Source: Bacillota bacterium
GTDB lineage: Bacteria > Bacillota > DSM-12270 > Thermacetogeniales > Thermacetogeniaceae
Reading direction: 5' to 3'
Length of the DNA stretch: 54,819 bases
NCBI GenBank assembly: GCA_036742135.1
Contig: DAINRC010000001.1
Span: 41,311 to 96,129 of the forward strand
A program made the translations under genes and the position numbers. Below the pieces are notes generated by a model. It saw nothing but the letters and a program-made list of their open reading frames with translations. It did not search any database and had not been told where the DNA came from. Position 1 is the first letter of the stretch. Each line of letters starts with the position of its first letter. Of the stretch, positions 1 through 54,819 are shown one piece after another.

Positions 1-1008
1 GGAGAGTTCGGTAGGGTCTTGCTTCCTTTTTCGCTTTCTCCCAAAATTTTTGTGATCACCAATGAAGTTGTCGGTCCCCTCTATGGTGAACAGGTGGTAT
101 CGTCCCTCAAAGGGGCTGGTTTCGAAGTCCTTTACAAGGAACTGCCGGATGGAGAAGAGCACAAGTCACTCGAGACTGTTGGTGAGTTGTATGACTACGC
201 TCTTGAGAATGGCCTTGAACGCCAGAGCGCAGTGGTTGCTCTTGGAGGTGGGGTCATCGGTGACCTTGCCGGTTTTTTTGCTGCGACCTACATGAGGGGC
301 GTTCCTTTCATTCAGGTTCCAACAACTCTCCTGGCTCAGGTTGACAGCTCTGTAGGGGGAAAAGTTGGTGTCAACCACCCGAAAGGGAAAAACATGATCG
401 GGTGCTTTTACCAACCCCGGCTTGTTTTTACTGATGTCGCCACATTGAGGACTCTTCCCCGGAGAGAACTGCGGGCTGGGCTGGCCGAAGTGATCAAGTA
501 CGGTGTGATCTGGGACGAAGGATTTTTCTGTTTTTTGGAGAAGAACTTGGAAGGGGTCTTTGATCTTGACCAGCAGGTGCTGACAAAAATCGTTCGAAAT
601 TCCTGTGCAATTAAAGCGGAAATTGTGGAAAAAGATGAAAGGGAGGCGGGGTTGCGGGCGATTCTCAACTTCGGGCATACTGTCGGTCACGCCATCGAGG
701 CGATCACAGAATATCGGGTCTACAGGCACGGGGAGGCCGTTGCTCTTGGTATGGTTGTTGCGGCTACGATTGCCGTGAGGAGAGGCCTGCTGGCGCCAGA
801 GCTTAAAAAGCGCCTGGTTTCCTTTTTGGAACGAGCCGGCTTGCCTACGGGAGTTCCCGCATTCGGTGAAGAACTCCTGGAGATCATGAAAAAGGACAAA
901 AAGGTGCAAAGAGGGAGGATCCGCTTCGTTCTTCCCCTTGCTCTGGGTCAGGTTGAGATCTTTTCTGACATCGAACCCGAGGAGATCATGGCTGCTCTGA
1001 GCAAGTAG
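1..1008 (+). CDS. aroB: 3-dehydroquinate synthase, 5-prime end cut by window edge
   Basis: Frame 1 is open from base 1. Motifs GGGVIGDLAGFFAATYMRGVPFIQVPTTLLAQVDSSVGGKVGVNHP and NFGHTVGHAIE are AroB signatures. Roughly 25-30 N-terminal residues are missing. Confidence 0.9.
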   Translation, partial: GEFGRVLLPFSLSPKIFVITNEVVGPLYGEQVVSSLKGAGFEVLYKELPDGEEHKSLETVGELYDYALENGLERQSAVVALGGGVIGDLAGFFAATYMRGVPFIQVPTTLLAQVDSSVGGKVGVNHPKGKNMIGCFYQPRLVFTDVATLRTLPRRELRAGLAEVIKYGVIWDEGFFCFLEKNLEGVFDLDQQVLTKIVRNSCAIKAEIVEKDEREAGLRAILNFGHTVGHAIEAITEYRVYRHGEAVALGMVVAATIAVRRGLLAPELKKRLVSFLERAGLPTGVPAFGEELLEIMKKDKKVQRGRIRFVLPLALGQVEIFSDIEPEEIMAALSK

Positions 1009-1133
1009 GAGCAGAAAAATTTCGCGCCCAGGTGTTTGCTGACACCCATTGTCTATGGAAACCGGAGGTGGTTCCTATTTTTTCTCAAAAAGGCGTTTTT
1101 GCCCACACTTCAGAGCCGATTCGCAGGGCAGAG

Positions 1134-1448
1134 ATGACGATCCGCCTATCTGAATTCGAAATTCCACCAGTGCAGGATCTGCTCTTGGTGGGAAAGAAGG
1201 CTCCCATTGGGCCTGAGGCTGTGAGGCAGATGGTGGATGCAGTATCACCGCAGCACTACGAGATTATTCGTCTCGACCACGAGATCTTCGAGGCCCTTGT
1301 GATTAAGAAGTCGTTGTTGAAGATTCTCCCAAAAGAGAAACTACTACCGATCGTCCTTGAAGAGTGTGAGCGTGTGGCGACTAAAGACTCAGTGTTAAAG
1401 GCTCAGGTAAGTATCGTGATCCATGTGAACAGGTCGGTGGATTTGTGA
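1134..1448 (+). CDS. hypothetical protein (about 104 aa), no recognisable family
   Basis: The ORF is open from GTG 1032; the first ATG is at 1134 (MTIRLSEFEIPP...). Its stop TGA 1446-1448 overlaps the GTGATG start of the next gene, which suggests translational coupling. Confidence 0.45.
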   Translation: MTIRLSEFEIPPVQDLLLVGKKAPIGPEAVRQMVDAVSPQHYEIIRLDHEIFEALVIKKSLLKILPKEKLLPIVLEECERVATKDSVLKAQVSIVIHVNRSVDL

Positions 1449-2308
1449 TGTTAAGCGTGGGCAAGATTATGACAAAAAAACTAATAACAGTTGCTCCTAG
1501 CGATAGTGTGGAACAAGCCGTTGTCCTGATGAACCGCTTCCGAGTAGGTGGCCTGCCTGTAGTTGAGAAGGGAAAGCTCGTTGGGATCATTACTTCAAAA
1601 GATGTCAGAAGTTCTCACCCTAACAGGATCGTTGGTGACGCTATGAGCAGGGATGTGGTTGTTGTCTCTCCAGATTGTTCGCTATGGGAAGCGAAAAGGC
1701 TTATGGAAGAGCATGCTATTGAGCGCTTGATTGTCGTTGATGGGGAAAAACTGGTTGGAATTGTTACAAAATCTCAACTTTTCAGTGAGCTTGCCAAACA
1801 CTTTGATCCCCTCACTGGCTTAGACAAGGCGGAATTTGTTCAGGAAAAGGCGGCAGAGATTTTAGGTGAGGGAAAGGAAATCGCAGTCATCTTCCTTGAT
1901 ATAGATAACTTTGGCATCATCAACAAAGAGTTTGGTCATGTGGTTGGGGATGAGATCCTCCAGCAGGTCGCCCGGATTTTAAAGGGCCTGATCACGGAAG
2001 AAACTGATTTTTTGTGTCGCTACGCAGGCGATGAGTTTGTGGTTTTAACTGTGAGACCACTGGAAGAAGCGGAGAAACTAGCGTGGCAGATGGTAGCTGC
2101 CCTTAGTGAAGCGAGTTGGCCGCATGGCGTTAGGGTGACTGTTTCCGCGGGAGTGGCGGGGGGCAGGAGGAGCTTTGCCCGGCCAGAAGAGAACCCCGGG
2201 CGTGTTTTTCGTTGTTTGCTTAACATGGCCAGCCTGGCTTCTACCAGGGCGAAGAAGGAGAAAAAAAAGGTGTTGGTGGCAGGTCAGCTTGAACTGGAAG
2301 ATCTTTAA
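1445..2308 (+). CDS. CBS-pair / GGDEF-domain diguanylate cyclase (AGDEF variant)
   Basis: N-terminal tandem CBS repeats (IMTKKLITVAPSDSVEQAVVLMNRFRVGGLPVV; AMSRDVVVVSPDCSLWEAKRLMEEHAIERLIVV). C-terminal GGDEF fold (DPLTGL, FLDIDNFGIINKEFGHVVGDEIL, RYAGDEFVVL). Confidence 0.85.
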   Translation: MMLSVGKIMTKKLITVAPSDSVEQAVVLMNRFRVGGLPVVEKGKLVGIITSKDVRSSHPNRIVGDAMSRDVVVVSPDCSLWEAKRLMEEHAIERLIVVDGEKLVGIVTKSQLFSELAKHFDPLTGLDKAEFVQEKAAEILGEGKEIAVIFLDIDNFGIINKEFGHVVGDEILQQVARILKGLITEETDFLCRYAGDEFVVLTVRPLEEAEKLAWQMVAALSEASWPHGVRVTVSAGVAGGRRSFARPEENPGRVFRCLLNMASLASTRAKKEKKKVLVAGQLELEDL

Positions 2309-2437
2309 TCCTCTAGCTATCAGATACTCAAAGCTGTTTACCTGTTTTCTTCTAATCTTCCAGTGTGCTCTTGCAGGAAAACTGGAGAAACCAGGCGAAA
2401 AAATCAAAAGCTATTTTTTCTTCTGAGAGGTAAGGTT

Positions 2438-4111
2438 ATGGCGGTGCCCAAGAGAAAGCTGCTCGGAGAAAGACTTGTTGAAAGGGGCCTAATTACTAGA
2501 GAACAATTAAATGAAGCTCTGCGGGTGCAATCAAAGACAGGTGAGCTTCTGGGCCGGGTTCTTGTCAAGCTGGGGATGATTTCGGAAGAAGAACTGAACA
2601 AGGTGCTTGAGATCGAGGAACTAGGCCCAAGAGAAGTAGCAGATCCCCAACTTCTGAAGATTGTTCCAGAGCAGGTGATCCGGAAATACAAATTATTCCC
2701 GATCAAGAAAGAAGGGAAACGCCTTTTCGTGGCAATGGTTGACCCCTTGAACGTTGTTGCCATTGATGACCTGAGACTGCTCACAGGGCTCGATATCGAA
2801 CCTTTGAAAGCAACTGAAAAAGAAGTCAACAATCTCATTGAGAAGTACTTTGGCATCCCCGAGGTGGAACAGGCAATCCAGGAACTGGGGGGAGAACCGG
2901 GGTTTCCTGAGGGTGAAGAAAGTGTAGAAGAGGTTATTGTCGACGAGGCGCCGGTTATCCGCCTGGTAAATTCTTTGATCATTAAAGCCATTGATGAAGA
3001 AGCCAGTGATATCCATATCGAGCCTTTGGAACGCGGCATCAGGGTGCGCTACCGGGTAGATGGAATGCTCAGGGAAGTGATGAATCTGCCCAGAAAAATG
3101 ATCTATGCCATTGTCTCCCGCATCAAAGTAATGGCCAACTTGGATATTGCCGAGCGCCGTCTTCCTCAGGACGGGCGGATACCCTGGAAGTTAGCAGACC
3201 GAGAGTTCGATCTCCGGGTTTCTACGATGCCTACCATCTTCGGCGAAAAGGTGGTTATCCGCATCCTCGACAAAGAAAGCATCAAAAATTTCACCTTGGA
3301 GAAGCTGGGCTTTTCAGAACACAACCTCAAGCAGTTCATCAACTTTCTGAGGAGCTCTTATGGAATGGTTCTGGTTACCGGTCCCACTGGTAGCGGTAAA
3401 ACCACCACTCTGTATACTGCTCTCAATGCCATTAACAGCATCGAGAAAAACATCATTACTGTTGAGGACCCGGTGGAGTATATTCTTGAAGGCATCAGCC
3501 AGACTCAGGTCAATGTCAAGGCGGGAGCAACATTCGCCACTTACCTGAGGTCATTCTTGCGCCAGGACCCTGACGTGATCATGATCGGAGAGATCCGGGA
3601 CCTGGAGACTGCCGAGATTGCTGTGCGTGCAGCCACTACCGGCCATTTGGTGCTCTCCACTCTCCACACCAATGATGCTCCAGGGACGGTCGCCAGGCTT
3701 GTTGACATGGGGATCGAGCCTTTCATGGTGGCATCTTCAGTTATCGGTGTCGTGTCTCAGCGCCTGGTGCGCAGGATTTGCCCCAAGTGCAAACACCCTT
3801 ATCAACCAGATGAGGCCGAGGCTGCTTTTGCGGGACTCGAAGAGGCGAAAGTAACGCTTTTTGCCGGAAGCGGTTGCGAGGAGTGCAATTACACCGGTTA
3901 CCGTGGCCGCCTTGCTATCCACGAAGTTCTCACGATGACCCCACCGCTGAGGCGCCTAATATTAAGGAAAGCGTCTGCAGAAGAGCTGAGAGAAGAGGCA
4001 CTCCGCGAAGGCATGGTTCCTCTTAAAGACGACGGTATTCAGAAAGCTCTCCAGGGGTTGACCACTATCAAGGAGATCATGCGTGTCGCTTTCAGGGAGG
4101 AGAAATCATGA
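2438..4111 (+). CDS. pilB: type IV pilus assembly ATPase PilB (GspE family) with MshEN-like N-terminus
   Basis: ATG 2438 is preceded by gagagg. Walker A GPTGSGKTTT, Asp/His boxes, tetracysteine CPKC...CEEC, and a T2SSE_N region. The ORF-track start at 2363 has no RBS. Confidence 0.92.
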   Translation: MAVPKRKLLGERLVERGLITREQLNEALRVQSKTGELLGRVLVKLGMISEEELNKVLEIEELGPREVADPQLLKIVPEQVIRKYKLFPIKKEGKRLFVAMVDPLNVVAIDDLRLLTGLDIEPLKATEKEVNNLIEKYFGIPEVEQAIQELGGEPGFPEGEESVEEVIVDEAPVIRLVNSLIIKAIDEEASDIHIEPLERGIRVRYRVDGMLREVMNLPRKMIYAIVSRIKVMANLDIAERRLPQDGRIPWKLADREFDLRVSTMPTIFGEKVVIRILDKESIKNFTLEKLGFSEHNLKQFINFLRSSYGMVLVTGPTGSGKTTTLYTALNAINSIEKNIITVEDPVEYILEGISQTQVNVKAGATFATYLRSFLRQDPDVIMIGEIRDLETAEIAVRAATTGHLVLSTLHTNDAPGTVARLVDMGIEPFMVASSVIGVVSQRLVRRICPKCKHPYQPDEAEAAFAGLEEAKVTLFAGSGCEECNYTGYRGRLAIHEVLTMTPPLRRLILRKASAEELREEALREGMVPLKDDGIQKALQGLTTIKEIMRVAFREEKS

Positions 4112-5220
4112 AAAATGGGAAGTTTGTCGACAGGATAATCGCTGCTGCTGCTAGGCTGAAGGCCTCAGACATCCACATTACTGTCGGCAGACCACCTGTC
4201 TACAGGATCAACGGTGTGCTTTACCCTCTGGATGATCCCGAACTGAAAGGAAAAATTGAGGAAATCAGTCCGGAGGAAATAAGAGACCTCTCCCCAGATG
4301 ATACTGATGCCATTGCTCATGAACTGATGAGCCAGTTGCAGTACGAAAAGTTCCAAGAGAAAGGAGAACTCGATTTTTCCTACTCCGTTCCTGGTGTAAC
4401 CAGGGTCAGGGTGAATGTTTTCAAGCAGCGGAACAGCACCGCGGTGGTCATGCGCCTGCTCAGCACCCGCATTCCTTCATTCAAGGAACTTGGGCTACCT
4501 GATGTCCTGGGCTACCTGGCAATGCGACCCCACGGCCTCGTTTTGATAACTGGTCCTACAGGAAGCGGGAAGTCGACCACCCTTGCGGCGATGATTGACT
4601 TCATCAACAGGGAAAAGAGGGTGCACATCATTACTCTTGAGGACCCGATCGAGTACTTGCACAAGCACAACCTTTCGATCGTCAATCAGAGAGAAATCGG
4701 TCAGGACAGCCAGTCCTTCGCTACCGCTCTGCGGGCGGCCCTCCGCGAAGATCCTGATGTGATTCTTGTGGGCGAGATGCGCGACTTAGAGACGATCTCT
4801 ATTGCCATTACAGCTGCGGAAACTGGCCACTTAGTCCTGGCAACGCTGCACACCTCAAGTGCTGCGGAAACGATCAATCGAATCATCGATGTTTTTCCTC
4901 CAGCTCAGCAAGAGCAGATTCGTGTCCAACTGGCGAACACCATCGAAGGGATTGTTTCTCAGCAGCTAATTCCTAGAATCGACAGACCGGGGCGGGTTGT
5001 TGCTCTTGAGATTCTGGTTGCCACCCCGGCGATCAGGAACCTGATCCGGGAAGGGAAGACCTACCAGATCCCTGCCCAACTGCAGACAGGGGCCAGGTAT
5101 GGGATGCAAACCCTCGATATGTCTTTAAGGACGCTCTACCAGAGAGGCTTGATCAGTAAGGAAGAGGCATTGAACAGGGCGAATGACCCCGAAAGCCTGC
5201 TCAGGTCGATTGGAGCCTAG
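4108..5220 (+). CDS. pilT: twitching-motility retraction ATPase PilT
   Basis: ATGA overlap with pilB. ASDIHI, GPTGSGKSTT, TLEDPIEY and GHLVLATLHT motifs. Size of 370 aa fits. Confidence 0.92.
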   Translation: MKNGKFVDRIIAAAARLKASDIHITVGRPPVYRINGVLYPLDDPELKGKIEEISPEEIRDLSPDDTDAIAHELMSQLQYEKFQEKGELDFSYSVPGVTRVRVNVFKQRNSTAVVMRLLSTRIPSFKELGLPDVLGYLAMRPHGLVLITGPTGSGKSTTLAAMIDFINREKRVHIITLEDPIEYLHKHNLSIVNQREIGQDSQSFATALRAALREDPDVILVGEMRDLETISIAITAAETGHLVLATLHTSSAAETINRIIDVFPPAQQEQIRVQLANTIEGIVSQQLIPRIDRPGRVVALEILVATPAIRNLIREGKTYQIPAQLQTGARYGMQTLDMSLRTLYQRGLISKEEALNRANDPESLLRSIGA

Positions 5221-5254
5221 ACACTGAGAGTGGGGAGGAAGGAGGAACAGTCGG

Positions 5255-6484
5255 ATGCCTCAACTCTACGCCTACAAAGCGAGGAACCTCTCAGGCAACC
5301 TTGTTTCTGGAAGGGTTGAGGCTGAAAACCAGGGAGCAGCAATCAGCCTCCTCAGAGAGAAGAACTTCTTTGTCGTCGAAATCAAACCAGTTCGCAGTTT
5401 GTCACTTGATTTCAGCAAATTGTTCGGGTTCAAGATCAAGGTCAAAGACCTGGCGGTGTTATGCCGCCAGTTTGCCACCATGAGTGAAGCTGGGATTCCC
5501 TTGCTCCAGTGCCTGAACATCCTTGCGCAGCAGACGGAAAACAAGCATTTGCGGAGAATCCTGCAGGAGGTTATTACTGATGTTGAAAAGGGAAAAAGCT
5601 TGAGTGAGGCGTTTCGCGCTCACCGCGAGCACTTTCCGGAGATCTTTTTGAACATGCTGGTTGCTGGGGAAATCAGCGGAACTCTAGACGTTGCCCTTGG
5701 CCGCCTTGCTGCTCACTTTGAGCGGGAAAACGAACTTCGGGAGAAGATCAAATCAGCGATGACCTACCCTCTGCTGGTGGCGGGAATGGCCTTTCTGGCG
5801 GTAATTGCTCTGCTCGTCTTAGTGGTCCCCATTTTCGTCGATATTTTCACCCAGATGGGGGCAACACTGCCCCTTCCTACGAGGATCTTGATCGCAGTCA
5901 GTAATCTTCTTTCAAAATTCTGGTATCTAATTGTCATCGGCCTATTCGCTTTGTTCTTCGGCTTGAAGAAGCTGGCGGAGACCGAGAAAGGGAAGAAATT
6001 TGTTGATAATCTGGCACTGCGTCTCCCTGTCTTCGGGCCACTGGTAAAGAAAACAGTTGTGGCCAGGTTTGCCCGCACCCTGGCGACTCTCCTGCGCAGC
6101 GGCGTCCCGTTGATCCAGTCCCTGGAGACAGTAGAAAATGTTGCCGGAAACACGATTGCTGCCCAGGAAATCGCTGCTGCCAGGGCAAACATCAGGGAAG
6201 GCGAGAGAATGGCCCCCATTTTTTTGCAGAGCAAGATCTTCCCACCAATGGCAGTTCACATGCTCGCAGTTGGGGAAGAATCCGGGGCAGTCGACGACCT
6301 GCTGGAAAGGGCAGCGATGTTTTACGAACAGGAAGTAGAAGCGACAATTGCCAGGCTTTCCAGCCTTGTGGAACCCTTCTTGATCGCCGGGGTTGGCCTG
6401 ATGGTGGCTTTTATCGCTCTTTCCATTTATCTGCCCCTTTTCAGCATGGCCGGGGCGCTGCAGGCTGGAGCCGGAGTCCCGTAA
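5255..6484 (+). CDS. pilC: type IV pilus platform protein PilC (GspF family)
   Basis: Strong RBS ggaggaaggagg. Two GspF repeats and three TM segments. Position directly after pilB and pilT. Confidence 0.92.
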   Translation: MPQLYAYKARNLSGNLVSGRVEAENQGAAISLLREKNFFVVEIKPVRSLSLDFSKLFGFKIKVKDLAVLCRQFATMSEAGIPLLQCLNILAQQTENKHLRRILQEVITDVEKGKSLSEAFRAHREHFPEIFLNMLVAGEISGTLDVALGRLAAHFERENELREKIKSAMTYPLLVAGMAFLAVIALLVLVVPIFVDIFTQMGATLPLPTRILIAVSNLLSKFWYLIVIGLFALFFGLKKLAETEKGKKFVDNLALRLPVFGPLVKKTVVARFARTLATLLRSGVPLIQSLETVENVAGNTIAAQEIAAARANIREGERMAPIFLQSKIFPPMAVHMLAVGEESGAVDDLLERAAMFYEQEVEATIARLSSLVEPFLIAGVGLMVAFIALSIYLPLFSMAGALQAGAGVP

Positions 6485-6511
6485 AAAGCTGATCGTTGAT
6501 TTTCTGTTGCG

Positions 6512-6520
6512 TGGTATAAT
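6512..6520 (+). promoter_or_regulatory. extended -10 promoter element TGgTATAAT upstream of the pilin gene
   Basis: tggtataat at 6512-6520. No good -35: TTGATT at 6496-6501 is only 13 nt away. It would give a purine-rich leader of about 110 nt. Confidence 0.4.
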
Positions 6521-6634
6521 GAAAAATTAGGAAAAATTTTAAGTTTTCCCAGGGGAGGAGGGGAGAAGGAGAAGAAGGTTTGGGGTGCCCAGTGATGGGA
6601 AGATTTGACAGTGGTTTCGAGAATTCCTGATGTG

Positions 6635-7066
6635 ATGAAGGGGGGAGGAGTGTTGCTGAACTTCAGGAGGTACCTGAATAACGAAAAGGGTTTTACGATG
6701 ATCGAGATGATGGTCGTCCTGATCATCATCGCCGTGCTCATCGGGGTTGGGATTAAGTTCTACTCCGGTTACATTGGCAAGGCTAAGGTCACGAAGGCTA
6801 AGGCAGAGATTACTACGATGCAGGCCGCGTTGGACAGCTACTATGCTGAAAATTACCAATATCCGAGTACTCCCGCAGATGCAGGTTTGAGTGCTGACCT
6901 TATCGGATCAGGCAAAAAATATGGATATAGTGTGGGTACCAATAACAAGAGCTATTCTTTGTACACTAATGAGAAGGTCGATGGGAGTAATTATGTCGTG
7001 GCGACAGGAATCGAGGGAAGGTCTAACCCACCGGTCCCGCAACCTACCACACCCACTGCGCCTTAA
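6635..7066 (+). CDS. pilA: type IV major pilin (prepilin); start codon uncertain (ATG 6635, or TTG 6653 / CTG 6656 after GGAGG)
   Basis: Prepilin signature KG|FTMIEMMVVLIIIAVLIGVGI, with cleavage after G and Glu at +5. Small protein that follows pilBTC. Confidence 0.85.
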   Translation: MKGGGVLLNFRRYLNNEKGFTMIEMMVVLIIIAVLIGVGIKFYSGYIGKAKVTKAKAEITTMQAALDSYYAENYQYPSTPADAGLSADLIGSGKKYGYSVGTNNKSYSLYTNEKVDGSNYVVATGIEGRSNPPVPQPTTPTAP

Positions 7067-7108
7067 TTAGCATCAACTGGCGGCATTTTTCTCTGGGATG
7101 GGAATGGA

Positions 7109-7139
7109 GGGGAAGGAATTACTTTTCCTTCCCTTTTTG
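7109..7139 (+). terminator. intrinsic terminator after the pilin gene
   Basis: Stem gggaaggaa 7110-7118 pairs with ttccttccc 7125-7133 and is followed by tttttg. Confidence 0.6.
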
Positions 7140-7227
7140 TCTTGAATCTATCGTTCTGAACAAAACGTAATTGCCGGCGGCTGGGAGCTTCAGGGAAAAA
7201 CCCTGGTGTGGCCAGACCTTTCCTGGG

Positions 7228-8523
7228 TCAGGGTTGAGGATCTGGAGAATGGGCTTTGCGATCTAGAGAAAGGGATATCCCGAGGATTATCCAGAAGAGG
7301 GGCATGATCATCACCACATCGATGTTGAAGAACCCCTGGATGAGGTAGACAAGGATCATCACGAAGAGAACAAAGCCTGTTTCGCTTTTCCATTTTCTCA
7401 GGAAAAAGCTCAGGAAGGTGAGGTAAGCAATCAGGGCAAAGATGCCCATGGTGACTGCAATTTCCAAGTAAATGTTGTGGGCTTTGTCGGCCACTGTGTT
7501 GTTGGGAAGCATCAATTTACCATAGATAAGGTGATCAGGGCCAATGCCGAAGGCCCAGAAAATGCGGATTAGCTTGAGGCAGTTCTTCCAGATGTACAAC
7601 CTGTAGGAACCTGCTTCATGCTCCAGGCGGACCCCACTGGTGAGTTCATCAGATAAGGAACAAATTCTCTTCAGGAGGTGCCAGTCCTGTACTGGCAGAA
7701 GGGCCATGGTGATCATCAGAAAAACTACCGTCAGTAGGAGGAAAAGTTTGCGCTCTTCCTGTCTTTTCCATATGTACATGGCCAATACGAGGAAGCCAAT
7801 GACACCGGCAAGCCAGGCACCGCGGCAGAGGCTCACTAGAAGCCCTGTGTAAACCACGCCAGCGCAGAAAAGCCAAGATGGTTTTTTTGAGCGTAGAAAA
7901 AGAGAGATTGCGGCAGGGAGGATGAATATTGTGTATGTGCCTAAAAAGTCCGGATTTCCTAGAGTTCCACTTCCTGTCTTTGGTTCTGAGTAGCCAATAC
8001 CAGGAGGAACAAGGTCGAGCCCAAGGTATTGGAGCAGGGCAAGAAAAGAGACAATCGTGGCGGTTATTGCAAGTGGACGGAGCAGTCTTTCTGGTTTCTC
8101 TGTTGTCTGGGCGAGGGTGAACAAGATGATGCAGAAGAAGTAGGTGCTTGCTCCGGTAAACCGGAAGGGGCTGCCGATCCAGGCAGTCATCGGGATCGGG
8201 GCCAGGAAAGAAGAGACCAGCAAAAAAATGATGAAAAACATCAGGGGGATAAAAGCCGGGTGGTTTACTTCTGCCCTGTCTTTGATAAGGATGATCAGGG
8301 CAATAATTGAAACAATCCCGAGGATGATGTAGCGAGGACCGCAAATATAGCTTGGTGGGGCTGTCCCTGCAGGAAAGACAATGTAAAATGGGTGAGGGAC
8401 AATCACCAGTGGATAAACAGCAACCATAAACCACAGAATTAAGTACCTGATGTTCAGTGTTTCTTTATTGATGAGCTTTTTCGGCAATGTTTTTGCTGCC
8501 TCTGCGATGCCCGTAAGGTTCAT
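7228..8523 (-). CDS. O-antigen ligase / Wzy_C family polytopic membrane protein
   Basis: About 11 hydrophobic segments and a large loop, followed by AHNIYLEIAVTMGIFAL, which is typical of the Wzy_C domain. RBS agaggagaa precedes ATG 8523. Confidence 0.75.
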   Translation of the reverse strand: MNLTGIAEAAKTLPKKLINKETLNIRYLILWFMVAVYPLVIVPHPFYIVFPAGTAPPSYICGPRYIILGIVSIIALIILIKDRAEVNHPAFIPLMFFIIFLLVSSFLAPIPMTAWIGSPFRFTGASTYFFCIILFTLAQTTEKPERLLRPLAITATIVSFLALLQYLGLDLVPPGIGYSEPKTGSGTLGNPDFLGTYTIFILPAAISLFLRSKKPSWLFCAGVVYTGLLVSLCRGAWLAGVIGFLVLAMYIWKRQEERKLFLLLTVVFLMITMALLPVQDWHLLKRICSLSDELTSGVRLEHEAGSYRLYIWKNCLKLIRIFWAFGIGPDHLIYGKLMLPNNTVADKAHNIYLEIAVTMGIFALIAYLTFLSFFLRKWKSETGFVLFVMILVYLIQGFFNIDVVMIMPLFWIILGISLSLDRKAHSPDPQP

Positions 8524-8740
8524 TCCCTAAGTTCTCCTCTTAAATTCTCGTCATTGGTGGCAGTTCCAAAAGGCTTCACATTCCATGTCGTCAATTTAAC
8601 TGCATCTCATCTCTTAGGAGAAAAGCCCAGCAACTGCCACGATTGAGCTGTTGACTCCTTATTCGCCGTTGGTTTTTGTTTTTCCTGCATAATACTTCCT
8701 GGGTCTGTGCGGGGAGTTGCAGGAAAAATTGCAGTTTTTG

Positions 8741-8768
8741 TTGAATATTCCAGCGAGAATGGTATATT
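8741..8768 (+). promoter_or_regulatory. sigma-A-type promoter for the minor-pilin/pilMNO operon
   Basis: TTGAAT 8741-8746, 16-nt spacer, TGgTATATT with the -10 at 8763-8768. Confidence 0.45.
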
Positions 8769-8836
8769 ATGGCTTCTTGTCGCCCGTTGGTGAGGAACTT
8801 GTGTTGAGAAATCAACGAAAGGGTAGATCGTGAGCG

Positions 8837-9418
8837 GTGTCGAAAGTAGGCTTTGAGAATAGGGCTGGTTTAACTTTGATCGAGGTTGCTGTGGCGATAT
8901 TGATTCTTGGTGTGACTACTGTTGCCCTGATGGGCTTATTCGTTACTGGGAACGTTTTTACTGCTCAGGCGCGCCATGAGGTTGCTGCCCTCAATCAGGC
9001 GCAGGAAATCCTTGAAGAGATCAAGAGCATCCCTGGCAGTCAGTTGGGAACAGCTCGAGGTGGGACTGAGAGGACGATTACTTTAGAGGAAAGTGCCAGC
9101 AGTGAAGACGATTGTTATAATGACTGCTTAATCGCCACTACAGGTGGACCGGGAGGCGGCCAGGTGAGAAAAGTTGTCGATTATGATGGCGAGAGTCGAG
9201 TGGCTACTGTTGAGCCCCGATGGGACGCCATCCCACAGGCAGAGGAAACAACATATGTGATCTTTAGGGGGAATGGCTACAAGTACGACTTCAGGATTTC
9301 TGTCGAAGATGAAAACGATGAAAACCCGAACCTCAAAACAGTTACTGTTGCTGTCTATTATGAGGACCGCGGCCGCCAGAAAGAAGTGTCACTGACGACC
9401 GAAAAGCTGAGGCGGTGA
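8837..9418 (+). CDS. minor pilin (prepilin-type N-terminal cleavage/methylation domain)
   Basis: GTG start. Leader MSKVGFENRAG|LTLIEVAVAILILGV. Confidence 0.75.
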   Translation: MSKVGFENRAGLTLIEVAVAILILGVTTVALMGLFVTGNVFTAQARHEVAALNQAQEILEEIKSIPGSQLGTARGGTERTITLEESASSEDDCYNDCLIATTGGPGGGQVRKVVDYDGESRVATVEPRWDAIPQAEETTYVIFRGNGYKYDFRISVEDENDENPNLKTVTVAVYYEDRGRQKEVSLTTEKLRR

Positions 9419-9422
9419 AATC

Positions 9423-9923
9423 GTGGTTGTCGAGAGGTCAAATGAGGGTGGTTTTACTTTTGTAGAAGCCATAGTGGCCTTAACTATATTTGCTATGGTC
9501 ATTAGTGCTGTTGCTTTGGTATATGTTGCTGGCTACCGTAGCTATGCCAAGGAACAGCAGGCAATTGAGGTCCAGGAGAGCCTGCGGATCGCCCTTGAGG
9601 AGATGTCCCGAAACATCAGGCAGGCTGTAAGTGTTACTGTTTATAACGAGAATGGAGAGGAGCTTGAGGATCAGACTGAGGGTGGCTCATGGCTGGAGTT
9701 CGCCCTTTCAGATACTGAAACAGGCGGCTACAGGTTGGATAAGGCTCAACAAGAAATAGAAGAAAACGTTGGGGGTAAGTGGCAGCCAATTGCCAGCAAT
9801 GTTACCGATTTGAGCTTTTCCTACGACCCTGAGACCCGCACTGTGGTCATCACTGTAAGAGGGGAAAAGGTAAACAGTGGAGTCATCGAACTGAGCACCA
9901 AAGTCCATCTCCGTGCTTCCTAA
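9423..9923 (+). CDS. minor pilin (prepilin-type N-terminal domain)
   Basis: Leader MVVERSNEGG|FTFVEAIVALTIFAMV. Confidence 0.75.
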   Translation: MVVERSNEGGFTFVEAIVALTIFAMVISAVALVYVAGYRSYAKEQQAIEVQESLRIALEEMSRNIRQAVSVTVYNENGEELEDQTEGGSWLEFALSDTETGGYRLDKAQQEIEENVGGKWQPIASNVTDLSFSYDPETRTVVITVRGEKVNSGVIELSTKVHLRAS

Positions 9924-9954
9924 ATCGGCATTTCTTGAGGGGGAAGGAATTCTT

Positions 9955-11151
9955 ATGTTGGCCAATCAGAAAGGGCAGGCCTTAATCATTGTTCTCCTTT
10001 TTACTGCTTTGATATGTGTGGTCGGCGGGGCCGCTGTTGCCATGGGCACTGCTGTTAAGAGAAATTCTACCCGGGAAGTGCACCTCAAAAAGGCTTATTA
10101 CATTGCTGAAGCGGGAGTCGAGCGTGCCCTTGCCAGACTTGAGGCTAATCCTTTATGGCGCGACCAAAATGGCAATACCCTTGCGACCGATTATGGGGGA
10201 GGGAGAATAGACAGCGTTGTTGTGGAAGATGATTCTCAGCAGGGAGAGATTGGGAAGATCGTCAGGATAACTTCCACAGGGACTTACAGCTCTTTTCGGA
10301 GAGTGCTGGTGGTGAAGGTTCAGTTGATCTCTGCTTATGACCTCTTCTATGGCCTTAGCATTCTGCCCGAAGAAGGCACAACTGATGTTACGGTCACAGG
10401 TCATGTATATATTGGAGAGGAAGGCGGAGAACTTCCCAATATTATTGTCAAGGGAAATTTAGCAGTGCAGTCGAATGCTGTTAAAGTAGAGGGAAATGTG
10501 TTTGCTTCGGGTAGCATTAGTGATCCTCATCACAAAATTAACGATTCTCAAGAACATGAAGAGTATGCTCCCATCCCCCCTTTTCCGGAGCTTCCAAGTG
10601 AGGAGTGGTATCGAAATACTGCTGTCCGAGTATTTAGTGGGGATACAGTTATTGGGGAGCCAAAAGGCCAAGGTAGGGGTCAGCAGCCTGATTTCAACAT
10701 CGCTGCTCTTCAGGAAGACGGTATCTACTTCGTTGATGGCGATTTGACGATCTACGGGACTTACAGTGTGCCGGCGACCATTGTGGCTACAGGAGACATC
10801 ACTGTTGGTTGGGGAAGTAATCATGAACTCAAGCGAGGAGACGAAAATGGGGATTACCTGCTGACTCTTGTTGCCCTCGGCACAAAACCGGAAAGTGGTG
10901 ATGTCAGTTTCAAGGAAGGCTCTTTAGATGTCGAAGCGATAATTATCGCCAAAGGAACATTTCGCATTCACGGGAAGGCCACACTGCTCGGAGGGGTTGT
11001 TGCTCAGGATATCGGGGGTTCAGGGCAGGGTCCTGTTAGCGGAACCATTGCCATTATGGTTGACCCAGAGCTTGTAAGGGAAAATCTCCACCAGGAAGTT
11101 GTGGAAAATTACTCAAACGTTTTAGAAGTCCGCTCTTGGCGAGAAGGGTGA
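9955..11151 (+). CDS. PilX-N-like pilus-associated protein (399 aa)
   Basis: ATG 9955 follows gagggggaagg. N-terminus MLANQKGQALIIVLLFTALICVVGG resembles the PilX N-terminal anchor. The rest is beta-rich and unassigned. Confidence 0.6.
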   Translation: MLANQKGQALIIVLLFTALICVVGGAAVAMGTAVKRNSTREVHLKKAYYIAEAGVERALARLEANPLWRDQNGNTLATDYGGGRIDSVVVEDDSQQGEIGKIVRITSTGTYSSFRRVLVVKVQLISAYDLFYGLSILPEEGTTDVTVTGHVYIGEEGGELPNIIVKGNLAVQSNAVKVEGNVFASGSISDPHHKINDSQEHEEYAPIPPFPELPSEEWYRNTAVRVFSGDTVIGEPKGQGRGQQPDFNIAALQEDGIYFVDGDLTIYGTYSVPATIVATGDITVGWGSNHELKRGDENGDYLLTLVALGTKPESGDVSFKEGSLDVEAIIIAKGTFRIHGKATLLGGVVAQDIGGSGQGPVSGTIAIMVDPELVRENLHQEVVENYSNVLEVRSWREG

Positions 11152-11161
11152 AGTCGCAGAG

Positions 11162-12217
11162 ATGAACAGAGGTTTCTTAAAAAATTTTTTGCAGAAAATT
11201 TTGCCTAAAAAGAGCCATTTCCTTGGCATTGACATAGGAGCTTCCTGGATCAAAGCTGCTGAGGTGAAGCTGATTGAGGGAGAACCAACAGTTGTTGCTC
11301 TCAGGAAGCATCCCAGTCCGAAAGGTGTCTGGACTGACCAGCTTGATGAGCAGGCCCTGGTTGAGGCACTCAGAGAGGTGGTTAACCCTTCCCTCAAGGA
11401 AGTGATTACCTGCATTGGTGGGGAAAAGCTGATCAGCCGGGTGGTCCGCTTCCCCAGGATGAGCGAAAAAGAACTGGAAGCAGCGGTCAAGTTTGAGGTG
11501 GAAAAGTTTGTTCCCACACCTGTTGACCAGTTGTTGATCAGATACGTCTGCCTCAGCCCTGCGGGCAGTAATAACCATGAGAACATGGAAAATATCCTCC
11601 TGCTGGCAGTTCCTGCAGCTACTGTTTACCAGTATTATGGCATTTTTTCACGTGCTGGAATGCTGGTGACCGCGGTTGATTTTCAACCCTTTGCCCTGTG
11701 GCGCCTTTTTGGCAGAAACCTTGAGGAGGGCACTTTTGCCCTTCTCGACATAGGAGCGCGAACATCCCACTTCGTTGTCATCAAGGACAGACTGATCAGG
11801 TTTTTGCGCCTCCTGCCTACAGGTGGTGATTCTCTCACTGAGTATCTGATGGAAGCATACGGTCTAGAATTCGACAAAGCTCAGCAGATGAAGGAAGAAG
11901 CTGATCTTTCTCCCGGTGAAATTGAGAGTCCTGGTGTGCTCCAGGCAGTTGATATTTTTCGCGACGGCCTGCTTGAATTGACGAGGGAACTGCAGAGGTC
12001 GCTGGAGTATTTTTCGACTCAAGAAAAACTTTCAATAGAGAAGTTGGTGTTGAGCGGTGGTGCCAGCAACATGAAGGGTTTGGACAGTTATCTCCAGGAG
12101 GTTCTCGGGCTTCCCGTAGAAATTGGAGTTCCTGAGGTTGCTTTTTCTGATGGTGTGGAATTTGATCCCTGCTTTTCGGTTGCCATTGGGTTGGCCCTGC
12201 GGGAGGTGGTCTCCTGA
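11162..12217 (+). CDS. pilM: type IV pilus assembly protein PilM (actin-like ATPase fold)
   Basis: LGIDIGASWIKAAEV and LLDIGARTSHF phosphate motifs, C-terminal LSGGAS. Followed by pilN and pilO. Confidence 0.88.
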   Translation: MNRGFLKNFLQKILPKKSHFLGIDIGASWIKAAEVKLIEGEPTVVALRKHPSPKGVWTDQLDEQALVEALREVVNPSLKEVITCIGGEKLISRVVRFPRMSEKELEAAVKFEVEKFVPTPVDQLLIRYVCLSPAGSNNHENMENILLLAVPAATVYQYYGIFSRAGMLVTAVDFQPFALWRLFGRNLEEGTFALLDIGARTSHFVVIKDRLIRFLRLLPTGGDSLTEYLMEAYGLEFDKAQQMKEEADLSPGEIESPGVLQAVDIFRDGLLELTRELQRSLEYFSTQEKLSIEKLVLSGGASNMKGLDSYLQEVLGLPVEIGVPEVAFSDGVEFDPCFSVAIGLALREVVS

Positions 12218-12846
12218 TGTATAAGGTCAACCTGCTGCCAACCAAGTTGCAGAGAGAAGGGATCATCGATGTCCGCAGGTTACTGCTTGTTGCCGGGGTT
12301 ACTGTTGCCGTAGTCTCTTTCCTCAGCGCCTACGGTGTTTTCCTGGGCAGTTTTTTTGCCCTAAAGCAAGAACTTGCTGCTACAGAAGCACAGTTAGCCG
12401 CGCTTGAACCAGCAGTTGCCCGCGCCAAAAAGGTAATTGGCGAAAGAAACAGACTGGAGGAAACTTTAAAGGATTACAGGGCGATCATGGAAAAGAAGAG
12501 AAGCTACTATGACCTCCTTTTCGACCTTACCCTGGTTACTCCTGTTGACCTGTGGCTTACGGAGTTAGAGTTCGGTCGTCGATCTCAGCAGCAAGCTGAC
12601 AAGGAGGAGGCAAAAACTTCTGCGGGTGAATCTTCAACATCTTCAGAAAAATCGGCTGGTTCGTCGAGTCAGGTGTCCAACACCGTAGTTTTTAAGGGTT
12701 ATTCCAGAACTCTGGCTTCAATTGGAGTTTTTATGTCCAAGCTTTATGATTCAGGTTATTTCCAGGAGATCAGGCTGCTAAAAGCGGTTGAAGATGAAGC
12801 AGGAATAAAATTTGAACTGAGTGCCAAATTGAAGGAGGCTCCCTGA
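12217..12846 (+). CDS. pilN: PilN-like fimbrial assembly protein
   Basis: TGATG overlap with pilM. N-terminus MYKVNLLP, a single TM segment and a coiled coil. Confidence 0.75.
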   Translation: MYKVNLLPTKLQREGIIDVRRLLLVAGVTVAVVSFLSAYGVFLGSFFALKQELAATEAQLAALEPAVARAKKVIGERNRLEETLKDYRAIMEKKRSYYDLLFDLTLVTPVDLWLTELEFGRRSQQQADKEEAKTSAGESSTSSEKSAGSSSQVSNTVVFKGYSRTLASIGVFMSKLYDSGYFQEIRLLKAVEDEAGIKFELSAKLKEAP

Positions 12847-12848
12847 GG

Positions 12849-13637
12849 TTGCTGAGAAAATTAAACCCTAGAGAGAGAATCCTCCTGGGAGTTGTCCTGG
12901 TGGGGATAACATGCTTTGTTTTTGTCCGTTTTTTGCTGATACCACAGGTCAAGGCTTACTCGCAGGTCAAGGAGGAACTAGCGAAGAGAGAATCGGAGTT
13001 GCAGCAGGCCAGGGCGCTGGTGTCTTCGCTGGGGAGAGAGACCAGGAAGCTCGCAGAAGTGAGGAAAGAGGTTGAGCGTGTTGAGGGGCTCTTCAGAAAT
13101 GAGACCAGGGATGGTTCGGTGGTGGTTCTTGTTGGCTTGCGGTCTGCTGCCAGGAATGTAGAAGTAACTAGTCTGGAGCCTGGAGAGATTAAGGAGAGCA
13201 AGTCTGTCCTCGAACTCCCCTTTAAGATTACTGCTGAGGGCTCTTTTCTGGATATTCTTGACTTCTGCTATGACCTCGAGAATCTTAGTAACTTTTCGGA
13301 AATCAGGAGCCTGAGGATCGAGTCAATGGGTTCATCCGGTTTTCCCGGTGGGGTCAAGGCCAACTGGGAATTTGTCGTTTACTCTCGGAAAACACCTGAA
13401 GGAAGGCTTTCCTTAGAAGAACTTGCCAGGTGGAATATTGGTAAATATAACATCTTCTATCCTGCAGGAGCTGTGGCTCCTATTCCGGAGCTCAGCGGTC
13501 ACTTAAAAATGCCTCCTGCGGATTTGGAAAAGAATACTCCGGCAGAGAGTAGTTCAGAGGGAAAACCAGAAGATAATTCAAGCGCTACCAGTGAGCCTTA
13601 TGAGCCTTATAATGAAGCCGCGGCCGCACTCAAATAG
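12849..13637 (+). CDS. pilO: PilO-like pilus biogenesis protein
   Basis: TTG start after gaaggagg. Single TM, coiled coil, then LELPFKITAEGSFLDILDFCYDLENL, which is typical of PilO. Confidence 0.6.
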   Translation: MLRKLNPRERILLGVVLVGITCFVFVRFLLIPQVKAYSQVKEELAKRESELQQARALVSSLGRETRKLAEVRKEVERVEGLFRNETRDGSVVVLVGLRSAARNVEVTSLEPGEIKESKSVLELPFKITAEGSFLDILDFCYDLENLSNFSEIRSLRIESMGSSGFPGGVKANWEFVVYSRKTPEGRLSLEELARWNIGKYNIFYPAGAVAPIPELSGHLKMPPADLEKNTPAESSSEGKPEDNSSATSEPYEPYNEAAAALK

Positions 13638-13657
13638 CTGGGGAGGGGGAACTTCTA

Positions 13658-14695
13658 GTGGCAAACGAAGAGTTTCTGGAACCACAGAGATTGCTGGCTC
13701 TTTGCAAAAAAGTGAATTCAGTTCGTGATTTTCAGAAGGTCGTGGAAATTGTTGTTGATGAAGTTATGCAGATGGTCGATGCAGAGGCTGCCACGTTCTG
13801 GTTTCTCGATGGCCAGAAGGATGTTTTGCTGCCTATTGTTGCTCGTGGTCCCCGTGCAGAAGCTCTCAAAGGGCTTTATCTGCAAAGGGGCGAGGGCATC
13901 GCTGGACAGGTTGCTGAGACCAAGGAGCCTGTTCTTGTCGAGGATGTTACTAAGGACAGCCGCTGGGCGCACTGGTTCGACTCTTCGACCGGCTTTATCA
14001 CTCGCTCGATGATTGTTCTGCCTGTAATTACCGGAGAGACGGCAATCGGTGTCCTTCAACTAGTCAACAAGCGCGGTGATGCCATTTTTGATAGAGGCGA
14101 TTTGCAAAAATGCCAACAGTTGGTGGGGCTGGCTGCTGCGTTCGTCCGCAATTGTCAGCTTTGTAATTATCAGGAGAAATTTATTTTGAGCCTTCTTAAG
14201 GTTGTTGCGCGCCTCGCTGAAAGTCATACTTCGGCAGATGAGACCCATGGCGAAAGGGTTTGCCGCTACTCGCTCTTAATTGCTGATCAGTTGGGCCTTA
14301 GTGAAGATGAACGGCGCGCCCTTGCTTATGCCTCACTGCTCCACGACATCGGCAAGTTTGTGGAGGATGATCAGCAACAGCACCCCTCGGTGGGGGCTCA
14401 ACTGGTTTATCAGATGGAACCAAAGGAACTTGTTCACCAGATCTGGTTAGGGGTCCTTTACCACCACGAGAGGTTTGACGGAAACGGGTATCCCGCGGGC
14501 CTGCGGGGGGAAGACATTCCTCTCATAGCTCGGATCATAGCTGTTGCTGATCTGTTCGACCGCCTCTACAAGGAAGGGGAAGTCCAAAGCTTGCAGGAAG
14601 CTTTGGGGAAGCTAAGAAGCTACAGCGGCACTCACCTGGATCCTGGTCTCGTCGAAAAGTTTCAGGAAGCAGTTGAGAAACAGAAACATTTTTAA
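13658..14695 (+). CDS. GAF / HD-GYP domain protein (shortened HD-GYP domain)
   Basis: GTG after ggggaggggg. GAF (GEGIAGQVAETKEPVLVEDV). LLHDIGKF ... YHHERFDGNGYP. Confidence 0.85.
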   Translation: MANEEFLEPQRLLALCKKVNSVRDFQKVVEIVVDEVMQMVDAEAATFWFLDGQKDVLLPIVARGPRAEALKGLYLQRGEGIAGQVAETKEPVLVEDVTKDSRWAHWFDSSTGFITRSMIVLPVITGETAIGVLQLVNKRGDAIFDRGDLQKCQQLVGLAAAFVRNCQLCNYQEKFILSLLKVVARLAESHTSADETHGERVCRYSLLIADQLGLSEDERRALAYASLLHDIGKFVEDDQQQHPSVGAQLVYQMEPKELVHQIWLGVLYHHERFDGNGYPAGLRGEDIPLIARIIAVADLFDRLYKEGEVQSLQEALGKLRSYSGTHLDPGLVEKFQEAVEKQKHF

Positions 14696-14726
14696 AATCT
14701 CATTGGTCACGAACTGGCACTTCAAA

Positions 14727-16559
14727 TCAATTCTTTGTGAGGGTGTAAATTTTTACTGGTTCAGTCAGACCCCGGACTTTTGCTTCTCCCAGTTCCACCA
14801 GGGACCAGGGTTCAGGCAGATCGCTTTCTTGCAGGAGGCGTGCAGTGCGCTCGCTGATGATGATTCTTGTGTTGTATTTTTTGTTCATTCCCTCTAGGCG
14901 TGAAGCTAGATTGACCTCTTCCCCAATGACTGTATAGTCCATGCGTTCCGGGCTCCCAATGTTCCCTACGACAACTTCCCCGGAGTTGATCCCAATGCCG
15001 ATTTCCATGGTTTCTTCACCTCTGCTCTTCCAGTCCTGATTCAGCTCTTCCAGGCGTTCCAGCATTTCGATAGCCGTGACAACCGCTCTTCTGGCGTGGT
15101 CGGGATAGGGGATAGGAACTCCGAAGACGGCCATCAATCCGTCCCCCAGGAACTTGTCTAGCGTGCCGCCGTGGCGGAAAACAACAGCGGTCATTGCAGT
15201 AAAGTACTCGTTTAGGCGGGAAACTACTTTTTCCGGTGGCTTCCCTTCACTGTATGCAGTAAAGCCCCGGATGTCGGAAAAGAGCACGGTCACTTCTTGC
15301 TTTTCTCCTCCGAGCTTGATGTTTTCTCCCTCTGCGATCAACCTCTCGACAACTGCTGGCGGCACATAGCGACCGAAAACTGTCCTGATGCGTCTCCGCT
15401 CGAGTTCAGCGCGGACAAAGTTTTCAACGGTCACTTCAGTGTATGTTAGGAAGACCATTATCAGAGGTCCCGCCAGGTTGACCCAGTAGTGAAATTTCAG
15501 CCATGCAATGTAAGCGCAAAAGCTCAGTCCTGCAGCGACCAAAAAGGCAGAACCGAATCCTACCCAGGCCCCACGCCGTGCTGCAAAAATGGTCAGCAAC
15601 CAGGAGATCACAAGGACAATGAGGTTTACTGGCCACCGGGCGCGGTGGTAATAGCGCCCTGTGAGGTAAGTTTTGATGGCTGAGGCGTGGATCTCTACCC
15701 CAGGTGCAGGGAGCGCTTCTGAGAGCACGAGGTTTCCTCTAGTGAATGGATTTTCGTAATAATCACCTTTTTCTGTGGGGGTGGCAACACCAATAAGGAC
15801 GATTTTTCCTTTCCAAAAGTCGGGATCGAACCTTCCTTCCAGGACATCAATATAGCTGTAGGTGGGGAACGTTCCTCCAGGGCCCCAGAAGTCAATCAAG
15901 ACCTGATTGATCTCATTTACGGGCACATCAATTTCCCCAGCCTGGAGGGTGCGGCCTGTGAGTTTCAAGTCGTCAGGGCTCAGACCGGTGGCGGCAAGGA
16001 TGCTGGCCAGGCTGAAGGAAGGGTAGGGCCGGCCGAAGAAATTGGTGTCGATCACGGTCACCCTGCGTACGATGTTCCCCTTCTCTGCGGGCATGTTGAT
16101 GAACCCGATTCCTGCTGCAGCCTCGGTGAAGTGAGGCAGAGGTGTTTTCAACTCCTGAAGCCACTCTCCCGATTCGCCACGTTCGAAAGAGAACATTGAA
16201 GCGAGCACGACGTTTCCGTGTTCGGAGATTGCTTCGGCGAAAGCGGAATCCGCTTCTTCTGTTGAGGGTGTGTCGAAGAGGAGGTCGAACCCTACAACTC
16301 GGGCCTGCTGCAGTTGTTCCAGCAGTTGGGCGTGTATCTGGCGCGACCAGGGTAAGGGCCCCAGCTTTTCAATCGATTTTTCGTCGATGGCGATAACAGC
16401 AATTTCTTTTCCGGGGTCTTCTTTCCCACGCAGGCCAAACCAGGTGTCGTAGATGCTTAGTTCTGCCTTCTCCCAGAGACCGAGGGTTGCGCTGAGGAGG
16501 ACAAGTAGCCCCAGCCCCCCACACAAAAGGTAGTTTCGCCAATTGAGGTTTGTGGGCAT
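14727..16559 (-). CDS. CHASE2-domain class III nucleotidyl (probably adenylyl) cyclase
   Basis: N-terminal TM, a periplasmic-type CHASE2 region and three TM segments. Cyclase core VTVLFSDIRGFTAYSE, KFLGDGLMAVFG, DYTVIGEEVNLASRLEG; the Lys/Thr pair suggests ATP. ATG 16559 has a GAGG upstream. The ORF-track GTG 16577 has no RBS. Confidence 0.85.
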   Translation of the reverse strand: MPTNLNWRNYLLCGGLGLLVLLSATLGLWEKAELSIYDTWFGLRGKEDPGKEIAVIAIDEKSIEKLGPLPWSRQIHAQLLEQLQQARVVGFDLLFDTPSTEEADSAFAEAISEHGNVVLASMFSFERGESGEWLQELKTPLPHFTEAAAGIGFINMPAEKGNIVRRVTVIDTNFFGRPYPSFSLASILAATGLSPDDLKLTGRTLQAGEIDVPVNEINQVLIDFWGPGGTFPTYSYIDVLEGRFDPDFWKGKIVLIGVATPTEKGDYYENPFTRGNLVLSEALPAPGVEIHASAIKTYLTGRYYHRARWPVNLIVLVISWLLTIFAARRGAWVGFGSAFLVAAGLSFCAYIAWLKFHYWVNLAGPLIMVFLTYTEVTVENFVRAELERRRIRTVFGRYVPPAVVERLIAEGENIKLGGEKQEVTVLFSDIRGFTAYSEGKPPEKVVSRLNEYFTAMTAVVFRHGGTLDKFLGDGLMAVFGVPIPYPDHARRAVVTAIEMLERLEELNQDWKSRGEETMEIGIGINSGEVVVGNIGSPERMDYTVIGEEVNLASRLEGMNKKYNTRIIISERTARLLQESDLPEPWSLVELGEAKVRGLTEPVKIYTLTKN

Positions 16560-16649
16560 TTCAGTGAACCTCAACACATTTTTGAGATTGTTTTTTGTAG
16601 TAGTTCGCTATTTCCTGAAAAAAACCTTTCTGAATCTGCCAAAAATAGA

Positions 16650-16689
16650 GAAGAAAAATAATGAGGGCAGACATTGGAGGCCTGCCCTC
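16650..16689 (-). terminator. intrinsic terminator downstream of the SLH gene
   Basis: Plus-strand gagggcag 16663-16670 pairs with ctgccctc 16682-16689. On the minus strand the hairpin is followed by ATTATTTTTCTTC. Confidence 0.55.
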
Positions 16690-16801
16690 TTCATTCCCGG
16701 TTAACTGTAAATCAAGTCTAGAAGGCGTAGTAGCATAACGCCTGCCTCTGCCCTTGTGATGTTGAGGCACACTAGTCCACCAGAAGTTCTCGGCAGTTAC
16801 T

Positions 16802-18058
16802 TCAGCTGACCCATCGACAACGTTTGTTACCTAGCGGTCCGGGGTAACTTCGTTCATCCAGTAAGGTTCCCCTGATGCCGGCAACACCCCAGGGCATGTT
16901 GACGCGGACCCGGATCCGTTTGGTGAAAGCCAACTTCCACCACGGGAGTTTTGTTTGGGAAGAGCTGGACTGGGTTAGCTGGGCCAACCGGAAGTTGTTT
17001 CCAGACTGCGAAGAAAGCGAAAGTAGACTGTTTCCAGAGGTGCTGCCCTGGGCGGTAGGTTGTTCTGTCCCCTGAAAGAAGTAGGTCGCGGAGAGTGCCC
17101 CGAAGACCTTGCCTTTCGGTAATTCCAGTTCGAGCAGATCTACAAGCACACCTGGTGAGCTGTCCCTGAAGATGGTTGACTGGCCACGGGCGGTCTTGAT
17201 GCTGATTTCGGTATTGGGTTCGATTCGCAACCCTGAGCCATCCGGGAACCTCAGTTCAGCAAGGCCATTTCTGCCGGTGGCAATGGAAACTCCGCTACCA
17301 ACGGGTGTCTTCCTTGTGATGCTGAGAGTTGTGCCGTCTTTTTGGGTTATGGTAACCTCTCCAGATAGGGGAACAAGTTTTCCTTCTAGCGTAACTTCCA
17401 TGAACTTGGGGCTGATGTTGAGCATCACTGCTAGGGCCCTGGCAACTTGAGCGCGGGTCGCTGGCTGATCAGGCGCAAAACTGCCTTCGGCGACCATTGT
17501 GAAAAGTCCGGCATCAAGTGAAGCAGCGATCTGGTTTGTTGCCCAGTGGCCGGCTTTTACGTCTTTGACAACAGCAGGGAGGGAAACTTCAGGCAAAGGC
17601 TCTTTCGTCATTAGCAGGATTAGAGTAGCTGCTTCGGCCCGGGTGACGGGGTTATTAGGTCTGAATGTTCCATCAGGATAGCCTTTCACCATTCCAGCCT
17701 TTGCTGCTGTCTCAATTATCTGGTGGGCCCAGTGGTTAGGCGGAACATCCTTGAATGTGGGAGATTTCGGTTTGTAAGGGCTTAGGCCACAGGCTTTGAC
17801 CAGAAGGGTGGCAATCTCTCCTCTGCTGATGGTCTTCTCTGGCCGGAACGTGCTATCGGGGTAGCCTTTGACGAGTCCTTTCTGAAAGAGGAAGTTGATG
17901 TAGGGGTAACTGCTTTGTCCCGGAGAGACATCGGAGAACAAAGGTGGGGCCGCAGATCCTGGAGAAATGGCGAGGAAGAATGCGATAGTGACTGTCAGCA
18001 CCAACAGGAACCACATTTTCAGCTTGAGGAAAGGCCTCTTTTTTCGGGGTATAACCAT
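16802..18058 (-). CDS. S-layer-homology (3x SLH) protein with FecR-like C-terminal domain
   Basis: ATG 18058 is preceded by aaggagg, and a signal peptide follows. Three SLH repeats (FSDVSPGQSSYPYINFLFQKGLVKGYPDSTFRP; FKDVPPNHWAHQIIETAAKAGMVKGYPDGTFRP; VKDVKAGHWATNQIAASLDAGLF). FecR-like VSIATGRNGLAELRFPDGSGLRIEPNTEISI. Confidence 0.85.
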   Translation of the reverse strand: MVIPRKKRPFLKLKMWFLLVLTVTIAFFLAISPGSAAPPLFSDVSPGQSSYPYINFLFQKGLVKGYPDSTFRPEKTISRGEIATLLVKACGLSPYKPKSPTFKDVPPNHWAHQIIETAAKAGMVKGYPDGTFRPNNPVTRAEAATLILLMTKEPLPEVSLPAVVKDVKAGHWATNQIAASLDAGLFTMVAEGSFAPDQPATRAQVARALAVMLNISPKFMEVTLEGKLVPLSGEVTITQKDGTTLSITRKTPVGSGVSIATGRNGLAELRFPDGSGLRIEPNTEISIKTARGQSTIFRDSSPGVLVDLLELELPKGKVFGALSATYFFQGTEQPTAQGSTSGNSLLSLSSQSGNNFRLAQLTQSSSSQTKLPWWKLAFTKRIRVRVNMPWGVAGIRGTLLDERSYPGPLGNKRCRWVS

Positions 18059-18170
18059 GTGGTGACCTCCTTTAGCAGTTACATTTAAAGCAATTCGCTG
18101 TTTGGCAGCAAATTCCTGCTGCGAATATTGCCGAAGAACAATGTTTCTTCGCGAGTAATGACGATTCCGC

Positions 18171-18197
18171 AAATTTCAGAAATTTCAGAAATTTAAG
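18171..18197. repeat. three tandem 9-bp units: aaatttcag aaatttcag aaatttaag
   Basis: Read directly from the divergent intergenic region between the SLH gene and the DUF3307-like gene. Confidence 0.9.
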
Positions 18198-18274
18198 CAG
18201 GATTGAAAATTTTTTTATTGAATACCAATCTTTGATATTCTTTTTTTCGGAAGCAAGCCAAGGGAGAAGAAGAG

Positions 18275-18610
18275 ATGGCACTTTTTGACTGGCTCTTAGT
18301 GGGACACTTGGTGGGAGATTTTCTCTTACAGCCTAGATGGATGGCGGAGAGAAAAGAAAGAGAAACCCTGCCACTGGTCATTCACTGTGTGGTCTATACA
18401 GTGGTTGTCGCCATTTTTGCCCAACTGGCAGGAGGGTTATCGATTTCTGCTGTGGTTCTGGTTTTCTTCAGCCACCTTTTCCTAGACAGGAGGGTATTTG
18501 TTGACTTTTGGGCTCACAAGGTGACCGGGTCAGGTGATAGCAACTGGCTGAAGGTCATCTACGACCAGACCTGGCATCTGATTGTTCTGGTGATAGCTAC
18601 GCTGATTTAG
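18275..18610 (+). CDS. small membrane protein, DUF3307-like
   Basis: RBS gggagaagaagag. The N-terminal HLVGDFLLQ motif and three TM segments resemble DUF3307. Confidence 0.55.
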   Translation: MALFDWLLVGHLVGDFLLQPRWMAERKERETLPLVIHCVVYTVVVAIFAQLAGGLSISAVVLVFFSHLFLDRRVFVDFWAHKVTGSGDSNWLKVIYDQTWHLIVLVIATLI

Positions 18611-18611
18611 G

Positions 18612-19724
18612 TCAACCAGCTCCTTCGATTTTGTAGCTCGATTTCATTGCTCTTATGAAGGCGTCGACGATCCTGGGGTCAAAGTGGGACCCTGCACAGC
18701 GCTTGATCTCAGCTAAGGCCTCGCTAAAGCTTGCCCCTTTCCTGTAGGGCCTGTCTGTGGTGATGGCGTCAAAGGCGTCAGCAACAGCAATGATCCGGGC
18801 AAAGAGAGGTATTTCATCATCTTTGATTCCTTTAGGATAACCGCTGCCATCGTATTTTTCCTGGTGATATAAGGCCCCTTCTTGAATCTTTTCAGCCAGG
18901 TGGCGTGGCCTTACAGTGGCGAGAATGTGCGCTCCAATCTCGGGGTGGGATCTCATAATTTTCCACTTATGATCATCAAGAGGGCCCTGGTAGAGAAGAA
19001 CCTCATCGCGAATTCCTATTTTCCCGATGTCGTGTAGGAGTGCCGCCCGCTCCAGGATTTCCAATTCTTCGGCAGTCAGGCCCAGTTCTTTACCAATGAG
19101 GAGAGAGTACTTGCTGACTCGTTCTGAGTGGCCGCGCGTGTAGGGGTCGCGAGCATCGAGGGCTGAAACGAGGGCACGAATCAAGCTGTTTAGGAGCATT
19201 GCCTGCCAGTTGTAGAGGCGGCTGTTTTCGAGAGCGATTGCCGCGTGGCCTGCAAAAGCCAGGGCAGTTTCCAGGTCGTCAGTGGTAAACTTTTTGTCCT
19301 CCTTTTTGTTGACTAACTGGAGGCAGCCGATCACCTCTTTTCGTCCCCTGAGAGGGATGCACAGGAGGGAGTAAGTCGTGAAACCGGTAGCTTCATCAAA
19401 CCGCTTCGCCCAGGCAGGGTCACTGCGGACATCCTCAATCAGGCAGGGTTCGTTTCGGGCGACAACCTGCCCGGCGAGGCCTTCTCCAGGTTTCAAGCTC
19501 ATCCCTTTTAAAAGTTCGGCCTTGGGACCGCGGGCGACCTGAGGAGTGAGGTAGCCTTCTTCATCAAGCAACCACAGGGTTCCTGCTTCAGCGTGGACGA
19601 CCTCGATCGATTTATCCAAGATCAGTTCCAGCAACTTGTCAAGGTCGAGCTGGGAGTTGAGGAGGTAACTTATTTCGAGGAGGGTTTGCCACCTTCCATC
19701 GAAAGACTTTTTTCGGAGATTCAT
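18612..19724 (-). CDS. GAF / HD-GYP domain protein (HQE variant)
   Basis: RBS ggagg. GAF (GEGLAGQVVARNEPCLIEDV). LLHDIGKIGIRDEVLL ... MRSHPEIG ... YHQEKYDGSGYP ... DRPYRKG. Confidence 0.85.
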   Translation of the reverse strand: MNLRKKSFDGRWQTLLEISYLLNSQLDLDKLLELILDKSIEVVHAEAGTLWLLDEEGYLTPQVARGPKAELLKGMSLKPGEGLAGQVVARNEPCLIEDVRSDPAWAKRFDEATGFTTYSLLCIPLRGRKEVIGCLQLVNKKEDKKFTTDDLETALAFAGHAAIALENSRLYNWQAMLLNSLIRALVSALDARDPYTRGHSERVSKYSLLIGKELGLTAEELEILERAALLHDIGKIGIRDEVLLYQGPLDDHKWKIMRSHPEIGAHILATVRPRHLAEKIQEGALYHQEKYDGSGYPKGIKDDEIPLFARIIAVADAFDAITTDRPYRKGASFSEALAEIKRCAGSHFDPRIVDAFIRAMKSSYKIEGAG

Positions 19725-19817
19725 TTTTGCCTCCGCGTTCGCAATTTTTCGACAGTAAAAATTTTATCACAAGAGAAGCTGGGAACAATACCCTTATCCT
19801 GAAAAAGGTGAGCTTGA

Positions 19818-20588
19818 ATGGCTTTGCATTTCGGTTTTTATGAACTTTTGGCAAGTATTCTGGGGCTGTGTGTGGGCAGTTTCCTGAATGTGGTTATCTA
19901 CCGGCTGCCTCGCGGCCAAACTGTTGTCTCGGGGCGTTCTTTTTGCCCTCACTGCGGGCACATCCTTTCCTGGCGCGACCTGGTTCCTTTGTTCAGTTAC
20001 CTCATTCTTCGGGGTCGCTGCCGCTACTGTGGGGCGAAGATCTCCTGGCGTTACCCTCTGGTAGAAGTGGTAACAGCGGCTATATTTTTCCTCATTTACC
20101 TTCACTTTGGGAACAACTTTATTGTTCTCCTCAAGTATTTTTGCTTTTCAGGGCTCCTCATTGCTGCTGCTTTCATTGATGTTGAACACTACCTGATACC
20201 TGATAGGCTGGTGCTGGCTGGACTTGTTGCAGGAGTCTTCTTCACCCTCCTGCCTGGGGACCTGGGAGTCGGGGGCGCGCTGCTGGGAGCCGTTGTTGCA
20301 GGAGGGTTTTTGTTCCTTGTGGCGGTTCTCAGCAGGGGTGGCCTGGGTGGTGGAGACATTAAGCTGGGGGCAGTTGTGGGCCTTTTTCTCGGCTGGCCTT
20401 GGGGTCCTTTGAGCATCTTTTTGGGCTGTTGTTTTGGGGGTGTTGCTGGTCTCATGCTACTGGTGTTGAGGATCAAGGGCCGGAAGGACCCCCTTCCCCT
20501 TGGTCCTTTTATCGCTCTGGGTGCAATCGTTTCTCTCCTCTGGGGCCAGCAAATCATTGATTGGTACTTTCGATGCCTCTTGCTGTAG
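19818..20588 (+). CDS. pilD: prepilin peptidase / N-methyltransferase (A24 family)
   Basis: CPHCGH...CRYCG zinc motif. Polytopic, with GGGDIKL and the second catalytic Asp region. Confidence 0.9.
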   Translation: MALHFGFYELLASILGLCVGSFLNVVIYRLPRGQTVVSGRSFCPHCGHILSWRDLVPLFSYLILRGRCRYCGAKISWRYPLVEVVTAAIFFLIYLHFGNNFIVLLKYFCFSGLLIAAAFIDVEHYLIPDRLVLAGLVAGVFFTLLPGDLGVGGALLGAVVAGGFLFLVAVLSRGGLGGGDIKLGAVVGLFLGWPWGPLSIFLGCCFGGVAGLMLLVLRIKGRKDPLPLGPFIALGAIVSLLWGQQIIDWYFRCLLL

Positions 20589-20661
20589 TTATGCAGAGCC
20601 CGGAGGAACTGGGGAGGGTAGCTTGCTTGTTTAATGACTTCGTTTTAGGGAGAGGGAAAGA

Positions 20662-21213
20662 GTGAAAGTTCCAAAAAGACAGCTCCAGGCCACCTTTCAC
20701 TGTGGCAGGGTCCTTCCTTCGAAGGGATTCAGCCTGTTCGAAGTGTCGGTTGTAATCCTCGTTTTCGGGGTCCTGTTACTGGGAGTCGCGGTTCCCCAAA
20801 TAAACCGCAGCTTTGCAGCATTCCGCCTGGAGTCTAGTGCTCAGAGTATTGCTGCCGACATCCGCGAACTCCAACAGCGCAATCTTGGTGAAGAACTTGA
20901 CGAAGGCAGTGGCACTATTTCGATCAAGTTTTATCCCTCTGTCGACAAGTATCACTTGAAGAAACCAGCTCACCCGTTGCCAGTCATATTGAAATCTGTG
21001 CAACTCCCTTCAAGCGTGGACCTGGTAGAGGCCAAGTTTGGCAGCAGTTGGGAGCTTTCTTTTTCCAAAACAGGGGCACCTTTTCCCGGTGGGGGAACAG
21101 TTACACTTCAGGATCGAGTTTCCAGAAAGTTCAAGTATGTAATTGTGGCTGCGATAACCGGAAGGGTGCGTGTCAGTGACTGTCCACCAGAAAAATGGGA
21201 AATTTCCCCCTAG
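20662..21213 (+). CDS. pseudopilin / minor pilin (prepilin-type N-terminus)
   Basis: GTG after agggagaggg. Leader ...LPSKG|FSLFEVSVVILVFGVLLLGV. Confidence 0.7.
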   Translation: MKVPKRQLQATFHCGRVLPSKGFSLFEVSVVILVFGVLLLGVAVPQINRSFAAFRLESSAQSIAADIRELQQRNLGEELDEGSGTISIKFYPSVDKYHLKKPAHPLPVILKSVQLPSSVDLVEAKFGSSWELSFSKTGAPFPGGGTVTLQDRVSRKFKYVIVAAITGRVRVSDCPPEKWEISP

Positions 21214-21905
21214 AAGCCACTAGTGATTTCGAAGGAACGGACAATGCTTTCTGCCAGAGCTTTGACCATTATCTCCTGGCAGGTGAAAACCGGAGATTTT
21301 GGGTCTCCTGTCTTGTAGTCGCGAAACACCTCGATGTGGATCCCGAAAATTTTCCTTCCCTGCAGTTGGAGCTTCCTGATTTTCTGGAAGAGGTAGGTCT
21401 TTCTGGCCTTCATTACTACATCTTGATCAAATGGAAATACCCCAATGGATGGTGGAGGAAGGGGCAGTCCTTTTTTCCATCTCATGGCGATTTCTTTTCT
21501 AAGGCTGTGGCGAAATGTAGAGAAATTCTCTGCAAATTTTTTGTCCAGTGGGTGATGGGGATTGAACTCGAATCCGCAGGAGATCTCCAGGTCGTAGTGA
21601 CCGCGGACATGGCCGTGGATCTCCAGGAAAAGCTCCACTTCTTCCGCGAGGGCAATCTCTTGGTATGTCAAACACAACTCACGAAAGCGGGGAGTAGAGG
21701 CAAGAGAAGGGTCTTTGTTGAGGTCTACCAGTGGTTTTAACCTTTCGGCGAAAACTAAGGTTGCTCTCAGGTGGCCGGCGAGCATTGTGGCGATTTCTTT
21801 GGTGAAGTAGTCGCAACCAGGCACACAGCCATGGTGGGGAGCTGCAACAACGATTTCTTTATTTTCCCCTTTTTGATAGTAGAGGCAGTCGAAAAGCCTG
21901 ACCAT
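21210..21905 (-). CDS. hypothetical protein, possibly of the N-formylglutamate amidohydrolase (FGase)-like hydrolase fold
   Basis: ATG 21905 is preceded by aaggaagag; the upstream ATG 21929 has no RBS. Motifs VAAPHHG, ERLKPLVDLNKD and LFLEIHGH resemble the FGase HxG / DLNR / xxHS pattern. This is a weak assignment made from memory. Confidence 0.4.
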   Translation of the reverse strand: MVRLFDCLYYQKGENKEIVVAAPHHGCVPGCDYFTKEIATMLAGHLRATLVFAERLKPLVDLNKDPSLASTPRFRELCLTYQEIALAEEVELFLEIHGHVRGHYDLEISCGFEFNPHHPLDKKFAENFSTFRHSLRKEIAMRWKKGLPLPPPSIGVFPFDQDVVMKARKTYLFQKIRKLQLQGRKIFGIHIEVFRDYKTGDPKSPVFTCQEIMVKALAESIVRSFEITSGF

Positions 21906-22136
21906 ATTCTCTTCCTTTTCCTGTTCCATAAAGGTGATTGGTCCTTGTCATATTCAAGGGTTAGTTTTATCTCTGAAATTCTTCTTTAAAAAACCAAATC
22001 CTGCTTCCCGGAGCGAATTTTGGGTCTATAACGACCAGAAGGCACCAAAAATTTTTTATTCGCTTTCTGGAGGTATAGTGGTGGAGGTGGTGGTAGACAA
22101 TAGAAAAGAATAAAGGTATGATGATTGATGGTGTGA

Positions 22137-23573
22137 GTGGCAGAGCAAATGTTGGCAATGGGGGAAAGAATGATGTTTTCGAAAACCGAACTTGAAGAGA
22201 TTCTACAAGTCGCCCAAAAGGGGGGCGATTTTGCAGAAATCTTTCTTGAGGAAAAGAGGGTCACCAGAATTGGGTGTGAGGACAAGAAGATCGAGCGGGT
22301 GATTGCAGGAACCGAACGTGGGGCGGGAATCAGGGTTTTGAAAGGAGAGCATACTGCCTACGGCTACACCAATGACCTGAGCAAGGAAAACCTGCTAAAA
22401 CTTGCAAAAAGGGTGAGTAGGGCAGTTTGCGAAAACCCTGATGCCAGTGTAGTTATTAGTCCCCAAAAATTACCTGATCCCTTCCCTGTAGAGAAGCGCC
22501 CTGATAAGATCTCTATTAACGATAAAGCGGCTTTCGTTGAGGCTGCCGATGAAGCAGCACGATCTGTAGATGCCAAACTTGTCCGGCAGGTTACTGTCGG
22601 CTATAGTGATGTAGTTCAAAGAGTGTTGATTGCCAACACCGAAGGGACATTGGTGGAGGATGAGCGCATCCGCACCAGGCTTGCCGTCAATGTCGTGGCA
22701 GCAGATGGTGGCGTGATCCAGACAGGATTTGAGGCAGCAGGGGGGACACAAGGCCTTGAGCTCTTTGAAGAAGAGACCCCTTGGGAACTGGGGCGCAAGG
22801 CTGCCAACCGTGCCATTTTGATGCTCAAAGCGAGGCATGCCCCGGCGGGGAGAATGCCTGTTGTTCTTTCCGGTGAGGCTGGTGGAACCATGATCCACGA
22901 GGCCTGTGGCCATGGCTTGGAGGCTGACCTGGTGCAGAGGAAGCTTTCCGTTTATGCGGGAAGAAAAGGAGAGAAAGTGGCTTCAGAGTTGGTCACTGTG
23001 ATTGATGACGCCACCTTACCAGGGAAGTATGGTTCTTTCCGGTGCGATGATGAAGGGAATCCGGCGCAACGGACTGTGCTCATCGAAAACGGTGTTCTGC
23101 AGGGCTACCTCTACGATTACCTGACTGCCCGCAAAGATGGGGTGAAGCCTACGGGGAACGGACGGCGGGAGTCTTATCAGCACCAGCCGATACCGAGGAT
23201 GTCGAACACCTTTCTTGCCCCTGGTGATGCTTCTCCCGAGGAGATCATCAAGGAAACCAAGAAGGGGCTTTTCGTCAAGAAGATGGGAGGTGGTCAGGTA
23301 AACACTGTTAATGGTGATTTCGTTTTTGAAGTTACTGAAGGCTACCTGATCGAAGATGGAGAAGTGAGGGCTCCAGTAAGGGGAGCAACGATTACTGGTA
23401 ACGGGCCTGAGGTGCTGCGCCAGATCGACATGGTCGGCAATGACCTTGGCTTTGGGATCGGCACATGTGGCAAAGACGGGCAAGGTGTGCCTGTATCCGA
23501 TGCTCAGCCGACGATCCGCATTCCTGAACTGATCGTCGGAGGAATTTTGGAGGAAGAAGGTGACCAAGATTGA
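22137..23573 (+). CDS. tldD: metalloprotease TldD; start uncertain (GTG 22137, or ATG 22170/22173)
   Basis: HEACGHGLEAD zinc motif and C-terminal GDFVFEVTEGYLIEDG. Paired with pmbA. Confidence 0.88.
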   Translation: MAEQMLAMGERMMFSKTELEEILQVAQKGGDFAEIFLEEKRVTRIGCEDKKIERVIAGTERGAGIRVLKGEHTAYGYTNDLSKENLLKLAKRVSRAVCENPDASVVISPQKLPDPFPVEKRPDKISINDKAAFVEAADEAARSVDAKLVRQVTVGYSDVVQRVLIANTEGTLVEDERIRTRLAVNVVAADGGVIQTGFEAAGGTQGLELFEEETPWELGRKAANRAILMLKARHAPAGRMPVVLSGEAGGTMIHEACGHGLEADLVQRKLSVYAGRKGEKVASELVTVIDDATLPGKYGSFRCDDEGNPAQRTVLIENGVLQGYLYDYLTARKDGVKPTGNGRRESYQHQPIPRMSNTFLAPGDASPEEIIKETKKGLFVKKMGGGQVNTVNGDFVFEVTEGYLIEDGEVRAPVRGATITGNGPEVLRQIDMVGNDLGFGIGTCGKDGQGVPVSDAQPTIRIPELIVGGILEEEGDQD

Positions 23574-24922
23574 ATGGTGGAAAAGAGCTTGATGCAAGAG
23601 AACTGGTGTCTGCAGTTGTTGCCGAGGCTGAGAAAAGGGGCGCAGAAATGGTCGAGGCCTATTACCAGCGAAGTGAAGACCTCACTATCGAGGTCCGCAA
23701 CGGAGAAGTGGAGACCCTGAAGATAGCTGGGGAAGAAGGCCTGGGAATCAGGGTAATCAAGGGCAAGAGTCTTGGTTTTGCTTACACTTCAGACCTGAGT
23801 TGGAGTTCAGTGAAGGAGACGATAGATGCTGCTCTTGCCAACCTCCAGGTGGCCAGTGAGGACAGCTTCAACATCTTGCCTGAAGCTCCTTCCAGCTATC
23901 CAGAACTTGACCTCCTCGACCCTGCCTTGAGAGAGGTGCCACTCGAAGAAAAAATTGAAAAAGCGCGGGCGATAGAAAGAGCTGGCCGTTCTTTTGATCC
24001 TCGTGTTCGCCTTACTGACCGGGTCAGTTATGAGGATAGCTGGTATCAGGTAGCCATCGGCAATTCTCGTGGAATCCTGGCTTCTCATCAGGGGGCTTTC
24101 TGTGGAGGCAGTGCTGTTCTGGTTGCCGAGTCTGAGGGCGAGCAGCAGACTGGGTTTTCTTTCCAGCTCACGAGGAGATATCACGATTTCGACCCTGAGG
24201 AGATTGGTCAAGAGGCTGCTTTAAAAGCAGTAAGGATGCTGGGAGCGCGTCCGAGAGAGACAATGAAGGTTCCTATTGTTTTCGACCCTTATGTAGTCAC
24301 CAATTTCTTAGGGCTGTTGGCAACAGCCCTGACTGCCGAGGCTGTCCAGAAAGGAAGGTCGCTTTTTGCTGGAAGAGTGGGAGAGAAAGTGGCTGCCAGT
24401 GGCATCACCATTATTGATGATTCGCTTCTCGACGGGGGTATTTTAAGTGCTCCTTTCGACGGGGAAGGGGTTCCCGGACAGCGCAAGCTTCTCATTAAAG
24501 ACGGCTACCTGCGGGGCTTTCTCCATAATGCCTACACTGCGGCAAAGGATGGGGTGGCCTCTACAGGAAATGCCTTACGGGCTTCTTACAAGGTCCCACC
24601 TGAGGTGGGAAGCAGTAATTTCTTTTTAGCTCCCGGGAAAATGAAGAACGAGGAGATCATTCGCAACACCGAGCGCGGTCTTTACCTCACTGAGGTGATG
24701 GGAATGCATACAGCGAACCCGATTTCTGGGGACTTTTCTGTTGGGGCTGCAGGAATCTGGATTGAAGGTGGAGAATTAACTAAACCAGTGCGGGGAATGG
24801 TAATAGCTGGCAACATCATCAGGCTTTTGGAGATGGTGGATGCAGTCGGAAGTGAGGTGCGGTTTTTCGGTGGGAGGGGAGCACCTGTGATTAGGGTTCA
24901 TGGTCTCACTCTCAGCGGATAG
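23570..24922 (+). CDS. pmbA: TldD partner protein PmbA/TldE
   Basis: Overlaps the tldD stop. PmbA_TldD fold with no HExxH. ISGDFSVGAAGIWIEGGE. Confidence 0.88.
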   Translation: MNGGKELDARELVSAVVAEAEKRGAEMVEAYYQRSEDLTIEVRNGEVETLKIAGEEGLGIRVIKGKSLGFAYTSDLSWSSVKETIDAALANLQVASEDSFNILPEAPSSYPELDLLDPALREVPLEEKIEKARAIERAGRSFDPRVRLTDRVSYEDSWYQVAIGNSRGILASHQGAFCGGSAVLVAESEGEQQTGFSFQLTRRYHDFDPEEIGQEAALKAVRMLGARPRETMKVPIVFDPYVVTNFLGLLATALTAEAVQKGRSLFAGRVGEKVAASGITIIDDSLLDGGILSAPFDGEGVPGQRKLLIKDGYLRGFLHNAYTAAKDGVASTGNALRASYKVPPEVGSSNFFLAPGKMKNEEIIRNTERGLYLTEVMGMHTANPISGDFSVGAAGIWIEGGELTKPVRGMVIAGNIIRLLEMVDAVGSEVRFFGGRGAPVIRVHGLTLSG

Positions 24923-25092
24923 ATCAACAGAAAAGCTCGAAGATCAATGTTATGGTTTGCTCGTGCAGCGTGGTACTTTCTTCCAAAGCAAAACTAAACT
25001 CCACCCCAGGGAGCGGAAAAACTGCATTACCTCAGGTTTGGGCAGACAGTTACTTGTAATGAGACCCTGCTGTTGTGGAGGGGGAAGAGTTT

Positions 25093-25545
25093 TTGTTCCG
25101 GATTTTGGTGCTTCACGGGCCTAATTTGAACTTGCTGGGAGATAGAGAAACAGATGTTTATGGAACAGTCACCCTCGAAGAAATTAACAAGCAGTTAGCA
25201 GAACAGGCAGAAGAGCTTGGTGCCGCCGTGGAGTTTTTCCAGTCAAACCATGAAGGTGAACTTATCGACAAGATTCACCAGGCGAAGGGTTGCTTTGATG
25301 CAATCATCATCAATCCCGGTGCCCTCACCCACTACAGCTATGCCCTGCGGGATGCTCTCAGTGCCGTCTCTCTGCTGGTGATTGAGGTTCATCTGAGCAA
25401 TATCTACGCTCGTGAAGAGTGGCGCCACCATTCGGTAATCGCACCTGTGGTTCAGGGCCAGATCAGTGGTTTCGGTGCCCTCAGCTACTCGCTTGCTCTT
25501 ACCGCAGCCTGCAAACTTCTCCAAAAAGGAGCAGAACGAAAGTGA
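25093..25545 (+). CDS. aroQ: type II 3-dehydroquinate dehydratase
   Basis: TTG 25093 follows ggaggggg and gives [16 protein letters not shown]. Also [22 protein letters not shown] and HLSN. Confidence 0.9.
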
Positions 25546-26618
25546 ATAGCCAGCAGCAGAGATTGGAGCGGTTCCGGAAGCTGATGGTGGAAAAGGGGCT
25601 GGAAGCATTTCTGGTCTCGAAACCGGAGAACCGCAGGTATCTGAGCGGCTTTACGGGGAGTTCTGGGTTTCTCTTAATTACATCTCATGATGCAGTTCTT
25701 CTTACTGATGGCAGATACGAGCAGCAGGCGCAGCAGGAAGCAGATGGTTGGACGATCTTAATCTATAAGGGAGAATTTGTGGAGACATTTCGGGAAATCT
25801 GCGGCGACCTGCGGGTCCGGGAACTAGGCTTTGAAAAGGACCATCTAACTTATTATTTATATGAACAGTTTCAAGAAAACCTTTCGCAGATCCAGCTGCA
25901 TCCCTCTTCTGGTCTTGTGGAAAAATTGCGCATGATCAAAGATCAAGAGGAAATCAAGTTGATTCAGGAAGCCGCGGTGATCACCTGTGCTGCTTTCTGC
26001 TACCTGCTTGGTGTTCTTGAAGAGGCTCAAAGTGAAGAGGAAGTTGCGGCCATTTTAGAGTTTTTCATGAGGAAGAACCGGGGAGGTCCGCCAGCCTTTG
26101 AAACCATTGTTGCTGCTGGCGAGAGAAGTGCTCTCCCTCATGGAGTGGCCACAGAACAGAAGATCAGGCGGGGGCAAATGGTGGTGCTTGACCTGGGGGC
26201 ACGCTATCAGGGTTATGTAGCTGATTTCACGAGGACAGTTTGCTTGAGGAGAGTGGACCATCGCCAGCGGGAGATCTACGAGCTTGTCCACGAGGCTCAA
26301 GTACGTGCTCTGGAAGCAATCAAACCAGGGGTTACCGCCGCAGAGGTAGATGCAGCAGCAAGGTTCTTTTTCCAGAAGGCTGGCTATGGAGAATTTTTTA
26401 CCCATGCTCTCGGTCACGGTGTGGGGCTTTCGGTCCACGAAGAACCCCGTCTGGCTCCCGGGCAGGAAGTTGTCCTCGAGCCTGGAATGGTGGTCACTGT
26501 GGAGCCAGGACTATATTTACCGGGTTGGGGAGGTGTGCGTATTGAAGATACCGTGGTCGTAACCGCAACTGGCTGTGAGGTGCTCACACCAGTGACCAGA
26601 CATCTGCTCATTGTGTAA
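25542..26618 (+). CDS. Xaa-Pro aminopeptidase (M24B family)
   Basis: GTG 25542 overlaps the aroQ stop (GTGA), with RBS aaaggag. Metal ligands [28 protein letters not shown] and IED. The ORF-track start 25419 lies inside aroQ. Confidence 0.88.
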
Positions 26619-26633
26619 TCTATTGTGTAATCT
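26610..26633. repeat. perfect tandem duplication of 12 bp (attgtgtaatct x2) spanning the stop codon
   Basis: 26610-26621 and 26622-26633 are identical. The TAA stop of the aminopeptidase gene lies in the first copy. Confidence 0.9.
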
Positions 26634-26690
26634 TTTTAAGCTTAACATAGATAAAAATCATGGGAAGGAGCGAAAGGCTGGGAGGAAAAC

Positions 26691-27248
26691 ATGATTTCTA
26701 CTAACGATTTTCGGACGGGATTGACCATTGAGGTTGATGGAGAGATCTATGTAGTCATCGATTTTCAGCACGTCAAGCCTGGGAAAGGTGCTGCCTTCGT
26801 CCGTTCTAAGCTGAAGAACTTGCGGACAGGAGCAGTAATTGATAGAACCTTCCGGGCAGGAGAAAAAATTCCCAGGGCTCACCTTGACCGCAGGGAGATG
26901 CAGTTCCTTTATCGAGATGGGGATTCCTTCGTGTTCATGGACAACGAAACTTACGACCAAATCAGTCTCAGTGAAGAACAGCTTGGGGAAAATGTTAAGT
27001 TTCTGAAAGAGAACATGAACATCTACCTGCTTACCCATCAGGGGGAAATCATCGGGATTGAGCTTCCTAACTTTGTAGAGCTGAAAGTTGTAGAGACCGA
27101 GCCCGGTGTTCGTGGAGACACAGTAACCGGTGGCACAAAACCTGCTACTCTGGAAACAGGGCTTGTCGTCCAGGTTCCCCTTTTCGTCGAGGTAGGTGAT
27201 GTGATCAGGGTTGATACCAGAACGGGAGAGTACCTTGAGCGCGTCTGA
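26691..27248 (+). CDS. efp: translation elongation factor P
   Basis: [20 protein letters not shown] ... [16 protein letters not shown]. 185 aa. Confidence 0.95.
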
Positions 27249-27275
27249 ACTAGTAAAAATTTAGGAGGGTAAGAA

Positions 27276-27728
27276 ATGAGTAATCTACGAGAGCGGATCG
27301 CCTACCTACAAGGCCTGGCTGAAGGGCTGAAGTTAGGTGAAGGTGATCAGAAAGACAAGATCATCAGAGAAGTTATTAGTGTGCTTGCTGATTTTGCTGA
27401 TGAACTAGAAAACCTTCAGGTAGCTGTGGAAGACCTAGAGATGTACCTGGAGGATATTGAGGAAGATCTTGAAGACTTTGAAGAAGATGAAGAGGATTTC
27501 TTCAGTGAGGAACAAGTAGATCAACAGGTAAAGTATATCGAAGTTGAGTGTCCCAGGTGCCATGATATTATTTGCTTTGAAGAAGATATCCTTGATGATG
27601 AAGATGTGATTGAAGTTACCTGTCCTAACTGCAATCGGGTTGTTTTTGTCAATGACGGGTCAATGCCTCTCCCTGAGAGAAAAAAAGAAAGATCTGGTGA
27701 TTCTCCCTCAGATGACGAGGAAATCTAA
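27276..27728 (+). CDS. conserved acidic zinc-ribbon protein of unknown function
   Basis: RBS aggaggg. An N-terminal helical region, a poly-Asp/Glu linker and CPRC...CPNC. Confidence 0.7.
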   Translation: MSNLRERIAYLQGLAEGLKLGEGDQKDKIIREVISVLADFADELENLQVAVEDLEMYLEDIEEDLEDFEEDEEDFFSEEQVDQQVKYIEVECPRCHDIICFEEDILDDEDVIEVTCPNCNRVVFVNDGSMPLPERKKERSGDSPSDDEEI

Positions 27729-27758
27729 AGCCTGCCTTGATTGAACACTACGCTTTTC

Positions 27759-27808
27759 ATGGGTTCCTCACCTGGCAACACGAACAGGCGAGGAACCCAT
27801 TTTGTTTT
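27759..27808 (+). terminator. intrinsic terminator
   Basis: atgggttcctc 27759-27769 pairs with gaggaacccat 27790-27800 and is followed by ttttgtttt. Confidence 0.7.
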
Positions 27809-27870
27809 CTACCTTTCATAACTCTGGAGCCGGACAAATATCTATGTAAGTAGCAGGGAGGGGTAGGGGA

Positions 27871-28887
27871 GTGCAACCAATTGCTGCTTTACCTTCTCAG
27901 GACCGTCTAGGACAAAGGCTGAAAGAAGAAGTTTTTATTTATCTAGCTCCTTCTTTACGGAAAATCCTGGGTGAAGTGTCCTCTTCCAGGATCTCAGAAC
28001 TGGAAGAGATCAGGGTTCGCTACAATCAGCCGCTGCTCTTGCGTCTGGGCGAGGATGAATTTTTCCTTGACCCCCACGGAAATTTGGTCTCCTCGCCAGT
28101 TGCTGGTTACAAAGTAACTGCTGAGGATATTTGGAAAACGGTTCAGTTGATCTGTCAGGGCTCGGTTTATGCTTTTGAAGAAGAGTTCCGGCAAGGCTAC
28201 CTTACTCTTCCTGGAGGCCACCGTGTGGGACTTGCAGGCAAAGCTGTTCTCGAGAGAGGGGTAGTGAAAACCTTAAAAGAAATTGGAAGCCTCAATTTCC
28301 GGATTGCTCGTGCCGTCCCTGGTGCCGCCACTCCTCTTTTGCCTTACATCCTCAATTTTCGAGAGAAGAGGATTTACCAAACTTTGATCATTTCCCCGCC
28401 CCGCGCCGGGAAAACCACGATCCTTCGGGATCTGATCAGGCATCTCAGCTACGGAATTCCTTCGCTGAATTTTCCGGGGATCAACGTCGGGGTGGTTGAT
28501 GAGCGCAGCGAGATCGCCGCATGTTACCAGGGTGTTCCTCAGCATGACCTAGGTCCACGTGCCGATGTTCTCGACCACTGTCCGAAAGCCCAGGGGATGA
28601 TTATGCTTCTGCGCTCCATGTCACCGCAGGTAATCGCAACTGATGAAATTGGTCGCCCTGAGGATGTGGAAGCCCTTGGAGAAATGGTGAACACCGGCGT
28701 AGGCATCCTCGCCACAGTTCATGCATCTTCCCTTGAGGAGCTTGAGCAGCGCCCGAACATCAGGCAGGTCATTGTCAGAGGGATTTTTCAGAGGTTTGTC
28801 CTCCTGAGCCGGAGAAAGGGGCCAGGAACGATTGAGGGAATTTGGGATTCTCAGGGGATCGAGGTGTCAAGGAAGTGTTCAGGCTGA
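27871..28887 (+). CDS. spoIIIAA: stage III sporulation protein AA (ATPase)
   Basis: GTG after gggagggg. Walker A SPPRAGKTT. First gene of an eight-gene spoIIIA-ordered operon. Confidence 0.88.
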   Translation: MQPIAALPSQDRLGQRLKEEVFIYLAPSLRKILGEVSSSRISELEEIRVRYNQPLLLRLGEDEFFLDPHGNLVSSPVAGYKVTAEDIWKTVQLICQGSVYAFEEEFRQGYLTLPGGHRVGLAGKAVLERGVVKTLKEIGSLNFRIARAVPGAATPLLPYILNFREKRIYQTLIISPPRAGKTTILRDLIRHLSYGIPSLNFPGINVGVVDERSEIAACYQGVPQHDLGPRADVLDHCPKAQGMIMLLRSMSPQVIATDEIGRPEDVEALGEMVNTGVGILATVHASSLEELEQRPNIRQVIVRGIFQRFVLLSRRKGPGTIEGIWDSQGIEVSRKCSG

Positions 28888-29393
28888 TCGGTGCTTTGTT
28901 GATCATTGGAGTGGCGGGCTGGAGTGGTCTCTGGGTGGCTTCGATTTATAGAAGGCGGCCTCAACAGTTACGCAGTTTTCAATCTGCTTTACAAATGCTG
29001 GATACAGAGATCGTCTATGGAGCAACACCTTTACCTGTGGCGCTCCAAAAAATAGGACAGGCAATTGAGCCTGCGGTGGGAGCGGTTTTTCGGAAAGCAG
29101 GAAAGTTGCTGGAGAAGTCATGTGGCTACACTGCAGGTGAGGCCTGGGAGAAGGCCCTTGGGGACGAGGCCGAAAACACTGCTCTCCGGAGTGACGACCT
29201 GATAATTTTGAAGACTTTTGGGGAAGTGCTTGGGGCTTCGGATAGAAGTGAGCAACATAAAAATATCGTCCTCACCATCCAGTATTTACAAAAGGCGGAG
29301 ATGGAGGCGGAGAAAGAAAAAGAGAAAAATGTGAGGCTCTGGAGGTATGGGGGCTTTCTCATAGGCATCAGTGTGGTTCTTTTGCTGTTATAG
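28875..29393 (+). CDS. spoIIIAB: stage III sporulation protein AB
   Basis: GTG 28875 gives a 172-aa product. N- and C-terminal TM segments. Operon position. Confidence 0.8.
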   Translation: MFRLIGALLIIGVAGWSGLWVASIYRRRPQQLRSFQSALQMLDTEIVYGATPLPVALQKIGQAIEPAVGAVFRKAGKLLEKSCGYTAGEAWEKALGDEAENTALRSDDLIILKTFGEVLGASDRSEQHKNIVLTIQYLQKAEMEAEKEKEKNVRLWRYGGFLIGISVVLLLL

Positions 29394-29415
29394 TCCCAAG
29401 GAAGGTGGTTTTAGG

Positions 29416-29613
29416 ATGAATGTTGACCTCGTATTTAAGATCGCTGGATTGGGGATTTTGATTTCTGTTCTCCACATCATTCTCAAGCAGGCTGGTAAAG
29501 AAGAGCAGGCACAGATGCTCACCCTTGCTGGGGTTGTCGTTGTTTTGATTATGGTCGTCCAGTTGATTGGGGAGCTCTACAGTATGGTGCGCTCAGTTTT
29601 TCACCTTTTTTGA
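29416..29613 (+). CDS. spoIIIAC: stage III sporulation protein AC
   Basis: ATG 29416 follows aaggaaggtgg. A 65-aa two-TM protein, MNVDLVFKIAGLGILISVLHIILKQAGKEEQAQ. Confidence 0.85.
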   Translation: MNVDLVFKIAGLGILISVLHIILKQAGKEEQAQMLTLAGVVVVLIMVVQLIGELYSMVRSVFHLF

Positions 29614-29628
29614 TCAGGGGGCATGGGT

Positions 29629-30015
29629 ATGGAACTTTTCCAGATTGTCGGGATAGGCCTGGTTGTCACCCTCTTGGCAGTTCTGATCCGGGGACAACGG
29701 CCAGAGTTCCCCCTCCTCCTGGCTCTGGCCTTCGGAATTCTGGTTTTTCTGCTGATCCTGGACAAGGTTGAGGTAGTGGTCAGTGTTTTCTGGGAGCTTA
29801 GTAGAAAAGCCCAAATAGAGGATTTTTACCTGGCAACTTTATTGAAGGTTCTGGGTATTGCTTATGTTGCTGAATTCGGTGCCCAAATTTGTCGTGACGC
29901 AGGTGAAGGGGCGATAGCCAGCAAGATCGAGCTTGCGGGGAAGGTGCTTATTGTTCTCGTTGCCCTACCGATCCTTACGGGGATTCTGGAAGCAGTAGTG
30001 CGTCTGCTTCCTTAG
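29629..30015 (+). CDS. spoIIIAD: stage III sporulation protein AD
   Basis: MELFQIVGIGLV... A four-TM protein of 128 aa. ATG 29629 is better spaced from aggggg than ATG 29623. Confidence 0.85.
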   Translation: MELFQIVGIGLVVTLLAVLIRGQRPEFPLLLALAFGILVFLLILDKVEVVVSVFWELSRKAQIEDFYLATLLKVLGIAYVAEFGAQICRDAGEGAIASKIELAGKVLIVLVALPILTGILEAVVRLLP

Positions 30016-30027
30016 CAAGAAAAAGAG

Positions 30028-31218
30028 GTGCTGCCTTTGCGATCTTTCTTAGTTTTTTGGATTTTTCTTAGTATGTTTTTTTTCCAACCCAGAGGTGCCC
30101 TCGCAACTGCTGAGCTCCCAGAAAATTTTTCGCCGATTTTATCACAGCAGTTAGAAAGTCTTCAACTTGAACAACTCGAAGGTTACCTGGAGCAGATTGA
30201 TCGCGACCTCCAAGGGCAGGTGTCGCAGTTCAGCATGAGGGGATTCTTCGAGGCAATCCGAAGCGGTGAACTCAACGTCAACCTGGGAGACATCTTCAAG
30301 ACTTTGCTCAACTACTTTTTCCGGGAATTCTTCACCCACACCTCATTTTTAGGAAAGCTCCTGGTGCTGGGGGCGATCTTGGGGATCCTGAGGCACCTGC
30401 AGTCTGCTTTTGAAGAAACAACGGTGGCGAAGCTGGCTCACGGGATTGGCCTCTTGGCCCTGCTAACTTTTGCTCTTACTTCCTTTTCCCTTGCTCTGCA
30501 GTCAGGGAAAGAGGCAATCACCAATATGGTGGGTTTTATGCATGCCCTGCTGCCTGTTCTGCTTACTCTGATGGCTGCTCTTGGGAATGTTGTTTCCGTA
30601 AGCCTCCTTCACCCCATCATCCTGATTTCTTTGAACCTTCTCGGGGCACTGATGGGAAACATTGTTTTTCCCTTGATCTTTTTTGCTGCTGTGCTGGGAA
30701 TTGTCAGTCAGTTATCGGATCACTTCCAGGTCTCGCGATTGGCTGGACTTTTCCGGGACAGTAGTGTGATCTTGCTCGGTCTCTTTTTGACTCTTTTCAT
30801 CGGTATCCTTGGCATCCAGGGTGTTGCTGGAGCAGTTACTGACGGCATCGGCTTGAGAACAGCAAAGTTTCTTACTGGAACTTTTGTTCCTGTTGTCGGG
30901 AAAATCATGGCAGATGCTGTGGACGCAGTTGCCGGCTGCTCCTTGTTTCTAAAAAATGCTGTGGGGATTGTTGGTGCCCTTGGCATCCTTTTGTTGTGCT
31001 GCTTCCCGGTTTTGAAAATCCTCTCTATTGCCGTTGTCTACAGGTTGGCAGCAGCGATGATGCAGCCCTTAGGGACTGAGAAATTGGCAGAATGCCTGGA
31101 ATTGCTCGGAAACTACCTTCTTGTTGTGTTTGCTGTGGTAGCTGCGGTGGGACTGATGTTTTTTATTACCCTGACGATTGTCGTGGGTTTTGGAAATATG
31201 GTAGTGATGCTGAGGTGA
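30028..31218 (+). CDS. spoIIIAE: stage III sporulation protein AE (start GTG 30028 or TTG 30037)
   Basis: Signal peptide followed by a polytopic C-terminal half. Size and operon position fit. Confidence 0.85.
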   Translation: MLPLRSFLVFWIFLSMFFFQPRGALATAELPENFSPILSQQLESLQLEQLEGYLEQIDRDLQGQVSQFSMRGFFEAIRSGELNVNLGDIFKTLLNYFFREFFTHTSFLGKLLVLGAILGILRHLQSAFEETTVAKLAHGIGLLALLTFALTSFSLALQSGKEAITNMVGFMHALLPVLLTLMAALGNVVSVSLLHPIILISLNLLGALMGNIVFPLIFFAAVLGIVSQLSDHFQVSRLAGLFRDSSVILLGLFLTLFIGILGIQGVAGAVTDGIGLRTAKFLTGTFVPVVGKIMADAVDAVAGCSLFLKNAVGIVGALGILLLCCFPVLKILSIAVVYRLAAAMMQPLGTEKLAECLELLGNYLLVVFAVVAAVGLMFFITLTIVVGFGNMVVMLR

Positions 31219-31222
31219 GGCT

Positions 31223-31774
31223 ATGGAGACAATTAGAAACATAGTGAAGACCTTGGTCTTTCTGATGCTGTTTTTTGCCTTTCTAGAAATGCTTCTGCCA
31301 ATGAAGGAAAGTCGCAGATTTGTCCACGTGATTCTGGGTCTCTTCATTGTCGCTGCGATTCTCAATCCCCTGGTTGCTCTTCTTGGAAAAGACCTTTCCT
31401 TTAATTTGCCTCCTGCAGCTTTTCTAGCAAAGGAGGAAGAGGTGCAGGCCATTCTTACCCAAGGGAAACACCTGCAGGAAGCTGCTACCAAAGTTGCTTA
31501 TGAACAGTGTCGGGAGAAGATAGAAACAGAGGTGGAAGGTATTGCCTGTTCTGCGCCTGGAGTTGCCGGCGCCGATGCCGAGGTGTTCCTCCTGGATGCT
31601 GGCAGTATTGAGAAAGTTTTCCTAAGAATCAAAGCAGAACCTACCGATGGCGCTTCTTCTTTTGAAGAGGTTGCCCGGCAAGTGCGCCACCAAGTAGCCT
31701 CGATGTGCAGCCTTCCTCCTGAAAAGGTGGTTGTGAGCAACTTAGTTTCCGAGGAGGTAGAAAGAAGTGACTGA
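31223..31774 (+). CDS. spoIIIAF: stage III sporulation protein AF
   Basis: RBS gaggtgagg. Two N-terminal TM segments. Operon position. Confidence 0.75.
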   Translation: METIRNIVKTLVFLMLFFAFLEMLLPMKESRRFVHVILGLFIVAAILNPLVALLGKDLSFNLPPAAFLAKEEEVQAILTQGKHLQEAATKVAYEQCREKIETEVEGIACSAPGVAGADAEVFLLDAGSIEKVFLRIKAEPTDGASSFEEVARQVRHQVASMCSLPPEKVVVSNLVSEEVERSD

Positions 31775-32384
31775 AAAATTCCGTAGTTTCGGTAGTTTTT
31801 GGGAACAACTCAGGGATCTGCCTTTACTGAGGTCACCCCAGGGATGGAAACTCTTTTTACTTCTAGGTATTGGAATTTTTCTAATGGTTTTTGCGGGTTC
31901 TTTGGTGGAAACCCATCCTCCAGAACCCCAAGTCAGCAATTTGGAAAGTCCCCTCAACCAAGATGACGCTCTCAGCAAAAATGAGCAAGAGCTGGAAAAC
32001 CGGCTGCGAGAGATTCTTGGCGCTGTTTCCGGGGCTGGGAGAGTTGAAGTGATTGTCGTCTTGGCCTCGGGGCCCGAACGGGTCTTTGCCCAGAATGTCA
32101 CCAAGGAGGAAAGAACTGTGGAAGAGAAGGATCAAGCAGGGGGAGTCCGCACAACGAATGAAGCCAATGAACAGGGGGAACTTGTGCTTCTGCGCCAGGG
32201 AAGCGGAAATGAAGGAGGACCGGTACTTATTAAAGAAACTCGTTCGGAAATTGCTGGTGTCCTCATTCTTGCTGAAGGAGCAAAAAATCCTGAGCTTAAA
32301 GAGAAGCTCGCTCAAGCAGTCATGACGGTCCTGGCAGTTCCTCCCCATAAAGTAACCGTTCTACCAAGAGAAGGAGGAGAGTAA
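31767..32384 (+). CDS. spoIIIAG: stage III sporulation protein AG
   Basis: GTG after gaggagg. One TM segment and a ring-building-motif-like C-terminus ending in GVLILAEGA...VLAVPPHKVTV. Confidence 0.8.
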   Translation: MTEKFRSFGSFWEQLRDLPLLRSPQGWKLFLLLGIGIFLMVFAGSLVETHPPEPQVSNLESPLNQDDALSKNEQELENRLREILGAVSGAGRVEVIVVLASGPERVFAQNVTKEERTVEEKDQAGGVRTTNEANEQGELVLLRQGSGNEGGPVLIKETRSEIAGVLILAEGAKNPELKEKLAQAVMTVLAVPPHKVTVLPREGGE

Positions 32385-32930
32385 ATGTTCTCCGTTGTTC
32401 TCGAAAGAAAAAAGTTTATCTGTTTTGTTCTTGGTGGAATTCTGCTTGTTGCCGGTTGTTGCCTCTTTGTTCCCTCGTTCTGGAAAACGGCTCGGGTTTT
32501 TCGAAGTTCTGATCAACAGCAGATGCCTACGGGACTGAGTGCTGATTTTTCTCCTCGTTCTGGTAGCAGTGAAGAATTTTTTGTGGACTGCCGCATGGCT
32601 CGGGAAAGAGTCCGCAGCAAAAAGATGGAATTTCTTGAGGAAATTGCCGACAACCCATATTCAAGCAGTGAAGCGCGGGAGCAGGCCCAGAAAGAACTGC
32701 TTGCCCTTGTCGAAAGGGCGGGAAAGGAAGAAGAGCTGGAAAAATTAATTCTTGCTAGGGGCTTCCAGGAGTCTATCGTGATTATCAATGAAGACACAGT
32801 AACAGCAATTGTAGGAACTGCTTCTCTTTCACCTTCAGAGAAAGAAGAGCTTGTTGCTCTCATCGCGAAAGTTGCTGGTGTGAAGCCCGAGAACATCTTT
32901 GTTATCAATAGATCACATAAGAGAACATGA
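32385..32930 (+). CDS. spoIIIAH: stage III sporulation protein AH
   Basis: RBS gaaggagg. One TM segment. C-terminal ...TVTAIV... KPENIFV motif. Last gene of the operon. Confidence 0.75.
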
Positions 32931-32965
32931 GAAGAAGAAAATATTGTATACATAGGGGAAGCGGG

Positions 32966-32994
32966 TTGCAAAAAAGCCAGAATCAAGATAAAAT
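32966..32994 (+). promoter_or_regulatory. sigma-A-type promoter: TTGCAA, 17-nt spacer, TAAAAT
   Basis: -35 at 32966-32971 and -10 at 32989-32994, about 90 nt upstream of ATG 33083. Confidence 0.5.
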
Positions 32995-33082
32995 AGCGGT
33001 AATACGTCAAGTAAACGGTCATCAAAGCGGTTGGGCAACCGGTTTTCTTTCTATATGGGGAGACTTAAGTGGGGAGGAACTA

Positions 33083-35011
33083 ATGGTGAAGAAGCCGAGA
33101 ATTACTGATACCACTTTGAGAGATGCTCATCAGAGTCTTTGGGCAACCCGAATGAGAACAGAGGACATGGTCCCTATCCTGGAAGAACTTGATAAAGTAG
33201 GATATCACTCCCTAGAGATGTGGGGTGGAGCCACATTTGACGTATGCATCAGGTACCTCAATGAAGACCCCTGGGAGCGTGTCCGCACGATCAAGAAATA
33301 CGTCAAACAGACTCCTCTGCAGATGCTGCTGCGCGGCCAGAATCTTGTCGGCTATTCCCATTACCCTGATGATGTCGTTATTGCTTTTGTGGAGAAGGCA
33401 GCAGAGTGCGGAATCGATATCTTCAGAATTTTCGATGCTCTCAATGATGTCAGGAATCTGGAAGTCCCCATCCGGGCAGTCAAGAAAACTGGAAAACATG
33501 TGCAGGCGTGTGTGGTTTACACCTTGAGCCCTGTCCACACAAATCAGCACTTTCTGGAAACAGCGCTGCGTCTTCAAGACATGGGAGCTGATTCCATTTG
33601 CATCAAGGATATGGCAGGGCTGCTGGCTCCTTATGCTGCCTATGAACTTGTTTCCCTGTTTAAAGAAAAACTCGATGTTCCTGTGCAGTTGCACACCCAC
33701 TATGTTGGCGGTATGGCCATTGGTGCCTGTTTGAAAGCAGTTGAAGCTGGGGTTGATGTCTTTGATGCCTGCTCAGGACCACTTGCCTTTGGTTCTTCTC
33801 AGCCACCCGTGGAGACCCTTGTTCGTGCTCTTCAGGGAACACCATGGGACACAGGACTCGACCTGCACCACTTGTTTAAAATAGCTAATTATTGGGAAGA
33901 CCTGAGACGCAGACGTGGTTTTGAACGCGGTGTGACCAGGCTCAATGATATGAAGGTTTTCGACCACCAGGTCCCCGGAGGAATGATCACCAACCTGGTG
34001 GTCCAACTGGAAGAGCAAAAAGCTCTCCACAGACTCAATGAGGTTTTGGAGGAGATCCCTCGTGTCCGCGCCGATCTGGGCTATCCTCCTCTGGTGACAC
34101 CTACCAGCCAAGTTGTCGGTATCCAGGCTGTTCTCAATGTCCTCCTTGGAGAGCGCTACAAGATGGTTCCTCAGGAGGTTAAAGACTATGTTCGAGGTTT
34201 TTACGGAAAACCACCAGCACCAATCAAGGAAGAAGTTAAAAAACTGATCATCGGAGACGAAGAGCCGATTACCTGCAGACCTGCAGACCTTTTAGAATGC
34301 AAGTTTGAAAAGATTAAGGAAGAAATTAAAGATCTGGCAGAATCCGAGGAGGACTACATTACTTATGCTCTCTTCCCTGCAGTAGCACGCAAGTTCTTTG
34401 AATACAGACGCAAGGTTCGGAGTGGCGAGATCGAACCAGCTGTTGCCGAAGAGAAGGAAGTCGCCGGTTCTCCAAAGCCCTCCCAGGAACCTAAATCAGA
34501 ACAGCTTCAGGTCCAACCAACCTTGGTCAAGGAGGGTGGAGAAGCAATGACCATCAATGATGTAAAAGAGTTGGTCCGCTTGATCAACGAGACAGAGATC
34601 AATGAACTTCATGTGGAAACACCATCGATGAAGGTAAACATCAGGAAAGGCTTTTTGGGAACCGCTCCCCCTGTTTTTGGTGAATTTTCTCAGGGAGTTC
34701 CGAGCCAAACAGCAAAAGAGGCTTCTTTACCTCCAGCAGAAAAACCAGCAGAGGAAAAACCTGCAAATCTTGTCGAAGTGACTGCTCCGATGGTAGGGAC
34801 CTTCTACAGAGCACCTGCACCAGATGCTCCGCCTTTTGTGGAAGTGGGTTCAAAGGTGAAAAAGGGAGATACTTTGTGTATCATTGAAGCGATGAAGTTG
34901 ATGAATGAGATTGAGGCTGAATGTGATGGTGAGGTTGTCGAGATCCTTGTGGAAAATGGCCAGCCAGTAGAATACGGCCAGGTTCTCTTCTTGATCGCGC
35001 CTGAAGAGTGA
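33083..35011 (+). CDS. pyruvate carboxylase subunit B / oxaloacetate decarboxylase alpha-type carboxyltransferase fused to a full AccB-type biotin carboxyl carrier protein
   Basis: ATG 33083 follows ggggagg. N-terminus [24 protein letters not shown]-like plus PYC_OADA region. The C-terminal 154 aa look like a complete AccB ([24 protein letters not shown] ... [15 protein letters not shown]). Confidence 0.85.
34547..35011 (+). CDS. accB: possible internally initiated stand-alone BCCP (AccB) isoform, in frame within the fusion ORF
   Basis: aaggaggg at 34529-36 lies 11 nt upstream of the in-frame ATG 34547. The 154-aa product has AccB architecture and sits at the accB position of the conserved spoIIIA-accB-accC order. 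Confidence 0.3.
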
Positions 35012-35098
35012 AAAACATTGTTTTCATAAGTTTATTTTGGATTTTTGCCGCATGTTCTCCACATGCGGTCTTAATTTTCTGGAGGAGGGTTCGCCTGA

Positions 35099-36445
35099 AT
35101 GTTCAAGAAGATCCTGATAGCTAACCGAGGTGAGATTGCTGTCCGCATTATCCGAACCTGCCGGGAGATGGGGATTAAAACTGTTGCTGTTTATTCTGAG
35201 GCTGACCGCGATGCTCTTCATGTGCAGATGGCAGATGAAGCTGTGTGCATTGGGGGATCTACTCCTGCGAAAAGTTATCTTAATGTCCCCAACATCATCA
35301 GTGCTGCGGAGATCAAAGGAGCAGATGCAATTCATCCAGGATATGGTTTTCTTGCGGAGAACCCTTATTTTGCTGAGATTTGCGAAACCTGTGGGATTAA
35401 ATTTATCGGTCCTCCAGCAGGGGTAATTGAAGAAATGGGAGCAAAGGCACGGGCCCGCCAATTGATGATGAAAGCTGGTGTTCCCGTTATTCCTGGCTCA
35501 CCGAGTCTTCTCAGTGATGTTGATGAAGCTGCTGAGCTTGCTGAGAAAATTGGGTATCCCGTGATTATCAAGGCATCTGCTGGAGGAGGTGGCCGGGGAA
35601 TGAGGATTGTTCAAAACAGAGATGAACTAGAGAAAGCGCTCAAAATGGCCCGTGCTGAGGCTGAAGCTGCTTTTGGAGATGGGGGTATTTATCTGGAAAA
35701 GTACCTCGAAGAGCCGCGCCATGTGGAATTTCAGATCCTTGCCGATAGTTACGGCAATGTCATCCACCTGGGAGAAAGGGACTGTTCAATCCAGAGGAGA
35801 CACCAAAAAGTAGTCGAAGAATCTCCGTGCCCCGTGATGACCCAGGATTTAAGGGAAAAGATGGGAGAGGCAGCGGTCCTGGCTGCGAAAACTGTCAATT
35901 ACGTAGGCGCAGGGACGGTAGAGTTTCTCCTGGACAAGCAGAAAAATTTTTACTTCATTGAGATGAATACCAGAATTCAGGTAGAGCACCCAGTTACCGA
36001 GTGGGTTACTGGGATCGATCTAATTAAAGAACAGATTCTCATAGCTGCAGGCGAAAAGTTGAGCTATCAGCAATCTGATGTGAAATTGCAAGGCGCGGCT
36101 ATTGAATGTCGGATTAATGCCGAGGATCCTGATTCCGATTTTCGTCCTTGCCCAGGAACTGTTACGAAGTACCTGCCCCCAGGCGGTTTTGGGGTCCGAG
36201 TGGATAGTGGAATATATGCCGGCTATCAAATTCCGCCCTACTATGATTCCCTGATTGCCAAGGTAATTACTTGGGGGAAGGACCGCCAGGAAGCAATCAG
36301 GAGAATGCAGCGGGCGCTTGATGAGTTCCTGATTGATGGGGTCACTACAAATATTTCCTTTTTGCAGAAAATTATGGGAAATGCATTTTTCCAGCGAGGG
36401 GAGACTTATACCAACTTCATCCAGCGAAGGCTTCTGGGGGAATAA
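35099..36445 (+). CDS. accC: biotin carboxylase
   Basis: [27 protein letters not shown] and [14 protein letters not shown]. 448 aa. Confidence 0.93.
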
Positions 36446-36475
36446 AGTTTTTGTTTCCATTTAACTACTATCTTC

Positions 36476-36484
36476 TGGTATAAT
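36476..36484 (+). promoter_or_regulatory. extended -10 element TGgTATAAT upstream of the asp23 cluster
   Basis: tggtataat at 36476-36484. No clear -35. Confidence 0.35.
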
Positions 36485-36527
36485 GTTGACAAGTTGGGAG
36501 ATAATCAAATTCACGGAGGTGCTGTTG

Positions 36528-36926
36528 ATGGTAGAAGGCAAAGTTGAGGAAACCACCAAAACAACTGCTTTGGGCTCGATCAGGATTGCCAATGAGGTTG
36601 TGGCCATCATTGCTGGTCTTGCTGCTACCGAAGTTGAAGGGATTGCCGGAATGAGTGGTGGTATTGTTGGTGGTATTGCTGAAAGGCTGGGTCGGAGAAA
36701 CCTTTCTCGTGGGGTCAAGGTGGAGGTTGGGGAGAGGGAAGCTGCAGTAGACCTTTTTGTAATCGTTGATTTTGGAGTGCGGATTCCAGATGTTGCCGTT
36801 CGGGTCCAGGAAAATGTGAAACAGGCAATCGAGAGCATGACCGGTCTTACTGTGGTTGAAGTCAATGTCCATGTTCAAGGGGTCTCTTTCCCTGAAGCTG
36901 AAGAAGAGCAGCCACGAGTGAAGTGA
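36528..36926 (+). CDS. Asp23/Gls24 family alkaline-shock protein
   Basis: ATG 36528 follows ggaggtg. IANEVVAIIAGLAATEVEGIAGM. Occupies the position of B. subtilis yqhY after accC. Confidence 0.85.
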   Translation: MVEGKVEETTKTTALGSIRIANEVVAIIAGLAATEVEGIAGMSGGIVGGIAERLGRRNLSRGVKVEVGEREAAVDLFVIVDFGVRIPDVAVRVQENVKQAIESMTGLTVVEVNVHVQGVSFPEAEEEQPRVK

Positions 36927-36932
36927 TGTGAG

Positions 36933-37469
36933 ATGCGCTTATCCTACAGGTTCTTTCTCCCGTTTTTTTCTCTTATAGTTGCCGCAGTTGCTGTCTTTTT
37001 CATTTCCCTTGCAGCAGGTTGGGAACCACCTCTTTCCGCTCTGTATGAATTTCTGGCTATCCCTTCAAATCGTTGGGCAATAGGAGTTGCTAGTTTTGCG
37101 GTTTTGCTTGTTTCTTTTTACCTCTTCTTGACATCTTTTCAAAAGTCATCCGCGCGGGAGGTGGTTTTACGGGAAACTGAGCACGGTTATGTGGAAATTA
37201 CTAATTCAGCCCTTGAGGATCTCATTAGGCGGGCGGCGCGTCATGTTCGGGGAATCCGCGAAGTAAAACCAATTTTAAGACACAACAAAGAAGGGCTTTC
37301 AGTTATTCTCCGTGTTGGGGTTAATCCCGATGCCACTATACCTGCTGTTTCCGAACAAGTTCAGCAAATAACCCGGGATTATCTTGAGGAAAAGGCGGGG
37401 ATCCAAGTGCGCGGCATCAGTGTGCTCGTGGAAAGCGTGTCTTTTGAACAAAAGGCCCGAGTTGAATAG
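36933..37469 (+). CDS. AmaP-like Asp23 membrane-anchor protein
   Basis: Two N-terminal TM segments followed by an Asp23-like domain. Adjacent to asp23. Confidence 0.6.
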   Translation: MRLSYRFFLPFFSLIVAAVAVFFISLAAGWEPPLSALYEFLAIPSNRWAIGVASFAVLLVSFYLFLTSFQKSSAREVVLRETEHGYVEITNSALEDLIRRAARHVRGIREVKPILRHNKEGLSVILRVGVNPDATIPAVSEQVQQITRDYLEEKAGIQVRGISVLVESVSFEQKARVE

Positions 37470-37498
37470 GGATCCCGGGAAAGGGGAGAAAAAAATCT

Positions 37499-37729
37499 GT
37501 GTGGGGTGAAAAGACGCCAGAAGTCCTTGTTGATTTCTTGAGGAAGCATTTGGGAAAATTGTTGGGGATTCTCTTGGGGCTGGTTATTGGTCTGCTGATG
37601 ATCCTGATTGGTTTTTGGAAGACCATTTTTATCTTCATCTGCATATTTATCGGCTATCTCTTGGGAAAACGCTTGGATGAGGAAGGTGGGTTTTCTGAGT
37701 GGTGGGAGCGCTTTCTGAGAAAGCGTTAA
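37499..37729 (+). CDS. small two-TM protein, DUF2273-like
   Basis: GKLLGILLGLVIGLLMILIGFWKTIFIFICIFIGYLLGKRLD. A usual companion of asp23 and amaP. Confidence 0.55.
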   Translation: MWGEKTPEVLVDFLRKHLGKLLGILLGLVIGLLMILIGFWKTIFIFICIFIGYLLGKRLDEEGGFSEWWERFLRKR

Positions 37730-37805
37730 CCACCTTCCTTAATTTATATTTAGAACAAATACCTTAGAACAATACGAAGAAGGTGATCTTTCAGGAGGGG
37801 TCAGT

Positions 37806-38228
37806 TTGGGAAGGCGGAAAGCTCGAGAAATCGCTCTCCAAATACTATTTCAAGTAGATGTTGGCAAAGTCAAGCCAGAGAGGGCCCTTATCTATACCTT
37901 GAACGAGTTTCAGGTTACCGGAACAACAGCAGAATTTGCTAAGCAGTTGGTCGAAGGCACACTTGCTCACTTGAAGGAGATTGATGAACTCTTAGAGAAG
38001 TATTCGATAGACTGGCCTCTTTCCCGAATGGCTAATGTCGACCGGAATATTTTAAGAATTGGGCTTTACGAGATGCTCTACCACCACGAAACTCCCCTCA
38101 ATGTTGCTATTGACGAAGCCATTGAACTGGCAAAAAAGTATAGTCATGATGACGCACCCCGATTTGTCAACGGAATTTTAGGGCAGATTGCTAAAGAGCT
38201 AAAAGCGAAGGTTGAACAAGGTGATTAA
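37806..38228 (+). CDS. nusB: transcription antitermination factor NusB
   Basis: TTG after aggagggg. RRKAREIALQILFQVD ... DRNILRIGLYE ... PRFVNGILG. Confidence 0.9.
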   Translation: MGRRKAREIALQILFQVDVGKVKPERALIYTLNEFQVTGTTAEFAKQLVEGTLAHLKEIDELLEKYSIDWPLSRMANVDRNILRIGLYEMLYHHETPLNVAIDEAIELAKKYSHDDAPRFVNGILGQIAKELKAKVEQGD

Positions 38229-38450
38229 ACAGAGCCTCGCGCTTTTAGCCTCTCCTGCTTTGACTGTCCTGCAGGAAAACCGGCAAATCTTGGCGAATGA
38301 TAAACTAAGTTCAGGTCTCTTCATTCCAGTCCCCAGAGATGGTGTCTTTTAAATCCCGCCTGGTGTCGAAGGTCTTCTCGGGCTGAACCGGGAGATCTCG
38401 CCTGCAAGAATAAGAGCGGCGAAGTTTTGTGGGAGACAATTTGAGAAGGT

Positions 38451-39497
38451 GTGATTGTGATTTTGCCTGCAAAAATAAGAGCGGTGGAATCGCTGTGCGG
38501 CGTTTCGTTCGTTCTGGCGTTATTGTTGGGCGTCCTCGTTTTAAAAAACTCGGAGGCGCAGGCGCTGCCAGTGGTTTCTGGCGCTGTGGATGACTCGGTT
38601 TGCCGGAGCGTATACGAAGTCAGCTCTGTCCCGGCCATCGTCCGGCAGGAGATTCTACTTTCCGAGGCGCACCTGAAAGTACCCAACGACCCCGGGGGCC
38701 TGCGTAATGCTGCCCTAGCGGCGAAAAAAATTAATGGCACGATTGTCCAGCCTGGTGCCGTCTTCTCGTTCAACAGGGTTGTCGGGGAGAGAACTTAGAA
38801 AAACGGTTTTGTCCCCGGACCTGTGGTCGTCCGCGGCAGGCATGGGTTCCGGAGGGGGCTGGATGTAGGAGGGGGCGTCTGCCGGACGAGCACTGCAGTT
38901 CACCATGCGGTGCTGAAGGCCGGCTTAAAGGTCGTCGAAAGGCACTCCCACTCCATTCCGGTGGAGTATGCAAAGCCGGGATTCGACGCCGCCGTGAACT
39001 GGGGTGTGTGGGACTACAGGTTCCTCAACAATACGCGGAACCCGATCAAAATCGTGGTAGGCATCCAGGGCGACGTCATAGAGGCGCAGCTTTACAGCAT
39101 AGTCCCGGTTAACGCAAACGTCCGGGTATTTCTAGACGGGAGCGAAGTCCTCTTTTCGGGCAGGAAGCCTTTCGTGCTGAACGGGATCACGTATGTTCCC
39201 CCGGAGTTCTTTGAGGGCAACTTTGGCCTGAAAGTCACCTGGGACAGGCTGGCGAAAACAGTTTCCATAGAGGGCTGGGGCAGGCTCCTTAAGCTCTCGA
39301 ACGGTGTTTTGTTCACCAATGAAACTGCAATGATCCCCCTGAGGGCTGTAGCCGAGTGGTTTGGAGCGGCGCTCTCATGGGAGCCGGGAAGAGTTCAAAT
39401 CAAGAGCGGGATGCTCACCGGCTGCGCCTCCAGGTCAGAGGCCGCAGTGAAGCCGAAGTTCCTCCAGCCGTCTCCGACATCGACACCGTGCACGTGA
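38451..39497 (+). pseudogene. VanW-domain / copper-amine-oxidase-N-domain protein interrupted by an in-frame TAG (38796-38798)
   Basis: ORFs 38451-38798 and 38823-39497 are in the same frame. Reading through gives ...FSFNRVVGERT*KNGFVPGPVVV...GGGVCRTSTAVHHAVLKAGLKVVERHSHS, which is a continuous VanW core. The C-terminus has stalk-type repeats (LNGITYVPPEFF; MIPLRAVAEWFGAALSW). Confidence 0.7.
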
Positions 39498-39631
39498 GAC
39501 TCGGCGGTAAAGAAGAAAAAGTCCAGCTCATCGGCGTCAACTGCCCCCTTATCTCTATTTCTGAAGCTGTAAAGCTTCCTACTTCTCAGGCTGATGGAAC
39601 CCGTTCATTGGACTTGTCGTTCCAGCACTAG
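39452..39631 (+). pseudogene. thermonuclease (SNase)-like N-terminal fragment
   Basis: VSDIDTVHVRLGGKEEKVQLIGVNCP resembles VDGDT..V.L.G.EEKVRLIGVDTPE. It is out of frame with the preceding ORF and the similarity stops after CP. Confidence 0.45.
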
Positions 39632-39823
39632 ACGAGTGGCTTCTTGAGGAAACCTGAGCCTGTACTTTCTCAGCATTCCCCAAAGAAGTGGTTTTTCAGG
39701 AAGCTGTTTGAAGTCGTTGAGGTGGGCCTTGGAACCACGCTGCGCTCCCTCCAAACTTAGAGACTCTGACGCTCCCTAGATTAGCTAAGGCTAATGCTTT
39801 GAAGAAAGGGGAAAGGAGAAGGG

Positions 39824-40072
39824 GTGATTTTTAGGGTACTCTGCATCTTAATTCTAGTAGCTGTGGTTGTTGTTGCTGTTCTTGTGGTTAGAAGTAGAAG
39901 CGAAATTAATCTTCTCAAAAAGCGGTACAGGCAAATCTCATTCTTACCACCCAAGGAAGCCGAGAACTCGCTACAACGGCAAATAGAAAGACTTAAAAGC
40001 AAGTATCCTAACCGTTCTGAGAAATGGTATCTTGAGAAAGTTATTTATGATTTAGAAAGGGACAGAAGGTAG
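39824..40072 (+). CDS. small single-pass membrane protein, unknown function
   Basis: GTG lies 8 nt after aaggag. N-terminal TM VLCILILVAVVVVAVLVV and a charged helical tail. The local sequence is AT-richer than the surrounding remnant. Confidence 0.5.
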   Translation: MIFRVLCILILVAVVVVAVLVVRSRSEINLLKKRYRQISFLPPKEAENSLQRQIERLKSKYPNRSEKWYLEKVIYDLERDRR

Positions 40073-40270
40073 TTTAAGGCGAAGTCTCAAAGATTGCAGA
40101 AATTGAAGGTGACAGCCTCTCAAGTCCCTTGGTCCGTCAGGTCGCTGGTCAAATGGCGGTTCGGTGCTGTGCGGGCTAGGGACAAAGCCAAAGGAGAGGG
40201 TGGAGCAGACAGCGCTTTCCCGTACTAGCTGGGTTATGGTCAATGATGCCGGATTAGAGCCGGAGTATGT

Positions 40271-40483
40271 TTGGCAGGTGCCAGGGCCTGCCCGCCCGAG
40301 GACTGCGGCGGCCCCTGGGGGTACCAGAGGATGCTGGAGATCCTTTCTGAACTGGGACACGAAGAGTATGTGGAGACAGTCGAGTGGCTGGGCGGAGAGT
40401 TCGACCCCCAACTGGAGGTTGCGGCAGGTGAATCTCTAGGCGGCCTGTGGCTTGCTGGAGCGCGCTGCCAGGTGGTTCGCTGA
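40271..40483 (+). pseudogene. C-terminal fragment of a PRiA4_ORF3-family (IS1096 TnpR-passenger-like) protein
   Basis: RACPPEDCGGPWGYQRMLEIL...HEEYVETVEWLGGEFDP matches the family signature CPPEDCGG.WGY. The N-terminal two thirds of the domain are absent. Confidence 0.55.
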
Positions 40484-40667
40484 GGACTCCTGGGTGTTGG
40501 TGTGGGAGAAGGCTAGAGGCGTTCCCTTGAAAAGCAGGTGCGCTGGGCCGCCGGCGTTGGAGGCCAAGGGCTTCTTCGACCAATTGTTCGGGGATGATTA
40601 AGAGAGCTGAGGGGTGCGAGGGCTCTCCTTTGCGCCCTTTCTGTTTTTTCCTGGAGGTGGCTTTGCC

Positions 40668-40857
40668 GTGCGGTTCTACACCGTGAAAGGCATCCTTGAG
40701 CTTCCCGCCTTCCTCACCGTAGAGGAGGCTGCAAGAATTCTGCGCCTGAAGCGCTCGACCGCCTATGAGTATGTTAGGCGGAGGGGAGATTCTTTCAGTC
40801 CGCCTTAGGTGTTTCATCGGGATGCTAAAGGCAAAGCTCCTCAAGATGGCCGGATAG
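40668..40857 (+). pseudogene. excisionase-type helix-turn-helix gene with a frameshift
   Basis: LTVEEAARILRLKRSTAYEYVRR in one frame continues as GEILSVRL...KAKLLKMAG-stop in another. The shift is near 40780-40790. Confidence 0.55.
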
Positions 40858-40874
40858 AGGAAAACGGGGTAGGG

Positions 40875-41228
40875 ATGGAGAAGATCTTAACTGCCCCCGC
40901 TCGGCCTGAGAACAGGCAGGAGATGCGGGGACACATCCGCAGGCGCCGAAAGTCCTGGGCCGTGGTCGTGGAGTGGGACCCTGAGACCGGCAGTCGCCAG
41001 GAGAAGGGGATCACGGTGAGGAGGACCAAAAAAGAGGCCGAGAAGGTGCTTGCGGAGACGCTCGCCAAGCTGGGGCGCGGCGAGCTGGCCTCCTCCTCCA
41101 AGATGACGTTGGGGCACGTCCTTCCAGACATGCAGGCGAAGTCAGTGAAGGCAGTGCAGCGGTGTTTGCAGATGTTTGCAAGGAGGGTAGAAAAAGCCTG
41201 GCAAATCAAGGGTTTGCGGGCAGAGTGA
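40875..41228 (+). pseudogene. tyrosine integrase, N-terminal arm-binding fragment only
   Basis: GHIRRRRKSWAVVVEWDPETGSRQEKGITVRRTKKEAEKVLAETLAKLGRGELASSSKMTLG is the typical phage-integrase N-terminus. Similarity ends near 41130 and no catalytic domain follows. Confidence 0.6.
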
Positions 41229-41234
41229 GGCTAG

Positions 41235-42086
41235 ATGATTAACTTCTCTGTTGTTGAAAAGACTGAATTGGCTCCAGGAATTAAAAAACTGGTGGTTAAA
41301 GCTCCTCCTCTGGCAGCGAAAGCGAAGCCAGGACAGTTTGTAGTTCTCCGTCTCCATGCCCGGGGTGAGCGAATCCCCCTGACAATTGCCGATTTTGACC
41401 GGGACAAAGGAACGATTACCCTGATCTTTCAGGAAGTTGGCCTCACCACCTTCCAACTTGGCTCTTTAGAGCCAGGTGATACCATCAGGGATCTTGCTGG
41501 TCCTTTGGGAAAACCGAGCAGACTGGACTATTTCGGAAAGGTCTTGTGTGTGGGAGGAGGAGTAGGCTGTGCTCCTCTTTATCCCATAGCCCGTGCTCTC
41601 AGGAAGCAAAAGAACGATGTCGCTGCAGTTATAGGGGTCCGCTCTGGCGAGTTCCTAATCTTAAGAAAGGAAATGGAAGAGCTGTGCCGTCCCCTGATTA
41701 TCACTACTGATGATGGGAGTGAAGGGTTGCGGGGAACAGTTCTGGCGGGAGTCAAGGAATACTTCAGGGAGCACGGCAAGCCTGATTACTGTGTCTGTAT
41801 TGGGCCTCCACAGATGATGGAGGCTGTTTGCAATTTTACCCACAGCTATCAAGTGAAGACTGTAGTCAGCCTCAACCCCCTTATGGTAGACGGGACCGGA
41901 ATGTGTGGAGCCTGCCGGGTTGTGGTTGGCGGAGAAGTTAAGTTTGCCTGCATTGATGGACCCGAATTTGAGGGTCATCTAGTTGACTGGGAACTTCTCA
42001 AGAAGAGGCTTCAGTTCTACAAAAGAGAAGAAAAAGTGGCTCTTGGCGCCTATTTGCGAAAGCCCAGGAACGCTGGTGAAAGTTAG
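41235..42086 (+). CDS. nfnA: NfnA / sulfide dehydrogenase beta-type FAD and [2Fe-2S] subunit (ferredoxin-NADP reductase-like)
   Basis: FNR-like fold (GQFVVLRL, RIPLTIADFD, GGGVGCAPL). C-terminal cluster GTGMCGACRV...CIDGPEF. Confidence 0.85.
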   Translation: MINFSVVEKTELAPGIKKLVVKAPPLAAKAKPGQFVVLRLHARGERIPLTIADFDRDKGTITLIFQEVGLTTFQLGSLEPGDTIRDLAGPLGKPSRLDYFGKVLCVGGGVGCAPLYPIARALRKQKNDVAAVIGVRSGEFLILRKEMEELCRPLIITTDDGSEGLRGTVLAGVKEYFREHGKPDYCVCIGPPQMMEAVCNFTHSYQVKTVVSLNPLMVDGTGMCGACRVVVGGEVKFACIDGPEFEGHLVDWELLKKRLQFYKREEKVALGAYLRKPRNAGES

Positions 42087-43481
42087 ATGAAGTGGAAAAA
42101 TGATTACGGAAGAGTCCCCATGGCGATCCTCAACCCCACCATGCGCATCAGGACATTTGATGAGGTTACTCTTGGATATACTAGCGATCAAGCCATGCGG
42201 GAAGCGGCGCGGTGTCGGGGATGCTCTCAAGCTCCCTGCCGTCGTGGCTGTCCTATTGGAGTGGACATCCCCGGCTTTATTTCTCTTTTGAGAGAAGGAA
42301 AGTTCCAGGAGGCTGCCCAAAGCCTTAGGGAGAGAAATACCCTACCTGGTATTTGTGGGAGGGTGTGTCCCCAAGAGCGAAATTGTGAAAAGCACTGCGT
42401 TCTAGCAAAAAAAGGAGCACCTATTGCCATTGGGAAGTTGGAACGGTTTGTTGCTGATTGGGAAAGAGAGCACGAATTAATTGTTCCCCCTATTCATAAG
42501 GCCACAGGAAGAAGAGTGGCAGTTGTCGGCTCTGGTCCTGCAGGTCTTACTGTTGCTGCTGCTCTGGCGCGCCAGGGCCATAAGGTGATGGTTTTTGAGG
42601 CTCTTCATGCACCTGGAGGGGTCCTCTCTTATGGAATTCCTCAATTTCGGCTTCCTAAAGAAGTGGTGGCCGCAGAGATCGATTATGTTTGTGCCCTTGG
42701 GGTGGAAATAGAGCTAAATGCTCCTATTGGGAAACTTTATTCGCTTCGCGAGTTGAGAAGGGAATATGACGCCGTTTTCCTGGGAACAGGTGCGGGTCTG
42801 CCCCGCCTCCTTGGGATTCCTGGGGAGCACCTGAACGGAGTTTACACTGCCAATGAGTTTCTGACACGGGTCAACCTGATGAGGGCTTACCTTTTTCCCG
42901 AATATTCCACACCTGTAAAGGTAGGGAAACAGGTGGTAGTCATCGGGGGAGGAAATGTCGCTGTTGATGCCGCCAGAGTGGCTGTGAGATTGGGCGCTGA
43001 AGAGGTTGTTGTCCTCTACCGGCGCACCCTACTTGAGATGCCGGTGCGTGCTGAGGAGTACAAATTCGCCTGCAGGGAAGGAGTGTTATTTAGATTTTTA
43101 GTGGCACCTTTGGAGTTTCGTGGTGATGCCGCAGGATGGGTTAAAGAGGTGTTTTGTATCCGTTGTGAGTTGGGTGAAGTAGATGAAACTGGGAGAAGGA
43201 GACCAGTTCCTGTCCCTGGTTCCGAGTTTACCATTCCTGTTGACACTGTCATTGTTGCCATCGGCCAGGAGCAGAATACCCTTGCCTTGGCTGAAGTGCC
43301 GGAGCTTTTAACACCATCGGGTCGTTTTGTTGGTGCTGACCCGGAGACAGGAGCGACACCTGTTCCGGGAGTCTATGCTGGTGGTGATCTGGTGACAGGT
43401 GCGGCGACAGTCATCGAAGCAATATCTGCCGGGAAGAGGGCAGCGAAGGCAATTGACCGCTACCTCGCCGAATTAGACTGA
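42087..43481 (+). CDS. nfnB: NfnB / glutamate synthase small-chain-like NADPH oxidoreductase subunit
   Basis: Two Cys clusters (CRGCSQAPCRRGCP; CGRVCPQERNCEKHC). Dinucleotide folds VAVVGSGPAGL and VVVIGGGNVAVD. Confidence 0.88.
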   Translation: MKWKNDYGRVPMAILNPTMRIRTFDEVTLGYTSDQAMREAARCRGCSQAPCRRGCPIGVDIPGFISLLREGKFQEAAQSLRERNTLPGICGRVCPQERNCEKHCVLAKKGAPIAIGKLERFVADWEREHELIVPPIHKATGRRVAVVGSGPAGLTVAAALARQGHKVMVFEALHAPGGVLSYGIPQFRLPKEVVAAEIDYVCALGVEIELNAPIGKLYSLRELRREYDAVFLGTGAGLPRLLGIPGEHLNGVYTANEFLTRVNLMRAYLFPEYSTPVKVGKQVVVIGGGNVAVDAARVAVRLGAEEVVVLYRRTLLEMPVRAEEYKFACREGVLFRFLVAPLEFRGDAAGWVKEVFCIRCELGEVDETGRRRPVPVPGSEFTIPVDTVIVAIGQEQNTLALAEVPELLTPSGRFVGADPETGATPVPGVYAGGDLVTGAATVIEAISAGKRAAKAIDRYLAELD

Positions 43482-43792
43482 GGGGAAGCACCGACAAAAT
43501 TTCGTTTTCCCTGGCAGGAATTTGGCACATTTTTCACGAATATTTTTAGAGGCAGGCACTTGTTGCTTTCTTTTCTTTGTAAAGATTCTTTTGAAAGACA
43601 GTAATTTCCTAAGTGAACTATTTAATATTTTTGTGATGGCACTTAGGATAACCGTTCTGCAGGTGGTCCGGTTACAAAAAGGTGCTTGCTGGTCAATGTC
43701 ATCAGGAATTGGAGGTGAGAACGCAAGAACCGGTTGCTTTCTAGGCATATTTTTGAATTAGTTACCAAATTAATTTTTTGAGGAGGGATAAG

Positions 43793-44659
43793 ATGGCTGC
43801 CCAACTTTTGTTGGGGAAACCTCTCGCCGAAAAGATTATCGGAGAGGTTTCCAAAGAAGTTGAAGAGTTGAAGGCTAAAGGTGTCGAACCTTTTCTTGTT
43901 GCCGTCCAGGTAGGGGAAAACGAGGCCTCACGTGTGTATACGAACGCCCAGAAGAAGAATGCCGAGAAGTGCGGGATTAAGTATGAGCTTCAGGAACTTC
44001 CTGCGGATACGACACAGGAGCAACTGCTCAAGCATATTGCTGATTTGAACGCGGATCCCAAGGTAACCGGGATTATTCTTCAAATGCCTGTGCCTCCCCA
44101 CATTGATGCTAAAGTTTGTCAGTGGAGCATAGCCTATGAAAAAGATGTCGAGGGTGTTACTCCCACCAATATGGGCTTGGTGGCTTTTGGAAAACCGCGC
44201 TTAGCTCCATGCACTGCAGTCGGTGCCTACGAATTGATCAAATCTACAGGTGTTGATATTTACGGCAAAGAAGTTGTGGTCGTGGGTCACAGTGACATTG
44301 TCGGGAAACCAGCAGCTTTGATGCTGTTGAACAGCTTCGGAACAACGACAATCTGCCACATTGCTACCGGCCAGCGGGGACACACAGAGATGCACGTTCG
44401 GAGGGCCGAAATTTTGGTTGTTGCCGTTGGTGTTCCCCACCTGATCAAGGGTGAATGGATTAAAGAGGGTGCAATTGTTGTCGACATTGGGATCAACACC
44501 ACCAAAGACGGCAAGATCGTTGGAGACGTTGAATTTGATGTTGCCAAAGAAAGAGCTTCCTGGATCACTCCTGTCCCAGGTGGTGCCGGAACCGCAACCA
44601 CGGCAATTCTGATGCGTAACACTGTGGAAGCTGCCAAGTGGCAGTTGGAGAAGAAGTAA
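43793..44659 (+). CDS. FolD paralog 1 (divergent methylene-THF dehydrogenase/cyclohydrolase homolog)
   Basis: ATG 43793 follows gaggaggg. Full-length FolD fold (GIILQMPVP, GHSDIVGKP, ITPVPGGAG), but YTNAQ replaces YxxxK and KDVEG replaces KDVDG. Confidence 0.85.
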   Translation: MAAQLLLGKPLAEKIIGEVSKEVEELKAKGVEPFLVAVQVGENEASRVYTNAQKKNAEKCGIKYELQELPADTTQEQLLKHIADLNADPKVTGIILQMPVPPHIDAKVCQWSIAYEKDVEGVTPTNMGLVAFGKPRLAPCTAVGAYELIKSTGVDIYGKEVVVVGHSDIVGKPAALMLLNSFGTTTICHIATGQRGHTEMHVRRAEILVVAVGVPHLIKGEWIKEGAIVVDIGINTTKDGKIVGDVEFDVAKERASWITPVPGGAGTATTAILMRNTVEAAKWQLEKK

Positions 44660-44687
44660 GGAGCAGAGGAAAAAGATTAGACAGAGG

Positions 44688-44729
44688 GGGAACTGGACGC
44701 TAGGGAGGGAGTCCAGTTCCCTTTTCTCC
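44688..44729 (+). terminator. intrinsic terminator between the two folD paralogs
   Basis: gggaactggac 44688-44698 pairs with gtccagttccc 44711-44721 and is followed by ttttctcc. Confidence 0.65.
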
Positions 44730-44756
44730 AAATTTTTGAATAAGGGGGGCTTTTAA

Positions 44757-45614
44757 ATGGCTGCAATTCGGATTGACGGAAAAGCAATGGCTGCAGAAAT
44801 CAGAGACCAGCTGGCCCGCGAGGTTGAGGAACTGAAAAATAAAGGGATCACTCCAACAATGGCCTTAATCCTTGTAGGAGATGCTGAGGATTCGGCACTC
44901 TACGTGCGCAGCAAAGCAAAGGCATGTGAAGGGGTAGGAGGGTTTGCCGAGGTTCACCATTTAGGCGAAAATACCACACTTGAGCAGTTATTGGCATTAA
45001 TTGATAAACTTAATAAGGATGACAGTGTTCATGGGATCCTGGTGCAGCTGCCTCTACCTCACCACCTCCATCCTTATGAGAAAAAAGTGATGGATGCTAT
45101 TCTCCCGGAAAAAGATATCGATGCTTTTCATCCGGTGAATATCGGCAACCTGGTAATTGGTGATGAGTGCTACTGGGGAGTTACTGCTCATGCTTGTGTT
45201 AAGATCCTCGAGAAGCTTGGGGTGGAACTTAAAGGGAAGCATGCAGTTGTTGTCGGTTGGTCGATCGAAATCGGCAAACCGGTGACGATGATGCTTTTCG
45301 AAAAAGGATGTGCTGTAACTCTTGTCCACCCGGAATCCGACTTCGTGCCCTTTACCAAACAAGCCGACATCATCATCACTGAGGTTGGAAAGCCGCGGGC
45401 GATTACCGGCGAGATGATCAAGCCGGGAGCGATTGTTATTGATACAGGCTCCAACTGGGTTGAGGGCAAGAGTGTTGGTGATGTCGACTATGATAGTGCC
45501 GCAGAAGTTGCTGGGTACATCACACCCGTCCCCGGAGGAGTTGGCCCGATGAGGATTATTATGTTAATCTACAATCTTGTCCAGGCAGCGAAGAAAAAAG
45601 CTGGGATCAGCTAG
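44757..45614 (+). CDS. folD: FolD paralog 2 (catalytic Tyr/Lys/Asp motifs canonical)
   Basis: SALYVRSKAKACE, GILVQLPLP, KDIDAFHP, ITPVPGGVGPM. Occupies the position before xseA, as in B. subtilis. Confidence 0.88.
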   Translation: MAAIRIDGKAMAAEIRDQLAREVEELKNKGITPTMALILVGDAEDSALYVRSKAKACEGVGGFAEVHHLGENTTLEQLLALIDKLNKDDSVHGILVQLPLPHHLHPYEKKVMDAILPEKDIDAFHPVNIGNLVIGDECYWGVTAHACVKILEKLGVELKGKHAVVVGWSIEIGKPVTMMLFEKGCAVTLVHPESDFVPFTKQADIIITEVGKPRAITGEMIKPGAIVIDTGSNWVEGKSVGDVDYDSAAEVAGYITPVPGGVGPMRIIMLIYNLVQAAKKKAGIS

Positions 45615-46861
45615 TGGTTGTCAGAAGGATTTATTCTGTGGGAGAGGTTACAAATTATCTAAGAGATCTTTTGGATGGCGACCCTCTGCTGAGTAACATC
45701 TGGGTCCGTGGTGAGATCTCCAACTTTAAGAAACACAGCTCAGGGCACATGTATTTTGTCTTGAAAGATGATTCTAGTTGTCTCCGGTGTGTAATGTTTC
45801 GTTCTCGCAACAGCCAACTGCTCTTTACCCCTACTAACGGGATGCGGGTGGTCGCTCGCGGGAGTGTTTCTGTCTACGAGCGTGATGGCCTCTACCAGTT
45901 ATATGTAGAAGAATTGTCTCCTGATGGGGTGGGCTCTTTGTACCTGGCTTATTGCCAGTTGAAGGCCCGCCTCCAGGCAGAGGGGCTTTTTGCTGTAGAG
46001 AAGAAAAAACCTCTCCCTCTTTTGCCTAGAAAAATAGGCGTGGTCACCTCTCCTAATGGTGCTGCTTGGAGGGACCTGGTCAGTATAATGAGGAGGCGCT
46101 TCCCCGGCATACCCATTCTTCTTGTTCCGGCAGCAGTTCAAGGAGACCAGGCTCCAGAGCAGATTGTCAGAGCAATAGAAACCCTTAACCAGCGCCGCGA
46201 CGTTGATGTGATCATCGTCGGTCGCGGAGGGGGATCCTTAGAAGAATTATGGGCCTTCAACACCGAGGAGGTAGCGAGAGCAATTTTTGCTTCACGGATC
46301 CCTGTCGTCAGTGCTGTTGGTCATGAAACAGATTGGACCATCGCTGACTTGGTTGCTGACCTGCGCGCACCAACCCCCTCGGCGGCAGCAGAACTCGTTG
46401 TTCCCTGTAGGGCTGAACTTGAAAATAAACTGTGCTCTCTGCAGAATCGCCTTTTACAGGCTCTTGACCGCTACTGCCACAACAAACAGTTGAGACTGAA
46501 ACAAGTTGCTGGAAGAAATATGATTGCTTTAATGAAAAAATTGAGTGCTGCCCACAAACAAGAGTTGCGTCTTTGCAGCCTGCGTCTGCTGCAGAACATC
46601 CGGTTGCTCCGGGAAAACTGGAAGTCACGGCTAAAGCTGCTAGCGGGAAAGCTGAATTTGCTTAGCCCACTTACAGTCCTTGAAAGAGGCTACAGCATTT
46701 GCTGGGATCCCCGCAAAGAACAACTTGTCTGCAGCAGGACTCAGGTTCAGGAAGGGGACTCTGTAGAAGTGATTCTTAGTGATGGCAGCTTAGAATGCCT
46801 GATTGCAAGAGTAAAGGAGGGCTCCAGGTGGAAGGACAAGAGACCAGAACTGAAGAAGTAA
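45614..46861 (+). CDS. xseA: exodeoxyribonuclease VII large subunit
   Basis: GTG overlaps the folD stop. SVGEVTNYLRDLL..., OB fold, IGVVTSPNGAAWRD, RGGGSLEELWAFN. Confidence 0.9.
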   Translation: MVVRRIYSVGEVTNYLRDLLDGDPLLSNIWVRGEISNFKKHSSGHMYFVLKDDSSCLRCVMFRSRNSQLLFTPTNGMRVVARGSVSVYERDGLYQLYVEELSPDGVGSLYLAYCQLKARLQAEGLFAVEKKKPLPLLPRKIGVVTSPNGAAWRDLVSIMRRRFPGIPILLVPAAVQGDQAPEQIVRAIETLNQRRDVDVIIVGRGGGSLEELWAFNTEEVARAIFASRIPVVSAVGHETDWTIADLVADLRAPTPSAAAELVVPCRAELENKLCSLQNRLLQALDRYCHNKQLRLKQVAGRNMIALMKKLSAAHKQELRLCSLRLLQNIRLLRENWKSRLKLLAGKLNLLSPLTVLERGYSICWDPRKEQLVCSRTQVQEGDSVEVILSDGSLECLIARVKEGSRWKDKRPELKK

Positions 46862-47091
46862 GTTTTGAAGAGGCCCTCACCCGACTGGAAGCAGTTGTTC
46901 AGGAACTGGAGAGGGGAGAGCTTTCTCTGGAAAAGGCTTTGGCAACTTTCCAAGAAGGAGTTAGGCTTCTACGGATTTGTATTGAGAAGTTGAATAATTT
47001 CGAAGAACAGGTTGAAGTTTTGCTAACCGAGTATTATTCCAGTGCACCACCGTGGTTGCATAATGGAGAAGCAGGTGAGCCAACACGATGA
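46828..47091 (+). CDS. xseB: exodeoxyribonuclease VII small subunit
   Basis: GTG 46828 lies 7 nt after aaggagg. SFEEALTRLEAVVQELERGELSLEKAL. Overlaps the xseA 3-prime end by 34 nt. Confidence 0.85.
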   Translation: MEGQETRTEEVSFEEALTRLEAVVQELERGELSLEKALATFQEGVRLLRICIEKLNNFEEQVEVLLTEYYSSAPPWLHNGEAGEPTR

Positions 47092-47975
47092 CTTGGGAAG
47101 AGGCCCTTGGGGCAAAAGCGAAGATGATCAACGAAGGTCTCCACCACTATATGCCTAGTGAGTCTGATTATCCCCCTTTGATCCATGAGGCCATGCACTA
47201 CAGCCTGTTTGCCGGAGGAAAGCGCTTGCGTGGTGCCCTCACCCTTGCTACCGCTGAAGCCCTGGGACTCCAGCAAGAACGCGTTCTTGCTGCTGCCTGT
47301 GCCCTCGAGATGATCCATACTTATTCCTTAATCCACGATGACCTGCCAGCAATGGATGATGATGATTTTCGTCGGGGAAAGCCGACGTGCCACCGGGTTT
47401 ACGGAGAAGCGATTGCTATTCTTGCCGGTGATGCTTTGCTTACCCTCGCCTTTAGTGTTCTCTGCAGACTTCGGGAATCCGGCTTTTCTCCTGGAGTAAT
47501 TCTCCAAGTAATTGAAGAGATAGCCACTGCCGCCGGGACGCGGGGCCTTATTGGAGGGCAAGTCGTTGACCTCGAGTCTGAGGGGTGCCAAGTGTCTCCT
47601 GGGACGATCGAATACATTCACCTCCATAAGACAGCTGCTCTTTTCCGCGCTGCAGTTCGCTCTGGGGCTCTGTTGGCAGGAGCAGAGCAGCAAAAACTGG
47701 AGCTTCTTACCGATTACGCCGTTGCCCTGGGAATGGCATTCCAGATTACTGACGATATCCTTGACTTAATTGGGGACGAGAAAGTCCTCGGTAAGCCGGT
47801 AAAAAGCGATCTTGCCAAAAAGAAAGCTACTTATCCGAGTGTTTTTGGCTTGGAGCGGGCTCGGGAAATAGCAGCTTGTTATGTTGATAAGGCCCTCCAA
47901 GCATTGGAAACATTAGGACCTGAATTCGAATTTTTGCGAGGAGCAGCATGCTACTTGCTGCAGCGGAGATCCTAA
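47088..47975 (+). CDS. ispA: farnesyl diphosphate synthase
   Basis: ATGA overlap with xseB. Aspartate-rich motifs HDDLPAMDDDDFRRGKPT and FQITDDILD. Confidence 0.9.
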   Translation: MTWEEALGAKAKMINEGLHHYMPSESDYPPLIHEAMHYSLFAGGKRLRGALTLATAEALGLQQERVLAAACALEMIHTYSLIHDDLPAMDDDDFRRGKPTCHRVYGEAIAILAGDALLTLAFSVLCRLRESGFSPGVILQVIEEIATAAGTRGLIGGQVVDLESEGCQVSPGTIEYIHLHKTAALFRAAVRSGALLAGAEQQKLELLTDYAVALGMAFQITDDILDLIGDEKVLGKPVKSDLAKKKATYPSVFGLERAREIAACYVDKALQALETLGPEFEFLRGAACYLLQRRS

Positions 47976-47977
47976 TT

Positions 47978-48007
47978 TTGTTCAGATTTCTGAATTTGTG
48001 TTATAAT
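47978..48007 (+). promoter_or_regulatory. extended -10 promoter (TTGTTC, 18-nt spacer, TGtTATAAT) with an embedded 6-2-6 palindrome
   Basis: -10 at 48002-48007 with TG at 47999-48000. The palindrome ttcaga tt tctgaa at 47981-47994 fills the spacer. Confidence 0.45.
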
Positions 48008-48010
48008 AGT

Positions 48011-48060
48011 CTTGAGCATCTTGAGCATCATAATTAAGGTAATTATGAACATCTTGAGCA
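48011..48060 (+). repeat. three copies of cttgagca(t): two in tandem, one 25 nt downstream, flanking an AT hairpin
   Basis: Copies at 48011-48019, 48020-48028 and 48053-48060. Hairpin cataatta/taattatg at 48029-48047. The third copy forms the 5-prime strand of the long-range closing helix. Confidence 0.85.
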
Positions 48061-48690
48061 GGTGGTGCAGTATTCTAGTCGGGACAGCTGGCTTTGAAGG
48101 CGGGCCTAAAAATCCGTCGCGGGCAACAATGAAGTTCCTGGTACTGGCTTCTGACGCCCAGTTGGGGGTTTGTACTGGGAGTTAAGGAGGAAGGGCAATC
48201 TACAAAGGCATGTAGATGGCGACCCTTCTTCCGCGGAGGCCCAGAGAGGTGGGATGAATACCACACTCTGGGTTGACCCTGGAGGAAAAAGAACCGGAAT
48301 CCAGGGTAGCCCGGCCTTGAGTGGTAATGGTGGATACCAGCATGGTCTTCCTCTCCCGAGGGGCCCTAGGGAAGAGGAAGGAATGGTTTGAAACCATTAC
48401 TGCAAAAGAGGCTAGAAGCTGGCTGAGCCCGTCGAGGAAAGCTCCTAGACTGTCTACCTGAGGGTAGCGCCTGTCAGGGATTAAAGTGTGGTCTAAGTGG
48501 TAGTCTAGCCCTGTTTTCGGCGACGAAACAGAGCGGGCTTAAAGGGGAACCACCAAAACGGCGACGTTTTGGCGCCCGTTTGGGAAAACCTGCTAGACCT
48601 AAGCCACAATGTTTACCTGACAGGTGACCACCTGCTCACTCGGGAAAATGGGGGTTGGTAGCGAAGTTTCGCTCCAACCTATTTATTTAA
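48050..48690 (+). ncRNA. ole: OLE (ornate, large, extremophilic) RNA
   Basis: No RBS-linked ORF in about 800 nt. Nested long-range helices 48056-66/48627-37, 48471-79/48616-24 and 48536-45/48598-605. At least six local hairpins, two of them with GCGA tetraloops. Size is about 630 nt. The diagnostic context is ispA-[RNA]-oapA-dxs-tlyA-nadK. Confidence 0.8.
48653..48688 (+). terminator. terminator-like hairpin plus U-tract at the 3-prime end of the structured RNA
   Basis: ggttgg 48653-58 pairs with ccaacc 48674-79, with inner stem agcgaa/ttcgct, followed by tatttattt. Confidence 0.55.
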
Positions 48691-48779
48691 GCAATGCAAT
48701 AAATTTAAGCAATTGCTAAATTTTATCACCTGGCTACGCGAATTTTTTCTGGGAATTCTAAAGGGGTTTTGAAAATCCA

Positions 48780-49367
48780 ATGTCGAAACAAAATCGGGTG
48801 TGGCGGCGAGGCTTGGGAAATGCTTTCCTGACCTTTGTTCTTACTCTTGTCTTTAGTTACCTTGCGGAAGCAATTTTGCGCAGGATCACAATTCTTTTTT
48901 TAGCACTCTTATTGCTGCTTTTGGTCATTTTTATTGGTGTGATCTTTGATATGATCGGATTTGCGGCTGCAGCTGCTGATATCGAGCCTCTGAATGCGCG
49001 GGCCTCTAATAAGGTTTGGGGAGCGAGGCAGGCAGTAAGGTTGATCAAAAACGCTGACCAGGTCGCAGTTTTCTGCAGTGATGTTATGGGAGATATTGCC
49101 AGCACCATCGCCGGCGCCCTGGGGGCCGTGATCATCTTCCGCCTCTTGGCCTCTAAGCCGGGTCTTAGTGAAGGTTTGCTGACGACCTTGATGGCAAGTT
49201 TGATCGCTTCGGTAAGTGTTGGGGGAAAGGCTCTTGGTAAAGGTTTAGCCCTGCGGGAGGCTACAGAAATTATTTTTCGGTTGGGCCAGTTGCTCGCCTG
49301 GGTAGAAAAAATCACTGGTTATCAGTTTTTCTCTGCTGCAAAAGGGGAAAAGGTGAAGAAAAAATGA
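48780..49367 (+). CDS. oapA: OLE-associated membrane protein OapA-like (four TM segments)
   Basis: A 195-aa polytopic protein immediately downstream of the structured RNA. Its stop overlaps the dxs start (ATGA). No other family was recognised. Confidence 0.72.
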
Positions 49368-51235
49368 TTTTAGAAAAAATCGAGGGGCCATCTGATCTGC
49401 GCAAGCTTTCCTGGAGAGAACTAGGAGTGCTCGCCCAAGAAATTCGGGAATTTTTGTTGGAAACTGTTTCCCGAACTGGGGGTCATTTAGCACCAAATCT
49501 GGGTGTTGTTGAGTTGACAATTGCCCTCCATCTTGTTTTTGATTCACCACGGGATAAAATCATCTGGGATGTTGGTCACCAGTGCTATGTTCACAAGATT
49601 CTTACAGGTAGACGAAAACAGTTTTCCACCCTCAGGCAGTTCGGGGGCTTAAGCGGTTTTCCCAAATACCGGGAAAGCCCTCATGACTGCTTTCAAACCG
49701 GTCACAGCAGCACCTCAATTTCAGCGGCTTTGGGCTTTGCCCTTGCCCGGGATCTGAACAGGGAAAATTATTCAGTTGTGGCTGTGATTGGGGACGGTGC
49801 TCTTACTGCAGGAATGGCCTTTGAGGCTCTAAACCATGCCGGCCACCTGGGGACAAGAATAATTGTTGTCTTAAATGATAATGAAATGTCAATTGCCAAC
49901 AATGTAGGAGCTCTATCCAATTACTTAAGCAGACTGCGCACAGAGCCTTTTTACCACCGGAGTAAAGAAGAACTCGAGGAACTCCTGCGGAGGATTCCCA
50001 ACATTGGGCCACGTGTGGTCAAAGCAGTAGAACGCCTCAAGGATGGAGTAAAATACCTATTTGTTCCAGGTATGTTTTTTGAGGAACTTGGTTTTACTTA
50101 TCTGGGCCCGATAGATGGCCACAACTTAAGAGTTCTCTGTGAAGTGTTCGAGAGAACGAAGGCAATGACCAACCCAGTTCTCGTTCATGTGTGCACCAAA
50201 AAAGGTAAAGGTTACTACTTTGCTGAGAAAAAGCCAGAAAAATTCCACGGCATTGGGCCGTTTGATATCAAGACTGGAGAACCTCTGGAGACGAGTGATC
50301 TCCCAACCTATACCCAGGTTTTTGGACAATATCTTACGGAACTGGCTGCAGAAAACCCGAAGATTGTCGCGATCACTGCGGCAATGCCTGAAGGCACCGG
50401 TTTATCCATTTTTGCCAAAAAGTTTCCTGATCGTTTTTTTGATGTAGGTATCGCAGAACAACATGCAGTTACCTTTGCTGCCGGACTGGCCAGGGCAGGT
50501 TATTTGCCTGTTGTGGCCATATATTCGACTTTTCTCCAGCGCTCTTTTGACCAGATCATTCACGATGTTGCTCTTCAAGATCTTCATGTTATTTTTGCCC
50601 TCGACCGCGCCGGTCTTGTTGGGGAGGATGGGGAGACTCATCATGGAATTTTTGACCTCTCCTATCTTCGGTGTATTCCGGGAATTATTGTTATGGCGCC
50701 TAAAGATGAAAACGAATTGAGAAGAATGCTTAAAAGCGCTTTAACTTACGAAGCCCCTGTGGCTATCCGCTATCCTCGAGGAACCGGCCAAGGGGTGCCG
50801 TTAGATCCTGCTCCTGAGGTCCTTCCTCCAGGTAAAGGGGAACTTTTGCGTGAGGGAAAAGATCTGGTGATTTTGGCTGTAGGGCCCTTGGTTTACACCG
50901 CACTTGATGTTGCCGAAAAACTTGCGGAGAAGGGGAAGGAGGTTGCAGTTGTTAACTGCAGGTTCATCAAGCCCTTAGATGAGGAATTGATTCTTAATGT
51001 AGCCCAACAAACAGGACGTGTTCTCACTCTTGAAGAAAATGTGCTTGCAGGTGGGTTCGGAAGTGCGGTCTTAGAACTTCTAGGAGACCACGGCTACCGC
51101 GGAGAAGTGGCACGAGTGGGGATTCCCAACTGTTTTGTGGAACATGGTAGTCTGCCAATCTTGCGCCAGCAGTGCGGACTTGATGTTCAGGGAATTTTAG
51201 ATTTTCTCCAGAAAAAGGGATGGTTCAATGGCTAA
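49364..51235 (+). CDS. dxs: 1-deoxy-D-xylulose-5-phosphate synthase
   Basis: [26 protein letters not shown] and [15 protein letters not shown]. 623 aa. Confidence 0.95.
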
Positions 51236-52055
51236 AAAAAAGCGTATCGATGTCCTGCTTGTGGAGAAAGGATTTTTCCCGACTAGAGAACAAGCACGCC
51301 GCGCCGTTCTAGCAGGACTCGTCTATTACAACCAGAGAAAGATTGACAAGTGTGGGACCATTGTCGATCCTCAAGGGGTTCTCGAGGTCCGAGGCAATCC
51401 CTGTCCCTATGTGAGTAGGGGAGGGCTCAAACTGGAAGCTGCTTTGAAAAGTTTTGCCCTTGATGTTCAGGGAAAAGTTGCCCTTGATGCCGGGGCCTCC
51501 ACAGGTGGCTTTACTGACTGTCTTCTCCAGCACGGAGTAAAAAAGGTCTATGCTGTTGATGTTGGTTATGGTCAACTAGCTTGGAAATTACGCCAGGACC
51601 CCCGGGTTGTCGTCATGGAAAGAACCAACCTCCGCTACCTGAAGCCAGAAGAGCTTAGAGAAAAAGTAGATTTGGTAACTCTGGACCTCTCTTTCATCTC
51701 CTTGGAAAAGGTGTTGCCTGTCGTTAAAAACTTGCTGAAACCTAATGGTGAGGTTGTTGCTTTGATCAAGCCACAGTTCGAAGCAGGGCGCCAGAATGTC
51801 GGCAAGGGCGGAATTGTGAAAGATCCTGTTGTTCACGAGGAAGTAGTCAGCAAGGTCTTAAAGTTTGCCGAGGATCAAGGGTTTGTCATTAGAGGGCTTA
51901 CTTATTCACCTATTCTCGGTGTTGACGGAAATATCGAGTTTTTGGCGTGGTTGTCTCTTAATTGTAACCTCAGTGGAAGTTTCTCACCAGAAGTTATTAA
52001 AGATGTTGTCAGAAAGGCTCACCAAGAATTGTTGGGGGTACGGGAAAAAGGTTAG
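51228..52055 (+). CDS. tlyA: TlyA-family rRNA 2-prime-O-methyltransferase (S4 domain plus FtsJ fold)
   Basis: [49 protein letters not shown]. Confidence 0.88.
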
Positions 52056-52073
52056 CTTTATAGGAGGCAGACA

Positions 52074-52907
52074 ATGAAACGTGTTGGTTTTGTCGTCAAC
52101 CTTCGCAAAAAGCAGGGTGAAAGGATCGTTGAAATCCTCACAGACTGGTTTGAAAAGCGGGGTGTTGAAGTAGCAAAACCCCAGTTTACCGGAGGAGGGG
52201 AAATATCTAAGCCCGATTTTTCCGATCAAGTCGACTTGGTGATCACGCTCGGAGGGGACGGAACCCTTCTGGGAACTGCCCGCCAAATGGCGGGAACCGG
52301 TGTTCCTATTCTAGGGGTTAACCTTGGCCGTCTTGGTTTCCTGACTGATCTGGAGATGAATGACTTGTTCCCTTATCTGGAAAAATTTCTTCGTGGGGAT
52401 TACGAAATCGAAGAGCGGATGATGCTTGCTGCTGAAGTGTGGCGGGATAACAAGCATGTGGGTAGTTTTTATGCCTTGAACGATGTGGTTATTGCTAAGG
52501 GACCCCTTTCAAGAATCGTAGAATTGGAAGCCTGCGTTGATGAGGAATATATTGCTACCTATCGCGCAGATGGAATTATTGTTGCCTCACCAACTGGTTC
52601 TACTGCTTATTCCCTTTCTGCTGGGGGTCCAGTTGTTACTCCTGAACTGCATTTGATGATTCTTACCCCTATTTGTCCTCATACCTTCTATGCCCGGCCG
52701 ATCGTTCTCTCTGACAGTCGGACCATCAGGCTTACCCTTAAGTCGAATTCTCTTGAGGTAATGCTGACTGTAGATGGTCAGGTAGGATTTCCACTCCAAA
52801 AGAATGACGAGGTCATTGTCAGTAAAGCAGACATCACGACGAAGCTGGTCAAACTGAGGAGAAGGACATTTTTTGAGGTTCTCAGAATTAAGATGCGAGG
52901 AGAGTGA
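52074..52907 (+). CDS. nadK: NAD kinase
   Basis: RBS aggagg. LGGDGTLL, NLGRLGFLT, GIIVASPTGSTAYSLSAGGP. Confidence 0.92.
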   Translation: MKRVGFVVNLRKKQGERIVEILTDWFEKRGVEVAKPQFTGGGEISKPDFSDQVDLVITLGGDGTLLGTARQMAGTGVPILGVNLGRLGFLTDLEMNDLFPYLEKFLRGDYEIEERMMLAAEVWRDNKHVGSFYALNDVVIAKGPLSRIVELEACVDEEYIATYRADGIIVASPTGSTAYSLSAGGPVVTPELHLMILTPICPHTFYARPIVLSDSRTIRLTLKSNSLEVMLTVDGQVGFPLQKNDEVIVSKADITTKLVKLRRRTFFEVLRIKMRGE

Positions 52908-52913
52908 ACCCTG

Positions 52914-53498
52914 GTGTCCGGAGTTCTAGCGACTCCAGTGATCCTTTCGCACCTGCTCGTAGCCCAGGTTCTCCAGGAAGGAGATCTCGCTGTTGATGGG
53001 ACCGCTGGAAATGGACATGATACTTTGTTTCTAGCTAGCAAAGTAGGACCTCACGGAAAAGTCTATGCCTTCGACATCCAAGAGGCAGCGATTCTCAAGA
53101 CACGAGAGCGTCTTCGTCAAGAAGGGCTGGAAGATCGGGTGGTTTTGCTTCAAAAGGGCCATGAGAGACTTAGGGAGTATGTTTCGGAGAAGATTAAGGT
53201 AGCTATGTTTAACCTTGGTTATCTGCCAGGAGGTGACCACAAGATCACCACTAAGCCATCAACAACCCTCGCTGCTCTTAAGCAAGTCCTGGAGATCCTT
53301 GAGGAGGGTGGCTTGGTGTCTGTTGTGGTCTACAGGGGGCATGAAGGAGGAACTGAAGAAGGAAAGGAACTTTGTTCTTTTGTGGAAACCCTTGACCCCA
53401 AAAAATGGGATGTGGTCAAGATTGAGTATCCAAACCGTTCTGCAAAGTCTCCGTTTCTCATCGGCATTCAAAAGAAAGTTGCAGGGGGTTTTCAATGA
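52914..53498 (+). CDS. class I SAM-dependent methyltransferase, YtqB/MnmM-like
   Basis: VDGTAGNGHDTLFLASKVGPHGKVYAFDIQ and MFNLGYLPGGDH resemble the YtqB family. Confidence 0.7.
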   Translation: MSGVLATPVILSHLLVAQVLQEGDLAVDGTAGNGHDTLFLASKVGPHGKVYAFDIQEAAILKTRERLRQEGLEDRVVLLQKGHERLREYVSEKIKVAMFNLGYLPGGDHKITTKPSTTLAALKQVLEILEEGGLVSVVVYRGHEGGTEEGKELCSFVETLDPKKWDVVKIEYPNRSAKSPFLIGIQKKVAGGFQ

Positions 53499-53950
53499 AA
53501 CTCCGACGCCAGCAGCTGATTTTAGAGATTATTGAGGAGAAACCGATTGCTACCCAGGAAGAGCTGGCCAAGGAGCTACGGGCACGAGGAATTAAGGCTA
53601 CCCAAGCGACGATCTCTCGCGATATTAAAGAACTGCAGTTGGTGAAGATCCCTGCAGGGAAAGATTCCTACCGCTATGCAAGGCCGGGGCAACAGATTGA
53701 CTTGCATCGTGCCCAGGACCGCTTACGGCGGATTTTTCAGGATTCTGTCACTGGAATTGATTACTGCGAAAATCTAGTGATTGTGAAAACTTTGCCAGGC
53801 GGTGCCCAGAGTGTGGCATCTGCCATTGACCAGGTGAACTGGAAGGAAGTCATTGGCACAGTTGCTGGAGATGACACCATTCTGATTGTGGTCAAACCAA
53901 AGGAAAAAGTAACAGTTGTTGTGGAGAGGCTGAAATCTCTTCTTGAGTGA
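53495..53950 (+). CDS. argR: arginine repressor
   Basis: RQQLILEIIEEKPIATQEELAKELRARGIKATQATISRDIKEL and GTVAGDDTILIV. Confidence 0.92.
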   Translation: MKLRRQQLILEIIEEKPIATQEELAKELRARGIKATQATISRDIKELQLVKIPAGKDSYRYARPGQQIDLHRAQDRLRRIFQDSVTGIDYCENLVIVKTLPGGAQSVASAIDQVNWKEVIGTVAGDDTILIVVKPKEKVTVVVERLKSLLE

Positions 53951-53961
53951 GGGAGAGGGCG

Positions 53962-54819
53962 GTGCTTGTTCAGCTTGAGGTGGAAAACTTGGCTCTCATC
54001 GAGAAGATAAGTTTGGATTTCGGGCCAGGTTTAAATGTGCTCACCGGAGAAACCGGTGCCGGAAAATCAATTCTTGTCGATGCCATGAGCCTCCTTGTGG
54101 GAGAGAGAGCATCTGGTGACCAGGTTAGAACAGGGGCAGATAAAGCTTTCGTGCGAGGCTTGTTTGACTGCCACGAGGCCCCTCGGGTGTTAGAGAAGCT
54201 CGAAGAACTTGGCTTAAGCAGGAGTGAGGATTCATTACTACTGCTAACACGTGAGATAGCTTGTGCTGGCAGAAGTGTGTGCCGCGTCAACGGCAAAGTG
54301 GTTCCTCTTTCCCTGTATCGGATTCTTGGGGATCTTCTTGTGGACCTGCACGGCCAGCACGAGCATCAGTCTCTTTTAAAAATCAGTCGCCACCAGGAGC
54401 TTTTGGATGCTTTTGGGGGAGCAAAACTCCAGCAACAGCAGGAGTTAGTAAAAAATCTCTACCAACGCCTGACTTCCTTAAAACACTCACTAGAAAAAGT
54501 CCGGGTTAACCAAAAAGAATACCAGAAGAAAATCGAAGATCTCTGTAGCGTGCTGGAAGAAATCGACCGCGTCAACCCTGTTCCTGGTGAAGAAGAAGAT
54601 TTGGAGCAGGAAAGAGAGCGGTTGCGCTACAGGGAGAAACTGCTGGAACTAGCGGAGGGGGCCATTTTCGAGCTTTCTGAAGGTGCGGACAATTTCTTGC
54701 CAGCTTCTGATTTGATAGGGCGGGCAGTTCTCAAACTCCGGGAAATGGCCCATTATGATCCCAAAACTGAAGAAATGTCACAGAGGCTTGAGGACCTACA
54801 CATCGGACTTGATGACCTT
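53962..54819 (+). CDS. recN: DNA repair protein RecN, 3-prime end beyond the window
   Basis: GTG 53962 follows gagggagaggg. LVQLEVENLALIEKISLDFGPGLNVLTGETGAGKSIL. The frame stays open to the window end, which is why it is absent from the ORF track. Confidence 0.92.
   Translation, partial: MLVQLEVENLALIEKISLDFGPGLNVLTGETGAGKSILVDAMSLLVGERASGDQVRTGADKAFVRGLFDCHEAPRVLEKLEELGLSRSEDSLLLLTREIACAGRSVCRVNGKVVPLSLYRILGDLLVDLHGQHEHQSLLKISRHQELLDAFGGAKLQQQQELVKNLYQRLTSLKHSLEKVRVNQKEYQKKIEDLCSVLEEIDRVNPVPGEEEDLEQERERLRYREKLLELAEGAIFELSEGADNFLPASDLIGRAVLKLREMAHYDPKTEEMSQRLEDLHIGLDDL

Follow-up and report, generated by a model that had tools for sequence, protein, structure and literature searches.

OLE RNAs (short for ornate, large, extremophilic) rank among the largest and best-conserved non-coding RNAs of bacteria, and their biochemical activity is unknown for the family as a whole. 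Experimental work has been done in Halalkalibacterium halodurans, and cryo-EM structures come from Clostridium acetobutylicum and C. botulinum (PMC12265935, PMC12286853). Hallmarks of an OLE RNA are an abundant, discrete and stable transcript, localisation to the membrane, and stress phenotypes on deletion. Its hosts are Bacillota, as a rule anaerobes or extremophiles. Recent cryo-EM work suggests that OLE may span the membrane, and the stem proposed to do so is P3/P3.1, with typically 12 bp (PMC12265935). ROOL, GOLLD and the raiA motif are likewise large structured non-coding RNAs of unresolved biochemistry, homo-oligomers being formed by some. Of these, ROOL and GOLLD occur with phages and form cages, and neither is known to have a membrane-protein partner.

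An OLE locus is found in a 54.8 kb stretch of DNA (the window) from an uncultured, anaerobic member of the Bacillota, a relative of Syntrophaceticus. Positions 48046-48647 (+) are almost certainly the gene for a full-length OLE RNA, and 48780-49367 that for its membrane partner OapA. A first-pass annotation had placed an OLE locus at 48050-48690 and had suggested the Rfam OLE covariance model as a check; that model, RF01071, bears the identification out, with a cmscan score of 468.6 bits (threshold 50; E-value 1.9e-134) and an alignment that spans model positions 1-616 of 616, i.e. end to end. OLE is the sole Rfam match in the window; ROOL, GOLLD and the raiA motif show no match in sequence or structure. 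The noncoding gap described earlier, from the end of ispA (47975) to the next credible coding sequence (48780), is real. A structured RNA lies within it as had been claimed, although the proposed size of ~630 nt is too large for the conserved body, which measures 584 nt from P1 to P1 (48055-48638). Standard pairs are found at 140 of the 154 model pairs. Folding of 48046-48647 gives an MFE of -275 kcal/mol, where shuffled sequences give -215.7 ± 7.5 kcal/mol (z = -7.9). Nothing argues against membership of the OLE family.

The locus is an already known kind of element, ordinary save for small local peculiarities. It shares with described OLE loci the length class, the conserved sequence blocks and helices P1-P15, including full-length P7-P9, as well as the P13 GNRA loop and bulge; its P4 loop is likewise A-rich, its P5.1 and P6.1 loops are complementary, and its P9 loop contains GGCC. 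The oapA gene immediately downstream, the isoprenoid, DNA-repair and translation genes nearby, an ole-proximal promoter (predicted in the window) and the anaerobic Bacillota host are also common to known systems. Among the differences are a J4a/5 that is 2 nt shorter and lacks AUCGAU, a J8/9 that reads GCCCGGCC, and an mnmM gene between nadK and argR. Features are collected in Table 1.

Table 1. Features of the OLE locus (window positions). Helix numbers in the 3' domain are our own assignment from the text of the published papers.
Feature	Position	Strand	Basis or remarks
Predicted ole promoter	47978-48007	+	-35-like TTGTTC (47978-83), 18-nt spacer, extended -10 TGTTATAAT (47999-48007)
Predicted 5' leader, ~40 nt	48014-48054	+	Upstream of P1; AU hairpin 48029-36/48040-47
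OLE RNA (RF01071), full-length type	48046-48647	+	cmscan, pairing, covariation, folding z-score
P1, 5' strand	48055-48066	+	Pairs with 48627-48638; perfect complement, covariation
P2, 5' strand	48067-48078	+	GCAG (48067-70):CUGU (48450-53); UCUAG (48074-78):CUAGA (48445-49)
P3/P3.1, 5' strand	48080-48095	+	48080-83:48428-31; 48085-95:48415-25; RNAduplex and covariation
P4 hairpin, invariant A-rich loop CCUAAAAA (48105-12)	48099-48118	+	Model pairing; 97% paired in 72 loci
Likely P4a 5' strand (CGGGC, 48120-24), then J4a/5 k-turn strand	48119-48134	+	
P5/P5.1, loop GCCCA	48135-55/48161-81	+	Model pairing, covariation
P6/P6.1, loop with GGC	48186-95/48223-32 and 48200-04/48211-15	+	Model pairing, covariation
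P7	48240-72	+	Short but present; model match
P8	48277-306	+	Short but present; model match
P9 arm (P9 to P9.3)	48314-48412	+	Terminal loop GGGCCC (48361-66) with conserved GGCC palindrome
3' domain	48434-48626	+	88-100% paired, many two-sided changes (72 loci)
3' domain, small hairpins	48434-44 and 48454-67	+	
3' domain, nested helices	48468-78/48616-26; 48487-91/48604-08; 48504-09/48592-97 (P12.2)	+	
P13	48511-31	+	GCGA loop, bulged U48516; putative OapB site by homology
P14	48532-38/48574-81	+	
P14.1	48552-73	+	GCGA
3' hairpin	48653-48689	+	GGUUGG-U-AGCGA AGUU UCGCU CCAACC, then UAUUUAUUUA
oapA, 195-aa membrane protein, OLE partner	48780-49367	+	DVxGD motif, CNNM match, position after OLE

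Covariation was examined in 72 OLE loci, with helices slid to shifted registers as the control. In 15 of the 19 Rfam helices, 83-100% of cells are paired, compared with 11-79%, mostly 20-60%, in the slid registers, and many helix pairs are altered on both sides across the 72 loci. P7, inner P8 and distal P9 are length-variable and poorly aligned by MAFFT, so that covariation is uninformative there; the 56% and 39% pairing of P7 and P8 in the alignment reflects this. Every published OLE helix that is open to testing covaries.

The Rfam structure leaves P1, P2 and P3 unpaired. All three helices are present in the window and covarying. A perfect 11-bp complement, 48056-48066/48627-48637, had been pointed out by the first-pass annotation as the closing helix, and this is P1. 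Its validation rests on covariation because an 11-bp inverted repeat alone is not beyond chance: in 30 shuffles of the region the longest repeat ranged from 8 to 18 and reached at least 12 in 10 of them. P1 is paired in 81-84% of cells, with six pairs changed on both sides in the 72 loci. Past the conserved GUGGU:ACCAC core, the helix extends on average by 3.25 bp with a locus's own partner strand, against 1.37 bp with the partners of other loci. The test of the long-range helices in homologous loci that the first-pass annotation suggested comes out in favour of P1 and of 48468-78/48616-26, and also of P2 and P3, which it had not listed.

P2 has a single variable pair, 48074:48449, and this pair covaries (UA 58, CG 12, UG 2 and CA 0 in 72 loci; Fisher 6e-12, a value uncorrected for phylogeny). 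The other P2 positions are invariant in the 72 loci, and the proximal part of the helix is recovered in the MFE fold. RNAduplex gave an alternative pairing, 48073-76/48435-38. UCUAG:CUAGA was preferred to it, given that covariation links 48074 to 48449 and that the alternative clashes with the covarying hairpin 48434-36/48442-44. Within P2 there is a CUAG palindrome, which we take to be the OapA site in or near this helix.

P3 and P3.1 together have 15 bp in the window, against the typical 12 bp. The two helices are 95.6% and 78.4% paired, and 14 of their 15 pairs change on both sides; the pair 48091:48419, for example, is found as GC, UA, AU, CG, GU and UG across loci. For P1 and P3 taken together, 82.8% of cells are paired (68.6% in shuffles) and the covariation score is 0.521, compared with 0.259 in shuffles, none of 500 of which reach it, and 0.13-0.20 when the helices are slid.

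The local helices carry the motifs that mediate contacts in known OLE RNAs. In the block formed by P5/P5.1 and P6/P6.1 (48135-48232), the helices are 96%, 83% and 98% paired in the 72 loci and the loop nucleotides are invariant; GCCC of the P5.1 loop (48156-59) is complementary to GGC of the P6.1 loop (48207-09), and such complementary loops are needed for intermolecular kissing contacts (PMC12265935). The A-rich P4 loop is dimer contact 1 in the cryo-EM structures (PMC12265935, PMC12286853), and the P9 GGCC loop is a symmetric kissing-loop dimer contact (PMC12286853). The columns of all these dimer-contact motifs (P4, P5.1, P6.1 and P9 loops) are invariant or nearly so in the alignment. Since both P7 and P8 are present, the RNA is of the full-length type and not variant 1 or 2 as these have been defined (PMC11332333). 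The determinants of OapB binding are a GNRA loop along with a one-nucleotide bulge within P13 (PMC7936274), and P13 of the window keeps both, as a GCGA tetraloop and the bulged U48516.

Most of the smaller stems listed in the first-pass annotation fold as claimed and correspond to model helices, namely the hairpins at 48186-48232, 48240-48272, 48277-48306 and 48454-48467 and the two with GCGA tetraloops at 48511-31 and 48553-72. A helix given as 48471-48479/48616-48624 exists, although it was placed one base away from its true position: 48470-48478 pairs with 48616-48624, as part of an 11-bp helix in Rfam (48468-48478/48616-48626). Another, 48536-45/48598-605, was rejected: it shows no compensatory change in the 72 loci, and both its strands are occupied by the covarying helices 48532-38/48574-81 and 48487-91/48604-08.

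The main peculiarity of the locus is at the junction of P4a, J4a/5 and J8/9. The J4a/5 consensus GGGCACAUCGAUGAAG is changed to GGGCAACAAUGAAG in the window by a 2-nt deletion and substitutions. The k-turn strand (consensus CAUCGAUGAAG) is characterised by a C-G pair beside the 3-nt bulge and by the GA dinucleotide. The window retains the C (48127), three bulged nucleotides (AAU) and GAAG; there is an A at the equivalent of U84, the first bulge base is A and not G, and 2 nt are missing upstream. J8/9 reads GCCCGGCC, where GCCUGCC is invariant elsewhere. The MFE fold contains a pairing of CGGGC (48120-24) with GCCCG (48309-13), which is likely to be P4a. Adjoining the k-turn is an AUCGAU palindrome that is kept in 89 of 96 loci and lost in the window and six others. 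Block et al. in 2011 reportedly mapped OapA-binding sites to palindromic sequences in or near P2 and P4a; AUCGAU is presumably an OapA half-site, its identification with the mapped site being ours. When metagenomes were scanned for the deletion variant (pattern GGGCAACAATGAAGTTCCTKG), the one match was L123; it lacks both an OLE context and any similarity to the window and was set aside as a chance occurrence.

One rival reading is that of an OLE relic, decaying or with part of its function lost, in which the J4a/5 deletion and the J8/9 change disable OapA or OapC docking. Favouring decay, the 2-nt deletion is unique to the window at a place where length is fixed in the other 95 of 96 loci, the AUCGAU palindrome is gone, and the number of deviations at columns with 93% conservation or more is 10 in the window, the median per locus being three. 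In addition, the H. halodurans U84A mutant, which the A at this position resembles, binds OapC more weakly in vitro; however, this mutant still supports function in vivo (PMC9723947). Decay appears very improbable on other grounds as well. No helix is disrupted, the model score is very high, an intact oapA retains every invariant residue, and the promoter and 3' hairpin are conserved. The window's J4a/5 sequence is identical in two independent metagenome contigs, and AUCGAU is missing from six other loci too. Finally, the J8/9 change and an A-to-C change at 48120 give a stronger CGGGC:GCCCG pairing, which looks like compensation and not decay. A lineage with a naturally remodelled P4a/J4a-5/J8-9 junction, i.e. 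with deletion of the palindrome, A at the U84 equivalent of the OapC k-turn and, through the J8/9 change, a putative P4a of five G-C pairs, in an RNP that is fully functional, is a tentative reading that we rate as rather unlikely.

The oapA gene lies directly downstream of ole on the same strand, about 140 nt away. A homologue is the first ORF of at least 120 aa after OLE in 63 of 66 other loci. Pfam CNNM (PF01595) matches residues 45-179 at 28.5 bits, barely over the cut-off of 28.4, and this borderline match is what the protein has in common with MpfA/CorB, the CNNM-domain Mg2+ transporters. No other Pfam domain, CBS and CorC included, and no NCBIfam model matched the protein, and a PDB sequence search gave no match at E-values up to 1. 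The lack of CBS and CorC domains identifies it as OapA and not MpfA, whose gene is anticorrelated with OLE. OapA proteins are distinguished by borderline CNNM similarity and by a DxxxD motif that is absent from true CNNM domains (PMC11332333). Like published OapA, the window protein is small, hydrophobic and encoded right after ole, and it has the defining DxxxD, in agreement with its earlier designation as OapA: D101-V-M-G-D105 lies within DVxGD, which is invariant in 62 of 62 OLE-adjacent homologues. Also conserved are D57, N91-A92 and G149-K-A-x-G-K154. By Kyte-Doolittle hydropathy, the one measure applied, clear hydrophobic stretches lie at ~11-34, 36-68 and 102-125; of the four helices expected, the fourth (~131-155) stays below the threshold used. 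At three positions where 92-95% of OapA sequences have G, S and T, the window protein has S108, A111 and S146. These residues are common to the closest relative, L064, which yet keeps AUCGAU, and co-evolution of the palindrome loss with them was therefore rejected.

A simple promoter and terminator scan of 47800-49000 gave no match. It missed the ole promoter because the -35 element matches at only three of six positions, and the 3' hairpin on account of its bulged U; comparison with relatives brought both to light. In the loci L064 and L112 the promoter block is conserved amid intergenic DNA that is not. Across the family, an exact TATAAT occurs within 100 nt upstream of the GUGGU core in 90 of 121 OLE loci (19 expected by chance), and 69 of these 90 have TGnTATAAT. 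An ole-proximal promoter has been shown experimentally only in H. halodurans (PMC3413148). From these signals, OLE RNA of the window would be made from its own extended -10 promoter with a predicted start near 48014, ~40 nt upstream of P1 and not at the P1 base as in known OLE. The -10 box and the GUGGU core are 54 nt apart in the window, 48 nt in L064 and 34 nt in L112, against a mode of 6-22 nt elsewhere. Copies of TCTTGAGCA are found astride the predicted start (48010-18), in full within the leader (48019-27) and extending into P1 (48052-60).

The terminal hairpin with U-tract that had been described at 48653-48688 is present. The stem (48653-48679, then UAUUUAUUUA) has a predicted stability of -16.8 kcal/mol, and both stem and U-rich tail are conserved in Syntrophaceticus schinkii; similar hairpins directly follow P1 in about a dozen other OLE loci. 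It probably marks the 3' end of the RNA or serves as an intrinsic terminator, of a leaky kind, that separates ole from oapA. Most transcripts would end there, and read-through past it may supply oapA.

The presence of a terminator-like hairpin between the two genes is also an attenuator layout, and this raises the question of whether the region is a structured 5' leader that regulates oapA in cis, similar to a riboswitch or attenuator, instead of a free-standing RNA. That ole and oapA are on the same strand only ~140 nt apart, with no separate oapA promoter detected by the simple scan, points the same way. Nevertheless, the proposal is scarcely credible: OLE of H. halodurans is a discrete, abundant and very stable RNA (half-life ~3 h) that works in trans as part of an RNP (PMC3413148, PMC12265935), at many loci ole and oapA are not separated by a hairpin, and the pattern of conservation is that of protein- and dimer-contact sites and not of an expression platform. 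The cis-leader and free-RNA readings are not fully exclusive, in that read-through of the hairpin probably feeds oapA.

As for coding potential, the first-pass annotation was correct that the short ORFs have no Shine-Dalgarno sequence, none being seen at any internal ORF of the OLE region; it counted only three ORFs, but there are more than three of at least 30 aa. Interruption in the closest relatives is not consistent for the two shortest, of 30 and 34 aa. As far as the reading frames tell, there is no conserved translation of the region. A protein-coding region or a chance GC-rich self-complementary spacer can be dismissed, for although there are several internal ORFs (30-73 aa) and the 11-bp inverted repeat alone is within chance expectation, ORFs of at least 46 aa have stops or frameshifts even in the nearest relative (relatives are 76-80% identical in DNA), no Shine-Dalgarno sequence is present, compensatory changes maintain about 20 helices in 72 loci, and the covariance-model E-value is 1.9e-134.

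The free-standing OLE RNA gene is set in the gene order asp23/yqhY, nusB, folD, xseAB, ispA, ole, oapA, dxs, tlyA, nadK, mnmM, argR, recN, in which ispA encodes FPP synthase (NCBIfam, 372 bits). The genes oapB/ybzG, oapC/ybxF and rpsU, normally located elsewhere in the genome, were not seen among the ~55 window ORFs scanned with Pfam. The neighbourhood matches the published OLE gene associations (PMC12265935), as the first-pass annotation had recognized; it overlooked mnmM (52914-53498) between nadK and argR. The nearest relatives of the OLE RNA and flanking proteins are from an uncultured Clostridia bacterium (Dxs 74.5% identical) and S. schinkii (Dxs 69%), a member of the Bacillota/Clostridia, and the window also contains a spoIIIA operon.

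A functional picture can be drawn by homology with the systems studied by experiment in H. halodurans and by cryo-EM of Clostridium OLE RNAs (PMC3413148, PMC9723947, PMC7936274, PMC11332333, PMC12286853, PMC12265935). The folded RNA would have two domains, with the long stem P3 connecting them, and may dimerise via the A-rich loop of P4, the loops of P5.1 and P6.1, and the P9 loop with its GGCC. OapA, which is distantly related to the CNNM/MpfA divalent-cation transporters, would hold it at the membrane, and OapB and OapC would be bound at P13 and at the J4a/5 k-turn, respectively. The RNP may help the cell to withstand alcohol, cold, too much Mg2+ and poor carbon sources, and the most likely way is that it modulates ion handling that depends on OapA.

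As a kind of element the locus is nothing new: it is a standard full-length OLE RNA with oapA in a standard cluster, found with the stock Rfam model. It provides independent covariation support for P1, P2 and P3, helices absent from the Rfam annotation, and by analogy would place the OLE RNP in an uncultured bacterium related to acetate oxidisers of syntrophic habit. It also represents one natural variant at a junction that has been proposed to bind OapA, OapC and bS21 and for which there are three alternative proposed folds. Should the RNP be fully functional, neither the AUCGAU palindrome nor the exact length of J4a/5 would be needed for OapA or OapC docking, and the RNA would be a natural mutant with which to decide between the competing k-turn 1a, k-turn 1b and OapA-site models.

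The DNA between ispA and oapA encodes a full-length member of the OLE RNA family. A scan of the whole 54.8 kb window matches OLE (Rfam RF01071) at 48046–48647 of the forward strand, with 468.6 bits (threshold 50, E 1.9e-134) and model coverage 1–616 of 616, and detects no other Rfam RNA. Of the model's 154 pairs, 140 are standard in the window, and the region folds at −275 kcal/mol vs −215.7 ± 7.5 for shuffles (z = −7.9). The covariance model thus bears out the OLE identity proposed in the first-pass annotation. This OLE RNA is counted here as already known, because the family is well described and the stock Rfam model detects the member. The 804-nt non-coding gap that had been described is real: ispA (372 bits vs the NCBIfam FPP synthase model) ends at 47975 and no credible gene follows until 48780. 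The non-coding character is upheld as well, as every internal open reading frame of the OLE region lacks a Shine-Dalgarno sequence, and all those of at least 46 aa are interrupted by stops or frameshifts in its nearest relatives, L064 (an uncultured Clostridia bacterium) and L112 (Syntrophaceticus schinkii), at 76–80% DNA identity.

Secondary structure was assessed with 120 OLE loci collected from reference genomes via the conserved block GTGGTGCAGTATNCTAGTC, 72 of which were aligned with the window. In these 72 loci, 15 of 19 Rfam helices are 83–100% paired, vs 11–79% (mostly 20–60%) with the 3′ partner slid, and many two-sided changes are found; the low scores of P7, inner P8 and the P9 tip are an artefact of length-variable segments badly aligned by MAFFT. 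The proposed closing helix, a perfect 11-bp complement (48056–48066/48627–48637), is P1. It should be pointed out that when the region was shuffled 30 times, 10 shuffles contained an inverted repeat of at least 12 bp, so one of 11 bp within 750 nt is by itself unremarkable. In the Rfam structure line, the first 50 nt and the 3′ end are unpaired, and it is there that the published model places P1, P2 and P3 (PMC12265935). Beyond its conserved GUGGU:ACCAC core, P1 extends by a mean of 3.25 bp with the partner strand of its own locus vs 1.37 bp with those of other loci. In a formal alignment of 29 sequences, P1 and P3 jointly have 82.8% of cells paired vs 68.6% in shuffles, and a covariation score of 0.521 vs 0.259 shuffled (none of 500 shuffles reaches 0.521) and 0.13–0.20 slid. 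The only variable pair of P2, 48074:48449, is UA in 58 loci, CG in 12, UG in two and CA in none. P3 plus P3.1 reaches 15 bp in the window vs the typical 12 bp.

The remaining pairings first proposed fared differently. The local hairpins, including both with GCGA tetraloops, all fold as listed. The second helix is real, but its register was one base off; it lies at 48470–78/48616–24, within an 11-bp model helix (48468–78/48616–26). The third, 48536–45/48598–605, is rejected, as it has no two-sided change and clashes with two covarying helices.

Features of the OLE locus and its neighbourhood
Feature	Position	Strand	Remarks
Predicted extended −10 box TGTTATAAT	47999–48007	+	TTGTTC 18 nt upstream
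P2	48067–78/48445–53	+	GCAG:CUGU and UCUAG:CUAGA; almost invariant
P3	48080–83/48428–31 and 48085–95/48415–25	+	as many as six pair types at a position
A-rich P4 loop	in OLE RNA	+	present; role from PMC12286853, PMC12265935, PMC7936274
L5.1 GCCC and L6.1 GGC	in OLE RNA	+	both present; roles from same sources
GGCC palindrome at P9 tip	in OLE RNA	+	present, as GGGCCC; role from same sources
P13 with GNRA loop and single bulged U	in OLE RNA	+	present; predicted OapB site (same sources)
P14.1 with second GCGA loop	in OLE RNA	+	present (same sources)
Hairpin and UAUUUAUUUA	48653–79 and tail	+	conserved in S. schinkii
oapA	48780–49367	+	195 aa; Pfam CNNM 28.5 vs threshold 28.4 bits
mnmM	52914–53498		tRNA methyltransferase MnmM, between nadK and argR; NCBIfam 237 bits

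The predicted contact motifs are in place. Membrane anchoring by OapA, dimerisation, binding of OapB and OapC, and stress and Mg2+ tolerance would be expected here by analogy, taken wholly from other species.

The −10 box and TTGTTC are conserved in L064 and S. schinkii, in contrast to the remainder of the spacer. An exact TATAAT lies at most 100 nt upstream of the GUGGU core in 90 of 121 loci (about 19 by chance), and TGnTATAAT is present in 69 of 121; this is consistent with the ole-proximal promoter demonstrated by experiment in H. halodurans (PMC3413148). The window's box is probably part of the ole promoter. It lies 54 nt from the core, vs the usual 6–22 nt, and the predicted leader is therefore about 40 nt. 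Three copies of TCTTGAGCA (48010–18, 48019–27, 48052–60) are found here, the last within the P1 5′ strand, and an AU hairpin (48029–36/48040–47) sits between copies in the predicted leader; in S. schinkii, too, P1 is preceded by a similar, partial duplication (ATGAG TATGAGCAGG). The outer half of the P1 3′ strand (UGCUCA) could be a target for which the upstream copies compete, or these may simply be slippage products.

The hairpin following P1 has similar counterparts in about a dozen other loci, not all, and probably forms the main 3′ end, a leaky terminator letting some transcription reach oapA. Between it and oapA are an 11-nt direct repeat ATTTAAGCAAT (48685–95, 48703–13) and a 10-nt palindrome AGCAATTGCT (48708–17), which may constitute a candidate protein-binding site; neither is conserved in L064 or L112. 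Bacillaceae OLE loci (L007, L022, L048, L063, L066, L070, L075, L081, L091, L109, L114, L115) have a strong hairpin GCCGTTATCAC...GTGTTAGCGGC and then a T-run about 80–125 nt past P1, terminator-like yet inside the first 30 or so oapA codons.

The borderline CNNM match of OapA is its published behaviour (PMC11332333). The defining DxxxD motif is present (D101-V-M-G-D105), and across 62 aligned homologues encoded next to OLE, DVxGD, D57, N91-A92 and G149-K-A-x-G-K154 show no or almost no variation. In the hydropathy profile, three hydrophobic stretches stand out clearly and a fourth is weaker; no sequence relative was found in PDB. In 63 of 66 other loci, the first downstream open reading frame that reaches 120 aa after OLE encodes an OapA homologue.

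The window shows the classic gene arrangement around OLE: spoIIIAA-AH, carboxylase subunits, two asp23/yqhY, nusB, two folD, xseA, xseB, ispA, ole, oapA, dxs, tlyA, nadK, mnmM, argR, recN. It had been recognized as such, but with mnmM omitted; in L015 and L008, OLE loci of other genomes, argR directly follows nadK. No oapB, oapC or rpsU was seen within the window. The closest relative, L064, shares 79.5% identity in OLE, 74.5% in Dxs and 70% in OapA, and S. schinkii 75.8% in OLE and 69% in Dxs; both are within Bacillota/Clostridia. The folD genes are complete tandem paralogues (methylene-THF dehydrogenase/cyclohydrolase; 43778–44659, 44757–45614) preceded by an NfnAB/GltD-like oxidoreductase pair (41235–43481), which fits the Wood-Ljungdahl-type metabolism that a syntrophic acetate oxidiser's relative would be expected to have. 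Farther upstream, a VanW-like gene lies in two open reading frames (38451–38798, 38823–39497), possibly through a frameshift, followed by about 1.7 kb (39500–41230) of small open reading frames only, where Pfam gives no match except a weak integrase arm-binding domain (40809–41228). Positions 1–23600 contain aroB, genes for a CBS-GGDEF protein, two GAF-HD-GYP proteins, a CHASE2 adenylate/guanylate cyclase and an SLH-domain protein, and a type IV pilus cluster (pilB/T/C, pilins, pilMNO, prepilin peptidase).

Of 206 columns with at least 93% conservation across the other loci, 10 differ in the window; the per-locus median is 3, counted over 216 columns conserved with the window included. The main deviation is in J4a/5, where consensus GGGCACAUCGAUGAAG becomes GGGCAACAAUGAAG, a length change found in the window alone among 96 loci. 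It abolishes the AUCGAU palindrome kept by 89 of the 96. According to reviews, one palindrome bound by OapA lies ‘in or near P4a’, and J4a/5 holds the OapC k-turn (PMC12265935, PMC9723947). The k-turn strand here retains the essential C beside the bulge and GA, with A at the equivalent of U84; a U84A mutant bound OapC less well in vitro, but its in vivo function was not weakened (PMC9723947). J8/9 (48307–48316) also has a unique change, GUAGCCCGGCC vs GUAGCCUGCC, invariant in 71 other loci, and position 48120 is C (A in 68 of the 71). Together these give a 5-bp all-G-C pairing, CGGGC:GCCCG (48120–24/48309–13), formed in the minimum free energy fold, which would represent a strengthened P4a. 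The identical OLE variant sequence is found in two independent JGI metagenome contigs, and sequencing error is thus dismissed. Tracking of the RNA change by OapA residues S108, A111 and S146 was considered and rejected, as L064 has the same residues yet retains the palindrome. This natural variant at the P4a/J4a-5/J8-9 junction is the sole point of some specialist interest in this member of a well-described family.
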